Positions 1 through 64,000 are shown, counted from the first letter of the stretch. The stretch is DNA of 64,000 bases from Candidatus Omnitrophota bacterium (GCA_030681595.1 JAUXSB010000055.1:64364-128363); one strand, 5' to 3'. Numbers and translations are program-made. The notes: generated by a model not told the origin, from the sequence alone.

Positions 1-233
1 GTGTTATGTTTGATAAACCGGGCATTTTGGCAATGGCTAATGCCGGCCCCGGCACTAATGGAAGCCAGTTTTTTATTACCACCGTGCCGGCACCTTGGCT
101 TAATATGCATCATACTATTTTCGGAGAAGTGGTTTCCGGCTATGATGTAGTGCAAAAAATTGAGAACATCCCTGTTGATGCGGTAGGTAAGCCGGCTAAT
201 GAGCAGAAAATAATCAAGGCTTACTTAAAGTAA
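1..233 (+). CDS. Peptidyl-prolyl cis-trans isomerase (cyclophilin), C-terminal part; the 5' end lies upstream of the window
   Basis: Translation [17 protein letters not shown]...HTIFGEV matches the conserved cyclophilin C-terminal core. The frame is open to the window start. Confidence 0.8.
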
Positions 234-234
234 A

Positions 235-534
235 ATGTTCGCGCATTTGGTGTTATTTGAAATTGAGCCGAAACAAGTCCGGGCCTACCGTAAGGATTGT
301 AAAATGTGGGCAAGCTATGCCCGAAAGCATAAAGGTTTTTTGGAGTATTCTACAGTAAGGCGCCTAGAATATAAAAATCAGTTCGCTTCCGTATATGCAT
401 GGAAGTCCAAAAAAAATCATGATGCTTTTATGAACAAGCTTCATGATTGGCTGGTAAGTAAATCTAAAGCTAAAGTTAAAGTACTGGCTTATTATAATTT
501 TAATGCTATCGATAAAATATCGGCGGCTAAATAA
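235..534 (+). CDS. Small hypothetical protein, possibly an ABM/ferredoxin-like fold
   Basis: 99 aa ORF 1 nt after the cyclophilin stop. No diagnostic motif was recognised. Confidence 0.35.
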   Translation: MFAHLVLFEIEPKQVRAYRKDCKMWASYARKHKGFLEYSTVRRLEYKNQFASVYAWKSKKNHDAFMNKLHDWLVSKSKAKVKVLAYYNFNAIDKISAAK

Positions 535-662
535 GCAGTATCTTTTAGCCGTTATCGCGAAATAACTTGTTGTACCTGCGGTAGTTATATAAGCACGCCA
601 AATCGGTTAGGTATATCAGGCCGATTATCTATAAAAAAACCATAAAAGTTTAAAACGAGAAA

Positions 663-2489
663 ATGGAAAAATTTTCTTATACAGGGCTTTTTTTGTTTGA
701 TGGGCTTTCTTGTTTTTTCTTAGTAGTTATCGCGCTTGTTTCTATCCCTTCAGCGATATTCTCAATAGGATACCTGTCTCCTTGCGTCTCAAAAATAAAG
801 TTTTCGTTAGCGAACATCCTTCTGGTTTTCTTTGTTTTCTCTATGTCAATGGTAGTTACCTCGGGAAACCTTTTTTCTTTTCTTGTATTCTGGGAGTTAA
901 TGTCGCTTTCTTCATATTTTTTGGTAGTTTTTGAGCATACCCACCAAAGGTGTGTGCGCGCCGGGACAATTTATCTGGTAATGACGCATATGGGTACCGC
1001 GTTTCTTATCGCGGCATTTGCTATTCTTTATGTCCATGCTGGGTCATTTGATTTTGGCGCGGTGAAATTGGCGGTACTTAGCATGCCGCAGGATATGCGT
1101 AATATTGTATTTTTATTACTCTTTATTGGTTTTGGGACAAAGGCCGGAGTAGTTCCTTTGCACATCTGGCTTCCTTACGCGCATCCTGCAGCACCGGCTC
1201 ATGTTTCAAGTCTTATGTCCGGCGTTATGATAAAGATAGCTATTTATGGGATGATCCGTTTTTTTATTATGCTTTTAGGAGTGGGGCCGCCTTGGTGGGG
1301 AATCGTTATTTTAGTCTTTGGGGCTGCCTCTTGCCTTATCGGTGTTATCTATGCTCTAATGGATCACGATTTAAAAAAACTGCTTGCTTATCATAGCGTA
1401 GAGAATATCGGAATTATTCTTTTGGGTTTAGGCATAGCCATGGTTTTTAAAGGTTATCCAGTTACAACTATCGTATTGTTAGGTATGTCTGGCGCGCTTT
1501 ACCATTTAGTTAATCACGGGTTGTTTAAGGGGTTATTATTCCTTTGTTCCGGAAGCGTGGCCAAGGCATGTGGAACCCTTGACATAGAAAAAATGGGCGG
1601 CTTGATAAAATCAATGCCGGTAACCGCCGTATGTTTTCTTGTTGGGGCAATGGGTATTTCAGCGCTTCCACCTTTAAACGGATTTGTCAGCGAATGGCTC
1701 ACTTTTCAGGCATTTTTTGGCGCCTTACTTAGTTCGCAGGGAGGATTAAAGATTTTTATGCTTATCTGTGTCGCTGTCCTTGCTTTAACTAGCGGACTTG
1801 CCGCGGCTTGTTTTGTTAAGGCATTTGGCATAACATTTTTAGCCCTGCCGCGCAGCCGAGCCGCCCAAGAGGCAAAAGAATCATCGCTTTCGATGAAGGT
1901 GGGAATGGGAATCTTAGCGGTTTTGGTAGTTTTATTTGGTATAGGATGCGGTTTAATTATGCCCTATATTTGTCAAGTGGCGCAAGAAGTCTTAGGTATA
2001 GAGAACACACTGTTTTCTTTTAATTGGTTTTCGCTTTCTTTAGCCCCGATTTCACCTATATCTATTTCGCCCATTATTTTTGTGTTTATTTTAGCAGCGG
2101 TATCCTTAGTGTTATTGGCATGGTTTGTTTTATCACCCAGAAAAGCCGTGCCTTGTAATACTTGGGATTGCGGTTATTATGTATTGGGTGCGCGTAACGA
2201 ATATACGGCAACAGCATATTCAAAGCCTTTTCGGATTGCCTTTAGCTTTTTTTTATTGCCGTATCGCAAGGTTGAAAAGATCCGTGATTCGTTTTATCAT
2301 GTGCGTTCTTTTACTTACCAGACGCATACGACTAAAATATTTAAGCAGTACTTTTATGATCCGCTGGTCGGTTTTACTTACAATGTCGCGCATAAATTGC
2401 GGTGGTTGCAGCCGGGAAGCATAAATCTTTATATTTCATATATATTTATCGCACTTACAATATTAATTTTAGCATTAGTTATTTTATGA
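663..2489 (+). CDS. Group-4 hydrogenase / complex-I-like antiporter subunit (NuoL/MrpA/HyfB-like), 608 aa polytopic membrane protein
   Basis: Very hydrophobic. Carries NuoL/MrpA-family motifs (WLPYAHPAAPAHVSSLMSG, KLLAYHSVENIG). First gene of a tightly packed six-gene operon. Confidence 0.8.
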   Translation: MEKFSYTGLFLFDGLSCFFLVVIALVSIPSAIFSIGYLSPCVSKIKFSLANILLVFFVFSMSMVVTSGNLFSFLVFWELMSLSSYFLVVFEHTHQRCVRAGTIYLVMTHMGTAFLIAAFAILYVHAGSFDFGAVKLAVLSMPQDMRNIVFLLLFIGFGTKAGVVPLHIWLPYAHPAAPAHVSSLMSGVMIKIAIYGMIRFFIMLLGVGPPWWGIVILVFGAASCLIGVIYALMDHDLKKLLAYHSVENIGIILLGLGIAMVFKGYPVTTIVLLGMSGALYHLVNHGLFKGLLFLCSGSVAKACGTLDIEKMGGLIKSMPVTAVCFLVGAMGISALPPLNGFVSEWLTFQAFFGALLSSQGGLKIFMLICVAVLALTSGLAAACFVKAFGITFLALPRSRAAQEAKESSLSMKVGMGILAVLVVLFGIGCGLIMPYICQVAQEVLGIENTLFSFNWFSLSLAPISPISISPIIFVFILAAVSLVLLAWFVLSPRKAVPCNTWDCGYYVLGARNEYTATAYSKPFRIAFSFFLLPYRKVEKIRDSFYHVRSFTYQTHTTKIFKQYFYDPLVGFTYNVAHKLRWLQPGSINLYISYIFIALTILILALVIL

Positions 2490-3391
2490 TCGAAAAAACT
2501 TTTTTAATTATTATTCAGGCAGTTTTCTTGGTAATACTCGCTCCTTTGATAAGCGGTATAATCCACAAGCTAAAGAATAATCTACGCATGCGCAAGGGGG
2601 CAAGCGTGTTTCAGCCGTATTATAATTTTGTTAAGCTTATTGCTAAAGATGAGGTTATCTCGCGCAATACCTCTTGGATTTTTAGAGCTACTCCGGTAAT
2701 TGTCTTGGGCAGTGTCTTTTGTGTTTGTTTTTTACTGCCGGTTCTGCATAAAAGCTTTTTTTTAGGCCCGCTTGGAGATATGTTGGCAGTTATTTTTGTT
2801 TTTTCTTTGGGCCGTTTTTTTCTTGCGCTAGCTGCTCTTGATGCTGCAGGTTCGTTTGGCGGGATGGGCTCATCTCGTGAGGTATTTATTGCTAGTTTTG
2901 CTGAGCCGGCAACACTGGTTTCGATATTTGTTTTAGGCCTAAATTGCGGCTCGCTTTCGCCGTCTGCTGTCGCGTCATTAGAAGGGTGGCGTTTCTCTAG
3001 CTTGCTTTGCGGCTCAGCCCTTGGGATGGTAGCACTTGCCGAGACAGCGCGTATTCCGGTAGATAACCAGGAAACACACCTGGAATTAACCATGGTGCAT
3101 GAGGCAATGGTTTTAGAGTATTCAGGAAGATCTCTTGCGCTTCTGGAATTGGCAGCGCACATAAAACAGATTATTTTTTTTACGATTCTTTCCTGGGTTT
3201 TTTTCCCATGTCCGGTTAACGCCGTGTGGGGGTGGGCTTGGTTTATAATAAAACTTTGTATTATCAGCGTTTTTGTCGCGGTTACGGAAATTTCGCTGGC
3301 CAAGATGCGTTTATTCCGCGTATTGGATTATTTAGGGTTTGCTTTTTTGATTGCTATTCTTTCGGCAGTTTTCGCATTAATAGGAATGTAG
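2486..3391 (+). CDS. NuoH/HycD/HyfC-like membrane subunit
   Basis: ATG at 2486 overlaps the upstream stop (ATGA). About 300 aa polytopic protein of the complex-I H-subunit type. The track ORF 2402..3391 begins at an upstream alternative start. Confidence 0.75.
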   Translation: MIEKTFLIIIQAVFLVILAPLISGIIHKLKNNLRMRKGASVFQPYYNFVKLIAKDEVISRNTSWIFRATPVIVLGSVFCVCFLLPVLHKSFFLGPLGDMLAVIFVFSLGRFFLALAALDAAGSFGGMGSSREVFIASFAEPATLVSIFVLGLNCGSLSPSAVASLEGWRFSSLLCGSALGMVALAETARIPVDNQETHLELTMVHEAMVLEYSGRSLALLELAAHIKQIIFFTILSWVFFPCPVNAVWGWAWFIIKLCIISVFVAVTEISLAKMRLFRVLDYLGFAFLIAILSAVFALIGM

Positions 3392-3392
3392 T

Positions 3393-4037
3393 ATGCTAAC
3401 AATCATTTTTTTATCCGGTTTTTTACTTAGTTTATTTCTTATGGTGGTTGCCAAGCGGATTACCGCGCTGGTAAAGACGTTTGCCCTGCAGTCTTTATTT
3501 TTATCTTTGTATGCTTTATATGTCGCGGTTTTACAAAGGCATGCCGAGTTATTAATAATCTCTGGTTTAATCTTTATTTTAAAGGTAATAATTATACCGC
3601 GGGTAATATTAAGGATTAAGCGCAGAATTAATGTTGAAGAAGACCTAGGCCTTACGCTTAATACGCAGGTTTCATTGATTGTAGCACTTTTTTTAATGTA
3701 TTTTTCTTATTTGTTTATTAGCCGCATTATTTCTTTTAGTTCTGGTGAGGCCATGCAGGCGGTTGCGTTTACGGTTTCGTTTACCGCGGTTTTTATCGGG
3801 CTTTTTTTGATGATTTTTAGGCAAAAGGCCTTAAGCCAGGTAGTAGGGCTTTTAGTGATGGAGAACGGCACTTTTCTTGCCGCTCTGGCGATTACAGGCG
3901 GGATGCCGTTTCTTGTGGAGATCGCGATTTTCTTTGATGTTTTTATTTTTGTTTTGATTATTGAAATTTTGGTCTATAGGATTAACCGGCTTTTTACGCA
4001 TATTGATACTACGAAATTAACTACGCTTAAAGGATAA
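3393..4037 (+). CDS. HyfE-like (doubled NuoK-like) small membrane subunit
   Basis: 214 aa, entirely hydrophobic. Its size and operon position fit the hydrogenase-4 E component. Confidence 0.55.
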   Translation: MLTIIFLSGFLLSLFLMVVAKRITALVKTFALQSLFLSLYALYVAVLQRHAELLIISGLIFILKVIIIPRVILRIKRRINVEEDLGLTLNTQVSLIVALFLMYFSYLFISRIISFSSGEAMQAVAFTVSFTAVFIGLFLMIFRQKALSQVVGLLVMENGTFLAALAITGGMPFLVEIAIFFDVFIFVLIIEILVYRINRLFTHIDTTKLTTLKG

Positions 4038-4040
4038 ATT

Positions 4041-5582
4041 ATGTTTATTTTGGTAATACTTTTTATCCCGTTTGCCTTAAGTATTATTTCTTTATTCACC
4101 CCGTTAGAGAAAGTTGCTGACGGTGGTTTAAAGCTTTTATTGAGGCAATCCGTTAAGGATGGGGGTTCTCTAACGGGGTTCATAAAAAAAGAACGCCTGT
4201 TTGGTATTATAAATGCTTTTGGGTACGCGATAGTTTTGGGAATATCTCTATTGCTTACCGCGCGTATTCTTACGCCGCCTTATGTTATCAGGCAATTCGG
4301 GATATTTTATATTGATGCCTTAAGCGCCTTTTTTATGCTTATCACCGCGATAATTGCATTTAGCGCGAGTATTTATTCTATCGGGTATATTTCAAACGAA
4401 ATAGAAGAGGCTAAGATTAGTTTTCATAACACCAAGGTTTATTATTGCCTATTCAATCTTTTTTGTTTTTCGATGTTATTAGCGCCCATGCTTAATAATT
4501 TGGCTTTGGTTTGGATTGTTATTGAAATGACGACACTTATTTCAGCTTTCCTTGTTGGTTTTCATAATGTTAAGGAATCTATTGAGGCGGCTTGGAAATA
4601 TGTTATTATCTGTTCCGTGGGGATTACTTTTGCTCTTTTAGGGATTATCTTTTTTTATTATACCGCTTCAAAAGACGCGCATGTTACGAGTTTACACTGG
4701 TTGAAAATGTATGAAGCCGCGCGGTTTTTTAATCCGCATACGGTTAAAATCGCGCTTATTTTTATTTTTGTCGGTTATGGCACAAAGGCAGGTTTGGCGC
4801 CTATGCATAGCTGGCTTCCGGACGCGCATAGCCAAGCGCTTTCTCCGGTGAGCGGGCTTTTATCAGGGGTATTACTCAAGATATCATTATACGCTATCTT
4901 GCGTTTTGTGATTTTAGCGATTCCTTCTTTGGGTTACGCGTTTAGCGCGCAATTGTTTATTTTATTTGGGCTATGTTCTCTTTTTGTCTCCGCGGGATTT
5001 ATCCTGGTACAGAAGGACCTAAAGCGTTTACTTGCTTACAGCAGTATTGAGCATATAGGCCTCGTGAGTATTGCTTTTGGTTTAGGGCCTGTTGCGGGAA
5101 TTTATGCCGGATTATTACATATTTTTAACCACGCTGTAACCAAGGCGTTTATGTTTTTCTGCGCCGGAGATACAGTTAAGGCGTATCGTACGAATAATAT
5201 GAATTTAATGCAAGGTATGTTTAAGATAGCGCCCTTTACCGCGGGCGCTTTACTTCTGGGGGTCTTTGCTTTAACCGGCTCACCGCCATTTTCTATATTT
5301 ATTAGTAAAATTTTAATTATTTTGGCCGCTTTCGGGGGCAAGAGGTATGCTATTGCCGCGGTTATGCTTTTATTGTTGGCGGTAGTTTTCGCCGGGTTAT
5401 TACAGCACATAACGAAGATTGTCTTTGGTAATAAACCGCAAAATATGATTAAAATAAAAGAGCCGTTAAGCACAAAGGCTGCCGTTTTGTTTTTAGCAAT
5501 TTTTATCGTGTGGTTTGGCATGAAAGTGCCGGTTTGGTTTAGCGGCCTTTTGTCGGCCTGCGGAAAAATTATTTCTGGTTAA
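4041..5582 (+). CDS. NuoN/NuoM/HyfF-like antiporter subunit
   Basis: 513 aa with motifs WLPDAHSQALSPVSGLLSG and KRLLAYSSIEHIG typical of the complex-I antiporter-like family. Confidence 0.8.
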   Translation: MFILVILFIPFALSIISLFTPLEKVADGGLKLLLRQSVKDGGSLTGFIKKERLFGIINAFGYAIVLGISLLLTARILTPPYVIRQFGIFYIDALSAFFMLITAIIAFSASIYSIGYISNEIEEAKISFHNTKVYYCLFNLFCFSMLLAPMLNNLALVWIVIEMTTLISAFLVGFHNVKESIEAAWKYVIICSVGITFALLGIIFFYYTASKDAHVTSLHWLKMYEAARFFNPHTVKIALIFIFVGYGTKAGLAPMHSWLPDAHSQALSPVSGLLSGVLLKISLYAILRFVILAIPSLGYAFSAQLFILFGLCSLFVSAGFILVQKDLKRLLAYSSIEHIGLVSIAFGLGPVAGIYAGLLHIFNHAVTKAFMFFCAGDTVKAYRTNNMNLMQGMFKIAPFTAGALLLGVFALTGSPPFSIFISKILIILAAFGGKRYAIAAVMLLLLAVVFAGLLQHITKIVFGNKPQNMIKIKEPLSTKAAVLFLAIFIVWFGMKVPVWFSGLLSACGKIISG

Positions 5583-5595
5583 GAATAGGATAATT

Positions 5596-7191
5596 ATGCT
5601 GCGTATAGAAGAAGAACTTAAAAGCCAAAAAATAGAAATTATTGAAAGTGAGCGTATCCATTCGGATGAGCTTTATCTTACGGTAAATAAAGAAGATTTT
5701 AAAACGGCTTGCCTTAGCCTGCATAAGTTGCTTAAGTCTGCGGTCATAATGTTTTTTGCCGAGGATATGCGCGCGCAATCAAAGGTTTTTAGGATTTATT
5801 GTGTTTTTTTGGATACGCAAAATCATTCTTGGGTGGTAGTACGGACAGATTTAAGTGAAGATGCGCTGTTATTTAGTTCTCTGGCAAAAGATATCTATTC
5901 TGCCAGTATTTTTGAGCGCGAGATAAAAGAGATGTTTGGAATTATGCCGCAAGGCTGCCCTGATTTAAGGCGCTTGCGCCTGCATGACGAAGTTTGGCCG
6001 GAGGGTTTTTATCCTTTGCGTAAAGATAGTGTTTTGCCGAAGATATGCGCGTTTCTCGGCTCTTATCAATTTAGGCGCGTAGAGGGTAACGGGGTGTTTG
6101 AGGTTGGCGTGGGGCCGGTGCATGCCGGAATTATTGGCCCGGGGCATTTTCGTTTTAGCGTGGTAGGAGAGCCGATTATCAATCTTGAGCTGCGTTTGGG
6201 CTGGACACATCGCGGGATAGAAAAATTATTGGAAGGAAAAGATATTTTTGCGGGAGTTAAAATTTTTGAATGTATAAGCGGCGATACGGCTTTTGGATAT
6301 TCTAGTGCTTATTGTCAGGCAATAGAAAAAATATTAAAAGTAAATATTCCTTTGCGCGCGCAATACCTACGGGTGATATTCTTGGAGTTTGAACGGATAT
6401 ATAACCATATTAATAGCCTCGGAGGGATTGCCCTTGATGTAGGTTTTAGTTTTCCGGCGCAATTTGCCAGCCTTATAAAAGAACGCCTTTTACAATTGCA
6501 TGAGCGGATTAGCGGCTCTCGTTATTTAAAAGGGATTAATACTGTGGGTGGTGTTCAAGTTGATATTGAAGATAATAAAGCGGAAATTATACGTAAATCC
6601 ATTTTTGGTATCCAAAAAGATATTTTAGAGCTTGAAAAAATGCTTTATTCCAGCACTTCTTTTATGGATCGCGTGGATTCTACGGGAATTTTACGTAAAA
6701 AAACAGCGCAGGACTTAGGCGTTACGGGCCTTGCCGCCCGCTCAAGCGGGATAGCGTTGGATATGCGTAAGGTTTTTGGAGGTATTTATGAAAAATTCAC
6801 GTTTAATATTATTGCAGAGCAAGCCGGCGATGTCTGTTCTCGCATGAAGGTGCGTTTTTGGGAAATAAAAGAATCATTGGGCCTGATTAATCAGGGCCTT
6901 GAAAAACTTAAAAGTGTAGTGGGCACCTCTGGAGTGGCCGGAGGTCTCCCCGGAGGTGGCGAAGCACGGTCGCTTGATGGTGTTGGTATTGGCTGCGTTG
7001 AGGCATGGCGGGGAATGTTGCGCGTATGGTGCCGGATAGATAAAGAAGGCAGGATTATCCGTTGTAAGATAGTTGACCCTTCGTTCCATAATTGGGAAGG
7101 GCTTAGTTTCGCGGCATTGGGCAATATCATCCCGGATTTTCCTTTATGTAATAAAAGTTTTGACCTTTCGTATGCAGGTAATGACCTATGA
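5596..7191 (+). CDS. Fused NuoC-NuoD / HycE-like 'large subunit' lacking the Ni-Fe cysteine ligands (Ehr-like)
   Basis: N-terminal NuoC-like domain. GPVHAGIIGPGHFRF and HRGIEKL motifs of NuoD/HycE are present. C-terminus reads DPSFHNW where NiFe large subunits have DPCxxCxxH. There is no CxxC after the HRGxEK motif. Confidence 0.8.
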   Translation: MLRIEEELKSQKIEIIESERIHSDELYLTVNKEDFKTACLSLHKLLKSAVIMFFAEDMRAQSKVFRIYCVFLDTQNHSWVVVRTDLSEDALLFSSLAKDIYSASIFEREIKEMFGIMPQGCPDLRRLRLHDEVWPEGFYPLRKDSVLPKICAFLGSYQFRRVEGNGVFEVGVGPVHAGIIGPGHFRFSVVGEPIINLELRLGWTHRGIEKLLEGKDIFAGVKIFECISGDTAFGYSSAYCQAIEKILKVNIPLRAQYLRVIFLEFERIYNHINSLGGIALDVGFSFPAQFASLIKERLLQLHERISGSRYLKGINTVGGVQVDIEDNKAEIIRKSIFGIQKDILELEKMLYSSTSFMDRVDSTGILRKKTAQDLGVTGLAARSSGIALDMRKVFGGIYEKFTFNIIAEQAGDVCSRMKVRFWEIKESLGLINQGLEKLKSVVGTSGVAGGLPGGGEARSLDGVGIGCVEAWRGMLRVWCRIDKEGRIIRCKIVDPSFHNWEGLSFAALGNIIPDFPLCNKSFDLSYAGNDL

Positions 7192-7712
7192 GCTTAAATA
7201 TTTTTAAAAATAGCCTAAGAAAAGGGAGAGTTACTGTTTCTCTTGATAAGGCTGCTTTTATCAGGCCAGCGGAAATTAACGAAATTGGCGAAGAGTTAAA
7301 GCGCTTGATCCATAAAAAATTCGCCCGCTCGTTTCATATCCGCGAAGTTGATACTGCCTCTTGTGGCGCTTGTGAATCGGAAATAATCGCCTGCTCTAAT
7401 CCTTTTTATGATATTCAGCGTTTTGGGATTGATTTTGTCGCTTCTCCCCGTCATGCCGATGCCTTGCTTGTAACTGGCCCGGTTTCAAAGAATATGGAGC
7501 TTGCGCTTAAGAAAACCTATGAGGCAGTGCCGGAGCCGAAATTTGTTATTGCCATGGGTGATTGCGCCAAAGGAGGCGCTCAATTCAGCGATTCGTATTA
7601 TACCTGCGGAGGGGTAGAAAATATCCTGCCTGTGTCTTTACATATTCCGGGATGTCCGCCTAATCCAACACAAATTATTTTTTGCTTGTTAGATTTTCTG
7701 GATAAAATTTAA
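7188..7712 (+). CDS. NuoB/HycG-like small subunit ([4Fe-4S] N2-type)
   Basis: Cys motifs CGAC, GDCAKGG and PGCPP match the NuoB/hydrogenase small-subunit signature. ATG overlaps the upstream stop. Confidence 0.85.
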   Translation: MSLNIFKNSLRKGRVTVSLDKAAFIRPAEINEIGEELKRLIHKKFARSFHIREVDTASCGACESEIIACSNPFYDIQRFGIDFVASPRHADALLVTGPVSKNMELALKKTYEAVPEPKFVIAMGDCAKGGAQFSDSYYTCGGVENILPVSLHIPGCPPNPTQIIFCLLDFLDKI

Positions 7713-7738
7713 TAAAAAAATAAAATAAAATTTATAGT

Positions 7739-7775
7739 CTTGACAAAAGAAATGCTTGTTGTATAATATATTTCG
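7739..7775 (+). promoter_or_regulatory. Near-consensus sigma70 promoter (TTGACA, 17 bp spacer, TATAAT) upstream of the ArsR-family gene
   Basis: cTTGACAaaagaaatgcttgttgTATAATat lies about 35 bp upstream of the ATG at 7809. Confidence 0.55.
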
Positions 7776-7808
7776 TTATATCCGAATATTGAGGAATAAG
7801 GAAATAAT

Positions 7809-8138
7809 ATGGAAGAATTGGCCTATAAGATAAAAGCGGATTTTTTAAAGACATTAGCCCATCCGGTGCGGCTTCAGATTGTTGAATTTTTAAAGAATGG
7901 CGAGAAGAATGCAGGAGCTATAGTTAAAACTCTCGGCATACCTCAATCTAGTCTTTCCCGGCACCTGTTGGTTTTAAGAGAAGGCGGTATTTTAAAATCA
8001 AGGCAACAGGGCACAGCTATTTATTACAATATTGAAGACCACGATATCTTTCAGGTGTTGCGGCCGATAGCGGAAATGCTGCGTAAGAAGCTTAAAAGAA
8101 CAGAGGTAGTCTTAAGTAGTTTAGGCAAGGAAAAGTAG
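7809..8138 (+). CDS. ArsR/SmtB-family metalloregulator (winged HTH)
   Basis: LAHPVRLQIVEFL...SQSSLSRHLLVLREGGIL is the classic ArsR HTH signature. Confidence 0.8.
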   Translation: MEELAYKIKADFLKTLAHPVRLQIVEFLKNGEKNAGAIVKTLGIPQSSLSRHLLVLREGGILKSRQQGTAIYYNIEDHDIFQVLRPIAEMLRKKLKRTEVVLSSLGKEK

Positions 8139-8402
8139 GTTTTCAAAAAGAAGGAGAGGCAAAATAGAGAAAACAGCAGAAATGTCGGGTCTTGGTGTTT
8201 TTTGGAGGCAGTTTTGAATTCTCGATCGAAACAAGAGCTAACAATAGCTTTCATATAAATTTTAAAACTCTCTTTAATGGGCCTCATACTTTTAGTTATC
8301 ATTTATAGTATTTCCCGCCAAGACCTACCATAATCATTCATCTCAAAACTAAAGCTAAAGAATAGCCTTTATTGAAAGCCATATTAAGGAGCTAAGTTTT
8401 TT

Positions 8403-8669
8403 ATGGGGGCCAATAAATCTTTGTTTCTCGAAGAAAGAATAAAAATTATTATTGCTAGCGCGTTGTGTGTAGAAAAAGATAAGGTTAAAAATGACGCTCT
8501 ACTGGATAAAGATTTAGGGGTGGATTATTTAGATAAGGCGGTCATCAAAATGGATTTAGAGGATGCATTTAAAATTGCCATTTCGGATAAAGATATAGCC
8601 GATAAAAATAAGGTTTCAGAGATTATGGATTATATAAAGAAAAGGACAGATGCTTCAGTTTCAAGGTAG
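8403..8669 (+). CDS. Small acidic protein with an ACP-like helical signature but Tyr in place of the phosphopantetheine Ser
   Basis: DLGVDYLDKAVIKMDLEDAF resembles the ACP motif DLGADSLD..E.EF with Ser replaced by Tyr. Weak. Confidence 0.3.
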   Translation: MGANKSLFLEERIKIIIASALCVEKDKVKNDALLDKDLGVDYLDKAVIKMDLEDAFKIAISDKDIADKNKVSEIMDYIKKRTDASVSR

Positions 8670-9051
8670 GAATATAACCAGCGAATTTGATTTGTTGAAG
8701 GTAAAGGTTCAGGCAATCGATTTTATTAAACCCATCAAATTCGAGAAAGCAGACCTCGAGAAATTAGCAGATTTAGTGTTTGAATTAGCTAAAGAGTTAA
8801 TTTTCAATCAGGTTGATGCCTACATCTGCTTAAACTGCTATAAACTGGAGCGCAAAATTGGCTTAGAGGTGTATGTGTATAACAAAAATATGTCTCTAGA
8901 AAAAGCGCAAGAAGCTTTAAATAATAACTATAATTTAAGCAAAAAGGGTATCTTCTTAAACAAAAATTCAGGATTTTTAGATAAATTTGAGTTAAAGAAA
9001 GAAGCAAAATCAGGCATTGAAATCAATATTCTTAAATGGTCAAAATTATAG
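8650..9051 (+). CDS. Hypothetical protein
   Basis: 133 aa ORF in the AT-rich islet. No motif recognised. Start uncertain. Confidence 0.3.
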   Translation: MLQFQGRNITSEFDLLKVKVQAIDFIKPIKFEKADLEKLADLVFELAKELIFNQVDAYICLNCYKLERKIGLEVYVYNKNMSLEKAQEALNNNYNLSKKGIFLNKNSGFLDKFELKKEAKSGIEINILKWSKL

Positions 9052-9111
9052 AAGAACCTAGAAGCCACAAGAAAAAATCAGGACAGGTAACTTTTGAAGG
9101 CGATAATAAAA

Positions 9112-9612
9112 ATGTTTAAAGTAGGCGATAAAATAATCCATAATTTTTACGGCCTTTGTGAGATTGCCGCAATCGAAATGCAAGATACCTATTACGGCAA
9201 GCAGGAATGTTACATTATCTATATGGATAAAACTAAAATAATGATCCCTGTTTCTCATTCTGAGATGTTGCGGTACCCAATAGGAAAGGAAGAAATCCCC
9301 GGAGTACTTGATAGGCTCAGCAATACTAATAATTTGCCAGAAGAACTACCTTCTGAAGAGCGCATCAGACTCTTTTTAGAGAAATTCAAGACCAATGATA
9401 TCGTAAAAATCTCCGAGATACTTAGAGATATTGTATTTTTAGGCGAAACGGATAAGTTAAAAACGCAGGAGAAGAATTTGCGTGAGCGAATTAATAAACT
9501 ATTATCGGATGAATTATCTTTTGTTCAAAACATTACCAAGGCGGAGGTTTTAAAAACTATTGATAATTGTCTGAGGAAGGTGAAGGAGAGCGCGAAATGC
9601 CGCAGAAAATAA
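9112..9612 (+). CDS. CarD/CdnL-family RNA-polymerase-binding transcription factor
   Basis: N-terminus MFKVGDKIIHNFYGLCEI matches the CarD_CdnL_TRCF RNAP-interacting domain (MFKVGDxVVYPxHG). The track ORF begins at an upstream TTG. Confidence 0.6.
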   Translation: MFKVGDKIIHNFYGLCEIAAIEMQDTYYGKQECYIIYMDKTKIMIPVSHSEMLRYPIGKEEIPGVLDRLSNTNNLPEELPSEERIRLFLEKFKTNDIVKISEILRDIVFLGETDKLKTQEKNLRERINKLLSDELSFVQNITKAEVLKTIDNCLRKVKESAKCRRK

Positions 9613-9827
9613 AATTAAGAGTAGGGGATACCATAGATTACGGTAATGGCAGAAAAGGTCAGATTGGAAAAATTAGAATAATTTCCAGCGGTAAGTTTGT
9701 CGAAGAATACGAATACGACGGTGACGGCCACGATTTAGTATTAACCGTGTGTGGTGATAGGAGCGTGACTAACCTTTGGGTTAAAGATACGCGCATCCAT
9801 ATAGTGCCGGCAGAAAAAAAGAGGTAA
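9597..9827 (+). CDS. Small hypothetical protein
   Basis: ORF with an internal ATG start MPQKIKLRVGD. No motif recognised. Confidence 0.3.
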   Translation: MPQKIKLRVGDTIDYGNGRKGQIGKIRIISSGKFVEEYEYDGDGHDLVLTVCGDRSVTNLWVKDTRIHIVPAEKKR

Positions 9828-9830
9828 GGC

Positions 9831-10094
9831 ATGTCTGCTTTTATACGGACTATTCAGGGAAAAATTTTTGGTATAGACCATAATAAGAAACTTTTTTCTT
9901 TGGCTATAGAAGAGATTTTGAGTGGAATAGCCCAGAAGAAGATAGATTTCTTGCTGGATCCCAACGTCAGGATTACAGATGTGGCTAATCAGCAAATGAA
10001 ACTCGTGGCTTTGAACGCGGACGATAAAGTAGAAGTCGGCTATATAAGGGATAAATCCCAAAGAACCGCCTTATTTATTAAGGTTATAGGTTAA
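9831..10094 (+). CDS. Small hypothetical protein
   Basis: 87 aa ORF tightly packed between its neighbours. Confidence 0.3.
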   Translation: MSAFIRTIQGKIFGIDHNKKLFSLAIEEILSGIAQKKIDFLLDPNVRITDVANQQMKLVALNADDKVEVGYIRDKSQRTALFIKVIG

Positions 10095-10099
10095 TATTT

Positions 10100-11011
10100 A
10101 TGGAAACCTTTGATTTGGGAATTGCCTGGGATAATGAATCAGATAATGAGTTTGTTAACGACCTCAATGCTTACGTTCTCAAAAAAGGGATAAAGCCGTA
10201 TCTGATCCATGTCTATAATTTCCTTTCTTCCTTAAAAGATATTACTGATAGCCAGCTAACTTTTCATTGTTTTTTTGACCGTTCTTCGGATGACAGTTAT
10301 ACTTTCGGTGGACTGGCAGATTTTCTTAAGAAAAAAGGCATCAATTTTATTAATCATCTCGATAATGTAAAAAATTCTATAGATAAATTTAAAATACATT
10401 CTATGTTTATAAGCCATGGTTTGTCTGTTCCTAAAACGGTTTTTTTAAAACCTCAAGAGGAAAAACAAATCATAGAGGCAAAGATTCAGCATGTTTCTGT
10501 CCCGTATATGCTTAAGCCGGCATTTGGTTCTTATGGTGATGGCACAGTTTTGAGTATTAATTCTTTAAATGACGCTTTGAGGTTAGTGGGGGACGCAAAA
10601 GATAAGTCTTATTTTGCACAAGAAGAAGTTATAGCCATAAATCTGGAGAATAAACCCGCATGGTTTAAGGTTTTATATTGTTTTGGGGAGATAATTCTTT
10701 TACGATGGCATCCGGTGATTCGAGAGTACGAGATGCTTTCCTTAAGGCAAATATATCGTTTAGGATTACATGAAATTTGGCCGATAACGAAGAAAATCAA
10801 GCAGGCATGCAAATTGGATTTTTTCTCCACAGATATAGCTATGAAAGAAAAGGGGAAATTTCTGGTCGTTGACTACGTAAATGATAGGCCGGATATGCGT
10901 AAAAAGTCAAAATTCAAAGATGTTTTACCTGATGAAATAGTTGATAAGATCATTAATAGCATTGTGTCTTTTATAAAAACTAATAAAAAAAGATGGTTCG
11001 CAGAGCGTTAG
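10100..11011 (+). CDS. Hypothetical protein, possibly ATP-grasp fold
   Basis: MLKPAFGSYGDGTVL resembles the ATP-grasp Gly-rich loop. Otherwise unassigned. Confidence 0.35.
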   Translation: METFDLGIAWDNESDNEFVNDLNAYVLKKGIKPYLIHVYNFLSSLKDITDSQLTFHCFFDRSSDDSYTFGGLADFLKKKGINFINHLDNVKNSIDKFKIHSMFISHGLSVPKTVFLKPQEEKQIIEAKIQHVSVPYMLKPAFGSYGDGTVLSINSLNDALRLVGDAKDKSYFAQEEVIAINLENKPAWFKVLYCFGEIILLRWHPVIREYEMLSLRQIYRLGLHEIWPITKKIKQACKLDFFSTDIAMKEKGKFLVVDYVNDRPDMRKKSKFKDVLPDEIVDKIINSIVSFIKTNKKRWFAER

Positions 11012-11219
11012 AGGCAAAAGTAGCAAAGGAGTTACTCTTTTAAGCTAAATCTCGAATCACCAACGCTCGCATTGAAGATACAAGCGTTAAGGCGCTTGGG
11101 TTTTCTAATATTAAGCCATGTAATAGAGCGGCCATAGATTACGTAAAAGAAAGTAGTGGCAAGTTAATTGCCTCTGATATTATTGTAATATCTAAATCAC
11201 AGAGAGGAGGTGAGAGGGG

Positions 11220-11591
11220 ATGGTTAAAATAATAAAGCTCGCGCTAGTGTGTTTAGCAGTGGTCGGGTTGGTAGGAGTGGCTGTGCCGGTCTATGCTCAA
11301 GGAGCGGCAGGACAGGAGGCTATCTTGGTTTCAGGCGAAGTGGTTTCAGTGGGTTTGGTGAAATCTGAAGTTGTGATTAAACAGCTTAAAGATGCAGTTA
11401 CCAGCACTTACGAAAATATTACTTTTGTGACAGCGCCTGAAACGAAAATTATCAAAGGCGATGCTGCCTTGAAGCTTTCTGATTTGAAGGCGGGGGATAA
11501 AGTTAGCGTTAAATATATCTCTGATGAATCAGGGAAACAAAAGGTAGGGAGTATCTCGTTAGAAGTTGAAGAAACAGCACTAGCTAAATAA
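11220..11591 (+). CDS. Small secreted protein (signal peptide)
   Basis: N-terminal MVKIIKLALVCLAVVGLVGVAVPVYAQG is a signal peptide. Good RBS gagaggagg. Followed by a 15 bp perfect-stem hairpin at 11601..11639. Confidence 0.45.
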   Translation: MVKIIKLALVCLAVVGLVGVAVPVYAQGAAGQEAILVSGEVVSVGLVKSEVVIKQLKDAVTSTYENITFVTAPETKIIKGDAALKLSDLKAGDKVSVKYISDESGKQKVGSISLEVEETALAK

Positions 11592-11915
11592 GCAATCAAA
11601 ATAGCGGCGGTTAATTATCGCTATATTAACCGCCGCTATTACAAAAAAGTAAGTTAAATTACGAGTGAAAGAAGGTGATTGAAATGGTAAGAAAGAAGAA
11701 AGTTCCGATTACGCCAGTGGCACCACAGAAGACCGAAAACCAACCCACACAGACCCCTCAAGCTCCATCTGGAGGTCAGTCTTCTATTCCTCAGGCACCA
11801 TCCACTCCCCAGAAAGCTTAAATGATGGGGTATTCTAAGTATGGGATGGCTAAAGTTAGAGACTTGTGCTGTCCTATGATTTATTTTTTATTTTAGAGAA
11901 AGGATAAAGTTAAGT

Positions 11916-12407
11916 ATGACAAAGGGGATCAAACACAGTGATATAAAACTGCCAGATTTACTCAAGGAAAAATACATTGAACTGGATTTGAAGGAAAAAG
12001 AAAAAACTAAGTTAATTGCTGAATTAGTAGATATAGTTGTTAAGCCTAGCCGAATAAAGGACGGGAAAGTTCTGTCTAAAGCTATTTTAGAACGAGAGAA
12101 ATTAGGCTCTACTGCTATCGGAAATGGCATAGCCATACCCCATGTTAAAATTAGAGGGATTAAGAAACCGTTGCTTATTTTAGGTAAGTCAGCTGAAGGT
12201 GTAGATTTTGATTCTTTGGACGGAGAGAAGACTTACCTATTTTTTATGCTTATTTCACCACAAAAAGAAATTGGCCTGCATCTTAAAATCTTAGCTAAGA
12301 TTTCGCATTTAGTAAAAGATAAATTTGTAGTAGAGCGCTTAAAAAAGATAAAGGAGAAACACGAAATTTTTGAGATAATTTCTGGTTTTGAGCGATTTTT
12401 TAAATAA
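11916..12407 (+). CDS. ptsN: PTS EIIA(Ntr)/fructose-type regulatory protein (PtsN-like)
   Basis: GNGIAIPHVKI with the active-site His and a LILGKS..GVDF region typical of PTS_EIIA_2. Confidence 0.7.
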   Translation: MTKGIKHSDIKLPDLLKEKYIELDLKEKEKTKLIAELVDIVVKPSRIKDGKVLSKAILEREKLGSTAIGNGIAIPHVKIRGIKKPLLILGKSAEGVDFDSLDGEKTYLFFMLISPQKEIGLHLKILAKISHLVKDKFVVERLKKIKEKHEIFEIISGFERFFK

Positions 12408-12428
12408 AAAATGTGGGAGGTGGTAAAT

Positions 12429-12878
12429 ATGAAAGTAGGTATAAGTTTAGAGAATGAGAATGGATTATATAGTAATGTTTGCAAGCATTTTCAAGAGAGC
12501 AGCCATTTTTTTATTTTAGATATTGATAAAAATAAAATTGTCAGTAGTAGGGTTGTTCCGAATCATGTTCGGCATAATGGCAAAGAATATATAGTGGCCG
12601 ATGAGGTATTAAAATATAGAATTACCCATCTGATCGCAGATAATGTGGGGGTGGCTGCGCAGAAAAGATTCGTACAAACCAATGTTCAGGTATTTAAATA
12701 TTCAGGCAACGTAAAAGATGCCATTGATAATTTTTTTAAAAAAAATATGGGGCTTGCGCTTAAGAAAACCTATGAGGCAATGCCGGAGCCGAAATTCGTT
12801 ATTGCCACGGGCGATTGCGCCAAAGGGGGCGCTCAGGCGGACAATTTAGCGATTCGTATTATACCTGCGGAGGGGTAG
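12429..12878 (+). CDS. NifX/NifB-type dinitrogenase FeMo-cofactor-binding domain protein whose 3' end is fused in frame to a decayed copy of the hydrogenase small-subunit C-terminus
   Basis: MKVGISLENENGLYSNVCKHFQESSHFFILDID matches the NifX-like domain. From about 12744 the sequence is a near-copy of 7491..7712. Confidence 0.5.
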   Translation: MKVGISLENENGLYSNVCKHFQESSHFFILDIDKNKIVSSRVVPNHVRHNGKEYIVADEVLKYRITHLIADNVGVAAQKRFVQTNVQVFKYSGNVKDAIDNFFKKNMGLALKKTYEAMPEPKFVIATGDCAKGGAQADNLAIRIIPAEG

Positions 12879-12973
12879 AAAATATCCTGCCTGTGTCTTT
12901 ACATATTTCGGGATGTCCGCCTAATCCAACACAAATTATTTTTTGCTTGTTAGATTTTCTGCATAAAGCATAG
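12744..12973 (+). pseudogene. Degenerate duplicate of the 3' end of the NuoB/HycG-like gene; direct repeat of 7491..7712 with an 8 nt insertion that shifts the frame
   Basis: About 90% nucleotide identity to 7491..7712 by eye across ~225 bp. After the frameshift the other frame reads YYTCGGVENILPVSLHISGCPPNPTQIIFCLLDFL. Confidence 0.75.
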
Positions 12974-13089
12974 TCTCTAAGTAGAAAAAAGTCAATAAAA
13001 AGAGGAATTAGGCTATTTACATCTGGTTTGGATTGCGATAGTATTATTTCGCTTGAAGCAATAGGGAATTATGTCAGATTTTTCGGCTG

Positions 13090-13345
13090 TTGGCTTCAAG
13101 ATCAAGTAAAATTGCGCTTCGCTTTGCAATTTTACTTGCGTCGCGCAAGCCAGCCCGACAAGCGTTCTGGCGGGTATGCGCGACATCGCGCCCGCCTGAC
13201 TTCATTCGGGCAGGCAAAATCTAATCGCCAGAGGCGGATCCGCCTGCGGCGGAAATCGCCAGCCACCGCCGAATGGCGGGGTGCCGCCAACGGCGGCATT
13301 GGCAGATTTTGCTTGACAAAGTTAACAGAGTGTGGCATACTATTT
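13090..13345. other. GC-rich (roughly 60% against a ~40% background) structured intergenic element with several stem-loops; possible ncRNA or REP-like element
   Basis: Inverted repeats caagtaaaattgc/gcaattttacttg, gtcgcgca/tgcgcgac, ggcggatccgcc, ccgccgaatggcgg and ccgccaacggcgg are visible. The ORF 13028..13381 over it is Arg-rich junk. Confidence 0.4.
13313..13341 (+). promoter_or_regulatory. Putative sigma70 promoter (TTGACA, 17 bp spacer, CATACT) for the XRE-CBM48 gene
   Basis: cTTGACAaagttaacagagtgtggCATACT about 130 bp upstream of 13473. Confidence 0.4.
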
Positions 13346-13472
13346 TTTCGCAGAACAAGTCATAGCTGGTTTGATGTATAATAAATAGGGCGAGGAAGGT
13401 AGTGGTAGGCACGAATTTTTGATGTACGTACTTATAATTTAACTATAATATTTACAACGAGTTAGGAATAAT

Positions 13473-13982
13473 ATGTTTGGGGAAAGTATAAAAAGATTAA
13501 GAGAGCGAAAAAAATTTACTCAGGATGACTTGGCGGGAAGGTTGGGTGTCTCAAGGCAGGCAATCTGTATGTGGGAGTTAGATAAGCGGGGGCTTACAGC
13601 CAAGATGTTAACCAAGATTGCTAATGTCTTTGAAGTGTCAGTGGATGAGGTGGTCAAGTTACAGCATTTTACTGTAACAGGAAAGGGGGAGGGTATGATT
13701 ACTGCTACAAAAAGGGTCAGAGAAAAGGATGTGGAGTTTCAGCTTAACGCTCCGCAGGCAAAGAGTGTTGTTTTAACCGGTAGTTTTAACTCTTGGTTAC
13801 AGAATGGAATAAAGATGCTAAAAGGCAAGAACGGCGCATGGAAAGCAAATGTTAACCTTAAGCCCGGCAGGTATGAATATAAATTTATTGTAGATGGGCA
13901 GTGGTGGACGGATCCGTCAAATAAAAATACTACTTCGAATTCATACGGAAGCCATAATTCATTAAAGGAAATTTCTGCTTAA
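13473..13982 (+). CDS. XRE-family HTH regulator fused to a CBM48 / AMPK-beta-type glycogen-binding domain
   Basis: N-terminus LTQDDLAGRLGVSRQAICMWE is an XRE HTH. The C-terminal block LTGSFNSW...GRYEYKFIVDGQWWTDP is the glycogen-binding-domain signature. Confidence 0.6.
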   Translation: MFGESIKRLRERKKFTQDDLAGRLGVSRQAICMWELDKRGLTAKMLTKIANVFEVSVDEVVKLQHFTVTGKGEGMITATKRVREKDVEFQLNAPQAKSVVLTGSFNSWLQNGIKMLKGKNGAWKANVNLKPGRYEYKFIVDGQWWTDPSNKNTTSNSYGSHNSLKEISA

Positions 13983-15142
13983 TGCGCATCGCGATTTTTT
14001 CCTGGGAGTCGGTGTATTCTATCTATGTGGGCGGCGTAGCGGCGCATGTCACAGAGCTTGCCTGCGCGTTAGAACGTAAGGGGCATGAAGTGCATGTTTT
14101 TACAAGACTAGCGCGCCATGATCAGCCGTGGTATGAGCGTATACATGGCGTACACTATCATCGTTGCCCTTTCAATACCAATCCTGATTTCGTGGAAGAA
14201 ATAAAAAATATGTGCCGTGCTTTTGTGGATGCGTTTTACCAGACTGAAAATTACGCGGGGTACTTTGATATTATCCATGCTCACGATTGGCTTACCGCGT
14301 ACGCGCTTATTTGGATTAAAGAAGGCCGCCCTAGAAAAGCGATTTTTACAATGCACTCGACCGAATACGGCAGGTGCGGTAATAATTTCTTCGGCGGAAA
14401 CTCCGAGAGGATCCGTCATATAGAATGGCTCGGCGCCTATTGCGCGGATAAGGTGGTCGCGGTCTCCAAATCGCTTAAAAATGAATTAATGTGGATATAT
14501 AGCTTACCCGACAATAAGGTTAGTGTAGCTTATAACGGCATAAATTATCATAATTACGATGGCTGGGTAGAGCCTGCGGCGGTAAGGCGGATGTATGATA
14601 TCGGAGCGATGGACCCGATGGTGCTTTTTGCCGGCAGGATGGTTTATCAAAAAGGGCCGGATATCCTTGTTGACGCGATTCCGCATATCTTAAAGTTCTA
14701 CGGTAACGCCAAGTTTGTTTTTGTCGGCGACGGAGAGATGCGTTGGAGCGCAGAAGACAGGGCGAAGCATCTAGGTGTTTCGCATGCTACCAGATTTCTC
14801 GGATATCACAATGGCTGGCGCTTAACCGACCTTTATAAGGCAAGTGATTGTGTATGCGTCCCCAGCCGTAATGAGCCGTTTGGGATAGTTATTTTGGAAG
14901 CATGGAGCGCGGGAAAGCCGGTAGTCGCCACTTCCAACGGCGGGCCTTCGGAGATAGTCTGGCATGACGTAAACGGCCTTAAAGTTTATCCAACTGCCGA
15001 TTCAGTGGCTTGGGGCATCGGCACGCTTTTTAGCGATTTTGAGCACGCGCGCTGGATGGGGAATAACGGCCGCATAGCGGTTGAGACGGTGTTTTCCTGG
15101 GATACGATTACAGACGAGGTATTAAGTATTTACAGTAATTAA
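13982..15142 (+). CDS. GT4-family (GT-B) glycosyltransferase, glycogen/alpha-glucan synthase-like
   Basis: MRIAIFSWESVYSIYVGGVAAHV start plus a C-terminal EPFGIVILEAWSAGKPVVAT motif (EX7E region) typical of GT4/glycogen synthases. Confidence 0.75.
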   Translation: MRIAIFSWESVYSIYVGGVAAHVTELACALERKGHEVHVFTRLARHDQPWYERIHGVHYHRCPFNTNPDFVEEIKNMCRAFVDAFYQTENYAGYFDIIHAHDWLTAYALIWIKEGRPRKAIFTMHSTEYGRCGNNFFGGNSERIRHIEWLGAYCADKVVAVSKSLKNELMWIYSLPDNKVSVAYNGINYHNYDGWVEPAAVRRMYDIGAMDPMVLFAGRMVYQKGPDILVDAIPHILKFYGNAKFVFVGDGEMRWSAEDRAKHLGVSHATRFLGYHNGWRLTDLYKASDCVCVPSRNEPFGIVILEAWSAGKPVVATSNGGPSEIVWHDVNGLKVYPTADSVAWGIGTLFSDFEHARWMGNNGRIAVETVFSWDTITDEVLSIYSN

Positions 15143-16432
15143 TTGAGGAGGGGCGAAGCTTTGGCCGTAAAAAGCGCAAAAACAACCAAGTCTAAAAAAG
15201 CGCCTGCACGAAAAGGGCAAAGCCGTTCTCTGCCGGGCCAAAAAAGTGTTTTTGAAACCATTCATCCTGTTCCGGCGTCATTTCCGCCGGAAAAATTCTC
15301 TGCTTTTGAAAAAGTAATACCTCCGATAAGTAGTAGCGAGGAGCCGGTCAAAAGAAATATTCCTCATCCGCCCCAAAAAGTTTCTCTGGAGAGTTGCGAG
15401 CTTCCTTCCGGATATAATTCCACATATATTACACTCATTGCCCGTGATCCGTACTGGTTATATGCCTATTGGGAAATTGCACCCAGCGCATTTTCCGACT
15501 TAAGAGATAAAATCGGCGATGAGATAAACCGCTGTGCATGGGTTTTGCGGGTATATGATGTTACTTGTATTGATTTTAACGGCACAAATGCGAATAGCTG
15601 GTTTGATATCGAAACAGGGCCGAGTGCTACTAATTGGTATATAAATTTCTGGAAGGATGGCGCAAGCGTTTGCGCGGAGTTTGGCCTGCGCGCGCCGAGC
15701 GGTCGGTTCTTTAGTTTTGCGCGTTCTAACTTTGTGCATACTCCGCGTGCGTCGTCTTCGTGGCGTAAGGAAGAGATCTGGCTTGACGTAAAGAATGATT
15801 CACCTAATGATCCCCCTTTTGTAATTTTCGAGAGAGATGAAGAAAAAAACGCGCGAAAAAACTCCGCGAAAAATAATCCCGGTGCCCGCAATTCGCAAAA
15901 TCCGCGCCGGCGCAAAATTTTTTTAACCGAAGCTGATATCCGCGCTTATTATTCAAAGTTATTCCCCTTACTAAAAAATATTTTATTAAGGCGTAAAGGT
16001 ATAGCCGCGCGAGGAGCAAATCCGCGCTTTAACTTAAAAGACGGTATATCGCTAGATGATATTTTACTGCGCGGCACATCGCGCGGGCAATTCATAAAGA
16101 AGATTTTGCTTGGCGCGTCAGAAGAGATGCTTGTTTTTGGCGGTGGCAGCGAACAGCTTTCCAGTGGCGCAAGTACGCAAGAACAAAAGAAAAGAACGTT
16201 CTTTTTTGAGATAGGAACCGAACTTATTGTTTACGGTCGTACTGAACCGGACGCGGAGGTCTGGCTCGCCGATAAAAAGATAAAATTACGCCAAGACGGT
16301 ACCTTTACCTTAAGATTTGCCCTCCCCGATGGAAAAATCCCCCTGGATTTTTCCGCTATATCCAATGATAAAGTTGAAAAACGGCGGATTGCTACCTCCG
16401 TTGAACGCGTAAAAACCATATACGAACCATAG
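15143..16432 (+). CDS. DUF4912-like protein, often found beside GH57 genes
   Basis: Low-complexity basic N-terminus followed by a conserved YWLYAYWEI-type block. Function unknown. Confidence 0.45.
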   Translation: MRRGEALAVKSAKTTKSKKAPARKGQSRSLPGQKSVFETIHPVPASFPPEKFSAFEKVIPPISSSEEPVKRNIPHPPQKVSLESCELPSGYNSTYITLIARDPYWLYAYWEIAPSAFSDLRDKIGDEINRCAWVLRVYDVTCIDFNGTNANSWFDIETGPSATNWYINFWKDGASVCAEFGLRAPSGRFFSFARSNFVHTPRASSSWRKEEIWLDVKNDSPNDPPFVIFERDEEKNARKNSAKNNPGARNSQNPRRRKIFLTEADIRAYYSKLFPLLKNILLRRKGIAARGANPRFNLKDGISLDDILLRGTSRGQFIKKILLGASEEMLVFGGGSEQLSSGASTQEQKKRTFFFEIGTELIVYGRTEPDAEVWLADKKIKLRQDGTFTLRFALPDGKIPLDFSAISNDKVEKRRIATSVERVKTIYEP

Positions 16433-16443
16433 AATAAGTTAAA

Positions 16444-18075
16444 ATGGCCCAAGGATATCTTTGTCTATTTCTGCACGCGCATCTTCCATATGTACGCCAT
16501 CCCGAAGAGGAATATTTTCTTGAGGAAAATTGGCTTTATGAAGCAATCACCGAAACATATATCCCGCTTTTGGATGTTTTTGAGCGCTTAGTTAATGACG
16601 GGGTAAATTTTCGTATTGCGATGTCGCTTACCCCGCCGTTGGCCTCAATGCTAAAAGACCCGCTCTTGCAAGACCGCTACATCCGCCATTTAAATAAACT
16701 CATCGAGCTCTCCGAAAAAGAAATCTACCGTACCGGGTTTGAGCCGCACTATCACGGCTTAGCACTCATGTATAATCACAGGCTACTCGAGGCAAAAGAG
16801 ACCTTTGTCAATAAATACAAGAAGGATTTAGTCTCCGGTTTTAAGAAGTTTCAGGATTTAGGCGTCTTGGAAGTCGTGGCATCGTGTGCGACTCACGGAT
16901 TTCTTCCTAATTTAAGCATTAATCCGGCGTCAGTAAAAGCCCAGGTATTTATCGGGGTGGAGAATTATAAAAAAATGTTCGGAAGGGCTCCGCGCGGATT
17001 TTGGCTTCCGGAGTGCGGTTATTACCCGCACGTTGATGAAGTTTTAAAAGAGGCAGGGATACGCTATTTTTTTGTGGATTCCCACGCCATAATGAATGCC
17101 GATCCCGCCCCGCGCTATAGTGTATATGCGCCGTTATATTGCCCCTCTGGTGTTGCCGCCTTTGCCCGCGACTGGGAGTCGTCAAAACAGGTCTGGAGTT
17201 CCAAGGAGGGTTATCCCGGTGACCCTGATTATCGTGAATATTACCGCGATATCGGATTTGAATTGGATTATGAATATATTAAGCCCTATATTCATCACAT
17301 GGGTTTTCGTATTAATACCGGGATAAAATACTGGAGGATTACCGGAAATACCGAATACAAAGAGGCTTACCGGCCGGATTGGGCGCGCGAGAAAGCGGCA
17401 CAACACGCCGCTAACTTTATGTTTAACCGCGAGCGCCAGATAGAATTTTTATGCTCGCATATGGATAGAAAGCCGATTATTATTGCGCCCTATGACGCGG
17501 AACTCTTCGGCCACTGGTGGTTTGAGGGGCCGATGTGGATTGATTTTTTAATCAGAAAAATTGTTTATGACCAGAAAACTGTAAAACTAGCCACCCCTTC
17601 AGACTATTTGGCGGAATATTCCACTAATCAGATGTCGCTTCCAACGCAGTCCAGCTGGGGGTGGAAGGGGTATTCGGAGTTTTGGCTGGAAGGTTCCAAT
17701 GACTGGGTTTATCGGCATCTGCATAACGCCAGCCGCAGGATGGCTGAACTATCCGAAAAATTCGCTAATTATTTGGATAAAGACGCAAAGCGGAGTTTAA
17801 TCAAGCGCGCGTTAAATCAGGCGGCGCGCGAACTTGTTTTAGCGGAATCCAGCGACTGGCCATTTATCATGAAGACCGGTACGATGGTGAGTTATGCCCA
17901 GAAAAGGATAAAGGATCATATCTGCCGTTTTAACCGCCTTTATAGCGACCTGTTAAATAACAGCATAAACAGTGAATGGCTCAAAGAAGTAGAGGGGCGC
18001 GATAATATATTTTCCGATATAGATTGCGCTAAATATTATCTGTCAGTAGCGCAGACACTAGAGGTGATAGCTTAA
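16444..18075 (+). CDS. Glycoside hydrolase family 57 (1,4-alpha-glucan branching enzyme type)
   Basis: N-terminal LFLHAHLPYVRHPE is the GH57 signature. 543 aa with the GH57 catalytic-region motifs (WLPECGY, AELFGHWW). Confidence 0.8.
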   Translation: MAQGYLCLFLHAHLPYVRHPEEEYFLEENWLYEAITETYIPLLDVFERLVNDGVNFRIAMSLTPPLASMLKDPLLQDRYIRHLNKLIELSEKEIYRTGFEPHYHGLALMYNHRLLEAKETFVNKYKKDLVSGFKKFQDLGVLEVVASCATHGFLPNLSINPASVKAQVFIGVENYKKMFGRAPRGFWLPECGYYPHVDEVLKEAGIRYFFVDSHAIMNADPAPRYSVYAPLYCPSGVAAFARDWESSKQVWSSKEGYPGDPDYREYYRDIGFELDYEYIKPYIHHMGFRINTGIKYWRITGNTEYKEAYRPDWAREKAAQHAANFMFNRERQIEFLCSHMDRKPIIIAPYDAELFGHWWFEGPMWIDFLIRKIVYDQKTVKLATPSDYLAEYSTNQMSLPTQSSWGWKGYSEFWLEGSNDWVYRHLHNASRRMAELSEKFANYLDKDAKRSLIKRALNQAARELVLAESSDWPFIMKTGTMVSYAQKRIKDHICRFNRLYSDLLNNSINSEWLKEVEGRDNIFSDIDCAKYYLSVAQTLEVIA

Positions 18076-18077
18076 AT

Positions 18078-19514
18078 ATGTACGGTATAATTGATAATTT
18101 TCCTGATATTGCCGCAACTCTCGACGATATTAAAAAACTCTCACCTCCTAAGAAGGAAAATTATGCCTCTATTTCTAATATTCATTTTGGGCATGTAAGT
18201 TCTTCCTTTGGCATAACGCTGCATATGCATCAGCCGACAATCATTAATACGCAAGACGCCTCCCATATGCACGCGGCAGGGCTTATCTCAAATCTGCAAT
18301 ATATGCTCGAACATCAGAATATCGGTGATAACCACAACGCGTCGGTATTCCTTAAATGCTATTCTCGGACATCGGATATTGTCCGTGATTTAGTCGCTCA
18401 GCATAAAAATCCAAGGGTAATGCTTGATTACTCCGGTAATCTATTTTGGGCATTTCAGCAGATGCTAGAAGAGAAGGTTTTAGAAAATCTTAAAGCCATC
18501 GCGGCAAGCGATAAATACCATCGTTATGTGGAGTGGCTGGGAACGATGTGGTCGCACGCAGTGGTAACCTCAACGCCTATCCCGGATATAAAACTGCATA
18601 TCATGGCTTGGCGTAAGCATTTTGCTTCTATTTTTGGAATTGAGGCGGTTAAGCGGGTTAAAGGTTTTTCGCCGCCTGAAATGCATCTACCTATTCATCC
18701 CGATGTTTGTTTTGAGTACGTCAAAGCCCTTAAAGAATGTGGTTATGAGTGGCTTTTGGTTCAAGAGCATACGATAGAAAACATGGATGGCGCATGGATT
18801 AAGCGGCCGCATTTTCCGCATCGTTTGGTGGCAAAAAATTCGAACGGCGATATTGAAGAGATAACGATCTTAATTAAAACCAAAGGCTCTGATACTAAAC
18901 TTGTGGGGCAAATGCAGCCTTATGCCGAGGCAAAATCTGTCGGCCGCGAAGATTATTGCGGTAAAAATCTACCGTCTTATGTTTCACAGATTGGCGACGG
19001 CGAAAACGGCGGGGTAATGATGAATGAATTCCCTGATGCCTATTGCCGCGCGTTTAGCGATATCGCAAATGAAGGCACGGTGTCGATGAACGGATCTGAA
19101 TACCTGGAATTCGTAAATAAAGAGGGTTTAAAAGAGAAAGATTTTATTCCGGTTCAGCCGGTTTCTCAGCACAAAATATGGGAGATAGTTGGTAAAAATT
19201 ATCATCCTGGCACTTGCGATGAGGCAATTAAAAAAATCCACGAAAAAGACCAGCATTTTAACTTAGACCGGGGTTCCTGGACTAACGATAAAAATTGGGT
19301 TAAAGGTTACGAGCACGTGCTTGATCCGATAAATAAACTAAGCGTTACCTTCCATGATAAATACGGCGATGGCTTTAGTGGCGGGAAAAACTACCAAGAA
19401 GCTCTGCTTTATCTATTGTTATCACAAACCAGCTGTTTTCGTTACTGGGGCAGTGGTATCTGGACCGAATACGCCAAAGAAATCTGCCGACGCGGAATGT
19501 CGGCGTTGGCATAA
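18078..19514 (+). CDS. Second GH57-related protein
   Basis: GITLHMHQPT motif of GH57 region 1. 478 aa. Confidence 0.5.
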   Translation: MYGIIDNFPDIAATLDDIKKLSPPKKENYASISNIHFGHVSSSFGITLHMHQPTIINTQDASHMHAAGLISNLQYMLEHQNIGDNHNASVFLKCYSRTSDIVRDLVAQHKNPRVMLDYSGNLFWAFQQMLEEKVLENLKAIAASDKYHRYVEWLGTMWSHAVVTSTPIPDIKLHIMAWRKHFASIFGIEAVKRVKGFSPPEMHLPIHPDVCFEYVKALKECGYEWLLVQEHTIENMDGAWIKRPHFPHRLVAKNSNGDIEEITILIKTKGSDTKLVGQMQPYAEAKSVGREDYCGKNLPSYVSQIGDGENGGVMMNEFPDAYCRAFSDIANEGTVSMNGSEYLEFVNKEGLKEKDFIPVQPVSQHKIWEIVGKNYHPGTCDEAIKKIHEKDQHFNLDRGSWTNDKNWVKGYEHVLDPINKLSVTFHDKYGDGFSGGKNYQEALLYLLLSQTSCFRYWGSGIWTEYAKEICRRGMSALA

Positions 19515-19569
19515 TAAGGAGTGATAATTCAGCCAGGTGTAGATTAGTCGGTTAGTTTGTAAAGGTTTT

Positions 19570-19610
19570 CCCGCTGCAAGAAAAATTTCACAGCGGGGTT
19601 TTTATTTTTA
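19570..19610 (+). terminator. Rho-independent terminator after the GH57 genes
   Basis: cccgctg-caagaaaaatttca-cagcggg followed by tttttatttttaatt. Confidence 0.65.
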
Positions 19611-19670
19611 ATTGGGCGTTCCCGTTTTAAAAAAGAGATCTAACGTAGTAAACCTTTGATAAGGCTAAAA

Positions 19671-20345
19671 ATGGTAAGCGTTATATGCCCCGTATATAAT
19701 GAAGAGAAAATCTTATTTGAAAACTTCGCCGCATTTCAAAAACTTTCTTCTCGGTCAGAACTTATTTTTGTAGATGGGGGAAGTATTGATGAAAGCCGCA
19801 AGATTGCTAATCGGTTCGGCAGGGTTTTAGAAAGCAAAAAAGGGCGCGCTGTCCAGATGAATTCCGGCGCCATAAGCGCCAACAATGAGATATTGTTGTT
19901 CCTGCACGCCGATACAACCGTATCTAAAGACGCCTTAGCAGCCATTGAGGCAGGGATAATAGAAAATGGCTATGCCGGTGGTTGCCTTACACAGCGTATC
20001 GATAAGAAAGGTTTAATATTCAGGCTGATTGAATTACAGGGAAATATCCGCGCCAGGCTTACCAAGGAATTTTACGGCGACCAGGGGATTTTCGTAAAAA
20101 AGAGCGTTTTTTTAAAAATAGGCGGTTTTCCGGAAGTTCCGATTATGGAAGACGTGCTTTTTACGAGGCGATTGCGGGATTTCGGAAAAACTGTTGTTTT
20201 GCCTGATAAAATTTTTGTATCTGCCCGCAGATGGGAAAGCCGCGGCATTATAAAGACGTTTTTGCTTTATAATTGGATAATTTTGCTTTTTCGATTCGGA
20301 TACCCTCTGAATAAGCTAAAGCGTCTATATGACGACTTAAGATAA
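19671..20345 (+). CDS. GT2-family glycosyltransferase, 'rSAM/selenodomain-associated transferase 2'-like
   Basis: MVSVICPVYNEEK start and a DGGSxDxT-like FVDGGSIDES motif typical of GT2. Confidence 0.65.
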   Translation: MVSVICPVYNEEKILFENFAAFQKLSSRSELIFVDGGSIDESRKIANRFGRVLESKKGRAVQMNSGAISANNEILLFLHADTTVSKDALAAIEAGIIENGYAGGCLTQRIDKKGLIFRLIELQGNIRARLTKEFYGDQGIFVKKSVFLKIGGFPEVPIMEDVLFTRRLRDFGKTVVLPDKIFVSARRWESRGIIKTFLLYNWIILLFRFGYPLNKLKRLYDDLR

Positions 20346-20352
20346 TCTAACC

Positions 20353-21024
20353 ATGTGCACTACCGCAGTGCACATGGTTAAAAAAATAGTAAAAGAGGAA
20401 GTGGTCTCGGTGAGGCGCATTCTTATTGTATTTGCTAAGGAACCGCAAAAAGGGAAAGTTAAGACAAGATTATCAAGGCATCTTTCGCAAGAGGGATGCC
20501 TTAAGCTTTATAAGGAACTTTTAGCTGATACCTTAGGACGAGCTAGAAAAATAAAATGTAGCCATAAAGTCTTAGCCTATGATTCCGCTAGTAAGAAGCC
20601 CGTGTATTTAAAGAAAATCGCCGCGGATTTTCAATTTTACAAGCAAGAGGGAGGCGACTTAGGCGAAAGGATGTTTAACGCCTTTAAGGCGTATGCCGCG
20701 CCCGGTGCTTGTGTAGTAATAATCGGCTCTGACTCGCCTAATCTGCCGCTAACGTACATAAATAGGGCTTTTCTGGAACTTAGCAAACGTGATTTGGTAT
20801 TGGGCCCTGCCTATGACGGCGGCTATTATCTTATTGGCTTAAAAGAGCCTTGCAGGAAGATATTTAAAGGCGTAAAATGGAGTTGCGGCTCGGTTTTTAA
20901 GGAAACGCTTAAGAGGGCGAGAGAGTTAAAAAAAAGTACGATTATTTTACCTTTTTGGCATGATATTGATACAGCGCGCGATTTAAGATATCTTAAGCAG
21001 GGGAAATTTTCTCATGCGCTATGA
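20353..21024 (+). CDS. DUF2064-family protein, 'rSAM/selenodomain-associated transferase 1'-like
   Basis: ILIVFAKEPQKGKVKTRL is the characteristic DUF2064 start. GPAYDGGYYLIGL motif present. Confidence 0.6.
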   Translation: MCTTAVHMVKKIVKEEVVSVRRILIVFAKEPQKGKVKTRLSRHLSQEGCLKLYKELLADTLGRARKIKCSHKVLAYDSASKKPVYLKKIAADFQFYKQEGGDLGERMFNAFKAYAAPGACVVIIGSDSPNLPLTYINRAFLELSKRDLVLGPAYDGGYYLIGLKEPCRKIFKGVKWSCGSVFKETLKRARELKKSTIILPFWHDIDTARDLRYLKQGKFSHAL

Positions 21025-22447
21025 TTATGATTTAGTTGTTTTAGGCGGGGGTGCAGCGGGCCTGGTTGCGGCAACAGGTAGTGCCTCTTTGGGTGCTAAA
21101 ACCGCGTTGGTTGAGAAAAATAAATTGGGTGGTGATTGCACGTGGTACGGCTGTATCCCCTCAAAAACCCTCCTAAAATCCGCGCAGGTTTTTTTTCTCT
21201 TAAGGCGCGCCAAAGAGTTCGGGATATATATTGATTCACCGGCTAAGTTTTCTCCGGATTTGGTAATGGCGCGTGTTCGGAGTGTTGTAAAAAAGATAGC
21301 TAGCCATCATCCCGCGGAGCTCTTTGAAAAACGCGGGATAAAGGTGCTTTTTGGCAACCCAAAATTTATTGACAGTAACAGCATCGAGTTAAACGGCACG
21401 CGCATCTCTGCAAAACGCTTTATTATCGCTTGCGGTTCTCACCCGTTGGTTCCTTCCATAGACGGCCTCAATGATATCGATTATTTTACCAATGCGAATA
21501 TATTTGATTTAGAGGTTTTGCCGAATTCTCTTGCGGTTTTAGGAGCAGGCCCTATCGGTATGGAGCTTGCTTTGGCTTTTGCGCGCCTTGGGGTGGAGGT
21601 TTCTATCATAGAAGCCTTTGACCGGCCACTTATAAGAGAGGATAAAGAGATTGCTGATGTTTTGGTAAATAGCTTTAAACAAGAAGGGATAAAAATTTTT
21701 ACCGAAAAGCGCGCGGTAAGGTTTAGTAAAAACGAAGGGTTAGTCGTTGTTACATTAGAGGATAAGGATAAGAAACTGTCAGTTATAAAAGCCGATAAGG
21801 TTTTGCTGGCAGTAGGACGTCTGGCCAATGTAGAAGGGCTTAGCCTTGAAAAAGCAGGGGTTAAGCATTCAAATAAAGGCATAGAGGTGGATGTTACTTT
21901 AAAAACTTCGGCCAAAAACATATACGCCTGCGGTGATATTACCGGGCCTTATCAGTTTAGCCATATGGCAGAGTATCAGGCGATTATTGCTGTTGGTAAC
22001 GCTCTTTTGCCTTTTAAGCGTAAAGCTAACTATAGCGTTGTACCGTGGTGCACGTTTACCGATCCGGAATTAGCGCGCGTGGGTTTGACTGAGGAGGAAG
22101 CTAGAACCAGTTATAGAAATATTAATGTTTATCGCTCAAACTATAACGCAAATGACCGGGCAGTTACGGATTTAGAAGAGGCCGGGTTTGCCAAGGTGAT
22201 TACCGATAAGAGAGGTTATATTCTTGGGGCGCATATAGTGGGCGCAAGCGCAGGCGAACTTATACATGAATACGTATTAGCAAAGTCCGCGGGGTTAAAA
22301 ATCAATAAACTAAGCTCGACGATTCATATATATCCGACACTAGCACAGATTGTTAAACGCTCGGCCGACCAATATTACTTTGATTTGATGAATAAGCCGA
22401 TATTAAAAGCGTTTTTCTGGCTAATGTTGAGGTTTTTGCCCCGTTAG
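21014..22447 (+). CDS. Pyridine nucleotide-disulfide oxidoreductase (mercuric reductase / dihydrolipoamide dehydrogenase-like)
   Basis: FAD motif DLVVLGGGAAG, redox-active GGDCTWYGCIPSK, and a second Rossmann motif AVLGAGPIGMELA. Confidence 0.8.
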   Translation: MRYDYDLVVLGGGAAGLVAATGSASLGAKTALVEKNKLGGDCTWYGCIPSKTLLKSAQVFFLLRRAKEFGIYIDSPAKFSPDLVMARVRSVVKKIASHHPAELFEKRGIKVLFGNPKFIDSNSIELNGTRISAKRFIIACGSHPLVPSIDGLNDIDYFTNANIFDLEVLPNSLAVLGAGPIGMELALAFARLGVEVSIIEAFDRPLIREDKEIADVLVNSFKQEGIKIFTEKRAVRFSKNEGLVVVTLEDKDKKLSVIKADKVLLAVGRLANVEGLSLEKAGVKHSNKGIEVDVTLKTSAKNIYACGDITGPYQFSHMAEYQAIIAVGNALLPFKRKANYSVVPWCTFTDPELARVGLTEEEARTSYRNINVYRSNYNANDRAVTDLEEAGFAKVITDKRGYILGAHIVGASAGELIHEYVLAKSAGLKINKLSSTIHIYPTLAQIVKRSADQYYFDLMNKPILKAFFWLMLRFLPR

Positions 22448-22595
22448 AGATCATAAGAGATGCGTTTATGGGGGTAGTTGTTATGCAGGGAAGTAATAGG
22501 CAATATTTAGTTTTATGTTTTTAGACGGTCACCGTTGGCGACCTACCCGCCAGAACGAAGTCGGGCTGGTCTCTAACGGGGCTTGTGACAGGTTT

Positions 22596-23285
22596 ATGGG
22601 AAAAACCCGTAGCGCACTTATAATAAAATTAGTTATAGGCGGGCTTATTGTGGTGGCTGTTTGGTGGTTAGTCAGATGCCATTGTGTAAGTTTTAAAAGC
22701 CTTACGCCGCTAGCGTTACGTGATTATATTCGCTCTTTCGGGAATTTTGCGGTTTTTGCCTACATCATTGCCTATGTTTTAAATACAATATCAATTATGC
22801 CGCCTATTGCGGCTTTGTCATTGGCCGCCGGACTTGCCTTTGGCAAGGTAATGGGGGCAATATATTTGATGATTGGGGCAATGATTGGAACTAGCGCTAC
22901 ATTTATAACTTCGCGCTATTTCGGCAGGCATTTTATAGAAAACATGTTAAAAGGCAGATTTAAAGGACTTGATGAAAAATTGGGAAAGAAAGGCTTTGAG
23001 GCAGTTTTATTTTTCCGGCTTATACCATTAGTTCCTTATGAAGCATTGAATTACTTTGCCGGATTATCTCGGATTAAGTTTAGGGATTATTTCCTGGCGA
23101 GTTTTTTGGGTTTTATCCCCGGTGTAATTATCGCGGCTTTTTTCGGCGGCAGCCTAGGTGAGATTAAAAATTTTAAAGATTTATTCGCGCCGAAGTTCCT
23201 GATTGCTGCGGCCCTTATGGCGGGCATTATGATGGTTCCGGTATTTTATCAAATAATACGTAAGCATAAAGCGAGGTTAGAGTGA
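22596..23285 (+). CDS. DedA / TVP38-TMEM64-family membrane protein
   Basis: Polytopic. RLIPLVPYEALNYFAGLS is the DedA/SNARE-associated motif. The start is uncertain; the track ORF begins at 22515. Confidence 0.65.
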   Translation: MGKTRSALIIKLVIGGLIVVAVWWLVRCHCVSFKSLTPLALRDYIRSFGNFAVFAYIIAYVLNTISIMPPIAALSLAAGLAFGKVMGAIYLMIGAMIGTSATFITSRYFGRHFIENMLKGRFKGLDEKLGKKGFEAVLFFRLIPLVPYEALNYFAGLSRIKFRDYFLASFLGFIPGVIIAAFFGGSLGEIKNFKDLFAPKFLIAAALMAGIMMVPVFYQIIRKHKARLE

Positions 23286-24253
23286 ACGCCTTTTTAGAAG
23301 TATTAGAAAAACGCCAAATAAAGACGGATATTTTAAGAAGGTTGGCTCTTACGACATTGCAGGTAAATATGGGAGACCTTTGCAATCAGAGCTGCTTACA
23401 TTGCCATATTGAGGCATCCCCGCGGGGAAAAAAGATAATGCCCAAAAGCGTAGTTGAGGCTATCCTTGATTTTTTAAGAAGAAATAAGATTAGGACACTC
23501 GATATTACCGGAGGCGCGCCGGAGTTAAATCCTAATTTTGATTATTTTGTTGCCTCAGCCCGTTCTTTAGTTAGCGAGCTCATTGTTCGTTCAAACCTGA
23601 CGGTATTGCTGGAGGATGGGAAGGAGTATTCGCCGGGATTTCTTAAGTCGAATAAAGTCCATCTCGTCTGTTCTCTGCCTTGCTACACAAAAGAAAATGT
23701 AGATCGTCAGCGCGGGACAGGTGTTTTTGAAAAAAGTATTAAGGTTTTAAAGTTATTAAATGATTTAGGGTATGCAAGAGAGGCCGATTTAGCGCTGGAT
23801 ATTGTCTATAATCCCGGTGGCGCGTTTTTACCGGCAGCGCAAGATGTGCTGGAAAGAGATTATAAGAAAGTTTTAAAGGAAGGTTACGGAATTGAATTTA
23901 ATCGGTTGCTTACGATTACTAACGTAGCGATTAAGAAATTTAAGGATTACCTGGAATCAAACAACGAATACGAGAACTATTCTAATATTCTGGAGAATGG
24001 CTTTAATCCGAAAACCATCGAAACATTGATGTGCCGCACGTTTTTAAGCGTGGGCCATGACGGCAGGTTGTATGATTGTGATTTTAACCTTGCTATGGGG
24101 TATGCCTTGAGGGATAAAGAAGATAACGATTTTAATATTGACGGGTTTTCCGTGATAGATTTGGAAAATAGAGAAATTACGACCGGAGAACATTGCTTGG
24201 CATGTACCGCGGGCAGCGGCTCAAGCTGTCAAGGCGCGTTATGCCGCCAATAG
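23282..24253 (+). CDS. Radical SAM / Cys-rich domain protein, ArsS-like
   Basis: CNQSCLHCH radical-SAM cluster motif near the N-terminus. C-terminal Cys-rich tail EHCLACTAGSGSSCQGALC, Cys type rather than Sec. ATGA overlap with the dedA stop. Confidence 0.75.
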   Translation: MNAFLEVLEKRQIKTDILRRLALTTLQVNMGDLCNQSCLHCHIEASPRGKKIMPKSVVEAILDFLRRNKIRTLDITGGAPELNPNFDYFVASARSLVSELIVRSNLTVLLEDGKEYSPGFLKSNKVHLVCSLPCYTKENVDRQRGTGVFEKSIKVLKLLNDLGYAREADLALDIVYNPGGAFLPAAQDVLERDYKKVLKEGYGIEFNRLLTITNVAIKKFKDYLESNNEYENYSNILENGFNPKTIETLMCRTFLSVGHDGRLYDCDFNLAMGYALRDKEDNDFNIDGFSVIDLENREITTGEHCLACTAGSGSSCQGALCRQ

Positions 24254-24440
24254 CGGTTCTTGTTGTTAAAAGGAGCTACGATGCAAAAAATTTTTGTATC
24301 AACCCTATAAACATTACTGATAATTCTGCCGCTCTACGCTTTATCCCGAAAGAAGATTTAGAAAAAGAAGGGTATGGGGCATACAAGGGAATTTTTGAAA
24401 AGTAGCGAAAATGAAACACCGGGGGCAATAGGAGTGTGAT

Positions 24441-26366
24441 ATGAATAATAAGAGTAAAAAAAAAGACACTGCTGCAAGAGGCGGGCTAAAAACTTCTTCA
24501 TTGATAGAGGATGCGTTAAGTAACAGCGAGCGTAGGTTCAGGGAATTATTTAATAATATGGATACGTGTGTAGCTATCTACGAGGCAAAAAATGACGGTA
24601 GTGACTTTATTTTTAAAGATTTTAATAAGGCCGCCGAGAGAGTAGAAAAAATTAAAAAAGAAACGCTTATTGGTAAAAGTGTTCTTGAGATATTCCCGGG
24701 AGTAAAAGAATTCGGACTTTTTGAGGTTTTTCAGCGAGTCTGGAAAACTGGTAAACCGCAAGAACACCCGGTTGCCTTATATAAAGATAAAAGAATCACA
24801 GGCTGGAAGGAAAATTATGTTTATAAATTACCCAGCGGTGAGATTGTGGCGATTTACAGTGATGCTACTGCGCGTAAACAAATAGAGGAGTCGTTGAAAC
24901 AATCGTACTCATTGCTGAGCGCTACTTTGGAGTCTACGGCCGATGGTATCTTGGTGGTTGATGTCCATGGCAGGGTAAGTAGTTTCAACCAGAAGTTTCT
25001 GGAGTTGTGGCGGATTCCCAAAACCATCGTGGACAGGCTGGACGATCAGCAGTTGCTTAAGTTTGTCCTGGATCAACTGGAAGATCCGGCCGCGTTTCTT
25101 GCCAGAGTCCAGGAGCTTTATCTGTTCCCGCAGGACAGCTCTTGGGAGGAGTTGAAATTCCGCGACGGGCGCGTGTTCGAACGTTATTCTCAGCCTCAGC
25201 GTTTAGGCGATGCTGTCGTGGGCCGCGTATGGAGTTTTCGCGATATCACCGAACGCAAAAAGGCAGAGGATGCGCTGCAAAGGTTAGAACAGGAAAAAAA
25301 CATGGTTTTGGATACAGTAAGCGAGCTAATTGTTTATCAGGATACACAAAATACAATTTTATGGGCAAACAAGGCAGCTGCAGAATCGGTAGGATTGACT
25401 GCAGATCAAATTATCGGCAAAAAATGCTATGAAGTATGGCATAACCGCAGCGTTCCCTGTTTACTCTGCGCAGTCAGAGATTGTATTCGTACCGGCCTTG
25501 CCGAATCCAGCGAGAATCAGACTTCCGACGGAAGATATTGGAAGGTAAATGCCCAGCCGCTGAAAGATAATAAAGGTGTTGTAACCGGAGTAATTGAAAC
25601 AACAATAGATATTACTCGTCAAAAAAAGATAGAAGATGAATTAAGGCGGGATAAGAAAAACATTGAGAAGCAGCTTGAAGATTCGCGCCGCCTGGCTGAC
25701 ATCGGTACGCTTGCCGCTACCGTTGCCCATGAATTAAGGAATCCTTTGGGTGTTATAAATACTGCTATTTATAATCTTAGAATGAAGATTGGCGATAATG
25801 AAAACCTTATAAAGCATATAAAAAATATTGAGAAAAAAATAGCTGAAAGCGACCAAATTATTGAAAATCTTTTAAGTTATTCCCGTATTAAGACGCCTAA
25901 TTATACAAAAATGAATGTATCTAGCGTTTTGGATGATTGCCTTGCATTTTGCCGTAATAAATATACGGGATATGATGTGGAGGTAAAAATAATCTACGGT
26001 AATTGCCCAAAAGACCTATTAATTGACGCTGATCCCGTGCATATAACAGCCCTTTTTTCCAATATTCTGGATAATGCTTACCAGGCGTTTGGCGATAAAA
26101 AAGGCCGTATAGATATTTCTGTCGATTGCGATAAGAAAAAGGATATGTTTAATATCGTTTTTACGGATAATGGCTGCGGCATGGATGACTATGAATTAGA
26201 CAAGGCGTTTGAACCATTTTTTACCACGCGGTCAAGAGGCATGGGCTTGGGCCTTAGCGTATGCCAGCAGGTAGTAAATTTACATTCGGGAAGCATAAAT
26301 ACTAAAAGTAAAAAAGACGAAGGCACATCTATGTATGTATCATTGCCGCTTATAGCGCAGCCATGA
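24441..26366 (+). CDS. Multi-PAS sensor histidine kinase
   Basis: Several PAS-like segments, an H-box AHELRNPL, and N/G boxes (DNAYQAF, DNGCGMD, GMGLGLS). Confidence 0.8.
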   Translation: MNNKSKKKDTAARGGLKTSSLIEDALSNSERRFRELFNNMDTCVAIYEAKNDGSDFIFKDFNKAAERVEKIKKETLIGKSVLEIFPGVKEFGLFEVFQRVWKTGKPQEHPVALYKDKRITGWKENYVYKLPSGEIVAIYSDATARKQIEESLKQSYSLLSATLESTADGILVVDVHGRVSSFNQKFLELWRIPKTIVDRLDDQQLLKFVLDQLEDPAAFLARVQELYLFPQDSSWEELKFRDGRVFERYSQPQRLGDAVVGRVWSFRDITERKKAEDALQRLEQEKNMVLDTVSELIVYQDTQNTILWANKAAAESVGLTADQIIGKKCYEVWHNRSVPCLLCAVRDCIRTGLAESSENQTSDGRYWKVNAQPLKDNKGVVTGVIETTIDITRQKKIEDELRRDKKNIEKQLEDSRRLADIGTLAATVAHELRNPLGVINTAIYNLRMKIGDNENLIKHIKNIEKKIAESDQIIENLLSYSRIKTPNYTKMNVSSVLDDCLAFCRNKYTGYDVEVKIIYGNCPKDLLIDADPVHITALFSNILDNAYQAFGDKKGRIDISVDCDKKKDMFNIVFTDNGCGMDDYELDKAFEPFFTTRSRGMGLGLSVCQQVVNLHSGSINTKSKKDEGTSMYVSLPLIAQP

Positions 26367-26755
26367 ACAAGATAAAAATACTAATAGTTGAAGATGACGA
26401 AGAAATGTGCGAAGAATTGCGCGAGATCCTTGAGAGCGAGGGATATCTTGTAGATGTTGCCTATAATGCGATAGGCGGGCTGCGCGATATCAATATAGAC
26501 GGCTATAATATTGTGCTTTTGGATCTAAAATTACCCGGGGTAAGCGGAATAGAGGTATTAAAATATATACATGAACATGTCATCGCTTTAAAAGTCATAG
26601 TCCTAACGGGCAGTCCGATGGCAAAGGCAGAGGGAGGCGATTTTAAACACAATTACCCTGAACTTGCCTATGCCAGTGCTATAATGAATAAACCCTTTAG
26701 CATACCGGAAGTCTTGGATAAAATAAAACAACTATCTGATCCGGAAAGATCTTAA
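26363..26755 (+). CDS. Single-domain response regulator (receiver)
   Basis: ILIVEDDEE...DIVLLDLKLPGVSG receiver signature. ATGA overlap with the kinase. Confidence 0.8.
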   Translation: MNKIKILIVEDDEEMCEELREILESEGYLVDVAYNAIGGLRDINIDGYNIVLLDLKLPGVSGIEVLKYIHEHVIALKVIVLTGSPMAKAEGGDFKHNYPELAYASAIMNKPFSIPEVLDKIKQLSDPERS

Positions 26756-26758
26756 TAT

Positions 26759-27151
26759 ATGAATACCCTGTCTAAAAAAATTTATTATCACGATACCGAT
26801 TGCGGAGGAGTGGTCTATTATGCCAATTATCTCAAATATCTTGAAGAAGCGCGTACGGAATTTTTAAGAGATAAGGGCGTAGATATAAAATTATTATCCG
26901 AAAAAGGCGGCCTGTTTGCTGTAAAATGCGTCAACATTGATTATAAGACGCCTGCCCGTTATGCGGATACGCTTGAGATAACCAGCCAGATTACCAAAAT
27001 AAAAAATGCCTCGTTGGAATTTATTCAGGAAGTAAAACGTAATGGCCAAGTTTTAGTAACTGCTGCTACAGTGTTGGTTTATATAGATACTAATTTCCAG
27101 CCCAAGGCTATGCCCGAAGACATTGTAAAAAAGCTAGGTCAATCCGGATAA
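26759..27151 (+). CDS. YbgC/4HBT-family acyl-CoA thioesterase
   Basis: KIYYHDTDCGGVVYYANYLKYLEEARTEFL hotdog-fold thioesterase signature. Confidence 0.7.
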   Translation: MNTLSKKIYYHDTDCGGVVYYANYLKYLEEARTEFLRDKGVDIKLLSEKGGLFAVKCVNIDYKTPARYADTLEITSQITKIKNASLEFIQEVKRNGQVLVTAATVLVYIDTNFQPKAMPEDIVKKLGQSG

Positions 27152-27205
27152 ATCCCGCCCCAGGGGCAGGACTAGAGTTTAGTAAACATATAAGCGCGTA
27201 ATAAT

Positions 27206-28183
27206 ATGTATAACCAAAAGCTTCCCAAGGGGTTTGTAACGCCAGAAAAGGTGGTTTGTCAGGCAGAGGCCCTTTCTAGTACTCTTCGTAAACATTTTCG
27301 GCATTTCTCCAGAAAATTTAAACGCGAGGGAATTGATTGCTTTCGGCTTTACGATTGGGACGCCCCGGATATCCGCATGGTTGTAGATTGGTACGCTGGG
27401 CGTATTGTTGTTGCGGAATATGAGCGCCTGCAGACAGGGCCGGAATATCTGTCACAAATGGCGAGTGTTGCGGCAGGCGCTTTAAATGTTTCCCCGGATA
27501 AAGTCTATATCAGGCGCCGGCATACAAATACTGCCCGAGGCCCGCGCTATACAAAAATTGATTCTTCCGGTAAGCGCTTTGAGGTGCGTGAACTAACCTT
27601 GCGTTTTTGGGTCAATTTAAGCGATTATCTTGATACCGGGTTGTATTCCGACCATCGCAATACGCGTGTAATTATCGGAAAGCTATCCCAAGGAAAAGAT
27701 TTTTTAAACCTCTTTGCTTACACCGGCACGTTTACTTGTGCAGCGGCGGCTGGGGGTGCTAAATCAACAGTGACGGTTGACCGCTCGCGAACCTACCTTG
27801 ATTGGGCGAAAGATAATCTAGTGTTAAACGGGCTTTGGGGAAAACAGCATACATTAGTGCAGTCCGATGCGATAACCTATTTACATAACGCATATAGTAG
27901 GGGTGAGCGTTTTACGTTGGCGTTTGTTGACCCGCCGTCTTTTTTTAAAGATGATTCCGCGCGCGTATCGTTTGATATCAACCTCGACCATCCTGAATTG
28001 ATCCGTAATGTTTTAAAGCTGATGCAGCCGGGGTCTGATTTATTTTTCTCAACAAATCACCAGCGCTTCACGCCGCGTTTTGATGATATTCCGGCAAAGC
28101 AAATTATTAAACTCACCCCCAAAACAATCCCTGAAGATTATCGCAACCGCAATACACATAATTGCTGGCATATAAAAGTTTAA
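27206..28183 (+). CDS. Class I SAM-dependent methyltransferase, rRNA large-subunit (RlmI/RlmK) type
   Basis: FLNLFAYTGTFT and AFVDPPSF motifs. 325 aa. Confidence 0.6.
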   Translation: MYNQKLPKGFVTPEKVVCQAEALSSTLRKHFRHFSRKFKREGIDCFRLYDWDAPDIRMVVDWYAGRIVVAEYERLQTGPEYLSQMASVAAGALNVSPDKVYIRRRHTNTARGPRYTKIDSSGKRFEVRELTLRFWVNLSDYLDTGLYSDHRNTRVIIGKLSQGKDFLNLFAYTGTFTCAAAAGGAKSTVTVDRSRTYLDWAKDNLVLNGLWGKQHTLVQSDAITYLHNAYSRGERFTLAFVDPPSFFKDDSARVSFDINLDHPELIRNVLKLMQPGSDLFFSTNHQRFTPRFDDIPAKQIIKLTPKTIPEDYRNRNTHNCWHIKV

Positions 28184-28343
28184 ATCTTAAATTGCGTGGC
28201 TTTGGCTATATTGAAAGCCAAACCATTGCCCTCTGGCTTGGATAAGGCTTGGAATTTATTGGGATAGTATTATAATATATAAAGATAGCGAAATAGTTAA
28301 GCAGTTCTGATACGAATTTTCGAGTGTGAGGGAGAAATGACAA

Positions 28344-28589
28344 ATGATAAAAGAAGAACCCCAAGAGACAAAGTGGTATTTTAAAACTTTCTGGATCGTT
28401 ACTGCTTTATTAAGCGTAGGCCCGTTAGCCCTGCCTTTAGTCTGGCTAAACTCACGTTTTAGCCAGAAAAAGAAGGTAATCGTAACCATAATAGTTATTA
28501 TTTTAAGCTGGTATTTAGGCTCTTTGCTTATTAATTCCCTGAAATATTTAAAACAATATTACGGGTTAATTTTGCAGAACAATTTTTAA
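28344..28589 (+). CDS. Small membrane protein
   Basis: Two predicted TM helices. Preceded by a family-1 intergenic repeat. Confidence 0.3.
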   Translation: MIKEEPQETKWYFKTFWIVTALLSVGPLALPLVWLNSRFSQKKKVIVTIIVIILSWYLGSLLINSLKYLKQYYGLILQNNF

Positions 28590-28778
28590 CTGCTTTAGAA
28601 GATTGCGGAGTGTAAGAAGAAAGAAAAACAGGTACTCTGTTTTGACCTTACCCCCTAAAACAGTACCACTTTTAATTGGACAACCGGCATGGTAAAACAA
28701 CTAGCAAGGAAATCAAGGGACAAAATCAAGGGACACAATGCTGAATTCCGAGAAATTCCGTAAAATTTCGCTGCCCTC

Positions 28779-28833
28779 CCAGAATTTATTTATAGCTGAA
28801 ATATTACCAAATAGTTAAGCAGTTCTGATACGA
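28779..28833. repeat. Family-1 intergenic repeat (full copy): cagaa..agaatttatttatagc...aaatagttaagcagttctgatac
   Basis: Near-identical to 43935..43992. Half-copies at 28291..28315, 29574..29605 and 36414..36430. Confidence 0.75.
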
Positions 28834-28847
28834 GTTTTTTCTTAAAG

Positions 28848-29483
28848 ATGATAAAGAAGTGGATAGACATATCGGTTACGATTAAAAACGGAATGGCCCG
28901 CTGGCCGAGCGATCCTCCGGTTTTGATTAAGCAAACCAAAAATATAGATACAGGGGATAATGATAATGTTTCTTTTCTTTCGATGGGATCGCATACCGGA
29001 ACACATATGGATGCGCCTCTTCATTTCATGCCTAAAGGCAGAAGTTTAGATAAAATGCCGCCAGACGCGGCTATCGGGGTGGCGCGTATTATCCCAATCA
29101 AAGATAAGGTAAGCATCAAGCCGGATGAATTACGTAAACATCGTATCGGCCCGGGAGAGCGGATACTTTTTAAGACTAAAAATTCAACATACTGGAAGAA
29201 GGGCAGTTTTAACAAAAGCTTTGTTTATATTTCCAAAGAGGCGGCAAATTATCTTGTGTCGGTAAGAGTGCGTGCCGTAGGCGTGGATTATCTTTCGGTG
29301 GGAGGATATCATAAAGATGGCGTCCAGACGCATCAGAAACTGCTTAAAGCAGGCATTTGTATTATTGAGGGGTTGGATCTTTCCGGTATTAAGCCGGGAA
29401 AGTATGATTTAATCTGCCTACCGCTAAAAATATTGAATTCAGACGGCGCTCCCGCAAGGGCAGTTATCCGTAGACGAAAATAA
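28848..29483 (+). CDS. Cyclase-family protein (kynurenine formamidase-like)
   Basis: GSHTGTHMDAPLHF is the HxGTHxDxPxH cyclase-family motif. Confidence 0.75.
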   Translation: MIKKWIDISVTIKNGMARWPSDPPVLIKQTKNIDTGDNDNVSFLSMGSHTGTHMDAPLHFMPKGRSLDKMPPDAAIGVARIIPIKDKVSIKPDELRKHRIGPGERILFKTKNSTYWKKGSFNKSFVYISKEAANYLVSVRVRAVGVDYLSVGGYHKDGVQTHQKLLKAGICIIEGLDLSGIKPGKYDLICLPLKILNSDGAPARAVIRRRK

Positions 29484-29880
29484 TCCGAAATAATTTGTAT
29501 TGTAACTCCTTTACGAGTTGAAACACATAAAGATGTGGTATAGTTATTTTTTAATTCCGAAAAAATTCAATATCAGAACTCAGAATTTATTTATAGCTTT
29601 AATACGAAGTAGCCCTTTAGGTAAGATTTTTCGGAGAGAAAGGGATGGTTAAATATAACCGTCCCTTTTTTGCTTAAAGTTAAGTTTGAGCGTGTTCCAA
29701 AATGGAACATGCTGCCACGGACGGGAAAGTCTATTATTTTTTAAATCCTTCGAAGAAAGCTCTCGTTTTTTAAATAGTCAAACTTAACAGAATAAAAGCG
29801 ATTCTTCTACTTTTTTTTGCCAGTTTTTGGTATAATGAAGTTTATTGTAGTCATGGTTGACTGTTTGGATAAGGGCGGTT

Positions 29881-30456
29881 ATGAAAAATAAAGCGGTTTA
29901 TATCATAGCAGGGCCAAATGGAGCGGGTAAGACGACTTTTGCTAAGTTATTTCTGCCTGACTATGTGAATTGTCCAAATTTTGTAAATGCTGATCTTATC
30001 GCTCAAGGATTAGCCCCGTTTGAGCCTCGCGCCGCAGCTATTAAAGCCGGCAAGCTCGTGCTGCAAGAAATCCATGAATATGCCAGACGTGGTTTTGATT
30101 TTGCTTTTGAAACGACATTGTCCGGTAAAACTTATGCAGGCTTGCTTGCAGAGTTAAAATCGAAAGGTTATGTGTTGCATCTTTTTTTTCTCTGGATTCC
30201 CAGTCCGGAATTAGCAATAGCCCGTATTAAAGATCGCGTCGCAGAAGGCGGGCATAATGTGCCTGCGGAAGACGTGCGGAGAAGATTCACTCGCGGTGTA
30301 AATAACTTTTTCAACCTATATGAGCCATTACTTGATTCGTGGATATTATTTGATAATTCAAAGGTAAAACCTATATTGATCGCGAAAAGACGAAACAGTC
30401 ACAGAGAAGTGATTAATGATAATTTATTTACAATGGTTCAAAGAAGCAAGAGGTAA
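29881..30456 (+). CDS. Zeta-toxin / COG4185-type P-loop kinase
   Basis: AVYIIAGPNGAGKTTFAK Walker A at the N-terminus. About 190 aa. The track ORF starts 24 nt upstream. Confidence 0.55.
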   Translation: MKNKAVYIIAGPNGAGKTTFAKLFLPDYVNCPNFVNADLIAQGLAPFEPRAAAIKAGKLVLQEIHEYARRGFDFAFETTLSGKTYAGLLAELKSKGYVLHLFFLWIPSPELAIARIKDRVAEGGHNVPAEDVRRRFTRGVNNFFNLYEPLLDSWILFDNSKVKPILIAKRRNSHREVINDNLFTMVQRSKR

Positions 30457-30459
30457 TAA

Positions 30460-30612
30460 ATGAAAAAAAGAATGTCTTTGCAGGATAAGGCGGAAGCCGC
30501 ATTAAAAAAAGCGGTGCGGGGAGTTATCGAGCGGCACAAGATAACAGGCCGCCCACTCGCGGTATGGAAAAATGGCAAGACCATCCGCATTTCACCGAAT
30601 ACGGTTAAGTAG
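30460..30612 (+). CDS. Small 50 aa ORF directly after the zeta-like kinase, a possible antitoxin-type partner
   Basis: ATG 4 nt after the kinase stop. Encodes MKKRMSLQDKAEAALKKAVRGVIERHKITGRPLAVWKNGKTIRISPNTVK. Absent from the ORF track because it is under 60 aa. Confidence 0.3.
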   Translation: MKKRMSLQDKAEAALKKAVRGVIERHKITGRPLAVWKNGKTIRISPNTVK

Positions 30613-30637
30613 GATACTTTTATAAGATTTCTACATA

Positions 30638-30760
30638 AAAAAGGGAATGGTTAAACACAGCCGCCCATTTTTTTGTTTCTCATTGGTTAATGAGGTTGGA
30701 AAATAGCCAAAAGAGAGTAAAATATGTAGAAGTTAGGAAGTTCTGTCACTGGTTTATTAT
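30638..30760. repeat. Family-2 repeat: hairpin with conserved loop (tggttaaacacagccg) plus about 80 bp of conserved downstream sequence
   Basis: Aligns by eye with 33202..33312. Shared blocks are aaaagggaNtggttaaNcacaNcNg, (g/t)gaaaatNg and aaaagagagtaNaat. A partial third copy lies at 29644..29700. Confidence 0.65.
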
Positions 30761-30776
30761 TTAAAGGAGGTTTAGC

Positions 30777-30896
30777 GTGGCAGTAAAAAAAGTCGGAGAA
30801 AAATATCGGTGCAATGTTTGCGGCAATGAAGTTACCGTAACAAAAGTAGGCGGCGGAGAACTTGTTTGTTGCGGCCAGCCGATGGAAAAGACATAG
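30777..30896 (+). CDS. Desulforedoxin (Fe(Cys)4 mini-rubredoxin)
   Basis: GTG start 7 nt after a perfect RBS aaaggagg. The 39 aa product [33 protein letters not shown] has the desulforedoxin CxxC...CC motif and spacing. Confidence 0.7.
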
Positions 30897-30927
30897 AAGA
30901 TAAAAAAAATTTCAACAGGAAAAAACA

Positions 30928-31692
30928 ATGAAAATAAAACGTATTTTTAACTGGCAGGTTTTTTTATGTATCTTATTGATCGCCCTATCCGCGCTTGTTT
31001 ATTTTATCCATTATTTGGTCTTTAGGGATCTTCACCATATTTTAATATATCTAATCGGAGATATTGCGTTTGTTTTCATTGAAGTAATGCTGGTAACGCT
31101 GGTTTTGCATCAGTTGTTGCACTATAGGGAAAAAAGGGTTTTGCTGAATAAATTAAATATGGTTATCGGCACTTTTTTTACCGAAGTAGGAACTGAGTTG
31201 CTGAGAATCTGTTCTGCTTTTGACCAAAATACTGCCAATGTCACGCAGTATCTTGTTGTAAATAACGATTGGTCGGATAAAGAGTTCGCGAGGGTAAAAA
31301 AACATATCGAAAAACACGAAGCGCAGATTGACAGTAAAAAAAATGGCCTCGGCGAAATGAAAAAATATTTAGTCGCCAAGCGGCAGTTTTTGCTGAATTT
31401 ACTGGAAAACCCCAATTTACTGGAACATGAATCATTTACAGACTTACTCTGGGCAGTTTTTCATTTAACCGATGAATTAGCTTATAGAATAGACTTCAGC
31501 CGATTGCCCGAAACAGACTACCAGCATCTTTCCGGCGATATCAAAAGGGCTTATTATCAATTAACCGTTCAGTGGTTAGCTTATATGAAACACTTAAAGC
31601 AATCTTACCCTTATCTTTTTTCTCTAGCAATGCGGACTAATCCGTTTGACCCTAACGCTAAGGTAGAAGTAGGCAAGATTGATGAAAAATAA
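30928..31692 (+). CDS. Hypothetical membrane-anchored protein
   Basis: Two N-terminal TM helices and a soluble C-terminal domain. No motif recognised. Confidence 0.4.
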   Translation: MKIKRIFNWQVFLCILLIALSALVYFIHYLVFRDLHHILIYLIGDIAFVFIEVMLVTLVLHQLLHYREKRVLLNKLNMVIGTFFTEVGTELLRICSAFDQNTANVTQYLVVNNDWSDKEFARVKKHIEKHEAQIDSKKNGLGEMKKYLVAKRQFLLNLLENPNLLEHESFTDLLWAVFHLTDELAYRIDFSRLPETDYQHLSGDIKRAYYQLTVQWLAYMKHLKQSYPYLFSLAMRTNPFDPNAKVEVGKIDEK

Positions 31693-31728
31693 CATATAGG
31701 GCGGTTTTTTAAACAAAAGGAGGGTTAT

Positions 31729-33162
31729 ATGAAAAAGAAATATCTTACCACTAATCAGGGAGTACCGGTTAGCGATAATCAGAATTCGCTGACTGTCGGC
31801 AGGCGCGGGCCGGTTTTGCTGCAGGACGTGCATTTTATCGAGAAGATGGCTAGCTTTGACCGTGAAAGAATCCCGGAGCGGGTGGTTCATGCCAAAGGCG
31901 CGGGAGCGCATGGTTATTTTCAGGCTAATAAGAGCATGGCAAAATATACCACGGCAAAATTCCTTCAGGATCCAAAGAAGAAAACTCCGGTATTCGTACG
32001 ATTTTCCACGGTGGTCCAATTCAGAGGGTCTGCGGATACTGTTCGTGATCCGCGAGGGTTTGCGGTGAAATTTTACACCGAAGAGGGTAACTATGATCTG
32101 GTGGGGAATAATCTTCCGGTGTTTTTCATCCGTGATGCCATCAAGTTCCCGGATATGGTCCATGCCTTTAAGCCTGCTCCGGATACCAATATCGGTAACG
32201 ACGCTCGTTTCTGGGATTTTATTTCCCTGACCTCGGAATCCACGCATATGATTACTTGGCTGCATTCTGACCGGGGCACAGTCAAAAGTTACCGTAAGAT
32301 GGAGGGATTCGGGGTGCACACCTATAAGTGGGTGAATGCCGATGGTCGCGCTATCTATGTTAAATATCACTGGAAACCCAAGGCCGGGATAGAAACGATT
32401 GACCGCCACGAGGCTGCCCGTTTAACCGGAAAAGACCCGGATATTGCCACGCGTGATCTTTATGATACCATTGCATCCGGAAAAACAGTTACCTTTGAAT
32501 TAAAAGTTCAGATTATGGAAATCGCCGACGAATTAAAACAGGACTTTGATCCGCTTGACCCGACAAAGACCTGGCCGGAAGATAAATTTCCATTGATGGC
32601 TGTAGGCAAGATGGTGTTGAATCGCAACCCGAAAAACTTCTTTGCCGAAGTTGAGCAGGCCGCATTCTGTCCTGCGTCGCTGGTTCCGGGGATCGAGCTT
32701 TCAGCCGACAAACTCCTGCAAGGCAGAGTATTCTCCTATGCGGATACTCAGCGGCATAGACTCGGTGCAAATTATTTGCAGCTTCCTATTAATCGGCCTC
32801 TGGCGCAAGTAAACAATAACCAGCGCGACGGAGCGATGCAATATGCTATCCCAGAGGGGACGGTCAACTATGAGCCAAATTCTTTGGCTGGCGGTATGCC
32901 TTGCGAAGCACCTACCGGAACTGCGGCAGATTACTATCTTGAAGGAAACGCGGTGCGTCAGAAGGTCAGTCTTACCGACGATTTCACACAGGCAGGCCAG
33001 CGTTATCACTCGCTTAGCAAAAAAGACCAGAGTCATCTAGTGGACAATATCGTTGATTCTTTGCAGAAAGCCACTAAATCTACCCAAAAGCGCATGGTGG
33101 GGAACTTAACCAAGGCCGACCCTGATCTGGGTAAGCGAGTAGCTAAGGGGATAAAAATTTAA
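31729..33162 (+). CDS. katA: Monofunctional haem catalase
   Basis: FDRERIPERVVHAKGAGAHGYF, RFSTV, and the RVFSYADTQRHRLG proximal-Tyr region are all canonical. 477 aa. Confidence 0.9.
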   Translation: MKKKYLTTNQGVPVSDNQNSLTVGRRGPVLLQDVHFIEKMASFDRERIPERVVHAKGAGAHGYFQANKSMAKYTTAKFLQDPKKKTPVFVRFSTVVQFRGSADTVRDPRGFAVKFYTEEGNYDLVGNNLPVFFIRDAIKFPDMVHAFKPAPDTNIGNDARFWDFISLTSESTHMITWLHSDRGTVKSYRKMEGFGVHTYKWVNADGRAIYVKYHWKPKAGIETIDRHEAARLTGKDPDIATRDLYDTIASGKTVTFELKVQIMEIADELKQDFDPLDPTKTWPEDKFPLMAVGKMVLNRNPKNFFAEVEQAAFCPASLVPGIELSADKLLQGRVFSYADTQRHRLGANYLQLPINRPLAQVNNNQRDGAMQYAIPEGTVNYEPNSLAGGMPCEAPTGTAADYYLEGNAVRQKVSLTDDFTQAGQRYHSLSKKDQSHLVDNIVDSLQKATKSTQKRMVGNLTKADPDLGKRVAKGIKI

Positions 33163-33202
33163 TTCAAGAAGAGAGATTAGGTTAAAGTAATCAAGCCGGA
33201 TA

Positions 33203-33240
33203 AAAGGGATGGTTAAGCACAACTGTCCCTTTTTACTTTT
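33203..33240 (+). terminator. Rho-independent terminator after catalase; member of a conserved-loop hairpin repeat family
   Basis: aaaaggga-tggttaagcacaactg-tccctttttactttt. Confidence 0.6.
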
Positions 33241-33372
33241 TAGAGTCATTTTGGATTGAAAAATGGAGAAAAGAGAGTAGAATAAGACGTAGTTAGGGAG
33301 TTGCGCCGAAAGCAAAGCACTTGAAAATTTGCAACAAATTTTCTCGTAGTTTCAGCATTAATTCCGGCAGAT

Positions 33373-33401
33373 AATTTACGTAAATTGAATTTACGTAAAT
33401 T
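33373..33401 (+). promoter_or_regulatory. Two tandem copies of the perfect palindrome AATTTACGTAAATT; putative operator
   Basis: aatttacgtaaatt g aatttacgtaaatt lies 25 bp upstream of the ATG at 33427. Confidence 0.45.
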
Positions 33402-33426
33402 ATGCCGTCATTAAGGAGGGCGTAAA

Positions 33427-33831
33427 ATGGGATGTGGATCTTGTGGAGAAAAGGCTAAGGTGTCTAAATATGTATGCTCAAAATGCGGTAAAGAAGAAAT
33501 AAGGGAAGTAAAAGAAGAAGTAAGAAGCTGTTGCGGGCAGAATATGATAAAAAAAGAAGAGTACATCGATAAATTAGCCACACAGCTAAAAGAATGGAAT
33601 GCCAAGATTAACCTTTTGAAGGATAAGGCGGCAAAAGGAACAGCTGATATAAAAATCGCGATAAATAAAGATGTTGAAGTATTGAACAAGAAGATGAAAG
33701 ACGCCCAAGTCAATCTCCATGAATTAAAAGGAAAAAGCGGCGATGCATGGAAAGTTTTTGCAGAAGGGGCCGGTAAGTCCTGGAATGATTTAAGAGAAGC
33801 CGTGCGCCAGGCCGGGGAGAAGTTTAAATAA
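33427..33831 (+). CDS. Desulforedoxin-like Cys4 domain fused to a coiled-coil C-terminal region
   Basis: YVCSKCGKEE...SCCGQNM reproduces the CxxC...CCG(Q)xM pattern of the desulforedoxin at 30777. Confidence 0.45.
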   Translation: MGCGSCGEKAKVSKYVCSKCGKEEIREVKEEVRSCCGQNMIKKEEYIDKLATQLKEWNAKINLLKDKAAKGTADIKIAINKDVEVLNKKMKDAQVNLHELKGKSGDAWKVFAEGAGKSWNDLREAVRQAGEKFK

Positions 33832-34124
33832 ATTGGGAATTATGTTGTAACTTATTATAATGATTTAAGTTACGCAGAAACGACACGGTTTTTCTTGCAG
33901 AGATGGGAAAAGGTTGAGGCATTTAAACACCCCCGAGGTGGCCGCAGGTCTCCTCGGGGGTGGCGAAGCGCGGTTAAGTAGGGATTAGATACGTGCTCTC
34001 GGAATTATTTCTTGGCTAACTTCTAAAGTTGAGGTCTGACCCCGTTTGCATATGTCCCCCGATTTTCGTAGTTAAGCAGTTTGATGTGAGGTTTTTAGCC
34101 TTGAGAATCTAGGAGAATTTTTTT

Positions 34125-35282
34125 ATGGAAATGGAAAGAGAAATACTAGTCAATAAGGAGGTATTGAAATGGGCCCGGGAAAGTAAGCGCCTCGAAATTG
34201 AGGACGTTGCTTATAAGCTTAAGCAAGATCCTGCACTTATCAAAGAGTGGGAGGAAGGTATTAGAGCACCTTCGTATGCACAACTGGAGAAATTGGCGTA
34301 TGATATTTACAAACGTCCACTGGTTGTTTTTTTCTTTAATGATGTTCCAGAAGAAAAGAACTTGAAAGCAGACTTTAGAACTTTACCAGAAGGGATCATT
34401 GATGCATTTAGTTCTGACTTAATCAAATATATAAGAGAAGCGAGAGATAAGCAATTTGTTTTAAGAGAGCTATTCCCTAGCGGAAACCCAAGTAATAAAT
34501 TTTTGCTAACTCGATTTCAACCCGATAAATCAAATCCAGAAAAGACCGCTCATGCTTTGAGAAACTTTCTTAAAATCTCATTTGAGGTGCAAAAAAGCTT
34601 TAAATCAGCAGAGGCAGCATATCAGCATTACCGAGACCTTCTTGCAGAATATGGTGTTTTTGTGTTTCAATACCCTATTGATCGAAATGAAGCTAGGGGT
34701 TTTTGTCTTTACGATGAAAATTTTCCCGTAATACTTGTTAGTTCTAAGGAGCGTGAAGCTAGTTCAAGAATATTTACTATTTTTCATGAGGTTGCGCATC
34801 TAATTTTTAAAACTAGTGGTATTACGACCTGGGATGATCAAATAGGCTTTAGAAATAAACAAAGTGAGGAAATAGAAGTTTTTTGTAATAAATTTTCTGC
34901 CGATTTTTTAGTTCCAAAAAGTTTTCTTATTGAACATTCTCTTGTCAAAAGTAAGAAAGGAAAAAGCTGGGAATTGGATGAGTTAAGAAAAATTGCCAAT
35001 GAACTTAATGTGAGTATTGAAGTAATATTTCGAAGGTTGTTAGATTTAGGATGGGCTGATAAGAAAGAATATGAAGCATACAGAACGCATCCTTACCAGA
35101 TACGGAAATTAACCGGTGGTCCAAGTTACGCCGTTAAAACAGTGTCTCAATTAGGATCTAGCTTTATTAGAGTAGTTCTAAATTATCTGTACAGCGGTAA
35201 AATTACACCGTATCAAGCGTCAGGCTATTTAAAAGTCAAGGCAAATAATATGGGTAAAATTGAAGCTATTGTTTTTACTTGA
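34125..35282 (+). CDS. XRE-HTH plus ImmA/IrrE (COG2856, DUF955) zinc metallopeptidase
   Basis: N-terminal HTH. HEXXH motif IFHEVAHLIF in the central domain. Confidence 0.75.
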   Translation: MEMEREILVNKEVLKWARESKRLEIEDVAYKLKQDPALIKEWEEGIRAPSYAQLEKLAYDIYKRPLVVFFFNDVPEEKNLKADFRTLPEGIIDAFSSDLIKYIREARDKQFVLRELFPSGNPSNKFLLTRFQPDKSNPEKTAHALRNFLKISFEVQKSFKSAEAAYQHYRDLLAEYGVFVFQYPIDRNEARGFCLYDENFPVILVSSKEREASSRIFTIFHEVAHLIFKTSGITTWDDQIGFRNKQSEEIEVFCNKFSADFLVPKSFLIEHSLVKSKKGKSWELDELRKIANELNVSIEVIFRRLLDLGWADKKEYEAYRTHPYQIRKLTGGPSYAVKTVSQLGSSFIRVVLNYLYSGKITPYQASGYLKVKANNMGKIEAIVFT

Positions 35283-35755
35283 GGATTATGAATAAATATG
35301 TATTTGATACTGGCGTCTGGGTGGTGCTCTTCCGACATTATCCCGAATCAACGTTTTCAGGATTATGGGAAAAATTTGATTTAATGGTTTCAGGTGGGCG
35401 CATACTTTCGTCATCTGAAGTTTTACGGGAGTTAAAATCATACGAGGATTTAATTTATCAGCAAGCTAAGGATATTGATCATGTATTTTTGAAGCCCTCT
35501 AGTGAGGAGTTAATAGTAATCAAGGATTTAGCAAATAAATATAAATATCTCGTGTCTGATCGAAATATTAATAATGGTTCACCAGTCGCAGATTGCCACG
35601 TGCTTGCTTTAGCAAAAGTAGTAGAAGGGACAGTTGTTACGACTGAGCGCTTTAAGCCAAATTCGCAGAAAATACCGAATATCTGTGATAAGCTGGGGAT
35701 AGGCTGTTTAGATTTACATAAATTTTTTGCGCAAGAGGAGTGGAAGTTTGTTTAG
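35279..35755 (+). CDS. DUF4411-like PIN-fold protein
   Basis: YVFDTGVW N-terminal acidic motif and SPVADCHVLALA block. ATGA overlap with ImmA. Confidence 0.55.
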   Translation: MRIMNKYVFDTGVWVVLFRHYPESTFSGLWEKFDLMVSGGRILSSSEVLRELKSYEDLIYQQAKDIDHVFLKPSSEELIVIKDLANKYKYLVSDRNINNGSPVADCHVLALAKVVEGTVVTTERFKPNSQKIPNICDKLGIGCLDLHKFFAQEEWKFV

Positions 35756-35843
35756 GGTTTTAGAAACACAACATTTAATTTATGATCTATCGGGACATAT
35801 AGAGACAAAGAATTATGATATTTGTTCCTCTGATTAAAAAGTC

Positions 35844-36398
35844 ATGCCCAAAATTGATTTTGCAGAAATAAAAGATCTATTATCTAAAGGACAATACCAA
35901 AAAGCTATGCTTAATACGCATGATTTTGTCCAGCTGGCTCTCTATCAAGTAATTATTTCTGCGTTATGGTTTTTAGGGGAGACCAAGAAGCTTCATATAT
36001 ATCTTCAAAAATATATGGGAACATTTAAGGTCTCTACTTTTAAATGCCCTGAGATTGAAGAGGCTTATCAGCTAGGTCTTATTTCAAAAAATGAGAAAGA
36101 TTTTATTAAAAAGCTAAAAAAATTTAGAGATTCGCAGGGTGTTGCGCATCATAGCATTTATTTTGATAAAGAACTCGAAGAAAATTTAGATAAAAAGAGA
36201 GAAGTGGAGAATTTTATATATGAAAGTGAAAAAATTATACCAATTTTATTAGCTAAATCTAATAAAATTGGTATAAGCCATATGCAGGAAGGTTTTAATT
36301 TGATAGAAAGCGGTAAAATAAAAGTGGGTGACATTATTAAATTCGGCCATTCTAAAGAAGATTTATGTAATATATTGAATCCCGGAAGCATTATCTAA
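35844..36398 (+). CDS. Hypothetical protein (184 aa), no recognisable domain
   Basis: ORF with an RBS. It sits between DUF4411 and the SIR2-like gene with 88 and 35 bp gaps. Confidence 0.35.
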   Translation: MPKIDFAEIKDLLSKGQYQKAMLNTHDFVQLALYQVIISALWFLGETKKLHIYLQKYMGTFKVSTFKCPEIEEAYQLGLISKNEKDFIKKLKKFRDSQGVAHHSIYFDKELEENLDKKREVENFIYESEKIIPILLAKSNKIGISHMQEGFNLIESGKIKVGDIIKFGHSKEDLCNILNPGSII

Positions 36399-36433
36399 TT
36401 CATTAATACCATTCCAAATAGTTAAGCATATCT

Positions 36434-37561
36434 ATGGAATCTAAACGTATATACATTCTTGGGGCGGGTAGTTCAATTGCGCATAGTAAAGGCGATTTTC
36501 CTTCTATTAAACAATTCTTTATTAAGGCCAGAGAGGAAGGCGCTGATATAAAGCAAGATTTCGGACAAATAGTAGCGTATATTAAAAAAATAACCGGAAG
36601 AAATATTGCAACTGGAAAAGCCATCTTAGATATCGAAAGCTTATTCACAAACCTTGAAATTGACATAGAAAAGAGGACTACGCCTACGTTACTTGAAATA
36701 AGGCAGCAGCTTCTTATGATTATTAAGAAAGTCCTTTATCTTAAAGAGAGAAAAATGCCTCGGTTAAATGGTGACTATAATAATTTTTCCAGATTATTAA
36801 ATGTATCTGATACCATTATTACCTTTAATTGGGATTTGTTACTAGATAATGTTATGGGGCGTGAAAGTACGCTGGGGGCAGGAGTGTCAGAAGCAGAAAA
36901 TGTTTCTTCTTGTCGACCGCAATTAATCGGTCAATATAACGAATTTATATATAACATATCTGCTTACAGTGAGCGTACTATAGGTTGTTTATCTCCCAAC
37001 TTACCCTATAATAAATGGAACTTAAAAAAAGGGGTTTATTTGAAGTTGCATGGTTCTATTGATTGGTTTTATTGTTTGAATGAAAAATGTAGAGCCGTAA
37101 ACAAAGTTTTTCCTTTGTTGCAACCGTTAGATAAATATTTTTGTTCAGAATGCCATGAGTCGCTCGAAACATTATTAATTCCTCCTGTTCTAAATAAGGA
37201 TTATCGACGTTCGCCATTCATTCGTAAAATTTGGAATATTGCAGGTAAAGAGCTTTCATCGGCTAGCGAAGTAATAATATGGGGGTATGGTTTGCCGCCA
37301 ACTGATTTTTATGCTACTTGGCTTCTACGACAAGCCAGAACTGATTTTCTTAAGAAACTTGTTATCATTAATCCACGTGTTATTTCAAAAAAGGGAAGAT
37401 TGCAAACTAGTTTTGTCCGAAAGATATACAACATTTTTCTTGGTGTAATAAAAAAAGGTGATTTATGTCTATATGAATCTTTTAGCGATTTCACGGAAGA
37501 AAAAGATGTATTAGTAAAATATGAGTTAGGGGATAAAAAAGAGGCTTATAAATCAATATGA
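36434..37561 (+). CDS. Stand-alone SIR2-like (sirtuin-fold) protein
   Basis: IYILGAGSS Rossmann start, ITFNWDLLLD (cf. TTNxD), LKLHGSIDW (HG motif), and the Zn ribbon CLNEKC...CSECHE. Confidence 0.65.
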   Translation: MESKRIYILGAGSSIAHSKGDFPSIKQFFIKAREEGADIKQDFGQIVAYIKKITGRNIATGKAILDIESLFTNLEIDIEKRTTPTLLEIRQQLLMIIKKVLYLKERKMPRLNGDYNNFSRLLNVSDTIITFNWDLLLDNVMGRESTLGAGVSEAENVSSCRPQLIGQYNEFIYNISAYSERTIGCLSPNLPYNKWNLKKGVYLKLHGSIDWFYCLNEKCRAVNKVFPLLQPLDKYFCSECHESLETLLIPPVLNKDYRRSPFIRKIWNIAGKELSSASEVIIWGYGLPPTDFYATWLLRQARTDFLKKLVIINPRVISKKGRLQTSFVRKIYNIFLGVIKKGDLCLYESFSDFTEEKDVLVKYELGDKKEAYKSI

Positions 37562-37614
37562 GTAAATAAAGGAGCAATTCCATTCTTTCTAAAGATTACT
37601 ACTGAATTAATTTT

Positions 37615-38895
37615 ATGTCCTCTCGTCTCATAACTATTTTTTTCTCGGCCATATTTTTTTTCTGCATCTTGTTTAATCTAGCTATTGCTGACGAAATCCT
37701 CACTTGGCAGGATTGCGTAAGGGAAGCGGCGAAGAATCATCCGGATTTGATTTCGGCAGAGGAGAAGGTAAAGCAGTCAGAGGCGGATAAGAAAATTACG
37801 GGAAGCGCGCTTTTGCCGCAAGTAGACGGCACAGTGAGCGCATCTACCGCAAAGACGGATACGGGAACTACAAGTAGCACCACCGATAGCTATTCTTATG
37901 GGGCAAGCGGGACACAGCTGTTGTTTGACGGGACAAAGTCTATAAATGAAGTTAAGTCTGCGGCGGAAGATATTAAGGCGGCGCAGTTTAATTATAAATT
38001 TGTCTCAAGCAATGTGCGCCTGCGGTTGAGGAGCGCATTTATCAATTTATTAAGGGCGCAGGAGCTTGCGCGTATCACCGAAGAAATTTTTGATATCCGG
38101 CGTTCAAATTTAGTTTCTATAACTTTGCGTTATGAATCAGGTCTTGAGCATAAAGGGGCGCTTCTTACCTCTGAGGCAAATTTGGCGCAGGCTAGTCTTG
38201 AAATAGCCCAGGCAAAAAGAGAGCTTGAGCTTCGCCAGAGAGAGCTTGTCAAGGAAATGGGCCGCGACGAGGTTAACCCGGTCAAAGTATCCGGTGATTT
38301 TGAAGTCGCAAACGCTGAAAGAGAAAAACCGGACTTTGCAGTACTCATCAAAAACAATCCTTCCTTATTAAAAACTATTTCCCAGAAAACCTCGGCTGAG
38401 TTTGGGCTTAAATCAAATTACGCGGAATTTTATCCTTCGCTTTCAGCAAAGGCAGGTACAAGTAAAAGCGGCGCGAACTTTCTTCCTGAGAATGACCAGT
38501 GGAATATGGGGCTTGCGCTGTCATACCCTTTATTTGAGGGGGGCTTACGTTCTGCCAAGATAAGTAAAGCAGAGGCATTGTTAAACCAGTTAAAGGCTGA
38601 TGAAAAAAGTACAAAAGACGTCTTAACACTTGCCTTGGAAGAGGCATGGGTAGGATTGCAGGATGCGATAGATAATGTTAGCGTACAGAAAAAGTTTTTG
38701 CAGGCGGTAGAGGCGCGCGCTGTGATTTCCGAAGCGCAATATTCTTTGGGTTTGATTAAATTTGATGACTGGACGATTATTGAAGATGATTTAGTGAGGA
38801 AGAAAAAAAGTTTCTTGGATGCCGAGGCAGAGGCACTTTTAGCCGAGGCGAATTGGGTGCAGGCAAAAGGAGAGGTGTTATATGTTAAAAATTAA
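37615..38895 (+). CDS. TolC-like outer-membrane efflux protein
   Basis: Signal peptide and two repeated coiled-coil/beta-barrel halves (YPLFEGG motif). Confidence 0.7.
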   Translation: MSSRLITIFFSAIFFFCILFNLAIADEILTWQDCVREAAKNHPDLISAEEKVKQSEADKKITGSALLPQVDGTVSASTAKTDTGTTSSTTDSYSYGASGTQLLFDGTKSINEVKSAAEDIKAAQFNYKFVSSNVRLRLRSAFINLLRAQELARITEEIFDIRRSNLVSITLRYESGLEHKGALLTSEANLAQASLEIAQAKRELELRQRELVKEMGRDEVNPVKVSGDFEVANAEREKPDFAVLIKNNPSLLKTISQKTSAEFGLKSNYAEFYPSLSAKAGTSKSGANFLPENDQWNMGLALSYPLFEGGLRSAKISKAEALLNQLKADEKSTKDVLTLALEEAWVGLQDAIDNVSVQKKFLQAVEARAVISEAQYSLGLIKFDDWTIIEDDLVRKKKSFLDAEAEALLAEANWVQAKGEVLYVKN

Positions 38896-39847
38896 AATCG
38901 CGGTGGTTTTGGCCGTTGTGATTATAGTGGGAGTTTTTTTGTTTTATAGAAGTAGCAATAAATCTTCTTACAAAGAGGCAAAGGAGATAACACCTGCGCG
39001 TGGGTCAATCCAGTCAATTATCTCGACGACCGGAACAATCCTGCCGAAAAACCGGCTTGAGGTTAAGCCTCCTGTGGGCGGGCGCGCCGAAGAGCTCTTG
39101 GTAAAAGAGGGCGATAAGGTAAGGGTGGGCCAGATACTTGCCTGGATAAGCTCGACGGAAAGAGCAGCTCTTCTTGATGCGGCGCGCGGCAAAGGTGAGG
39201 AACAGCTTAAATACTGGCAGGATACCTATAAGCCGATACCGCTTATCTCACCTATTGACGGCGAGGTGATTGTGGCAAAGACGCAGGCAGGACAGACGAT
39301 TACGGCTGCTGACGCGGTGGTGGTTTTATCCGACCAGCTGATTACACGGGCGCAGGTAGATGAGACTGATATCGGAAAGATTAAAGAAGGGCAGAGTGCA
39401 GTAATTACGCTCGATGCCTATCCGGAAGTAAAAATCAAAGGGATGGTCGAGCATATATATTATGAATCAAAGACGGTAAATAACGTGACGGTATATGAGG
39501 TAGATGTTACCCCGGATGAAGTGCCGGGATTTTTCCGCTCGGGGATGAACGCGGAAATAGATTTTAAGGAAAAAACTAATGATAACGCCCTGCTCTTGCC
39601 GCAGGAGGCAGTGCATCATGATAAAAATTCAGCCTGGGTATTGGTCAAACAGGCAGGCAGTACAGAATCGATAAAAACTAAGGTGGAATTGGGGATTAGC
39701 GATGATAAGAACGTGGAGATTGTTTCCGGATTAAGTGAGAGCGACATCGTGGTTGTGGATTCTAAAAAATACGAACTGCCTAAGAATGATGCCGGGACAA
39801 ATCCTTTTATGCCGTCTAGGCGCCGTCCTTCTAATCAGGGACGTTAA
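38882..39847 (+). CDS. macA: Periplasmic adaptor (HlyD/MacA-like membrane fusion protein)
   Basis: N-terminal TM anchor and biotinyl-lipoyl-like hairpin (VKEGDKVRVGQILA). Overlaps the tolC stop. Confidence 0.7.
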   Translation: MLKIKIAVVLAVVIIVGVFLFYRSSNKSSYKEAKEITPARGSIQSIISTTGTILPKNRLEVKPPVGGRAEELLVKEGDKVRVGQILAWISSTERAALLDAARGKGEEQLKYWQDTYKPIPLISPIDGEVIVAKTQAGQTITAADAVVVLSDQLITRAQVDETDIGKIKEGQSAVITLDAYPEVKIKGMVEHIYYESKTVNNVTVYEVDVTPDEVPGFFRSGMNAEIDFKEKTNDNALLLPQEAVHHDKNSAWVLVKQAGSTESIKTKVELGISDDKNVEIVSGLSESDIVVVDSKKYELPKNDAGTNPFMPSRRRPSNQGR

Positions 39848-39858
39848 GGTAAAATAGT

Positions 39859-41823
39859 ATGATTGAATTAAAAAATATATCCAAGACATACCAGATGGGC
39901 AAGGTGGAAGTAAAGGCCCTAGAGGGAGTAACGCTTACAATTAATCCCGGCGAATTTGTCGCGATTATGGGGCCGTCGGGCTCTGGTAAATCTACGTTGA
40001 TGCATGTTATTGGCTTATTGGACAAGCCGGATAGTGGTGAGTATCAGCTTTGCGGGAAATCAATGCAGAATTTAAGCGATGAACAGGCGGCGTTGTTGCG
40101 TAACCGTATTATCGGCTTTATTTTTCAGCAGTTTCATCTCCTGCCGCGGATGAATGTCTTGGATAATACATGCCTGCCGCTAATCTATGCCGGGAAGCGC
40201 GCGCTTAAAGACAAGGCAAGGGAAAAGATTAATCAGGTAGGCCTCTCTGATCGTATTTTGCATCGGCCGAATGAACTTTCCGGTGGCCAGCAGCAGCGTG
40301 CGGCAATCGCGCGCTCATTAGTGAATGAGCCGTTTCTCATCCTTGCTGATGAGCCGACCGGCAACCTTGATACAAAAAGCCGGGAAGAGATACTTTCCGT
40401 GTTAAAAGAGCTTAATCAGAAGGGGAAGACTGTTATTATCGTAACCCATGAAAGCGAAGTGGCTGCATATGCTAAGCGCGTGATTAGCATGCGCGACGGA
40501 AAGATTATCTCCGATAAATATAACGGGGTAAAACCGCAGAATAAAGATTTATCGCGCATGAAAGAGGCATGCGATATTGTAACGCAATCTCACCATAAAG
40601 TTGGAAAAGCGGAATTTAGCGATTTTCTGCGTCAGGCAATAATCGCGATGCTTGCACATAAAGGGCGTTCGTTTCTTTCGATTTTGGGGATTTTAATCGG
40701 CGTTGCCGCGGTTATCGCCATGTTGGCGCTGGGTACAGGAGCAAAAGAGTCCATTGAAAAGCAGCTGGCTTCTTTAGGGTCAAATCTTTTGGTAGTCAGG
40801 CCCGGTTCTTCTCAGATGCATGGCGTGGCCATAGAGGCTGGTTCAGTTACCCGGTTTACCTTTAGCGATGTTACGGCTATAGGCAGATTGACTGATGTGG
40901 TGCGCAGGGTCAGTCCGGCGGTTAACGGCCGGGCGCAGTTAGTCTATGGTAACCAAAATTGGAATACGCAGGTAGAAGGCGTGGGCCTTGAATATGAAGA
41001 GATGCGCAATTCCTCACCCGCAGTAGGGAGATTTTTTAGCGAAGAAGAATTACGCATGCGCGAAAAGGTGGCAATTTTGGGGACAACTGTGGCGCGTGAG
41101 CTTTTCGGCGAGAATAACCCGGTAGGTGAGGCTATAAAAATAAACCTGCTAAATTTTAGAGTTATCGGAGTGTTGCCGACAAAAGGGGCAAACGCTTTTC
41201 GCGATCAGGACGATAATATTCTTATTCCAGTAACCACGGCAATGTTCCGGCTCTTAGGTAAGGAATACATAGATACGATTTATGTGGAAGTAAATGATGC
41301 AGGCAAAATGTCTGAAGCGCAGGATACGATTTCAAAATTGATTATTAAGCTGCATAGGCTAAAAAAGGATGAGGAAGATTCATTTCAAATCCGTAATATG
41401 TCGGATATCAGGGCGACACTTGAAGCAACCACCAAGACGATGTCGATGCTCTTGGGTGCTATTGCCGCGATTTCCCTTTTAGTCGGCGGCATAGGGATTA
41501 TGAATATTATGCTTGTATCAGTTAGTGAACGCACGAGGGAAATCGGCCTACGCAAGGCAATAGGGGCAACTAATAATGATATAATGTTTCAGTTCCTAGT
41601 CGAGGCAGTATTAATGTCATGTCTCGGCGGGATCATCGGGATAATCTTAGGCAGCGGGATAGCGATACTGATTACATTCTTTGCTGGCTGGGCGGTAAGG
41701 ATTTCTTTATCTTCGGTAATTCTTGCCACTGCCTTTTCCGTGATTGTCGGAGTGGTCTTTGGCTTATGGCCTGCCCGTCAAGCCGCCCGCCTTAACCCGA
41801 TTGAAGCATTAAGGTATGAGTAA
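39859..41823 (+). CDS. macB: MacB-type ABC transporter, fused ATPase and FtsX permease
   Basis: Walker [10 protein letters not shown], signature LSGGQQQR and Walker B ILADEPT, followed by a C-terminal FtsX-like four-TM permease. Confidence 0.85.
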
Positions 41824-41889
41824 TGAGCGGGGGCAGCATAATGTTTGACAAGCTTAAATATCGTGATATACTAATACATGAGAAAGATT

Positions 41890-41925
41890 AGAAAATCTTA
41901 AGCCGCAGAAGGAAGATAGCTAATC
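41890..41925 (+). terminator. Weak hairpin plus T-run after macB
   Basis: aagccg...cggctttttttcc. Confidence 0.4.
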
Positions 41926-42319
41926 TTTACGGCTTTTTTTCCGGCGCTTTCTAAAAAAGGAGCAGCCATCAAAAAAATAAAGACTTCATCTAAGGGCAGG
42001 AGATGCAAATTCCTGCATTGCAGGAATGTATTGAGTATTTATAATCACGAGATATACTGTCATACGCATTTAGGTAAGCTACCCGATGAGTATAGGGTTA
42101 AGGCGCTGGCCTCTGTATGACATAGAGGTAAAGAGTATAAATTGCAGAACAAGTATCGCGCGTACCCGCCATTAAAGCAAGCTTTAACCTATCACGTTTT
42201 CAATCGAACACATAGCCGCATCGCATTTTGCATGCCTAAAATGATTGCAATTATTTCATCGGGCTTTTAGCCGATTATTTATCGGCAAGCGGTATGCGGG
42301 AAAAATCGGCAGAGGAAAT

Positions 42320-43891
42320 ATGTTTGATTCTTCCAAGAAAAGAAAAAGATTTAGACTCATAATTCCGGCGTACCCCGCTTTTAACATTTATTCGGGTATA
42401 GCCAATAGAACTACAGCGCTAGGCCCGGTATGTATTGCGACTGTTGTGAATAAAATGGAAGGATGGGATGCTGAGGTTGTTGATGAGAATAACCTGCGTA
42501 GATACGGGCCAAAAGGTGCATCCTTCGGAGCCGACCATGAATTTTTACAGAACTTACGGCCCGTAGATGTTGTTGGGTTCTATGGCGGCTTAACAAGCAC
42601 TATGCTCCGGCTCTATGAAATAGCCCGTTTTTACAAAGATAAAGGTGTCGTAACTATTGCCGGAGGCCAGCATTTTGTTGAAGATAATATCGCTGATGCC
42701 CTGTCTTCTAGCATTGATTATGTGGTAATCGGAGAGGGAGAAGAAACAATCAGAGAGCTTTTAGGCGCTATAGAAGCTAACTTAGAGATAAATAAAGTCA
42801 AAGGCATTGCCTATTTAAATAATGGCCGGGTTATATTGACTTCCAAGAGAGAGCACCTGACTGATTTTGAAAAAATTCCCTTACCGGATTTTTCCTTAGT
42901 GCGCTATGCTAAGATTCAAATATATCCTGTCGGAAGAATACGCGGCTGTGGCATGGATTGCGAGTTTTGCACGGTGAAAGGGAAGCCGCGGTATGCTCCG
43001 CCGGAAAGGCTTCTTGAGCAGATCAGTTTTCTTCTTGAGACTAAAGACGCCAGGAATTTTTTTATCGTTGATGATCTTTTTGGGCAGCAGCGGGATGAAA
43101 CAATAAGGTTCTGTAATATGCTCAGGGATTATCAAAAAAATGTAGGCACAAGGCTGGATTTAGCAGTTCAGATAAGGTTGGATAAAGCCAAAGACCATGA
43201 ACTTCTTTCTGCTATGCGCCAAGCGGGAATTAACATGGTGGCTATTGGCTTTGAGTCACCTATTAAAGAAGAACTAATCGCGATGAACAAACATCTGATG
43301 CCTGAGGATATGTTGGCCATGACAAGGATCTTTCATAAATTCGGATTTTTAGTGCATGGTATGTTTATCTTTGGCTATCCGTTGCAGGAAGGCGTAAATT
43401 TCAAAATGTCAGCCAAGGAGCGGGCAAAGCGTTTTAAAAGCTTCATAAAAAAAGCTAAAATTGACACAGTGCAAATTTTGTTGCCGACCCCTCTTTCCGG
43501 GACAGAATTAAGGCGTAGGCTTGCAGCGCAAAACCGGCTTTATGCACTTAGCGATCTTAGCTGGGAATATTATGACGGAAATTTCCCGCTTTTTGAGCCT
43601 GATGCGCCTATGACTGCTGAAGAAATGCAGGATTCTATTAGAAATATCATGGGGAAGTTTTATCAGTTTAAGTATATGTTTATGGTGGGTTTGCATATTT
43701 TTTCTTTTCCTGCCATGGTTTTCTTTTTGCATAATATCAGATTAGGGTGGAGAAAATGGTACAGGCTTTGGCGTAATGACTTGGCTCGTTTTGGCGGATG
43801 GCTTATTATGAAGCGTTGGCGCTCGCAGTTTAAAAAAGATACGTTTCTTGAAAGATTACAAAAAGCAAAAGCGCGCCTAAAAGTCAAATAA
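42320..43891 (+). CDS. B12-binding-domain radical SAM protein
   Basis: N-terminal B12-binding Rossmann region, then the CxxxCxxC motif GCGMDCEFC. The track ORF begins 75 nt upstream. Confidence 0.7.
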   Translation: MFDSSKKRKRFRLIIPAYPAFNIYSGIANRTTALGPVCIATVVNKMEGWDAEVVDENNLRRYGPKGASFGADHEFLQNLRPVDVVGFYGGLTSTMLRLYEIARFYKDKGVVTIAGGQHFVEDNIADALSSSIDYVVIGEGEETIRELLGAIEANLEINKVKGIAYLNNGRVILTSKREHLTDFEKIPLPDFSLVRYAKIQIYPVGRIRGCGMDCEFCTVKGKPRYAPPERLLEQISFLLETKDARNFFIVDDLFGQQRDETIRFCNMLRDYQKNVGTRLDLAVQIRLDKAKDHELLSAMRQAGINMVAIGFESPIKEELIAMNKHLMPEDMLAMTRIFHKFGFLVHGMFIFGYPLQEGVNFKMSAKERAKRFKSFIKKAKIDTVQILLPTPLSGTELRRRLAAQNRLYALSDLSWEYYDGNFPLFEPDAPMTAEEMQDSIRNIMGKFYQFKYMFMVGLHIFSFPAMVFFLHNIRLGWRKWYRLWRNDLARFGGWLIMKRWRSQFKKDTFLERLQKAKARLKVK

Positions 43892-43934
43892 GCGCTATAA
43901 TAAAAATTTGGTGTCGCTAAAGAAAGTTGGCCCC

Positions 43935-43992
43935 AGAACTAAGAATTTATTTATAACCTTAATATTACTAAATAGTTAAGCAGTTTTGACAC
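43935..43992. repeat. Family-1 intergenic repeat (full copy)
   Basis: cagaactaagaatttatttataaccttaatattactaaatagttaagcagttttgacac, aligned by eye to 28779..28833. Confidence 0.75.
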
Positions 43993-44069
43993 TAACTTGC
44001 GTGCCTGTGCGTAAAATAAGGTTTCTGTATCCGGTAAGAGTGTTTTATTAAAAAAAGAAAGGGGAACGA

Positions 44070-44588
44070 ATGAGCGAACAGTTTAAACATAATGATTCTT
44101 TACCTCATGTCTCAGCTGAGCAGGATGTGATGGCTTTGGTTAAAAAGATGCAACAGCAGTTGATCTCTTTAGAGAAGAAGATAGACATCTTGATCAACCA
44201 GTCTCAAGATAGGCCTTTTAGACAGAAGCCTTTTTCAAAACCTTTTCGGTCTTTCGGCCATCATCGTCGTCCCGAAAGAGAGCATGGTGATGCCTCCGAA
44301 GGAAAAAGCTTTGACCGCGCTCGCCATTTTGAGAAACGTCCTTACGGAGAAAAGAGAGGGTTTGGCTACAAGAAAGAGTCTTACGGTAATTATCGGGAAA
44401 GTAATTTTACCCCAGAGCGTCCTTTTAAGAAACGTTACGACCCAGAAAAGAGAGGGTTTGGCCGCAAGAGAGAGTCTTACGGTAATCCTCAGGAAAGTAC
44501 TTTTACCAAAGAGCATCATTTTGAGAAACGTTCCGGCCCAGAAAAGAGAGGGTTTGATCAAAAAAAGAAGCCGTTCCATCATAAGTAA
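44070..44588 (+). CDS. Basic, Cys-free repeat protein with E(K/R)RGFG repeats
   Basis: Four or more repeats of ...EKRGFGxKKESYGN.... pI very high. Possibly nucleic-acid binding. Confidence 0.4.
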   Translation: MSEQFKHNDSLPHVSAEQDVMALVKKMQQQLISLEKKIDILINQSQDRPFRQKPFSKPFRSFGHHRRPEREHGDASEGKSFDRARHFEKRPYGEKRGFGYKKESYGNYRESNFTPERPFKKRYDPEKRGFGRKRESYGNPQESTFTKEHHFEKRSGPEKRGFDQKKKPFHHK

Positions 44589-44661
44589 AAAGACCGGAGA
44601 TAAATAACCGGATAGTTCGTTAACTCGGTACCTAAAATAGGTACCCAAAAGAGGAGGGAAC

Positions 44662-44832
44662 ATGGGTTTTCAAGGCGGCGGGTATGGCGGATATGACAGG
44701 GGGCCACGAGAGATGCACAAGGCTGTTTGCTCGGAATGCAAGAAAGAGTGTGAAGTTCCTTTCAAGCCCAGTGCAGACCGTCCAATTTATTGCAAAGAGT
44801 GCTACTCAAAGCGAAAAGATAGCGGCCGCTAA
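44662..44832 (+). CDS. 56 aa Gly/Tyr-rich zinc-ribbon protein (CxxC-x16-CxxC)
   Basis: MGFQGGGYGGYDRGPREMHKAVCSECKKECEVPFKPSADRPIYCKECYSKR with an RBS aggagggaa. Not in the ORF track because it is under 60 aa. Confidence 0.4.
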   Translation: MGFQGGGYGGYDRGPREMHKAVCSECKKECEVPFKPSADRPIYCKECYSKRKDSGR

Positions 44833-45004
44833 AAGAGGCGCCGACTGGCGCAAAATCTCCTGTTTTTAAGGCTAGGGGGAAGAGGTTGCTAAAAGATAGC
44901 AATGCGTTTTTATTGCCAACGTATTTGGTGTCAGGACTCGTTATAAACAAGACGCTTTATATAACTATCTGTAAATCAAAGGATCATGAAATAAATATTT
45001 CTGC

Positions 45005-45136
45005 AAGCCAGAGGGCAGTGGTTTGGCTTTCAATATAGCCACAAGCCACAAGCCAGAGGGCAGTGGTTTGGCGCGCAATTTGCCAAAGCCACAAGCCAGA
45101 GGGCAGTGGTTTGGCGCGCAATTTGCCAAAGCCACG
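45005..45136. repeat. Tandem array, about 2.7 copies, of a 43 bp unit each containing a short hairpin
   Basis: Unit aagccagagggcagtggtttggcgcgcaatttgccaaagccac. Two perfect copies at 45051..45093 and 45094..45136, one partial copy before. The unit contains the inverted repeat tttggc/gccaaa. Confidence 0.8.
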
Positions 45137-45232
45137 AAAGCCGTATTTATTTTATAGCATCTTGATAATTATAGGGTTATATAAAGCGTCTTCTATTCTA
45201 TTGTCTTCTATTTTTATTTTCTATTTTAATAA

Positions 45233-45901
45233 ATGACTGAAATCCGAATAGATAAACTTCTTAGATCAAGAAGGCGTACTATAGAGTTAGAAGTTAGCCA
45301 AGACGCCAAGCTCGTTGTTCGTGCACCACTTCATGTCCCAGTAGAAGATATACAAAACATACTACTAAAGAAGCGGGATTGGATTATTGAAAAGCAGGCA
45401 TTTCTACGAAAGCGCAAGGATCAATATATCCCAAAAAAGTTCATCAATGGCGAAAGCTTTTACTATCTTGGAAAACCATACCGGCTTAATTTGATAAATG
45501 AAGGCACGATTAGGCTAACTGATTATTTAGAATTTCCAAGTGCCTTGCTTTCAGATGCGCATCACCAGTTAACTCAGTGGTACAAAGCCGTTGCTTATGA
45601 AAATATAAAGGAAAGAGCCGAGCTATATTCTAAAATAATTGGTTTATCGTACGAAAGAGTAAAAATCTCCGACGCTAAGAAGAGATTTGGCTCCTGCAGC
45701 GTAAGAGGTAATTTGAATTTTAGTTGGAGGATTATTATGTCTCCGCTTTATGTAATTGATTATGTTGTGGTGCATGAGCTCATACATCTAGAGGAGCATA
45801 ATCATTCACAAAGATTTTGGCAAAAAGTTAAGCGCATTTTTCCGGGGTATCAACAAGCAAAAGAGTGGTTAAAGGAAAACGATCATTTATTAAAGATATG
45901 A
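45233..45901 (+). CDS. YgjP/DUF45-type (M48/WLM-like) HExxH metal-dependent hydrolase
   Basis: [16 protein letters not shown] motif near the C-terminus. Confidence 0.7.
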
Positions 45902-46314
45902 AATCTTATACACAGTATTTAGTTTTTAATACCAAAAGTAGGCGGGAGTTTATTAACGTTACACCTCAGATTGAGGAAGCGGTCAAAAAGAGCGGGATAA
46001 AAGAAGGGCTTTGCCTGGTGAACGCAATGCATATTACCGCCAGCATCTTTATTAATGACGATGAAGGCGGCTTGCACCAAGATTTTAGCCATTGGTTAGA
46101 GGGCTTGGCACCTTACGGAAAAGAAAAATATAAGCATAACTTAACCGGCGAAGACAACGCTGATGCGCATCTGAAAAGGACGGTTATGGGCAGAGAAGTT
46201 ACCGTGGCTGTTAGCGCAGGAAAATTGGATTTTGGGCCATGGGAACAGATATTTTACGGCGAATTTGACGGCGGGCGCAGGAAGCAGGTATTGATTAAGA
46301 TCATCGGGGAATGA
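45898..46314 (+). CDS. yjbQ: YjbQ/UPF0047 family protein
   Basis: [16 protein letters not shown]...[18 protein letters not shown] matches the UPF0047 signature. ATG overlaps the upstream stop. Confidence 0.75.
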
Positions 46315-46838
46315 TAGCCAAACAAAGAGGGCATAAAATGGATGCGATAGAGTTGATAAAAATTAGAAGGAGTATCAGAGAATATCAGGATAAGCCCATA
46401 CCAAAAGAAATTTTAGAAACGATAGTAGACGCCGCCCGGTTTGCTCCTACAGCCAGGGGAGTAGAGCCTTGGGAATTTATTGTGATTACTAAGCCGCAAA
46501 CGCTTGAGAAATTAGCCGGACTAGCAGATAACGGCAGATTTATTCTGCAGGCTAAGGCCTGTATCGCGGTTTTCTGTAATGATACCAAATATTATTTAGA
46601 AGACGGTTGCGCTGCCACGCAAAATATCCTCCTATCTGCGGCGAGTTTGGGCATCGGGTCTTGTTGGGTAGCCGGAGATAAAAAGCCGTATTGCCTTGAG
46701 GTGGGTAAATTGCTAGGGGTTCGCGATACTCTCAAGCTTGTTAGTTTAGTTTCTTTGGGGTATCCTAAAACGCAAAATGCTTTTAAGGTAGCAGAGAAAA
46801 GAAGCCTGCGGGAAGTGCTCCATTGGGAAAAATTTTGA
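46311..46838 (+). CDS. Nitroreductase-family protein
   Basis: [13 protein letters not shown] and [12 protein letters not shown] motifs of the NADH oxidase/nitroreductase fold. Confidence 0.75.
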
Positions 46839-46857
46839 AGTATTCATTATCTACATA

Positions 46858-47091
46858 AATAGTCAATCTTGCCCTGACATCAAAATCAAAGACAGATATT
46901 ATTACAATCGCGGCGATTACGGACAAATGAATAATCCGGTCACTGTTCCTGAGGGGCAGTATTATGTTTTGGGCGATAATAGCGCATCAAGTAATGACAG
47001 TCGTTATTGGGGTTTTGTTCCGAAGGAAAATCTTATCGGCAAGATTTATAAAATTTACTGGCCACTAAATAGATCTGGAGCCGTGGAGTAA
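46858..47091 (+). pseudogene. lepB: 3' remnant of a signal peptidase I (lepB) gene with no start codon or catalytic N-terminal half
   Basis: The open frame encodes ...[39 protein letters not shown], the conserved SPase I C-terminal box, and begins directly after an in-frame stop. Confidence 0.55.
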
Positions 47092-47141
47092 GGTAAAATA
47101 CAGGAATTCCATGGAAACAATACTTAATTTTAATATTTACT

Positions 47142-47867
47142 ATGTTTAAGAAAATAATTTTAGCGTTCTTGTTTATATTACTTGTAGGCTATGCTGTGTT
47201 TTTTATGCTAAACCACAAAACGGAAGTTGTCGTAGATATTAAAACATTTACGCCAGTTTACTTTGCCTGGCCTGCGTCGCATGAAGGTGTAAGCAATATC
47301 TTAGTTACCGATAAACCATATTTTATTAAAAATGAACCTATCTATTACGGAAACCGACAGGTTTATGGATGCATGAATCTGGGAAATTATGAATACAACC
47401 AATATTGTTTTGCTATTGATATAGCTACTCCTGAAAACACTGTTATGTATTTTGATTTTAATCAAAACTATAATTTAACTGATGACGGCGGCCCGTTAAT
47501 CAACCAGGGGGCTTTTAAAAAAAATAGCCTTGGTTTTGCGGCCACGTTGTCAATCCCCTGGCAGCAAGTAATGGCTTATTCTCCGTTTGAAGGTGCTTTT
47601 GATATCTGGTTTTATGCCAACGAAGACGCAGGAGCGCTTAGAACGTTCAGTCATTATAGCCGTACTCAACTTGAGGGATATATTCCTATCGGCAAAAAGT
47701 TTTATCATGCCTATATCGCAGATAATGATATTAATGATGCCGATCTTACTAACGACGGTATTTCTATTGAGGTTAAGCAAGGTAAATGGCTAAAATTATC
47801 TAACGAAGAAATAGGTAAAACAGCTGTAATTAACGGCAAAAAGTTTATACTTAGGATCTTGTATTAG
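47142..47867 (+). CDS. Hypothetical secreted or membrane-anchored protein
   Basis: N-terminal hydrophobic segment. No motif recognised. Confidence 0.35.
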   Translation: MFKKIILAFLFILLVGYAVFFMLNHKTEVVVDIKTFTPVYFAWPASHEGVSNILVTDKPYFIKNEPIYYGNRQVYGCMNLGNYEYNQYCFAIDIATPENTVMYFDFNQNYNLTDDGGPLINQGAFKKNSLGFAATLSIPWQQVMAYSPFEGAFDIWFYANEDAGALRTFSHYSRTQLEGYIPIGKKFYHAYIADNDINDADLTNDGISIEVKQGKWLKLSNEEIGKTAVINGKKFILRILY

Positions 47868-47984
47868 TAAATATATAAGAATTCAGGGATCTGGCCAGGG
47901 AATATTGTTAATTTGAAAGATAAATTAGTTTTCTGTTATAATAGTACAGCGCTAAGTAAGTAAAATTATTACTTCAAAAAACAG

Positions 47985-48449
47985 ATGGATTATATTAAAA
48001 AGACAAAACGAATAGTTGATAAATATAACAATGATAAGGAAGCGGTTCTGGATATTCTTCAGGATGTGCAGGAAGAGTTCGGATACGTGCCGAAGGAATC
48101 GGTTGCCTATATTGCTTCTGCCTGTTCCGTCAATCTAAGCCGGCTGTTTGGCATCCTCACCTTTTATTCCCAATTCTATTTATCTCCCCGCGGAAAAAAT
48201 ATTCTTAAAGTATGCTGCGGTACAGCTTGTCATGTCAAAGGAGCTGAGCGTAATTTGGCTAAAGCGGAAGAAGTGCTAAATATAAAAGACGGACAAACTA
48301 GCGCTGATAGGATGTACACCTTGGAAAAAATCGCCTGCATGGGAGCGTGCGGGTTAGCACCGGTCGTTACTATCAATAAAGATGTGTATGGGCATGTGAC
48401 TCCAGAAAGAATAGATAAAATTATTAAAAATAAGGGCTATCGTGAATAA
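47985..48449 (+). CDS. NuoE/HndA-like thioredoxin-fold [2Fe-2S] subunit
   Basis: Cys pattern C..C...CxxxC (VCCGTACH...CMGAC) of the 24 kDa complex-I subunit family. Confidence 0.8.
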   Translation: MDYIKKTKRIVDKYNNDKEAVLDILQDVQEEFGYVPKESVAYIASACSVNLSRLFGILTFYSQFYLSPRGKNILKVCCGTACHVKGAERNLAKAEEVLNIKDGQTSADRMYTLEKIACMGACGLAPVVTINKDVYGHVTPERIDKIIKNKGYRE

Positions 48450-50292
48450 AGAAAAGATAAAAGTGTTTATTGGTATGGCAACTTGCGGCCGTGCCGCCGG
48501 AGCGCAAGCAGTCTTGGACGCGGCAAAATATGAGATTGCGCAGAAGCAATTAGCAATTGAAATTATCGAAACCGGATGCATCGGGATGTGTTCTAAAGAA
48601 GTGCTTCTGGACGTAGTTTTACCCGGCAAAAGCAGGGTTACCTATGGTAATGTCACGCCGCAAGATGTGCCGGTTATATTTTCCGAGCATATAGAGAAAG
48701 GCCTGCCGGTTAAGAAATTAATAGTGGGCCAATTGCCTGTTGATAGCAAGATAAATTATGAGCAAATAGCTTGCTATGGCAGTTTGCCGTTTATGGCTAA
48801 ACAAAAACGCCAGATTATCAAGCGTTGCGGAGAAATAAATCCGGAAAAAATAGATGATTATTTAGCTTTTGCTGGTTATAAAGCTTTGTCCAAGGTATTA
48901 AAAATGTCTCCGGAGGCGATTATCAAGGAGATTGAGGATTCGCAGTTGCGCGGGCGGGGAGGCGGAGGCTTTCTTACGGGTTTAAAATGGTCGATTTGCG
49001 CCTCTGCCCAGTCAGAAATTAAATATATGATTTGTAATGCCGACGAAGGCGATCCGGGCGCGTTTATGGACAGGAGTTTGCTGGAAAGCGACCCGCATTC
49101 GGTTATTGAGGGTATAATCATCGGCTGTTTTGCCATAGGGGCGGCTGAAGGGTATATTTACATCCGCAGCGAATATCCACTTGCTGTTGAGCGTTTAAAA
49201 ATCGCCATTAAACAAGCCGAGGAACGCGGGTTCTTAGGAAAAAATATTTTAGGCAGCGGCTTTAACTGTAATCTTAAAATTAAAAAAGGTTCCGGTGCGT
49301 TTGTCTGCGGCGAAGAAACGGCCTTAATGGCATCCATTGAGGGCAGGCGCGGTATGCCACGGCCCAGGCCTCCGTTTCCTGCTGAAGTGGGCTTGTGGGG
49401 TAAGCCGACCAATATTAATAATGTGGAAACCTTTGCTAATGTACCGTTGATTATTTTAGAAGGCGGCAAAACCTATGCCCAGACAGGTACGCTTAAAAGT
49501 AAGGGCACAAAAATATTCGCACTCACGGGCAAGGTGAATAATACAGGCATGATCGAGGTGCCTATGGGTATTACCATTCGCGAAATCGTTTTTGATATTG
49601 GCCAGGGGATCGCGGATAATAAAAAATTTAAGGCGGTCCAGATCGGCGGGCCGAGCGGCGGCTGTTTAGGCCATACGAATTTAGACACCCCCATAGATTA
49701 TGATTCTTTAACCCAGGCCGGCGCGATCATGGGCTCGGGCGGATGCGTGGTCATGGATGAAGATACCTGCATGGTGGATATCGCCCGATATTTTATGGAT
49801 TTTATCCAGAACGAATCCTGCGGCAAATGTGTTCCCTGCCGCATCGGCTCTAAGCGGATGTTGGAAATTCTTACCCGGATTTGCCAAGGAGATGGCAGAG
49901 AAAAAGACTTGGTATTATTAGAGGAGTTGGCCAATAATGTAAAAGCTTTGTCTTTATGCGGATTAGGCAAGACTTCCGCTAATCCGATTTTAAGCACTTT
50001 ACGATATTTTAAAGACGAATATATCGCGCATATTAAGGAAAAGCGATGCCCGGCAAAAGCCTGCAAAAAACTCATTCAATACCGCGTAGTCGCTTTAAAC
50101 TGTAAAACTTGTTCTTTATGTGTCAAGGTTTGTTCATCCAATGCAATAGAAGGCGGAGCAAAGGGGGTTGCGGCGTTTATCTTAGACGGTAAATGTGTAT
50201 CGTGCGGCGCCTGTTTCGAAAAATGCCCTCACAACGCCATTGTCGTAACTGATGCAAATGATTTTCTTCGGGATAAAGAGACGCAATTATGA
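48442..50292 (+). CDS. NuoF/HndC-like NAD(H)-binding FMN flavoprotein with N-terminal [2Fe-2S] and C-terminal 2x[4Fe-4S] domains
   Basis: GRGGGGF and FMDRS...EGDPGAF motifs, SCGKCVPCR (the N3 cluster), and C-terminal ferredoxin-type Cys clusters. Confidence 0.85.
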   Translation: MNKEKIKVFIGMATCGRAAGAQAVLDAAKYEIAQKQLAIEIIETGCIGMCSKEVLLDVVLPGKSRVTYGNVTPQDVPVIFSEHIEKGLPVKKLIVGQLPVDSKINYEQIACYGSLPFMAKQKRQIIKRCGEINPEKIDDYLAFAGYKALSKVLKMSPEAIIKEIEDSQLRGRGGGGFLTGLKWSICASAQSEIKYMICNADEGDPGAFMDRSLLESDPHSVIEGIIIGCFAIGAAEGYIYIRSEYPLAVERLKIAIKQAEERGFLGKNILGSGFNCNLKIKKGSGAFVCGEETALMASIEGRRGMPRPRPPFPAEVGLWGKPTNINNVETFANVPLIILEGGKTYAQTGTLKSKGTKIFALTGKVNNTGMIEVPMGITIREIVFDIGQGIADNKKFKAVQIGGPSGGCLGHTNLDTPIDYDSLTQAGAIMGSGGCVVMDEDTCMVDIARYFMDFIQNESCGKCVPCRIGSKRMLEILTRICQGDGREKDLVLLEELANNVKALSLCGLGKTSANPILSTLRYFKDEYIAHIKEKRCPAKACKKLIQYRVVALNCKTCSLCVKVCSSNAIEGGAKGVAAFILDGKCVSCGACFEKCPHNAIVVTDANDFLRDKETQL

Positions 50293-52982
50293 AAGAAGCC
50301 ACTGTCTATATTAACGGCAAAAAGGTTATTGTCTCATCCCATATGACAATATTAAAGGCGGCTAAATCTGCCGGCTTTTCTATTCCACATTTATGTAATG
50401 ACAAAAGACTCGAGCCTTATGGCGCCTGCCGCATGTGTATTGTCGAGATAAAAGGCGTAAATGGTTTTGTTGCCGCCTGTCATACCAAGGTCAGGGATGG
50501 CATGGAAATTACCACCGATTCAGAAGATATCCGCGCCAAGAGAAAATTTATTTTGGAGTTATTATTGAGCGATCATCCCCGGGATTGCGTTATATGTGAT
50601 TCGGATGGTAACTGTAAGTTACAGCGTTATGCCTATGAATACGGCGTTGAACTTGATAAATATAATGGCGAAACGCACTCTTTTGAAAAAGTTAATGACG
50701 CAAACTTATTGGTGCATCGCGATCCGGCAAAATGTATCCTTTGCGGCCGCTGCGTGCGTATCTGCGATGAAGTTGTGGGAGCAGAGGCGATAGATTTCGC
50801 TAACCGTGGTTTTAAAGCGCAGATTGCTACGCCGTATCACGTGTCTCTTTTAGATACCACTTGTGAACTTTGCGGACAATGCGTATCGAGTTGCCCTACG
50901 GGGTCATTATCAGAAAAAATGGCCATAGGAAAAGGCAGAGCATATAATTTAAAGAAAGTGCGCACAACCTGCCCTTATTGCGGCGTGGGATGCACTTTTG
51001 ATATTAATGTAAATGACAAAGGGAAGATTATAAAAATCACTTCTGAAACAGGTTCTGTACCTAACAATGGTAATCTTTGTGTTAAGGGGCGCTTTGCCTA
51101 TGATTTTATAGAGCATCCTGAGCGCTTACGTAAACCGTTAATGAAAAAAGGTGATAAACTCGTTGAAGTAGAGTGGGATGAGGCAATAAGTACTGCGTGT
51201 ACAAAAATGCTTGCGATTAAGGAAAAATACGGCGCAGAAAGCTTAGGGTTTGTTTCATCCTGCCGCTGTACTAACGAAGAAAATTATCTGATGCAAAAAT
51301 TAGCGCGGGCGGTTTTTGGTTCAGCCAATATCGATCAATGCGCGCGCACCTGCCATGCGCCGACAGTAGCCGGGTTGTCTATGTCTTTTGGGAGTGGTGC
51401 AATGACTAATTCTATCGAAGAGATTTCTGCTATGGATTTGATCTTTGTCATCGGCTCAAATCCTACTGAAGCGCATCCGATTATCGGTATGGAAATGAAG
51501 CGTGCCATGCGGCGTGGGGCGCAGCTTATCGTGGTAGACCCAAGACGAACATGGATGGCAGAACGCGCTAGCGTGCACTTAGCGCTTAAACCGGGTACTG
51601 ATGTCCCCTTAATGAATGCCATGATGCATACGATTATCAGCGAAGATATTTATGATAAGGAATTTGTCCAAAAGCGCACGGAAGATTTCGATAAGCTTAA
51701 AGAAATGGTGCTCACTTGGCCGCCGGAAAGAGCAGCTCTCTTGTGTCAGGTGGAGGCAGAAGACATTAAGAAAGCAGCGCGGATGTACGCAAAGGCTGAT
51801 AAGGCGGGTATTTTTTATACATTGGGCTTAACCGAACATATCTGCGGCACGGATAACGTGCGTTCAACCGCTAATTTAGCCATGCTTACCGGCCATATCG
51901 GCAGAGAGAGTACAGGGGTCAATCCGTTGCGCGGCCAGAACAATGTGCAGGGCGGTTGCGATATGGGCGCTTTGCCTGATGTATTTTCCGGCTATCAAAA
52001 AGTAGAGGATCCGGCAATAAATGAAAAATTTTCCAAGGCCTATGGCGTGAAATTGCCCGATAAAAAAGGCTATACCATTACCGACATGATCGAGAAGGCT
52101 GATGAAGGAAAAATAAAGGCCTTGTTTATTATGGGAGAAGATAATTTAATGAGCGAGCCTGACTCCGGCCTTGTCAAACAGGCATTTGAAAAGCTGGAAT
52201 TACTTATTGTGCAGGATATTTTTCTCTCGGAAACCGCAAAAATTGCCGATGTGGTTTTTGCCGCGTCAAGTTACGCCGAAAAAGACGGCACATTTACAAA
52301 TACCGAACGCCGGGTGCAAAGAGTAAGAAAAGCTATTGAACCCGTGGGAGATTCCCGGCCTGACTGGCAGATACTTTGCAATATAGCCAAAGAAGTAGGC
52401 TACGACAAAATGACTTATAATCATCCCTCGCAAATTTGGGATGAAATGGCTCAGCTGACTCCGATCTTTGCCGGCGTCAGTTATGAAAGAATTGAAAAAA
52501 TCGGCTTGCAATGGCCTTGTTTTGATTTTGATCATTGCGGCACAAAATTTCTCCATGAAGGTAATTTTACGCGCGGCAAAGGCAAGTTTTTTGCCCTTGA
52601 TTATCGCCCACCCGCTGAAGAGCCTAATGATGAATACCCATTCTATCTGACTACAGGCAGAATTTTATATCACTACAACGTAGGCACAATGACTCTGCGC
52701 TCAAAGGGCACACTGCAGAAAGCCCCGGAAAATTTCTGTGAGCTGAATTTTCATGACGCGCAAAAAATCGGCGTGCGAGACGGCGAGAAGGTCAAGATTA
52801 TAACCCGAAGGGGCGAGCTAACCGTAAAAGCCAACGTAGGCGAAAAAGTCAGGCGCGGGCGCCTTTGGATGCCATTCCATTATCCGGATTCACCGACAAA
52901 TCTTTTAACCAATAGCGCTTTTGATGACATAACGCGTACCGCAGAATACAAAGTTTGCGCCGCGCGCATTGTCAAACCATGA
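50289..52982 (+). CDS. fdhA: Formate dehydrogenase alpha subunit (molybdopterin, Cys-type) with an N-terminal NuoG-like FeS domain
   Basis: The 2Fe-2S and 4Fe-4S N-terminus, followed by a Mo-bisPGD domain with CARTCHAPTVAGL where FdhF has the Sec/Cys ligand. The codon is TGC (Cys), not TGA. C-terminal MopB barrel. Confidence 0.8.
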   Translation: MKEATVYINGKKVIVSSHMTILKAAKSAGFSIPHLCNDKRLEPYGACRMCIVEIKGVNGFVAACHTKVRDGMEITTDSEDIRAKRKFILELLLSDHPRDCVICDSDGNCKLQRYAYEYGVELDKYNGETHSFEKVNDANLLVHRDPAKCILCGRCVRICDEVVGAEAIDFANRGFKAQIATPYHVSLLDTTCELCGQCVSSCPTGSLSEKMAIGKGRAYNLKKVRTTCPYCGVGCTFDINVNDKGKIIKITSETGSVPNNGNLCVKGRFAYDFIEHPERLRKPLMKKGDKLVEVEWDEAISTACTKMLAIKEKYGAESLGFVSSCRCTNEENYLMQKLARAVFGSANIDQCARTCHAPTVAGLSMSFGSGAMTNSIEEISAMDLIFVIGSNPTEAHPIIGMEMKRAMRRGAQLIVVDPRRTWMAERASVHLALKPGTDVPLMNAMMHTIISEDIYDKEFVQKRTEDFDKLKEMVLTWPPERAALLCQVEAEDIKKAARMYAKADKAGIFYTLGLTEHICGTDNVRSTANLAMLTGHIGRESTGVNPLRGQNNVQGGCDMGALPDVFSGYQKVEDPAINEKFSKAYGVKLPDKKGYTITDMIEKADEGKIKALFIMGEDNLMSEPDSGLVKQAFEKLELLIVQDIFLSETAKIADVVFAASSYAEKDGTFTNTERRVQRVRKAIEPVGDSRPDWQILCNIAKEVGYDKMTYNHPSQIWDEMAQLTPIFAGVSYERIEKIGLQWPCFDFDHCGTKFLHEGNFTRGKGKFFALDYRPPAEEPNDEYPFYLTTGRILYHYNVGTMTLRSKGTLQKAPENFCELNFHDAQKIGVRDGEKVKIITRRGELTVKANVGEKVRRGRLWMPFHYPDSPTNLLTNSAFDDITRTAEYKVCAARIVKP

Positions 52983-53422
52983 TGCGGACAATAGTTGTAT
53001 CAGGAGAAAAAAGCGGTATCGGTAAAACTTATCTTGCCGAGCATCTGCTAAATAACCTTCGTGGCTGGTCAGCGCTTAAGGTAACCGTAAAAAAGAATGG
53101 CGTTTGCCAAAGTGTAAAAAATTGCGGTTTATGCCAAGAAATTAAAAAGCCGTTTGATATTATAAAAGATAAAAATATAATCAACCAACCCGGAAAAGAT
53201 ACTGCACGGCTGAAAGTTGCAGGGGCCAATGAAGTTATTTGGCTAAAGGCAACGACAGGTGGATTAAAAAGCGGCCTTGAAAAAGCACTGGCGGAATTTT
53301 CCAAATGTCCGGGAATAGTAATTGAAGGAACCTCTGTTTTAAAATTTCTAAAACCCTATTTAAATCTGCACGTCTATTCTGGCGGCACTTACACCGTTTC
53401 CCACCTCCGAGGTGGGAATTAG
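52979..53422 (+). CDS. mobB: MobB-like P-loop protein (molybdopterin-guanine dinucleotide biosynthesis adaptor)
   Basis: IVVSGEKSGIGKTYL Walker A. Its size and neighbours fit MobB. ATGA overlap with fdhA. Confidence 0.5.
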   Translation: MMRTIVVSGEKSGIGKTYLAEHLLNNLRGWSALKVTVKKNGVCQSVKNCGLCQEIKKPFDIIKDKNIINQPGKDTARLKVAGANEVIWLKATTGGLKSGLEKALAEFSKCPGIVIEGTSVLKFLKPYLNLHVYSGGTYTVSHLRGGN

Positions 53423-53448
53423 GTTAGAAACACGCTATTTTTTAAAAT

Positions 53449-53970
53449 ATGCTTCTAATTAGTTTATTTCTGGCTTTTTTGAGGATCGGATTTTTTGCTA
53501 TAGGAGGCGCTTATTCTTTCCTGCCTCTAATAGAAAACGAAGTCGTGCATAAATATCACTGGCTTACAAATAACGAATTTCTGGAAATCTTAGGCGTAAC
53601 TCAGATGTTTCCCGGGGCGATTTCTATAAAGTTTGCCACTTATACCGGATATAAAATAGCCGGTATCCCCGGAGCAATACTGGCAAATCTGGGCAATATA
53701 TCGGCGCCGGTATTGTTTATAGCCGTCTTCACTATTTTTTACAGAAAATTTAAAGATTCGCCCGGCATTAAGGGTTCTTTTGACATGATACGATTGGTGG
53801 TGTTTGCCATGATTATGGCTGTTGCTTTTAAAACAGTGGATATTTATAAATTGGCCGAGCTAAAGAGCGTTTTAGTGATTATTGCCTCCTTTGTTCTATT
53901 TATGTTTACAAAAATCCATCCGGCCTTGATCATTGCCGCGGCCGGCATATTCGGTTTTTTCTGGAGATAG
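53449..53970 (+). CDS. chrA: Half-size chromate-transporter (ChrA) family protein
   Basis: LRIGFFAIGGAYSFLPLIENEVV...FLEILGVTQMFPG is the CHR family signature. 173 aa, a single half. Confidence 0.7.
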   Translation: MLLISLFLAFLRIGFFAIGGAYSFLPLIENEVVHKYHWLTNNEFLEILGVTQMFPGAISIKFATYTGYKIAGIPGAILANLGNISAPVLFIAVFTIFYRKFKDSPGIKGSFDMIRLVVFAMIMAVAFKTVDIYKLAELKSVLVIIASFVLFMFTKIHPALIIAAAGIFGFFWR

Positions 53971-53981
53971 GGCGTTCAATT

Positions 53982-55184
53982 ATGATTTCATACGAACAGG
54001 CAATCACAGATATACTCAAAAACACGCATCTGCTAGCCGATCAGCAAGTTTTGCTTTGCGATTCTCTTGGGAGGATTTTAAGGGAAGATATTATTTCCGG
54101 AATAGAAATGCCTCCTTTTGACAGATCAGCAATGGACGGCTATGCCTTAAATTCTGCTGATCTTAAAAAGATCCCGGCAAAATTAAGATGCATTGGTTTA
54201 ATACAAGCGGGGGACAGTTTTAAGAAAAGGCTAAAGCGCGGCGAGTGTGTCAAGATAATGACCGGAGCGCCTATTCCGGAGGGCGCTGATTGTGTAGTGA
54301 TGGTGGAGTTTACAAAAGCATCAGGGAAAGAGGTTACGATATTAAAGGCAATTCAAAAATGGGAAAATATATTTTTTAAGGGCGAAGATTTTAAGAAAGG
54401 GCAATGCGTCCTTAAGAAAGGTGTAAAAATTTCCGCTTCGCATGTGGCTATACTTGCGGCAGTGGGAAGAAAGTATGTTATGGTAAGCCCTAAGCCGCAA
54501 GTCGCCGTCTTAAATACGGGCGGAGAAATTATTCCGCTAGGCGTTAAATTAAGTAAAAATCAAATATATAACAGTAACGGCCCGATACTTGAGGCGTTAC
54601 TTAAGTCGGATCATATCCAGCCAATAGCTTTAGGAATCGCGCGGGATAATATTAAGGACTTAACTTGCGCGATAAAAAATGGGCTAGGCGCGGATGTGCT
54701 ATTGATTTCCGGTGGCGTATCAATGGGGGATTATGACCTTGTTCCGGATGCATTAAACAGCTTGGGTGTTAAGAAAATATTTCATAAGGTAAATATTAAG
54801 CCGGGCAAGCCGCTTTTTTTTGGGATAAAGGGCAAAACTATTGTTTTTGGAATCCCCGGTAATCCGGTATCAAATTTTTTATCGTATCTAATATTTACGC
54901 GCCCGGCTATACGGAAGATGATGGGATATTTAAATTATAACACTGAATTTAAAGAAGGTATTATTGAGAAGGAATTTCGTGCCAAATCCGGGCGGAGGAA
55001 TTTTGTTTTGGTTAAAATTTTAAAAAAGGCAGGCCTTTATTATTTATCTCCTGTCGCCGGCCGCAGTTCAGCCGATACTTTGTCTTTGTCTTGTGCAGAC
55101 GGATTTATGATGCTGGATGATGGTGTTGCGGTTATGAAAAAGAAATCCAAAATACGCTTTATTACATGGAAGACGATATGGTAA
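53982..55184 (+). CDS. moeA: Molybdopterin molybdenumtransferase MoeA
   Basis: N-terminus MISYEQA...LGRIL plus SAMDGYA and LISGGVSMGDYD motifs. Confidence 0.8.
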   Translation: MISYEQAITDILKNTHLLADQQVLLCDSLGRILREDIISGIEMPPFDRSAMDGYALNSADLKKIPAKLRCIGLIQAGDSFKKRLKRGECVKIMTGAPIPEGADCVVMVEFTKASGKEVTILKAIQKWENIFFKGEDFKKGQCVLKKGVKISASHVAILAAVGRKYVMVSPKPQVAVLNTGGEIIPLGVKLSKNQIYNSNGPILEALLKSDHIQPIALGIARDNIKDLTCAIKNGLGADVLLISGGVSMGDYDLVPDALNSLGVKKIFHKVNIKPGKPLFFGIKGKTIVFGIPGNPVSNFLSYLIFTRPAIRKMMGYLNYNTEFKEGIIEKEFRAKSGRRNFVLVKILKKAGLYYLSPVAGRSSADTLSLSCADGFMMLDDGVAVMKKKSKIRFITWKTIW

Positions 55185-55447
55185 AAGAAAATAAGAAGCA
55201 TTTTGTCTATATTGTAGAATGCGCGGATAAGACTTTTTATACCGGGTATACGAATGATTTAAAGAAAAGATTAGAAAAACATAATAATGGCGTTGCTTCA
55301 AAATATACCAGAGCGCGGCTTCCGGTTAGGTTAGTATGGTATAGCGCGTATCGTCAACTTAGCGGAGCGCTTCGCTCCGAGGCAATGATTAAAAAGTTAA
55401 CCAGAAACCAGAAAGAGTTCTTATTGAGAGGGGAGTGTTTTGCGTAA
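55166..55447 (+). CDS. GIY-YIG nuclease-domain protein (93 aa)
   Basis: HFVYIVECADKTFYTGYTNDLKKRLEKHN is the GIY-YIG signature. Confidence 0.7.
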   Translation: MEDDMVKENKKHFVYIVECADKTFYTGYTNDLKKRLEKHNNGVASKYTRARLPVRLVWYSAYRQLSGALRSEAMIKKLTRNQKEFLLRGECFA

Positions 55448-56222
55448 GAAAATTTTAATTATAGATGATGAACGCGGATTTACCAATATCCTAAAACTTT
55501 TTTTTCAAGAAAACGGCTTTGATGTTATTGTTGCCGAAGACGGAAAAATTGGCCTAGCGAAGGCAAAATACGAAAAACCGGATCTTATTATTTTAGATTT
55601 AGAGCTTCCGGGTTTTTCCGGCGAGGAGGTCTGCCGGCAAATTCGTAAAGGGGAACATTCCAAAAGAACCCCGATTATTATGCTAACTGGGAATGATTCG
55701 GATGTGGATAGAGTGGTGGTCAAAGTCATCGGCGTTGACAGCTATTTAACCAAGCCTTGTGAAATGAAAATTTTACTAAAAGAGATTGACCGGCTGACAG
55801 GAATTACCGATGAAGGCCGCAAAATTCTTTCTCTTGTAGATGAGTTAAAAAAAGAGCACCTTGTTATAGTAAGCATGCTTGATGAAGCGCAAAAATCCGG
55901 CATAGACAAAAAAGATGGCCAGGATAAGCTTATAGCGGTAAAAGATAAGTTATCTGCTCATTTGAATACAGAAGACATGGTATTCTACCCTTTATTAAAG
56001 AAGGCAGCCGGGAAAGATGAGGGGCTTAAGGAGGCATTTGATTTTTTTGGAAAAGATTTTGAAATGATTACCCGGCGCTGTAATGAATTCTTTAATAGAT
56101 ACCCGGGCAATTGTTCTGATAAAAGTTGTTTGTATGATTTTAAGGATTTTTTCTCATCTCTTAAGCAACGGATGCGCAAAGAAGAAATCGTGCTCTTTAC
56201 GATAAGTAAAAATATACATTAA
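55440..56222 (+). CDS. Response-regulator receiver fused to a probable hemerythrin-like (HHE) domain
   Basis: ILIIDDE...DLIILDLELPGFSG receiver motif. C-terminal half has repeated H...E motifs (EHLVIVSMLDE, HLNTEDMVFYPLL). Confidence 0.55.
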   Translation: MRKKILIIDDERGFTNILKLFFQENGFDVIVAEDGKIGLAKAKYEKPDLIILDLELPGFSGEEVCRQIRKGEHSKRTPIIMLTGNDSDVDRVVVKVIGVDSYLTKPCEMKILLKEIDRLTGITDEGRKILSLVDELKKEHLVIVSMLDEAQKSGIDKKDGQDKLIAVKDKLSAHLNTEDMVFYPLLKKAAGKDEGLKEAFDFFGKDFEMITRRCNEFFNRYPGNCSDKSCLYDFKDFFSSLKQRMRKEEIVLFTISKNIH

Positions 56223-56318
56223 AAATAATTAACCGCTGCCAGCGAACCATTTGGTTTACGTAATTTACTTGACAAAATAATCCTTATGGTAATTTGTTAC
56301 CATAACTATGGTGAAAAG

Positions 56319-56864
56319 ATGATATCTTTACGTTCAAAAGTCACAATAAAATTATTGGATTATTATTTCCTTAATCCGGAAGCTCAAGTCTATATTAATG
56401 AGCTGGCAAGGATTCTAGAGCTTGATCCTAAAAATACGGAGACTAAGCTTAAGGAATTTGAAAAAGAAGGCCTTTTTAAAAGCGAATTCCGCGGGAAGCA
56501 AAGGTATTTTTATCTTGCAAAAGATAATCCAGTTTTGGAACATTACCGCCAGATTTTCCTAAAGACCCACGGTATAGAAAAAAGGCTCAAAGATATGATA
56601 GGTAATATTAAAGGGCTTAAGGAAGCTTATCTGTTCGGCTCATACGCAAGCAACAAAATGGATTCTTCAAGCGATATTGATCTTTTGGCCATAGGTACGC
56701 ACTCGGTTTTGGAATTACAGAGAGTTATTGCTAAATTGCAGAAAGATACAGGTAGAGAATTCAATGTAACTAATTTAAGCATGAATGAATTCGAGGTTAA
56801 AAAAAAGAACAAAGATCCATTTATAAACACTATCTTTAAAACTAAAATTATCAGGCTTATATGA
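56319..56864 (+). CDS. wHTH plus minimal nucleotidyltransferase (MNT/AbiEii-like)
   Basis: GS..S...DIDLLAIG is the pol-beta NTase motif. N-terminal winged-helix region. Confidence 0.6.
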   Translation: MISLRSKVTIKLLDYYFLNPEAQVYINELARILELDPKNTETKLKEFEKEGLFKSEFRGKQRYFYLAKDNPVLEHYRQIFLKTHGIEKRLKDMIGNIKGLKEAYLFGSYASNKMDSSSDIDLLAIGTHSVLELQRVIAKLQKDTGREFNVTNLSMNEFEVKKKNKDPFINTIFKTKIIRLI

Positions 56865-57256
56865 TCCATTTTGAGAGTCAACACTTTCAAAAACTGGTAT
56901 TTAAAGAAGAACAAATTGACCAATTCTTGAAATCTGCCTTACATGATCCGAAGATAGCTGAAGAATCAGATATTCCCGATGTTATTTTTAAGTTCAGTTA
57001 TGATGCTCTTATAAAATTAGGTATCGCGCTAATTGCCAAAAAAGGGCACAAAGTAAGAAGTACAGCCGGCCATCACGTTAAGATTTTAGAGAAACTGAGC
57101 CAGCTATTTAAAGATGAAGATATCCTTGTGCTTGGCAATAAAATGAGACAAGAGCGTAACGTCAATCTTTATGACGGCGGATTTTTTGTAGGAGAGAAGG
57201 ACAGCCTTGAATACCTCAAATTTGTCAAGAGCACCTTTAAAAAAGCGGGAATTTAA
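56861..57256 (+). CDS. Probable HEPN-domain partner of the upstream NTase
   Basis: ATGA overlap with the NTase. RSTAGH matches the Rx4-6H HEPN motif. Weak. Confidence 0.45.
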   Translation: MIHFESQHFQKLVFKEEQIDQFLKSALHDPKIAEESDIPDVIFKFSYDALIKLGIALIAKKGHKVRSTAGHHVKILEKLSQLFKDEDILVLGNKMRQERNVNLYDGGFFVGEKDSLEYLKFVKSTFKKAGI

Positions 57257-57289
57257 AGGGTAATAGGATATGTTGACCTAGATGCCTTA

Positions 57290-57560
57290 AGGGTGCCTAG
57301 GTTTTTTATTTTGGCCGGAAATTCTAGAAGGAATTTAAAATTATGCCTAAAATCTACATCCGTACCTTCGGATGGCCGTTGTCCAATTAACAGTAGCACG
57401 ATGCGCAGTCTGGCCGAGGCTGTAGTAGGCGATAGGCTATGGGCAATAGGCGATAGGAACGAGGCGAGAGGCCATAGGCAATAGGGACGAGGCGATAGGC
57501 TATGGGCAATAGGCAATAGGCAAAAACAAAAACCTATAGCCTCTCGCCTATAGCCTATTT
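57290..57560. repeat. Low-complexity ATAGGC-based tandem duplication with a downstream reverse-complement arm (large imperfect dyad)
   Basis: ggcgataggctatgggcaataggc occurs twice. The downstream sequence cctatagcctctcgcctatagcctat is the reverse complement of the ataggc units. Confidence 0.6.
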
Positions 57561-57661
57561 TTGAGTGACATGGATTGACATAAATCTGTCACAAAAAGTA
57601 TATAGTTTTTCTGATAAAACCACGACGTTTGATAATCCGCATTTACGCCCCCAATAATTTA

Positions 57662-57690
57662 TTGACAAACCGTCTGCTGTGTTCTATACT
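57662..57690 (+). promoter_or_regulatory. Sigma70-like promoter (TTGACA, 17 bp spacer, TATACT) for the second NTase-HEPN pair
   Basis: aTTGACAaaccgtctgctgtgttcTATACTat about 40 bp upstream of 57732. Confidence 0.5.
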
Positions 57691-57731
57691 ATCGAACAGT
57701 TGTATTATCAAATAGAACAGGAGATGAAAAC

Positions 57732-58358
57732 ATGTTGATCCCGGCCGGAAGAAAAAAGATGCTGGAAATATTCCTAAAAGACCCTTTTAAGGAAATCCAC
57801 TTACGAGAGATCGCCCGCCAATCAAAATCGTCACTTGCTAATGTGGACAATTCAATGCGGTTATTCGTGAAAAACGACATGTTTAAACGCAATGAAATGT
57901 CGCATTCCACGTTCTTTAAGCCCAACCTTGAAAATGATGAGACTATAAAGATATTCGAGCTTTTGGAGCTTGAGAGGCGCAAAGCATTTTATGCGAAGAA
58001 CAAGAATATAGCTCGCCTTATTAAGAAATACACAGATTCTATTATAGAGTTTTCAAACAAAAGGATCCAGCTTGTCATTCTTTTTGGTTCCGTAGCAAGG
58101 GGCGAATGGACAAAGGGTAGCGATATTGACATACTGGCGGTCGTTCCGGATAAAGAAAACGATATCATCGATATATTAAACAAGGCCAAGACAGATGTCA
58201 GTCCGCTTTTAGAAATAAGGCCGATAAGTACTACAACAAAAAAGTTTATCGATGGTTTTAAGGCCAAGACTGAATTTTACGATAATTTATGGAAGGATCG
58301 TATTGTGCTGTATAGCGAATTCTTATTTTGGCAACTTATAAGAGAGGGAGGCAAATGA
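57732..58358 (+). CDS. wHTH plus nucleotidyltransferase (second MNT-like)
   Basis: LFGSVARGEWTKGSDIDILAVV pol-beta NTase motif. Confidence 0.65.
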   Translation: MLIPAGRKKMLEIFLKDPFKEIHLREIARQSKSSLANVDNSMRLFVKNDMFKRNEMSHSTFFKPNLENDETIKIFELLELERRKAFYAKNKNIARLIKKYTDSIIEFSNKRIQLVILFGSVARGEWTKGSDIDILAVVPDKENDIIDILNKAKTDVSPLLEIRPISTTTKKFIDGFKAKTEFYDNLWKDRIVLYSEFLFWQLIREGGK

Positions 58359-58359
58359 T

Positions 58360-58857
58360 ATGCCCGAGAATTTAGAGCGGATTTTACAGGGTTGTTTTCA
58401 TCCAAAAGAAGGCAGGCCTAATCTACAAAAAGTGCCGGTTAGCTCAGAGCGCGCGCAACAACACATTGACAAAGCGCACAGTAACCTTCGAGCGATGAAG
58501 ATGATGTTTGACGGTGACTTGTTTGATTGGACGATTATTTGTGGATATTACGCGATGTATCATGCTGTTTTGGCGGCTCTTTATAAAATAGGCATCCGTG
58601 CGACAGCCCATTACTGCGCGCTTGCGGCGTTTAAGGAATTCTATGTCAAGCGAGGGAAAGTAAAACCGGAATTTGTAACATATATAAATCGCGCCAAACA
58701 GCTTGAGCATAAATATTCCGAGACGTTAGATAAGGCTCAAGAGAATAGAGTTGTGGAACAGTACGGCGTTGAAATTATCACCAATGACGATGCCGAATGG
58801 ATTATTGAAGATGCGAAAGACTTTGTACTTAAGATTGAAGAAGTGCTGGCATCATAA
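58360..58857 (+). CDS. HEPN-domain protein
   Basis: HEPN-like helical region and an R-x-x-x-H motif (RATAH). Start is 2 nt after the NTase stop. Confidence 0.65.
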   Translation: MPENLERILQGCFHPKEGRPNLQKVPVSSERAQQHIDKAHSNLRAMKMMFDGDLFDWTIICGYYAMYHAVLAALYKIGIRATAHYCALAAFKEFYVKRGKVKPEFVTYINRAKQLEHKYSETLDKAQENRVVEQYGVEIITNDDAEWIIEDAKDFVLKIEEVLAS

Positions 58858-58872
58858 AGGAAAGCATAAGCT

Positions 58873-59238
58873 ATGGGAACTACAACATTTTTTCTCAGAC
58901 ATAATGATTTGAGCAAGCCATTAAACAAAATGGGTAAGGAAGAATTAGAGAAACTCAATAATCTTTCGCCCTATGGCGAAACGCAACATCATGCCGGTTG
59001 GAGCGTGCCTTTCGAGCTTCATAATGGCAATACTTATGCTCTGGTGTTTTGGAAGGGCAGGCTAATGAAAATTGAGGACGCCCCCAAGGTCCTCAATAAA
59101 AAATATTACAGTAAATACCAAGGCAGGAAAGTTAATGAGTACGAATGGACAGTCTTGAAAAAATACCTCTTGGCAGAGGTGCAAAGGCTGGATAAAGAAT
59201 TTAAGAAATTTGTTAGGAAAAAGCCGAAGAATGATTAA
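58873..59238 (+). CDS. Hypothetical protein
   Basis: 121 aa. No motif recognised. Confidence 0.3.
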   Translation: MGTTTFFLRHNDLSKPLNKMGKEELEKLNNLSPYGETQHHAGWSVPFELHNGNTYALVFWKGRLMKIEDAPKVLNKKYYSKYQGRKVNEYEWTVLKKYLLAEVQRLDKEFKKFVRKKPKND

Positions 59239-59267
59239 TTCACCGGCGCTTCAGGAGACTGTAATAA

Positions 59268-59891
59268 GTGCGGATAGTCGCTATAGGAGATACTCATACC
59301 AAACACCGGAAACTTCAGGTTCCTGATGGCGATGTTTTGGTTTTTGCGGGCGATGGCGAATTTCGCTCAGCATTAGATTTAATCGACTTTAATAACTGGC
59401 TTTCAGGATTAGGGCACGATCTTGTTATTGTTATCGCAGGGAATCATGATTTTTTCTGCGAGCGGTTTCCGAATGAAGTCGGGAAGTATTTGACCAAAGC
59501 GATTTATTTAAGAGATGAACAGTATGCCTTACCGAATGGCATGGCGCTATGGGCATCTCCGATGACTCCGACATTTTTAAATTGGGCGTTCATGGAATCA
59601 GACGACAATTTGGATAGATATTATTGGAGCAAGATACCACAAAAGACCGATGTGCTTTTGACGCATGGGTCTGCTCATGGCTATTTGGATGTTTCTCAAC
59701 CTCAAGGCGATCATTTGGGCAGTAAAACCTTGGCCGACAGAATTGAGAAGCTAAAAATTCCATATGTCATCCATGGGCACATTCATGGCAGTTATGGCAT
59801 CAAAAAAACAAAGGAAACAACTTATATCAATTGCTCCGTATTGAACGAAGACTATGACTTGGTAAATCAGCCTATAGTGTTTGACGTATAA
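59268..59891 (+). CDS. Calcineurin-like metallophosphoesterase
   Basis: GDTH, AGDG, GNHD and GHIH motifs in canonical order. Confidence 0.7.
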   Translation: MRIVAIGDTHTKHRKLQVPDGDVLVFAGDGEFRSALDLIDFNNWLSGLGHDLVIVIAGNHDFFCERFPNEVGKYLTKAIYLRDEQYALPNGMALWASPMTPTFLNWAFMESDDNLDRYYWSKIPQKTDVLLTHGSAHGYLDVSQPQGDHLGSKTLADRIEKLKIPYVIHGHIHGSYGIKKTKETTYINCSVLNEDYDLVNQPIVFDV

Positions 59892-60193
59892 AGTGTAGGG
59901 AAGAACAGAGAAGAGAAGAATGGTGAAGGAAAGAAAAGCTACAGGCATAAAGACTTGGCCGGAGGATGATAGGCCGCGCGAGAAGTTGAAGAGATAACTT
60001 CTAATTTCGAGGCCTGACCCCTATGACCCCTAAGGTTGGCGGAGAGATATATAAAGCGTCTTGAGTATCTCAATTGAGATTATCATTTCACATTTCAATG
60101 GCTGATCCCATATGAGCTTCCGCTTGTGGGTAACAGGCTTGTTTCAACATTTAAGGCCTGACCCCAAAAGTCCCTGAAATTAGGAGAAAATCA

Positions 60194-60541
60194 ATGAGTG
60201 AGATAAAAGCAATTACTGAAAAGATTAAAAAATTCAGAGATGAGCGGGAATGGATGCAGTTTCATGATCCTAAAAATATGGCAGTTTCTATCATTCTGGA
60301 GGCATCGGAGCTTCTTGAGCATTTTCAATGGAAAACGCTTGAAGAGGTTGAAAAGTATGTTAAAGAAAATCACGGCGAGATTAAAGATGAAATCGCAGAT
60401 ATATCTTTATACTTGTTTGAGTTGGCAGATAATCTGGGCATTGATTTGATTGAAGCTATGGAACATAAGCTTAAAAAGAATGAAATGAAATACCCTGCTG
60501 AAAAGGCTCGTGGCAAACATACGAAATATAATAAATTGTAA
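60194..60541 (+). CDS. MazG-family (all-alpha NTP pyrophosphohydrolase) small protein
   Basis: KKFRDEREWMQFHDPKNMAVSIILEASELLEHFQWK with the EExxE-type metal motif of MazG/HisE-like NTP-PPases. Confidence 0.65.
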   Translation: MSEIKAITEKIKKFRDEREWMQFHDPKNMAVSIILEASELLEHFQWKTLEEVEKYVKENHGEIKDEIADISLYLFELADNLGIDLIEAMEHKLKKNEMKYPAEKARGKHTKYNKL

Positions 60542-60543
60542 AA

Positions 60544-62958
60544 ATGAGATTATATTCTGGTAGTTCTCAGCAATTCATTGACGACGCAATACAAAATCAG
60601 ATCGCAGAGAAGCTTCGGCTTGCCTTTTTCAATTATTATAGGTTTTATCCTTCCCCTTCAGAAATAAATTCTTGGCGAAATTCTCTAAGAGCAGTTTGTC
60701 AAATTTTTCAACATGCTAATCTTCTTGATCACGGCATTATTCTTGAATACCAATTGCCGTTGACTTCGAAAAGATTAGATTGTTTGATTTGTGGGCGCAA
60801 TAAAGATAAAAAGGATAATGCTGTTATCTTAGAGTTGAAGCAATGGGAAAAATGCGAAGAGGCTTATGGTGAAAATGAAGTTTTGACATGGGTTGGTGGT
60901 GGGAAAAGAGAGGTTTTGCATCCTTCTGTTCAAGTTGGGCAGTATCAGATGTATCTTGAAGATACCCATACCGCTTTTAATAACGAATCGAATCCAGTTG
61001 TTCTTGATGCCTGCACGTATTTACATAATTATAATTATTACTCCGAAGATGTAATCTTTTCAAAAAAATTCCAGACAATATTAGAAAAGTATCCTTTATT
61101 TACTGCTGATGATGTAGATAAGCTCAAATACTATTTATTGGATAAATTGGCGCTTGGGGGTGGGTTAGATGTTTTAAATCGAATTGAGGAGAGCAAATAT
61201 CGTCCTAGCAAAAAATTAATGGACCACGTTGGCAATATTATAAAAGGCAAAACAGAATATGTGTTACTTGATGAGCAACTAATCGTTTATGATTCTGTTT
61301 TTTCTTGTGCAAAGCAAGGTTTCCATGATAAGCAGAAATCAGTCATAATCGTTAAGGGAGGTCCAGGTACGGGCAAATCTGCTATTGCCATTAACCTTAT
61401 GGCTGATTTATTGTTGAAGGGATATAACGCTCACTATGCAACAGGGTCAAAGGCTTTCACAACCACTTTGCGAAAGATTATCGGAGTTAGGGGTTCGGCA
61501 CAGTTCAAATATTTTAGCAGTTATGCTGGCGCAGATCTGAACATTATAGATATTTTAATTGCAGATGAAGCACATAGAATTCGTATTACTAGTAATAATC
61601 GTTTTACAAAAAGGGCAAACAAATCTGATTTATTCCAAATTGAAGAACTTTTGAAAGCTTCGAAAGTTGCTGTATTTTTTATTGATGACAATCAGGTTGT
61701 GCGGCCCAATGAGATTGGTTCGGTTTCCTATATTAAAGAAGTTGCCTCTCAAAATAAATGTAAAGTTTTTGAGTATGAGTTAGAAGCTCAGTTTAGATGT
61801 AATGGTTCTGATGCTTTTGTTAATTGGATTAATAATACTTTGGGAATTAAAAAAACAGCAAATGTTATTTGGGATCAACATGAAGAATTTGATCTTAAGA
61901 TTTTTTCTAACCCATTCGAATTAGAAAATGTTATAAAACAGAAAGTTAAAGAAGGTTCTACGGGTCGTGTAACTGCTGGATTTTGTTGGGATTGGTCTAT
62001 GCCAAATGATGATGGAACCTTAAAGGATGACGTTGTTATTGGAGATTACAAGAGGCCATGGGATGCTAAGGAAGAAGCTAGAATATTGGCACCTGGCATC
62101 CCAAGGGCTTCGCTTTGGGCATATGACCCAAACGGTATTAATCAGGTAGGCTGTATATATACGGCCCAGGGTTTTGAGTTTGATTATATTGGAGTAATTT
62201 TTGGTGAAGATTTAGTTTATGATTTTGATAAACAAGAGTGGCAAGGCAATCTACAAAAATCTGCTGATAGTGTTGTAAAGAGATCTGGAGATAAATTCGT
62301 CGAATTAGTAAAAAATACATATCGTGTTTTACTCAGCAGAGGAATGAAGGGGTGTTATGTTTATTTTATGAATAAAGATACGGAAAGATTTTTTAGGTCT
62401 AGGATAGAAGGGTTAGTTGATTATAAGGCTCAAGATTTATCTCTGTCTGAGTCTTTTGCGCAAGATTCGGATTTTGTCGATGATATTTTAAAAGAAATTG
62501 AAGAAGAGCAAAAATTTACAGAATATTTGCCTATTTATTCTTTAGCAGCCGCTTGTGGAAAGTTTGGTGAAGGCGTTGATGTGCAAATAGACAGTTGGTT
62601 TAAAGTGGCCAAGGAGGTAGTGCCTTATCGTAATATGTTTGTTTCTAAAGTTCATGGGCATTCTATGGAGCCACTTGTTCCTGACGGTAGTTATTGTTTA
62701 TTCCGAAGCGGTATTGTGGGCAGTCGCCAGAATAAGATTGTGTTAGTTCAATATAATGGGCCAGCTGATGTTGAGACTGGCGGTCGTTATACCGTAAAAA
62801 AATATACTAGCAAAAAGAAAACGAAAAAAGATGGATCGTGGGAACACGAGGACATTATACTATTGCCTTTGAATAAAGCTTATGATTCTATTGTCATTCC
62901 GAATTCAGAAGAGAGCGAGTTTAGGATTATTGCAGAATTTTTGCAAGTTTTGAAATAA
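60544..62958 (+). CDS. Three-module protein: N-terminal PD-(D/E)xK nuclease-like domain, DUF2075/SF1-like P-loop ATPase, C-terminal S24 (LexA/UmuD-like) self-cleaving peptidase
   Basis: LDCLI...VILELK is the D...ExK motif. Walker A GGPGTGKS and Walker B ILIADEAHR. C-terminus has a cleavage-site-like AAACG, then HGHSME (Ser nucleophile) and YTVKKY (Lys base). Confidence 0.65.
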   Translation: MRLYSGSSQQFIDDAIQNQIAEKLRLAFFNYYRFYPSPSEINSWRNSLRAVCQIFQHANLLDHGIILEYQLPLTSKRLDCLICGRNKDKKDNAVILELKQWEKCEEAYGENEVLTWVGGGKREVLHPSVQVGQYQMYLEDTHTAFNNESNPVVLDACTYLHNYNYYSEDVIFSKKFQTILEKYPLFTADDVDKLKYYLLDKLALGGGLDVLNRIEESKYRPSKKLMDHVGNIIKGKTEYVLLDEQLIVYDSVFSCAKQGFHDKQKSVIIVKGGPGTGKSAIAINLMADLLLKGYNAHYATGSKAFTTTLRKIIGVRGSAQFKYFSSYAGADLNIIDILIADEAHRIRITSNNRFTKRANKSDLFQIEELLKASKVAVFFIDDNQVVRPNEIGSVSYIKEVASQNKCKVFEYELEAQFRCNGSDAFVNWINNTLGIKKTANVIWDQHEEFDLKIFSNPFELENVIKQKVKEGSTGRVTAGFCWDWSMPNDDGTLKDDVVIGDYKRPWDAKEEARILAPGIPRASLWAYDPNGINQVGCIYTAQGFEFDYIGVIFGEDLVYDFDKQEWQGNLQKSADSVVKRSGDKFVELVKNTYRVLLSRGMKGCYVYFMNKDTERFFRSRIEGLVDYKAQDLSLSESFAQDSDFVDDILKEIEEEQKFTEYLPIYSLAAACGKFGEGVDVQIDSWFKVAKEVVPYRNMFVSKVHGHSMEPLVPDGSYCLFRSGIVGSRQNKIVLVQYNGPADVETGGRYTVKKYTSKKKTKKDGSWEHEDIILLPLNKAYDSIVIPNSEESEFRIIAEFLQVLK

Positions 62959-62991
62959 CTAAATAGGATTGCTTTTTAAAAATTATAATTT

Positions 62992-64000
62992 ATGAAACGA
63001 GCATATTATTCTGATTCAATTAGTAATTTTTGTAAGTCTAGCCCAGAGGAGATAGTTGGTAAGCTTGCAATAAATAATGATTTTTCCTTGGAACAAACAC
63101 AGCGTGATGCATGGTTAGAAGAAATCAATATATTACATAGAACTATTTCGTCTTTTCAGGGATCAATTTACTTTGAATATTCTATTCCGCGAATGGGACA
63201 ACGAATTGACGTGGTGCTTCTAATTGGTCCCGTGATTTTTGTTCTTGAATTTAAAATTGGTGAAGATGAATTCGCATCATATGCCATTGATCAGGTTTGG
63301 GATTATGCTTTGGATTTAAAAAACTTTCATGAATCGAGCCACGATCAGTACATTGCTCCACTTCTGATTGCTACAAAAGCTGAAAATGCCTATTCAGTTA
63401 TTTCTATAACACCACAAAATGACAAACTTCTGTTTCCTGTTAAATGTAATATAGAGATGCTCGAAAAAGTGATTAAAGATGTTTTACACTTTGTTGAAGG
63501 TGATAATATTGACCGAATACAGTGGGAAAGCGGTCGATATTGTCCAACTCCAAACATTATAGAAGCAGCTATGGCGTTATACAACGGTCACTCGGTTAGC
63601 GAAATTTCTCGCAGTGACGCAAGTGCGATTAATTTAAGCCAAACGTCAGATGCGATTTCGGCCGTTATACGTCTTTCAAAAGAAAAGTTTCAAAAATCCA
63701 TTTGTTTTGTTACGGGTGTTCCAGGCTCTGGTAAAACGCTGGTTGGGCTGAATATCGCAACTACGCATATTGATGCTTCGAATGACCTTTATAGTGTTTA
63801 TCTTTCTGGTAATGGGCCGCTTGTTGAGATTCTTCGAGAGGCATTGGCACGTGATAAAGTTCGGCTGACACAGGAGCGTGGGAATAGAATTAAAAAAGGC
63901 GAGGCTATGAGTGAAGTTAAGGCATTTATCCAAAATGTGCATCATTTTCGTGATGATTGTCTTGTCGATGTAAAATCGCCACCCATTGAGCACGTTGCAT
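62992..64000 (+). CDS. Paralogous PD-(D/E)xK nuclease plus DUF2075 ATPase protein, 3'-truncated at the window end
   Basis: RIDVVLL...FVLEFK is the D...ExK motif. Walker [10 protein letters not shown]. The frame is open to position 64000. The minus-strand track ORF 63676..63993 is spurious. Confidence 0.65.

Follow-up and report, generated by a model that had tools for sequence, protein, structure and literature searches.

A MazG-like enzyme paired with a nuclease-helicase bearing a putative self-cleaving S24 tail in a Candidatus Omnitrophota genome

Organisation of the locus

Three genes lie on the plus strand at the end of the window (the whole 64,000-nucleotide stretch of Candidatus Omnitrophota DNA that was analysed), with intergenic gaps, taken from ORF coordinates, of 2 nt between g1 and g2 and of 33 nt between g2 and g3. 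ORF calls and Pfam matches bear out the three genes, the gaps and the predicted domains given in a preliminary description of this DNA. The features are:

60194..60541, plus strand: g1, MazG-like / DCTPP1-like all-alpha dNTP pyrophosphohydrolase, 115 aa (ORF, PF12643)
60544..62958, plus strand: g2, PD-(D/E)xK nuclease, DUF2075 (SF1 / Schlafen group-3) helicase and predicted S24 self-cleaving tail, 804 aa
60544..61248, plus strand: g2 residues 1-235, restriction-endonuclease-like (PD-(D/E)xK) domain with E68, D79 and E97-x-K99
61336..62367, plus strand: g2 residues 265-608, DUF2075 / SLFN-g3 helicase ATPase core with Walker A GGPGTGKS (272-279) and Walker B D341-E342 (PF09848)
62416..62955, plus strand: g2 residues 625-804, acidic linker and LexA/UmuD-type S24 module (PF00717, hhalign)
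62554-62559, plus strand: g2 predicted scissile bond C671-G672
62662-62664, plus strand: g2 Ser707
62797-62799, plus strand: g2 Lys752
62992..64000, plus strand: g3, PDC-S41-type nuclease-like/DUF2075 protein, cut by the window end (PADLOC)

The surrounding island has a low GC content and contains the PADLOC candidates PDC-M05 (twice), PDC-S10 and PDC-S41, in keeping with the defence-island setting first proposed for it; a Y1 transposase gene is found downstream of the locus.

The nuclease-helicase core of g2

The Pfam profile PF09848 (SLFN-g3_helicase/DUF2075) matches residues 265-608 of g2 almost completely (profile positions 1-352 of 354, E 6.5e-84), and the Walker A motif, D341-E342 and the helicase motifs are invariant in the homologue alignment, which places g2 in the DUF2075 / Schlafen group-3 helicases. 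At the N-terminus, the residues E68, D79 and E97-L-K99 (RLDCLI...ELKQW) are invariant among 20 homologues and sit on predicted strands 64-69, 78-85 and 91-99. Both the catalytic motif and the restriction-endonuclease-like alpha/beta fold of the PD-(D/E)xK superfamily are found in this region, as the preliminary description had suggested, and all of the motifs that it quoted (nuclease, Walker A, DE, GHSME, YTVK and AACG) are present in g2 and conserved in its homologues. The protein is 100% identical to an NCBI entry from Candidatus Omnitrophota bacterium named 'DUF2075 domain-containing protein'.

An N-terminal nuclease and a DUF2075 helicase in one protein constitute the architecture of Nhi and Nhi-like proteins. 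PADLOC matches of g2 to Nhi (E 2.3e-13) and AbiO (E 6e-13) are both weak, that to Nhi being also partial (residues 237-471 only, profile positions 179-377 of 470). Judged from its architecture and these weak, partial HMM matches, g2 is probably a protein of the Nhi / Nhi-like / AbiO type. It shares the PD-(D/E)xK nuclease, the DUF2075 SF1 helicase and the siting in defence islands with Nhi (Staphylococcus epidermidis SERP2475), with 'Nhi-like' (Millman et al. 2022) and with AbiO, whereas the MazG partner and the S24 tail set it apart from Nhi, as does its membership of a distinct and much larger subfamily. The claim that the architecture of g2 had not been described is thus only partly true, because nuclease plus DUF2075 is already that of Nhi, Nhi-like, AbiO and PDC-S41. 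By analogy with Nhi, g2 would degrade the DNA of phages or replication intermediates that contain ssDNA. Human SLFN11 (Schlafen group 3), which responds to ssDNA and replication stress (PMC13056530), is likewise a nuclease plus helicase protein, with a helicase homologous to that of g2 (PF09848), but its nuclease is a Schlafen/AlbA_2 tRNase rather than PD-(D/E)xK, and it has neither an S24 tail nor a MazG partner.

The S24 tail

Residues 663-798 of g2 match PF00717 (Peptidase_S24) with 38.2 bits against a gathering cut-off of 23.3. Comparison by hhalign with LexA and UmuD gave moderate probabilities (91.5% for UmuD, E 9e-7; 78% for LexA, E 2e-5) and aligned S707 and K752 of g2 with S119/K156 of LexA and S60/K97 of UmuD, and C671-G672 with C24-G25 of UmuD. 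The spacing from the scissile bond to the serine is 35 residues in g2, 35 in UmuD and 34 in LexA. By its Pfam score, its aligned Ser/Lys dyad and an Ala/Cys-Gly bond about 35 residues before the serine, the tail belongs to the S24 peptidases, and the intact-looking LexA/UmuD-type C-terminus noted earlier is upheld. In an AlphaFold2 model, the top 12 Foldseek matches in the PDB were all LexA, the match being weak (best E 7e-3, TM about 0.35) because the model of the tail is itself poor (pLDDT 57).

The tail has in common with LexA, UmuD and lambda CI (peptidase family S24) the Ser-Lys dyad, the position of the Ala/Cys-Gly bond and a beta-rich catalytic core, and the LP-x-[YF]-S-L...A-A-[A/C]-G spacing of UmuD is identical to its own. 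It differs in carrying an extra insertion after the lysine (KK-x-DGSWEHE), in the lack of a DNA-binding HTH in g2, and in being attached to large nucleases, helicases and restriction enzymes rather than to a repressor or a polymerase subunit. About 89% of 107 close homologues have the motif P-x-Y-S-L-x-A-A-[A/C]-G-x-F at the cleavage site; the P1' glycine is replaced by Thr or Ser in about 10% of tails, which may be non-cleaving. Within the g2 family the tail is not obligatory: 12 of 80 g2-homologue loci have it, and it is missing from orthologues with 80-83% core identity. These natural tail-less forms stop about 45 residues before the position of the scissile bond and hence do not correspond to a cleaved product.

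The third gene

The complete g3 protein, read from the same contig (locus L081), has 658 aa, 336 of which are encoded inside the window. It matches PF09848 in Pfam and belongs to the PADLOC family PDC-S41 (E 6.6e-127 with the 336-aa portion alone; E 3.3e-288 at full length, profile positions 1-652 of 657). By contrast g2 does not belong to PDC-S41, its match being confined to a 70-residue C-terminal stretch of that profile (554-623, E 3e-15). PDC-S41 is a single-gene candidate with a nuclease-like N-terminus and DUF2075, comparable to g2, and we found no paper on it in the literature. The paralogue of identical architecture that g3 was first taken to be is right as regards the nuclease-like/DUF2075 arrangement, but the two proteins are not close, showing in BLASTP only patchy identity of 22-25% (E 4e-5). 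Nor does the idea of a conserved three-gene operon stand, since g3 accompanies the g1-g2 pair in only one of 80 other loci (L045, from another Omnitrophota genome). It is an independent candidate defence gene, PDC-S41, outside the conserved unit.

The g1-g2 pair and its neighbours

The pair itself was surveyed by tblastn in 80 loci with g2 homologues from bacteria and archaea. A g1 homologue adjoins the g2 homologue in 52 of these 80, and 27 of 35 upstream g1 copies end between -4 and +6 nt from the g2 start; no other conserved neighbour of g2 homologues was found in the 80 loci. Conservation elsewhere, which the preliminary description had put forward as its own test, thus fails for the trio and holds for the pair, and the MazG gene is a dedicated neighbour rather than a housekeeping gene present by chance. 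With adjacency across phyla and translational coupling both observed, g1-g2 is a two-gene module that has been kept together in many phyla of bacteria and archaea. In the reciprocal search from the MazG side, DUF2075 was the commonest neighbour (26/80), including one case in which MazG lies beside a GIY-YIG-DUF2075-S24 protein, where the nuclease domain differs and the partner and tail are alike.

By raw neighbour counts, the pair is usually found near restriction genes and other genes for defence. HNH_2 proteins, whose HNH domain matches PDB 6yex, make up 10-11 of 140 nearest neighbours of the 80 loci; others are Type IV mREase, PbeA, Type I, II and III restriction-modification (R-M) genes, DpdF, BrxP and PDC-S05. 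The g2 family is patchily distributed, with proteins 60-78% identical in Omnitrophota, Betaproteobacteria and Candidatus Oleimmundimicrobium sp., a spread and level of identity across phyla that point to horizontal transfer, and 105 records of the family are from plasmids.

The MazG-like enzyme

As originally described, g1 is a MazG-type NTP pyrophosphohydrolase (PF12643 MazG-like, E 5e-20). The nearest solved structures are the archaeal pyrophosphatase 4qgp (E 4e-24) and then DCTPP1/RS21-C6 (E 5e-17), with both of which g1 aligns over its full length. Their EXXE...EXXD metal site is kept in g1, the metal-binding residues E36, E39, E66 and D69 being 100% conserved in 44 g2-linked homologues, and on the profile match and these residues g1 is a member of the MazG-like / DCTPP1 group. 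It differs from DCTPP1 and 4qgp as a minimal 115-aa form and by its genetic coupling to a nuclease-helicase. Its catalytic residues are retained, unlike those of KomB of the Kongming system, a HAM1-like pyrophosphatase that has lost catalysis and serves as a dITP sensor (PMC13434031). Most likely, g1 would hydrolyse non-canonical, base-modified dNTPs, and would thereby starve phages with modified DNA or keep salvaged modified nucleotides out of host DNA. Its MazG subfamily is not exclusive to DUF2075, as it also adjoins rsmH, rlmJ and other genes.

The same tail on other immune enzymes

At E <= 1e-3 the tail of g2 matches 2,470 representative protein clusters, of which 561 are still matched at E <= 1e-30. 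Among the best 150 of the 2,470 matches, 140 carry the module at the very C-terminal end, 148 have the GxSM motif and 149 the lysine motif. In tail-bearing proteins that were scanned, the serine and lysine are invariant (88/88), which argues for real catalysis, and 82 of the 88 match PF00717. Pfam and PADLOC matches in tail-bearing proteins include DUF2075 (18), ResIII (13), Type_ISP_C (11), REase_MTase_IIG (11), REase_MTase_I (7), DruE (6) and REase_III (5), along with AlwI, Mrr, LlaJI, DUF3427 and DrmMI. The carriers, with the tail at the C-terminus, are Type I, IIG, ISP and III restriction enzymes, DruE/YprA-like helicases and other DUF2075 proteins. Found on so many classes of DNA-targeting enzymes, the tail would therefore seem to be a regulatory module that immune enzymes acting on DNA have in common. 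No description of an S24 tail as a module of immune enzymes was found in the literature, and the sequences suggest a previously undescribed link between a DNA-damage signal and immune nucleases.

Proposed mechanism and alternatives

On balance, we favour the explanation that g1-g2 is a defence pair in which the g2 nuclease-helicase has a self-cleaving S24 tail tied to the DNA-damage state of the cell, with g3 a separate gene. The tail would cut itself at C671|G672, most probably when docked on RecA-ssDNA filaments like LexA, UmuD and lambda CI, and how much of this DNA motor-nuclease, dangerous to its own cell, is present or active would so depend on the cell's DNA-damage state. RecA is not always needed by LexA-like proteins, some of which, such as IrvR, are processed without it (PMC7101444).

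As to the direction of this cleavage, a safety off-switch, or built-in restriction alleviation, seems the most likely, if tentatively so; the chief other option, activation through loss of an inhibitory tail, seems rather less probable. After cleavage the enzyme would be 671 residues long, and its new end would be ...SLAAAC-COOH (in most homologues ...AAA-COOH). LexA cleavage reportedly exposes a ClpXP degron. The new C-terminus of g2 resembles this degron (VAA-COOH), and the host would be rid of the enzyme during the repair of its own unmodified or ssDNA intermediates; the degron may be a matter of resemblance alone, and small residues before the scissile glycine are in any case required by S24 catalysis. 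RecA-dependent, LexA-independent restriction alleviation is also said to exist. The established ClpXP-mediated alleviation of the Type I subunit HsdR (EcoKI) is similar in that a DNA-translocating restriction motor is removed by proteolysis if unmodified or repair intermediates are present in the host DNA (PMC4231737), but that route acts in trans via ClpXP, with no S24 domain, and we infer the link to the S24 tail. Alleviation would also fit better than activation with the presence of the tail on R-M enzymes of the classical kind, which have to be active at all times.

A rival model, developed from the preliminary description, instead makes the tail an inhibitory lock: infection or damage would produce RecA*, self-cleavage would switch the nuclease-helicase on for direct attack or an abortive-infection-like response, MazG would shift nucleotide pools, and g1, g2 and g3 would act together. 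The S24 module is intact in sequence, phage replication makes RecA-loadable ssDNA, the tail-less orthologues are presumably active, and in vitro Nhi has almost no nuclease activity at full length but is active when truncated (10.1101/776245). We nonetheless regard this model as less likely, as g3 is outside the conserved unit, the natural tail-less forms differ from the cleaved product, and the same tail occurs on Type I, IIG, ISP and III restriction enzymes, which a RecA*-dependent lock would delay because their job is the immediate cleavage of incoming DNA.

More doubtful again is a tail without regulated self-cleavage, acting as a dimerisation domain or as a docking handle on RecA filaments that recruits the enzyme to ssDNA gaps or recombination intermediates. 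Nhi is a dimer (10.1101/776245), in LexA, UmuD and CI the S24 domains form dimers and bind in the groove of the RecA filament (PMC9926225), and the tails without a P1' glycine would agree with such a role, whereas the near-universal Ser/Lys dyad and the widely kept A-[A/C]-G motif argue for selection on catalysis and not on binding alone. Least probable of all is an SOS-linked repair and nucleotide-sanitation module (a fork-processing helicase-nuclease with a house-cleaning dNTPase) beside defence genes by chance: DCTPP1-type enzymes are house-cleaning, S24 modules are members of the SOS network, the g2 family is very widespread and the MazG subfamily has other neighbours too, but the patchy, horizontally transferred distribution, the plasmid records, the mainly restriction and defence neighbourhood, the low GC and Y1 transposase of this segment, and the defence function of the closest characterised proteins of the same architecture (Nhi, Nhi-like and AbiO) all stand against it.

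Returning to the defence pair with a damage-responsive tail, it is possible that the tail senses RecA filaments as a general, cis-encoded device, repeatedly acquired by DNA-targeting immune enzymes (the restriction enzymes and DruE/YprA helicases named above as well as Nhi-like nuclease-helicases) and wiring their activity or stability to SOS, with MazG providing a second, nucleotide-level layer against base-modified phage DNA. If so, it would be a built-in, self-proteolytic switch for restriction alleviation (or activation), and no such switch is known to have been described for a defence system.

Gene layout and genomic context

The genes considered here and their upstream neighbours are as follows:

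56286-57256 and 57732-58857, +, two nucleotidyltransferase/HEPN gene pairs (PADLOC PDC-M05A/B and PDC-S09), in the same low-GC island as the genes below
58873-59238, ORF of 121 aa without a family match, preceding the PDC-S10 gene
59268-59891, +, calcineurin-like metallophosphoesterase of 207 aa (strong PADLOC PDC-S10 match, E 2.5e-68), directly upstream of g1 and g2
60194-60541, +, g1, MazG-like protein of 115 aa (ORF list; Pfam PF12643, E 5e-20)
60544-62958, +, g2, nuclease-helicase of 804 aa with a C-terminal S24 tail (ORF list; Pfam PF09848 and PF00717)
62992 to the window end, where it is cut, +, g3, ORF with the start of a DUF2075 domain (Pfam)

The ORF list confirms the three genes of the preliminary description and the gaps between them, 2 nt from g1 to g2 and 33 nt from g2 to g3. 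In a copy of the same contig from another source (L081), the complete g3 encodes 658 aa and is followed by a small ORF and, just downstream, a Y1 (IS200/RAYT-type) transposase (L081 7728-8183); NCBI has a protein identical to g2 from a Candidatus Omnitrophota metagenome-assembled genome. Around the g1-g2 pair GC content falls to 0.36-0.37, most of the rest of the window being at 0.40-0.46; the low-GC segment also carries two MNT/HEPN pairs (PDC-M05), the PDC-S10 metallophosphoesterase and PDC-S41. The nucleotidyltransferase/HEPN pairs are MNT-HEPN toxin-antitoxin-like modules.

Scanning 58.8-64 kb for promoters and terminators returned sites no commoner than in shuffled sequence. The 300-nt spacer upstream of g1 contains the 12-mer AGGCCTGACCCC twice (60010-60021 and 60154-60165, +), and a third copy with one mismatch lies at 34032-34043, making 3 matches in total against 0.04 expected; since a Y1 transposase lies close downstream of g3, these copies may be REP-like elements. 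A perfect 14-nt palindrome, ATCTCAATTGAGAT, at 60067-60080, some 115 nt before g1 begins, may be an operator.

The conserved unit is a gene pair

Eighty genome loci with g2 relatives, drawn from many bacterial phyla and from archaea, were fetched and searched for the partner genes by tblastn. A g1 homologue adjoins the g2 homologue in 52 of the 80, which makes MazG the genuine partner it had been taken for, and g3 lies beside it at a single locus (L045, another Omnitrophica genome with the same trio), which rules out the proposed three-gene arrangement as a conserved unit. A close paralogous relation between g3 and g2 is likewise ruled out by their patchy identity (22-25%). As g3 is, moreover, a full-length PDC-S41 member (PADLOC, E 3.3e-288), conservation as a unit is limited to g1 and g2, with g3 an independent defence candidate next to them. 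Clustering all flanking ORFs of the 80 loci revealed no further conserved partner of g2.

The MazG gene is nearly always directly upstream of g2, with 27 of 35 upstream copies ending -4 to +6 nt from the g2 start and an ATGA overlap common to 11 of these 27 closely spaced junctions; in some Actinomycetota it is directly downstream. When, in the reverse test, a MazG profile was used to fetch 80 metagenome loci, the commonest neighbour was a DUF2075 gene (26/80, 24 of them directly downstream on the same strand). Other neighbours were rsmH (5 loci), rlmJ (2), an HNH gene (4) and unknown genes, so this MazG subfamily is not exclusive to the DUF2075 partnership. MazG genes 45-55% identical to g1 immediately precede rRNA methyltransferase genes, either rsmH/mraW or rlmJ (L086 2148-3224; L137 4336-5412; L130 2073-2990), a location which suggests that part of the family is probably housekeeping.

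Within the Omnitrophica trio (L045 920-5930), identity to the window copies is 74% for g1 and 77% for g3; g2 reaches 45% in its best segment, with an S24 tail 56% identical to that of the window, so the middle gene has diverged faster or been exchanged. At L093 (677-2809, +), a 711-aa GIY-YIG-DUF2075-S24 protein is encoded 5 nt downstream of a MazG gene, with a nuclease domain different from that of g2 and the same MazG partner and S24 tail. On a mobilizable plasmid of Hymenobacter canadensis (NZ_CP114769.1; L082 3904-7890), two DUF2075 genes in tandem have a DNA methyltransferase gene and a DUF4747 gene for neighbours, and MazG is absent from the annotation there. The second of the two was rejected as a close relative of g3/PDC-S41, being only 23% identical over part of its length.

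Defence neighbourhood of the pair

At the 80 homologue loci, 140 nearest neighbours were scanned for a qualitative view of defence enrichment. Of these, 10-11 are HNH_2 proteins, whose HNH domain matches PDB 6yex, the EVE-HNH modification-dependent enzyme VcaM4I. Type IV methyl-directed REases, PbeA, components of Type I, II and III R-M systems, DpdF, BrxP and PDC-S05 make up other nearest neighbours, and giant HIT-PLD-ResIII-DUF3427 proteins recur (4-5 loci). An HNH-MazG-g2 operon is present in several loci (L038, L042 and L075). The HNH_2 protein, of about 310 aa, occurs in 13/80 loci, often in such an operon or overlapping the g2 end (L038 991-4158; L042 120-3380; L075 6697-9873; L010 8001-11389). 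An earlier survey had noted DUF2075 NTPases by modification-dependent endonucleases (PMC6765204). The frequent proximity of the pair to modification-dependent nucleases points to a strategy aimed at phages with modified bases.

Six loci, five of them without MazG, share another gene family upstream of the g2 homologue (L003, 2164-3030; L026, L030, L039, L041 and L043); the L003 member (288 aa) has an HExxH-like motif and the L041 member (573 aa) TPR repeats, and the g2 homologues of three of the six carry an S24 tail.

The two proteins of the pair

Among solved structures, g1 comes closest to the archaeal pyrophosphatase 4qgp (E 4e-24) and then to DCTPP1/RS21-C6 (E 5e-17). Because its EXXE...EXXD metal site (E36, E39, E66, D69) is kept in 100% of 44 g2-linked homologues, g1 is expected to be an active dNTP pyrophosphohydrolase. 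DCTPP1 prefers 5-modified dCTPs, and g1 probably hydrolyses base-modified dNTPs, which would withhold these from phages; alternatively, it would stop salvaged modified nucleotides from being built into host DNA and so making that DNA a target of the modification-dependent nucleases nearby. A role for g1 as a nucleotide sensor is another possibility. In keeping its metal site, g1 differs from Kongming KomB, a pyrophosphatase-like sensor protein without catalysis (PMC13434031).

The helicase core of g2 is complete (DUF2075/SLFN-g3_helicase PF09848, residues 265-608, Pfam E 6.5e-84), with Walker A and Walker B motifs that are invariant in the homologues. The architecture of g2 had not been recognised as that of a described system, yet its core has the nuclease plus DUF2075 architecture known from Nhi and Nhi-like defence proteins, and PADLOC gives weak and partial matches to Nhi, AbiO and PDC-S41. 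PDB sequence searches with g2 and with its N-terminal profile returned nothing useful. Full-length Nhi is almost without nuclease activity in vitro, and a truncated N-terminal fragment is active (10.1101/776245).

The LexA/UmuD-type tail of g2

Pfam places Peptidase_S24 (PF00717) at residues 663-798 of g2 (38.2 bits; cut-off 23.3). The tail (alignment A2, residues 625-804), aligned profile to profile with UmuD and LexA sequences, gave probabilities of 91.5% (E 9e-7) and 78% (E 2e-5), respectively. The alignment matched Ser707 to LexA S119 and UmuD S60, Lys752 to LexA K156 and UmuD K97, and Cys671-Gly672 exactly to UmuD Cys24-Gly25; the spacing from scissile Gly to Ser is 35 residues in g2 and UmuD and 34 in LexA. 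A PDB profile search weakly aligned the tail GxSM with the nucleophile of M. tuberculosis LexA. The AlphaFold2 model of the tail, built on a shallow alignment of 15 sequences, is poor (pLDDT 57), and the top 12 Foldseek matches to it are all LexA with weak scores (best E 7e-3); as structural support is weak, the S24 assignment rests on the profile evidence. The preliminary description was right in calling both the S24 module and the N-terminal PD-(D/E)xK nuclease; what it observed stands, and its interpretation survives in part, without the trio.

The motif P-x-Y-S-L-x-A-A-[A/C]-G-x-F is found in about 89% of 107 close homologues, the rest having Thr or Ser for Gly. The tail itself is optional: shorter proteins of 622-627 aa sit interleaved with tail-bearing ones, to whose cores they are 80-83% identical. 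By tblastn it is present in 12/80 g2-homologue loci, 0/12 archaeal and 12/68 bacterial; the difference might have suggested confinement to bacteria, which have RecA, but is not significant (hypergeometric P about 0.12, hand calculation) and is given no weight. The C-terminal accessory slot is variable, since one homologue (P0116, 705 aa, 78% core identity to g2) has an XRE-type HTH (PF01381) in the place of the tail. With a single plasmid record matching the tail by tblastn and only four g2 homologues in phage records, the module is mainly chromosomal.

The tail on other immune enzymes

Run against 1.84 billion representative proteins, the tail profile matched 2,470 clusters at E <= 1e-3, of which 561 remain at E <= 1e-30. 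The best 150 matches (E 1e-48 to 1e-77; proteins of 160-1,969 aa) have the module at the extreme C-terminus in 140 cases, GxSM in 148, the Lys motif in 149 and A-[A/C/S]-G-x-[F/L] in 134. The 88 tail-bearing proteins of at least 280 aa taken into a domain scan all keep the Ser and the Lys (88/88).

Table. Families detected in the 88 scanned tail-bearing proteins (number of proteins)
Peptidase_S24 (Pfam): 82
DUF2075 (Pfam): 18
ResIII (Pfam): 13
Type_ISP_C (Pfam): 11
Eco57I (Pfam): 5
MrfA Zn-binding, MZB (Pfam): 5
DEAD (Pfam): 4
N6_Mtase (Pfam): 4
HsdR C-terminal, T1RH-like_C (Pfam): 2
AlwI (Pfam): 2
HsdS, Methylase_S (Pfam): 2
Mrr, LlaJI, MmeI, DUF3427, Schlafen AlbA_2, PLD, HNH (Pfam): 1 each
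REase_MTase_IIG (PADLOC): 11
REase_MTase_I (PADLOC): 7
DruE (PADLOC): 6
REase_III (PADLOC): 5
DrmMI (PADLOC): 2

The architectures seen include DruE/YprA-like DEAD-Helicase_C-MZB-S24 proteins of 1,878 and 1,969 aa, an MmeI-like Type IIG enzyme with S24, ResIII/SNF2 with S24, and N6_Mtase-Eco57I-Type_ISP_C-S24. The tail is therefore a promiscuously distributed module common to many DNA-targeting immune enzymes. No description of a MazG and nuclease-DUF2075 pair or of S24-tailed defence enzymes was found in the literature searched, an absence that is no proof of novelty, and a recent YprA/DruE survey mentions neither S24 nor LexA. The conserved MazG partnership appears to be new, and so, more notably, does the portable LexA-type tail on many such enzymes.

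Possible role of the tail

We propose that g2, like Nhi, would attack the DNA of phages or intermediates of replication, and that its tail would undergo self-cleavage at C671|G672, RecA-ssDNA filaments being the likeliest place for this. Our preference, a tentative one, is for self-cleavage as a safety off-switch, because the tail also occurs on classical restriction enzymes, whose action has to be constitutive and for which alleviation of restriction after DNA damage is a known need (PMC4231737). Cleavage would leave a C-terminus ending in ...AAC or ...AAA. This predicted end resembles the ClpXP degron that the N-terminal fragment of LexA exposes, and the natural tail-less forms, which stop about 45 residues before it, would have no such end. 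Activation of g2 through loss of an inhibitory tail is the main alternative and is plausible. A tail for docking or dimerisation only is a less likely alternative, against which the invariant Ser/Lys dyad speaks.

How DNA-cutting immune enzymes spare the host chromosome while it is repaired and recombined is, to our knowledge, clear only in a few Type I restriction enzymes, which undergo ClpXP-dependent alleviation. The conserved pair of a DCTPP1-like dNTPase and an Nhi-like nuclease-helicase is a so far uncharacterised candidate defence system of two genes with a wide distribution among bacteria and archaea. A self-cleaving LexA-type tail carried by many restriction and defence motors that are unrelated to each other would answer the problem of self-damage in a simple and portable way; it would tie immunity to the SOS response at the level of the protein, and phages manipulating RecA or SOS should alter the activity of the enzymes that bear it.
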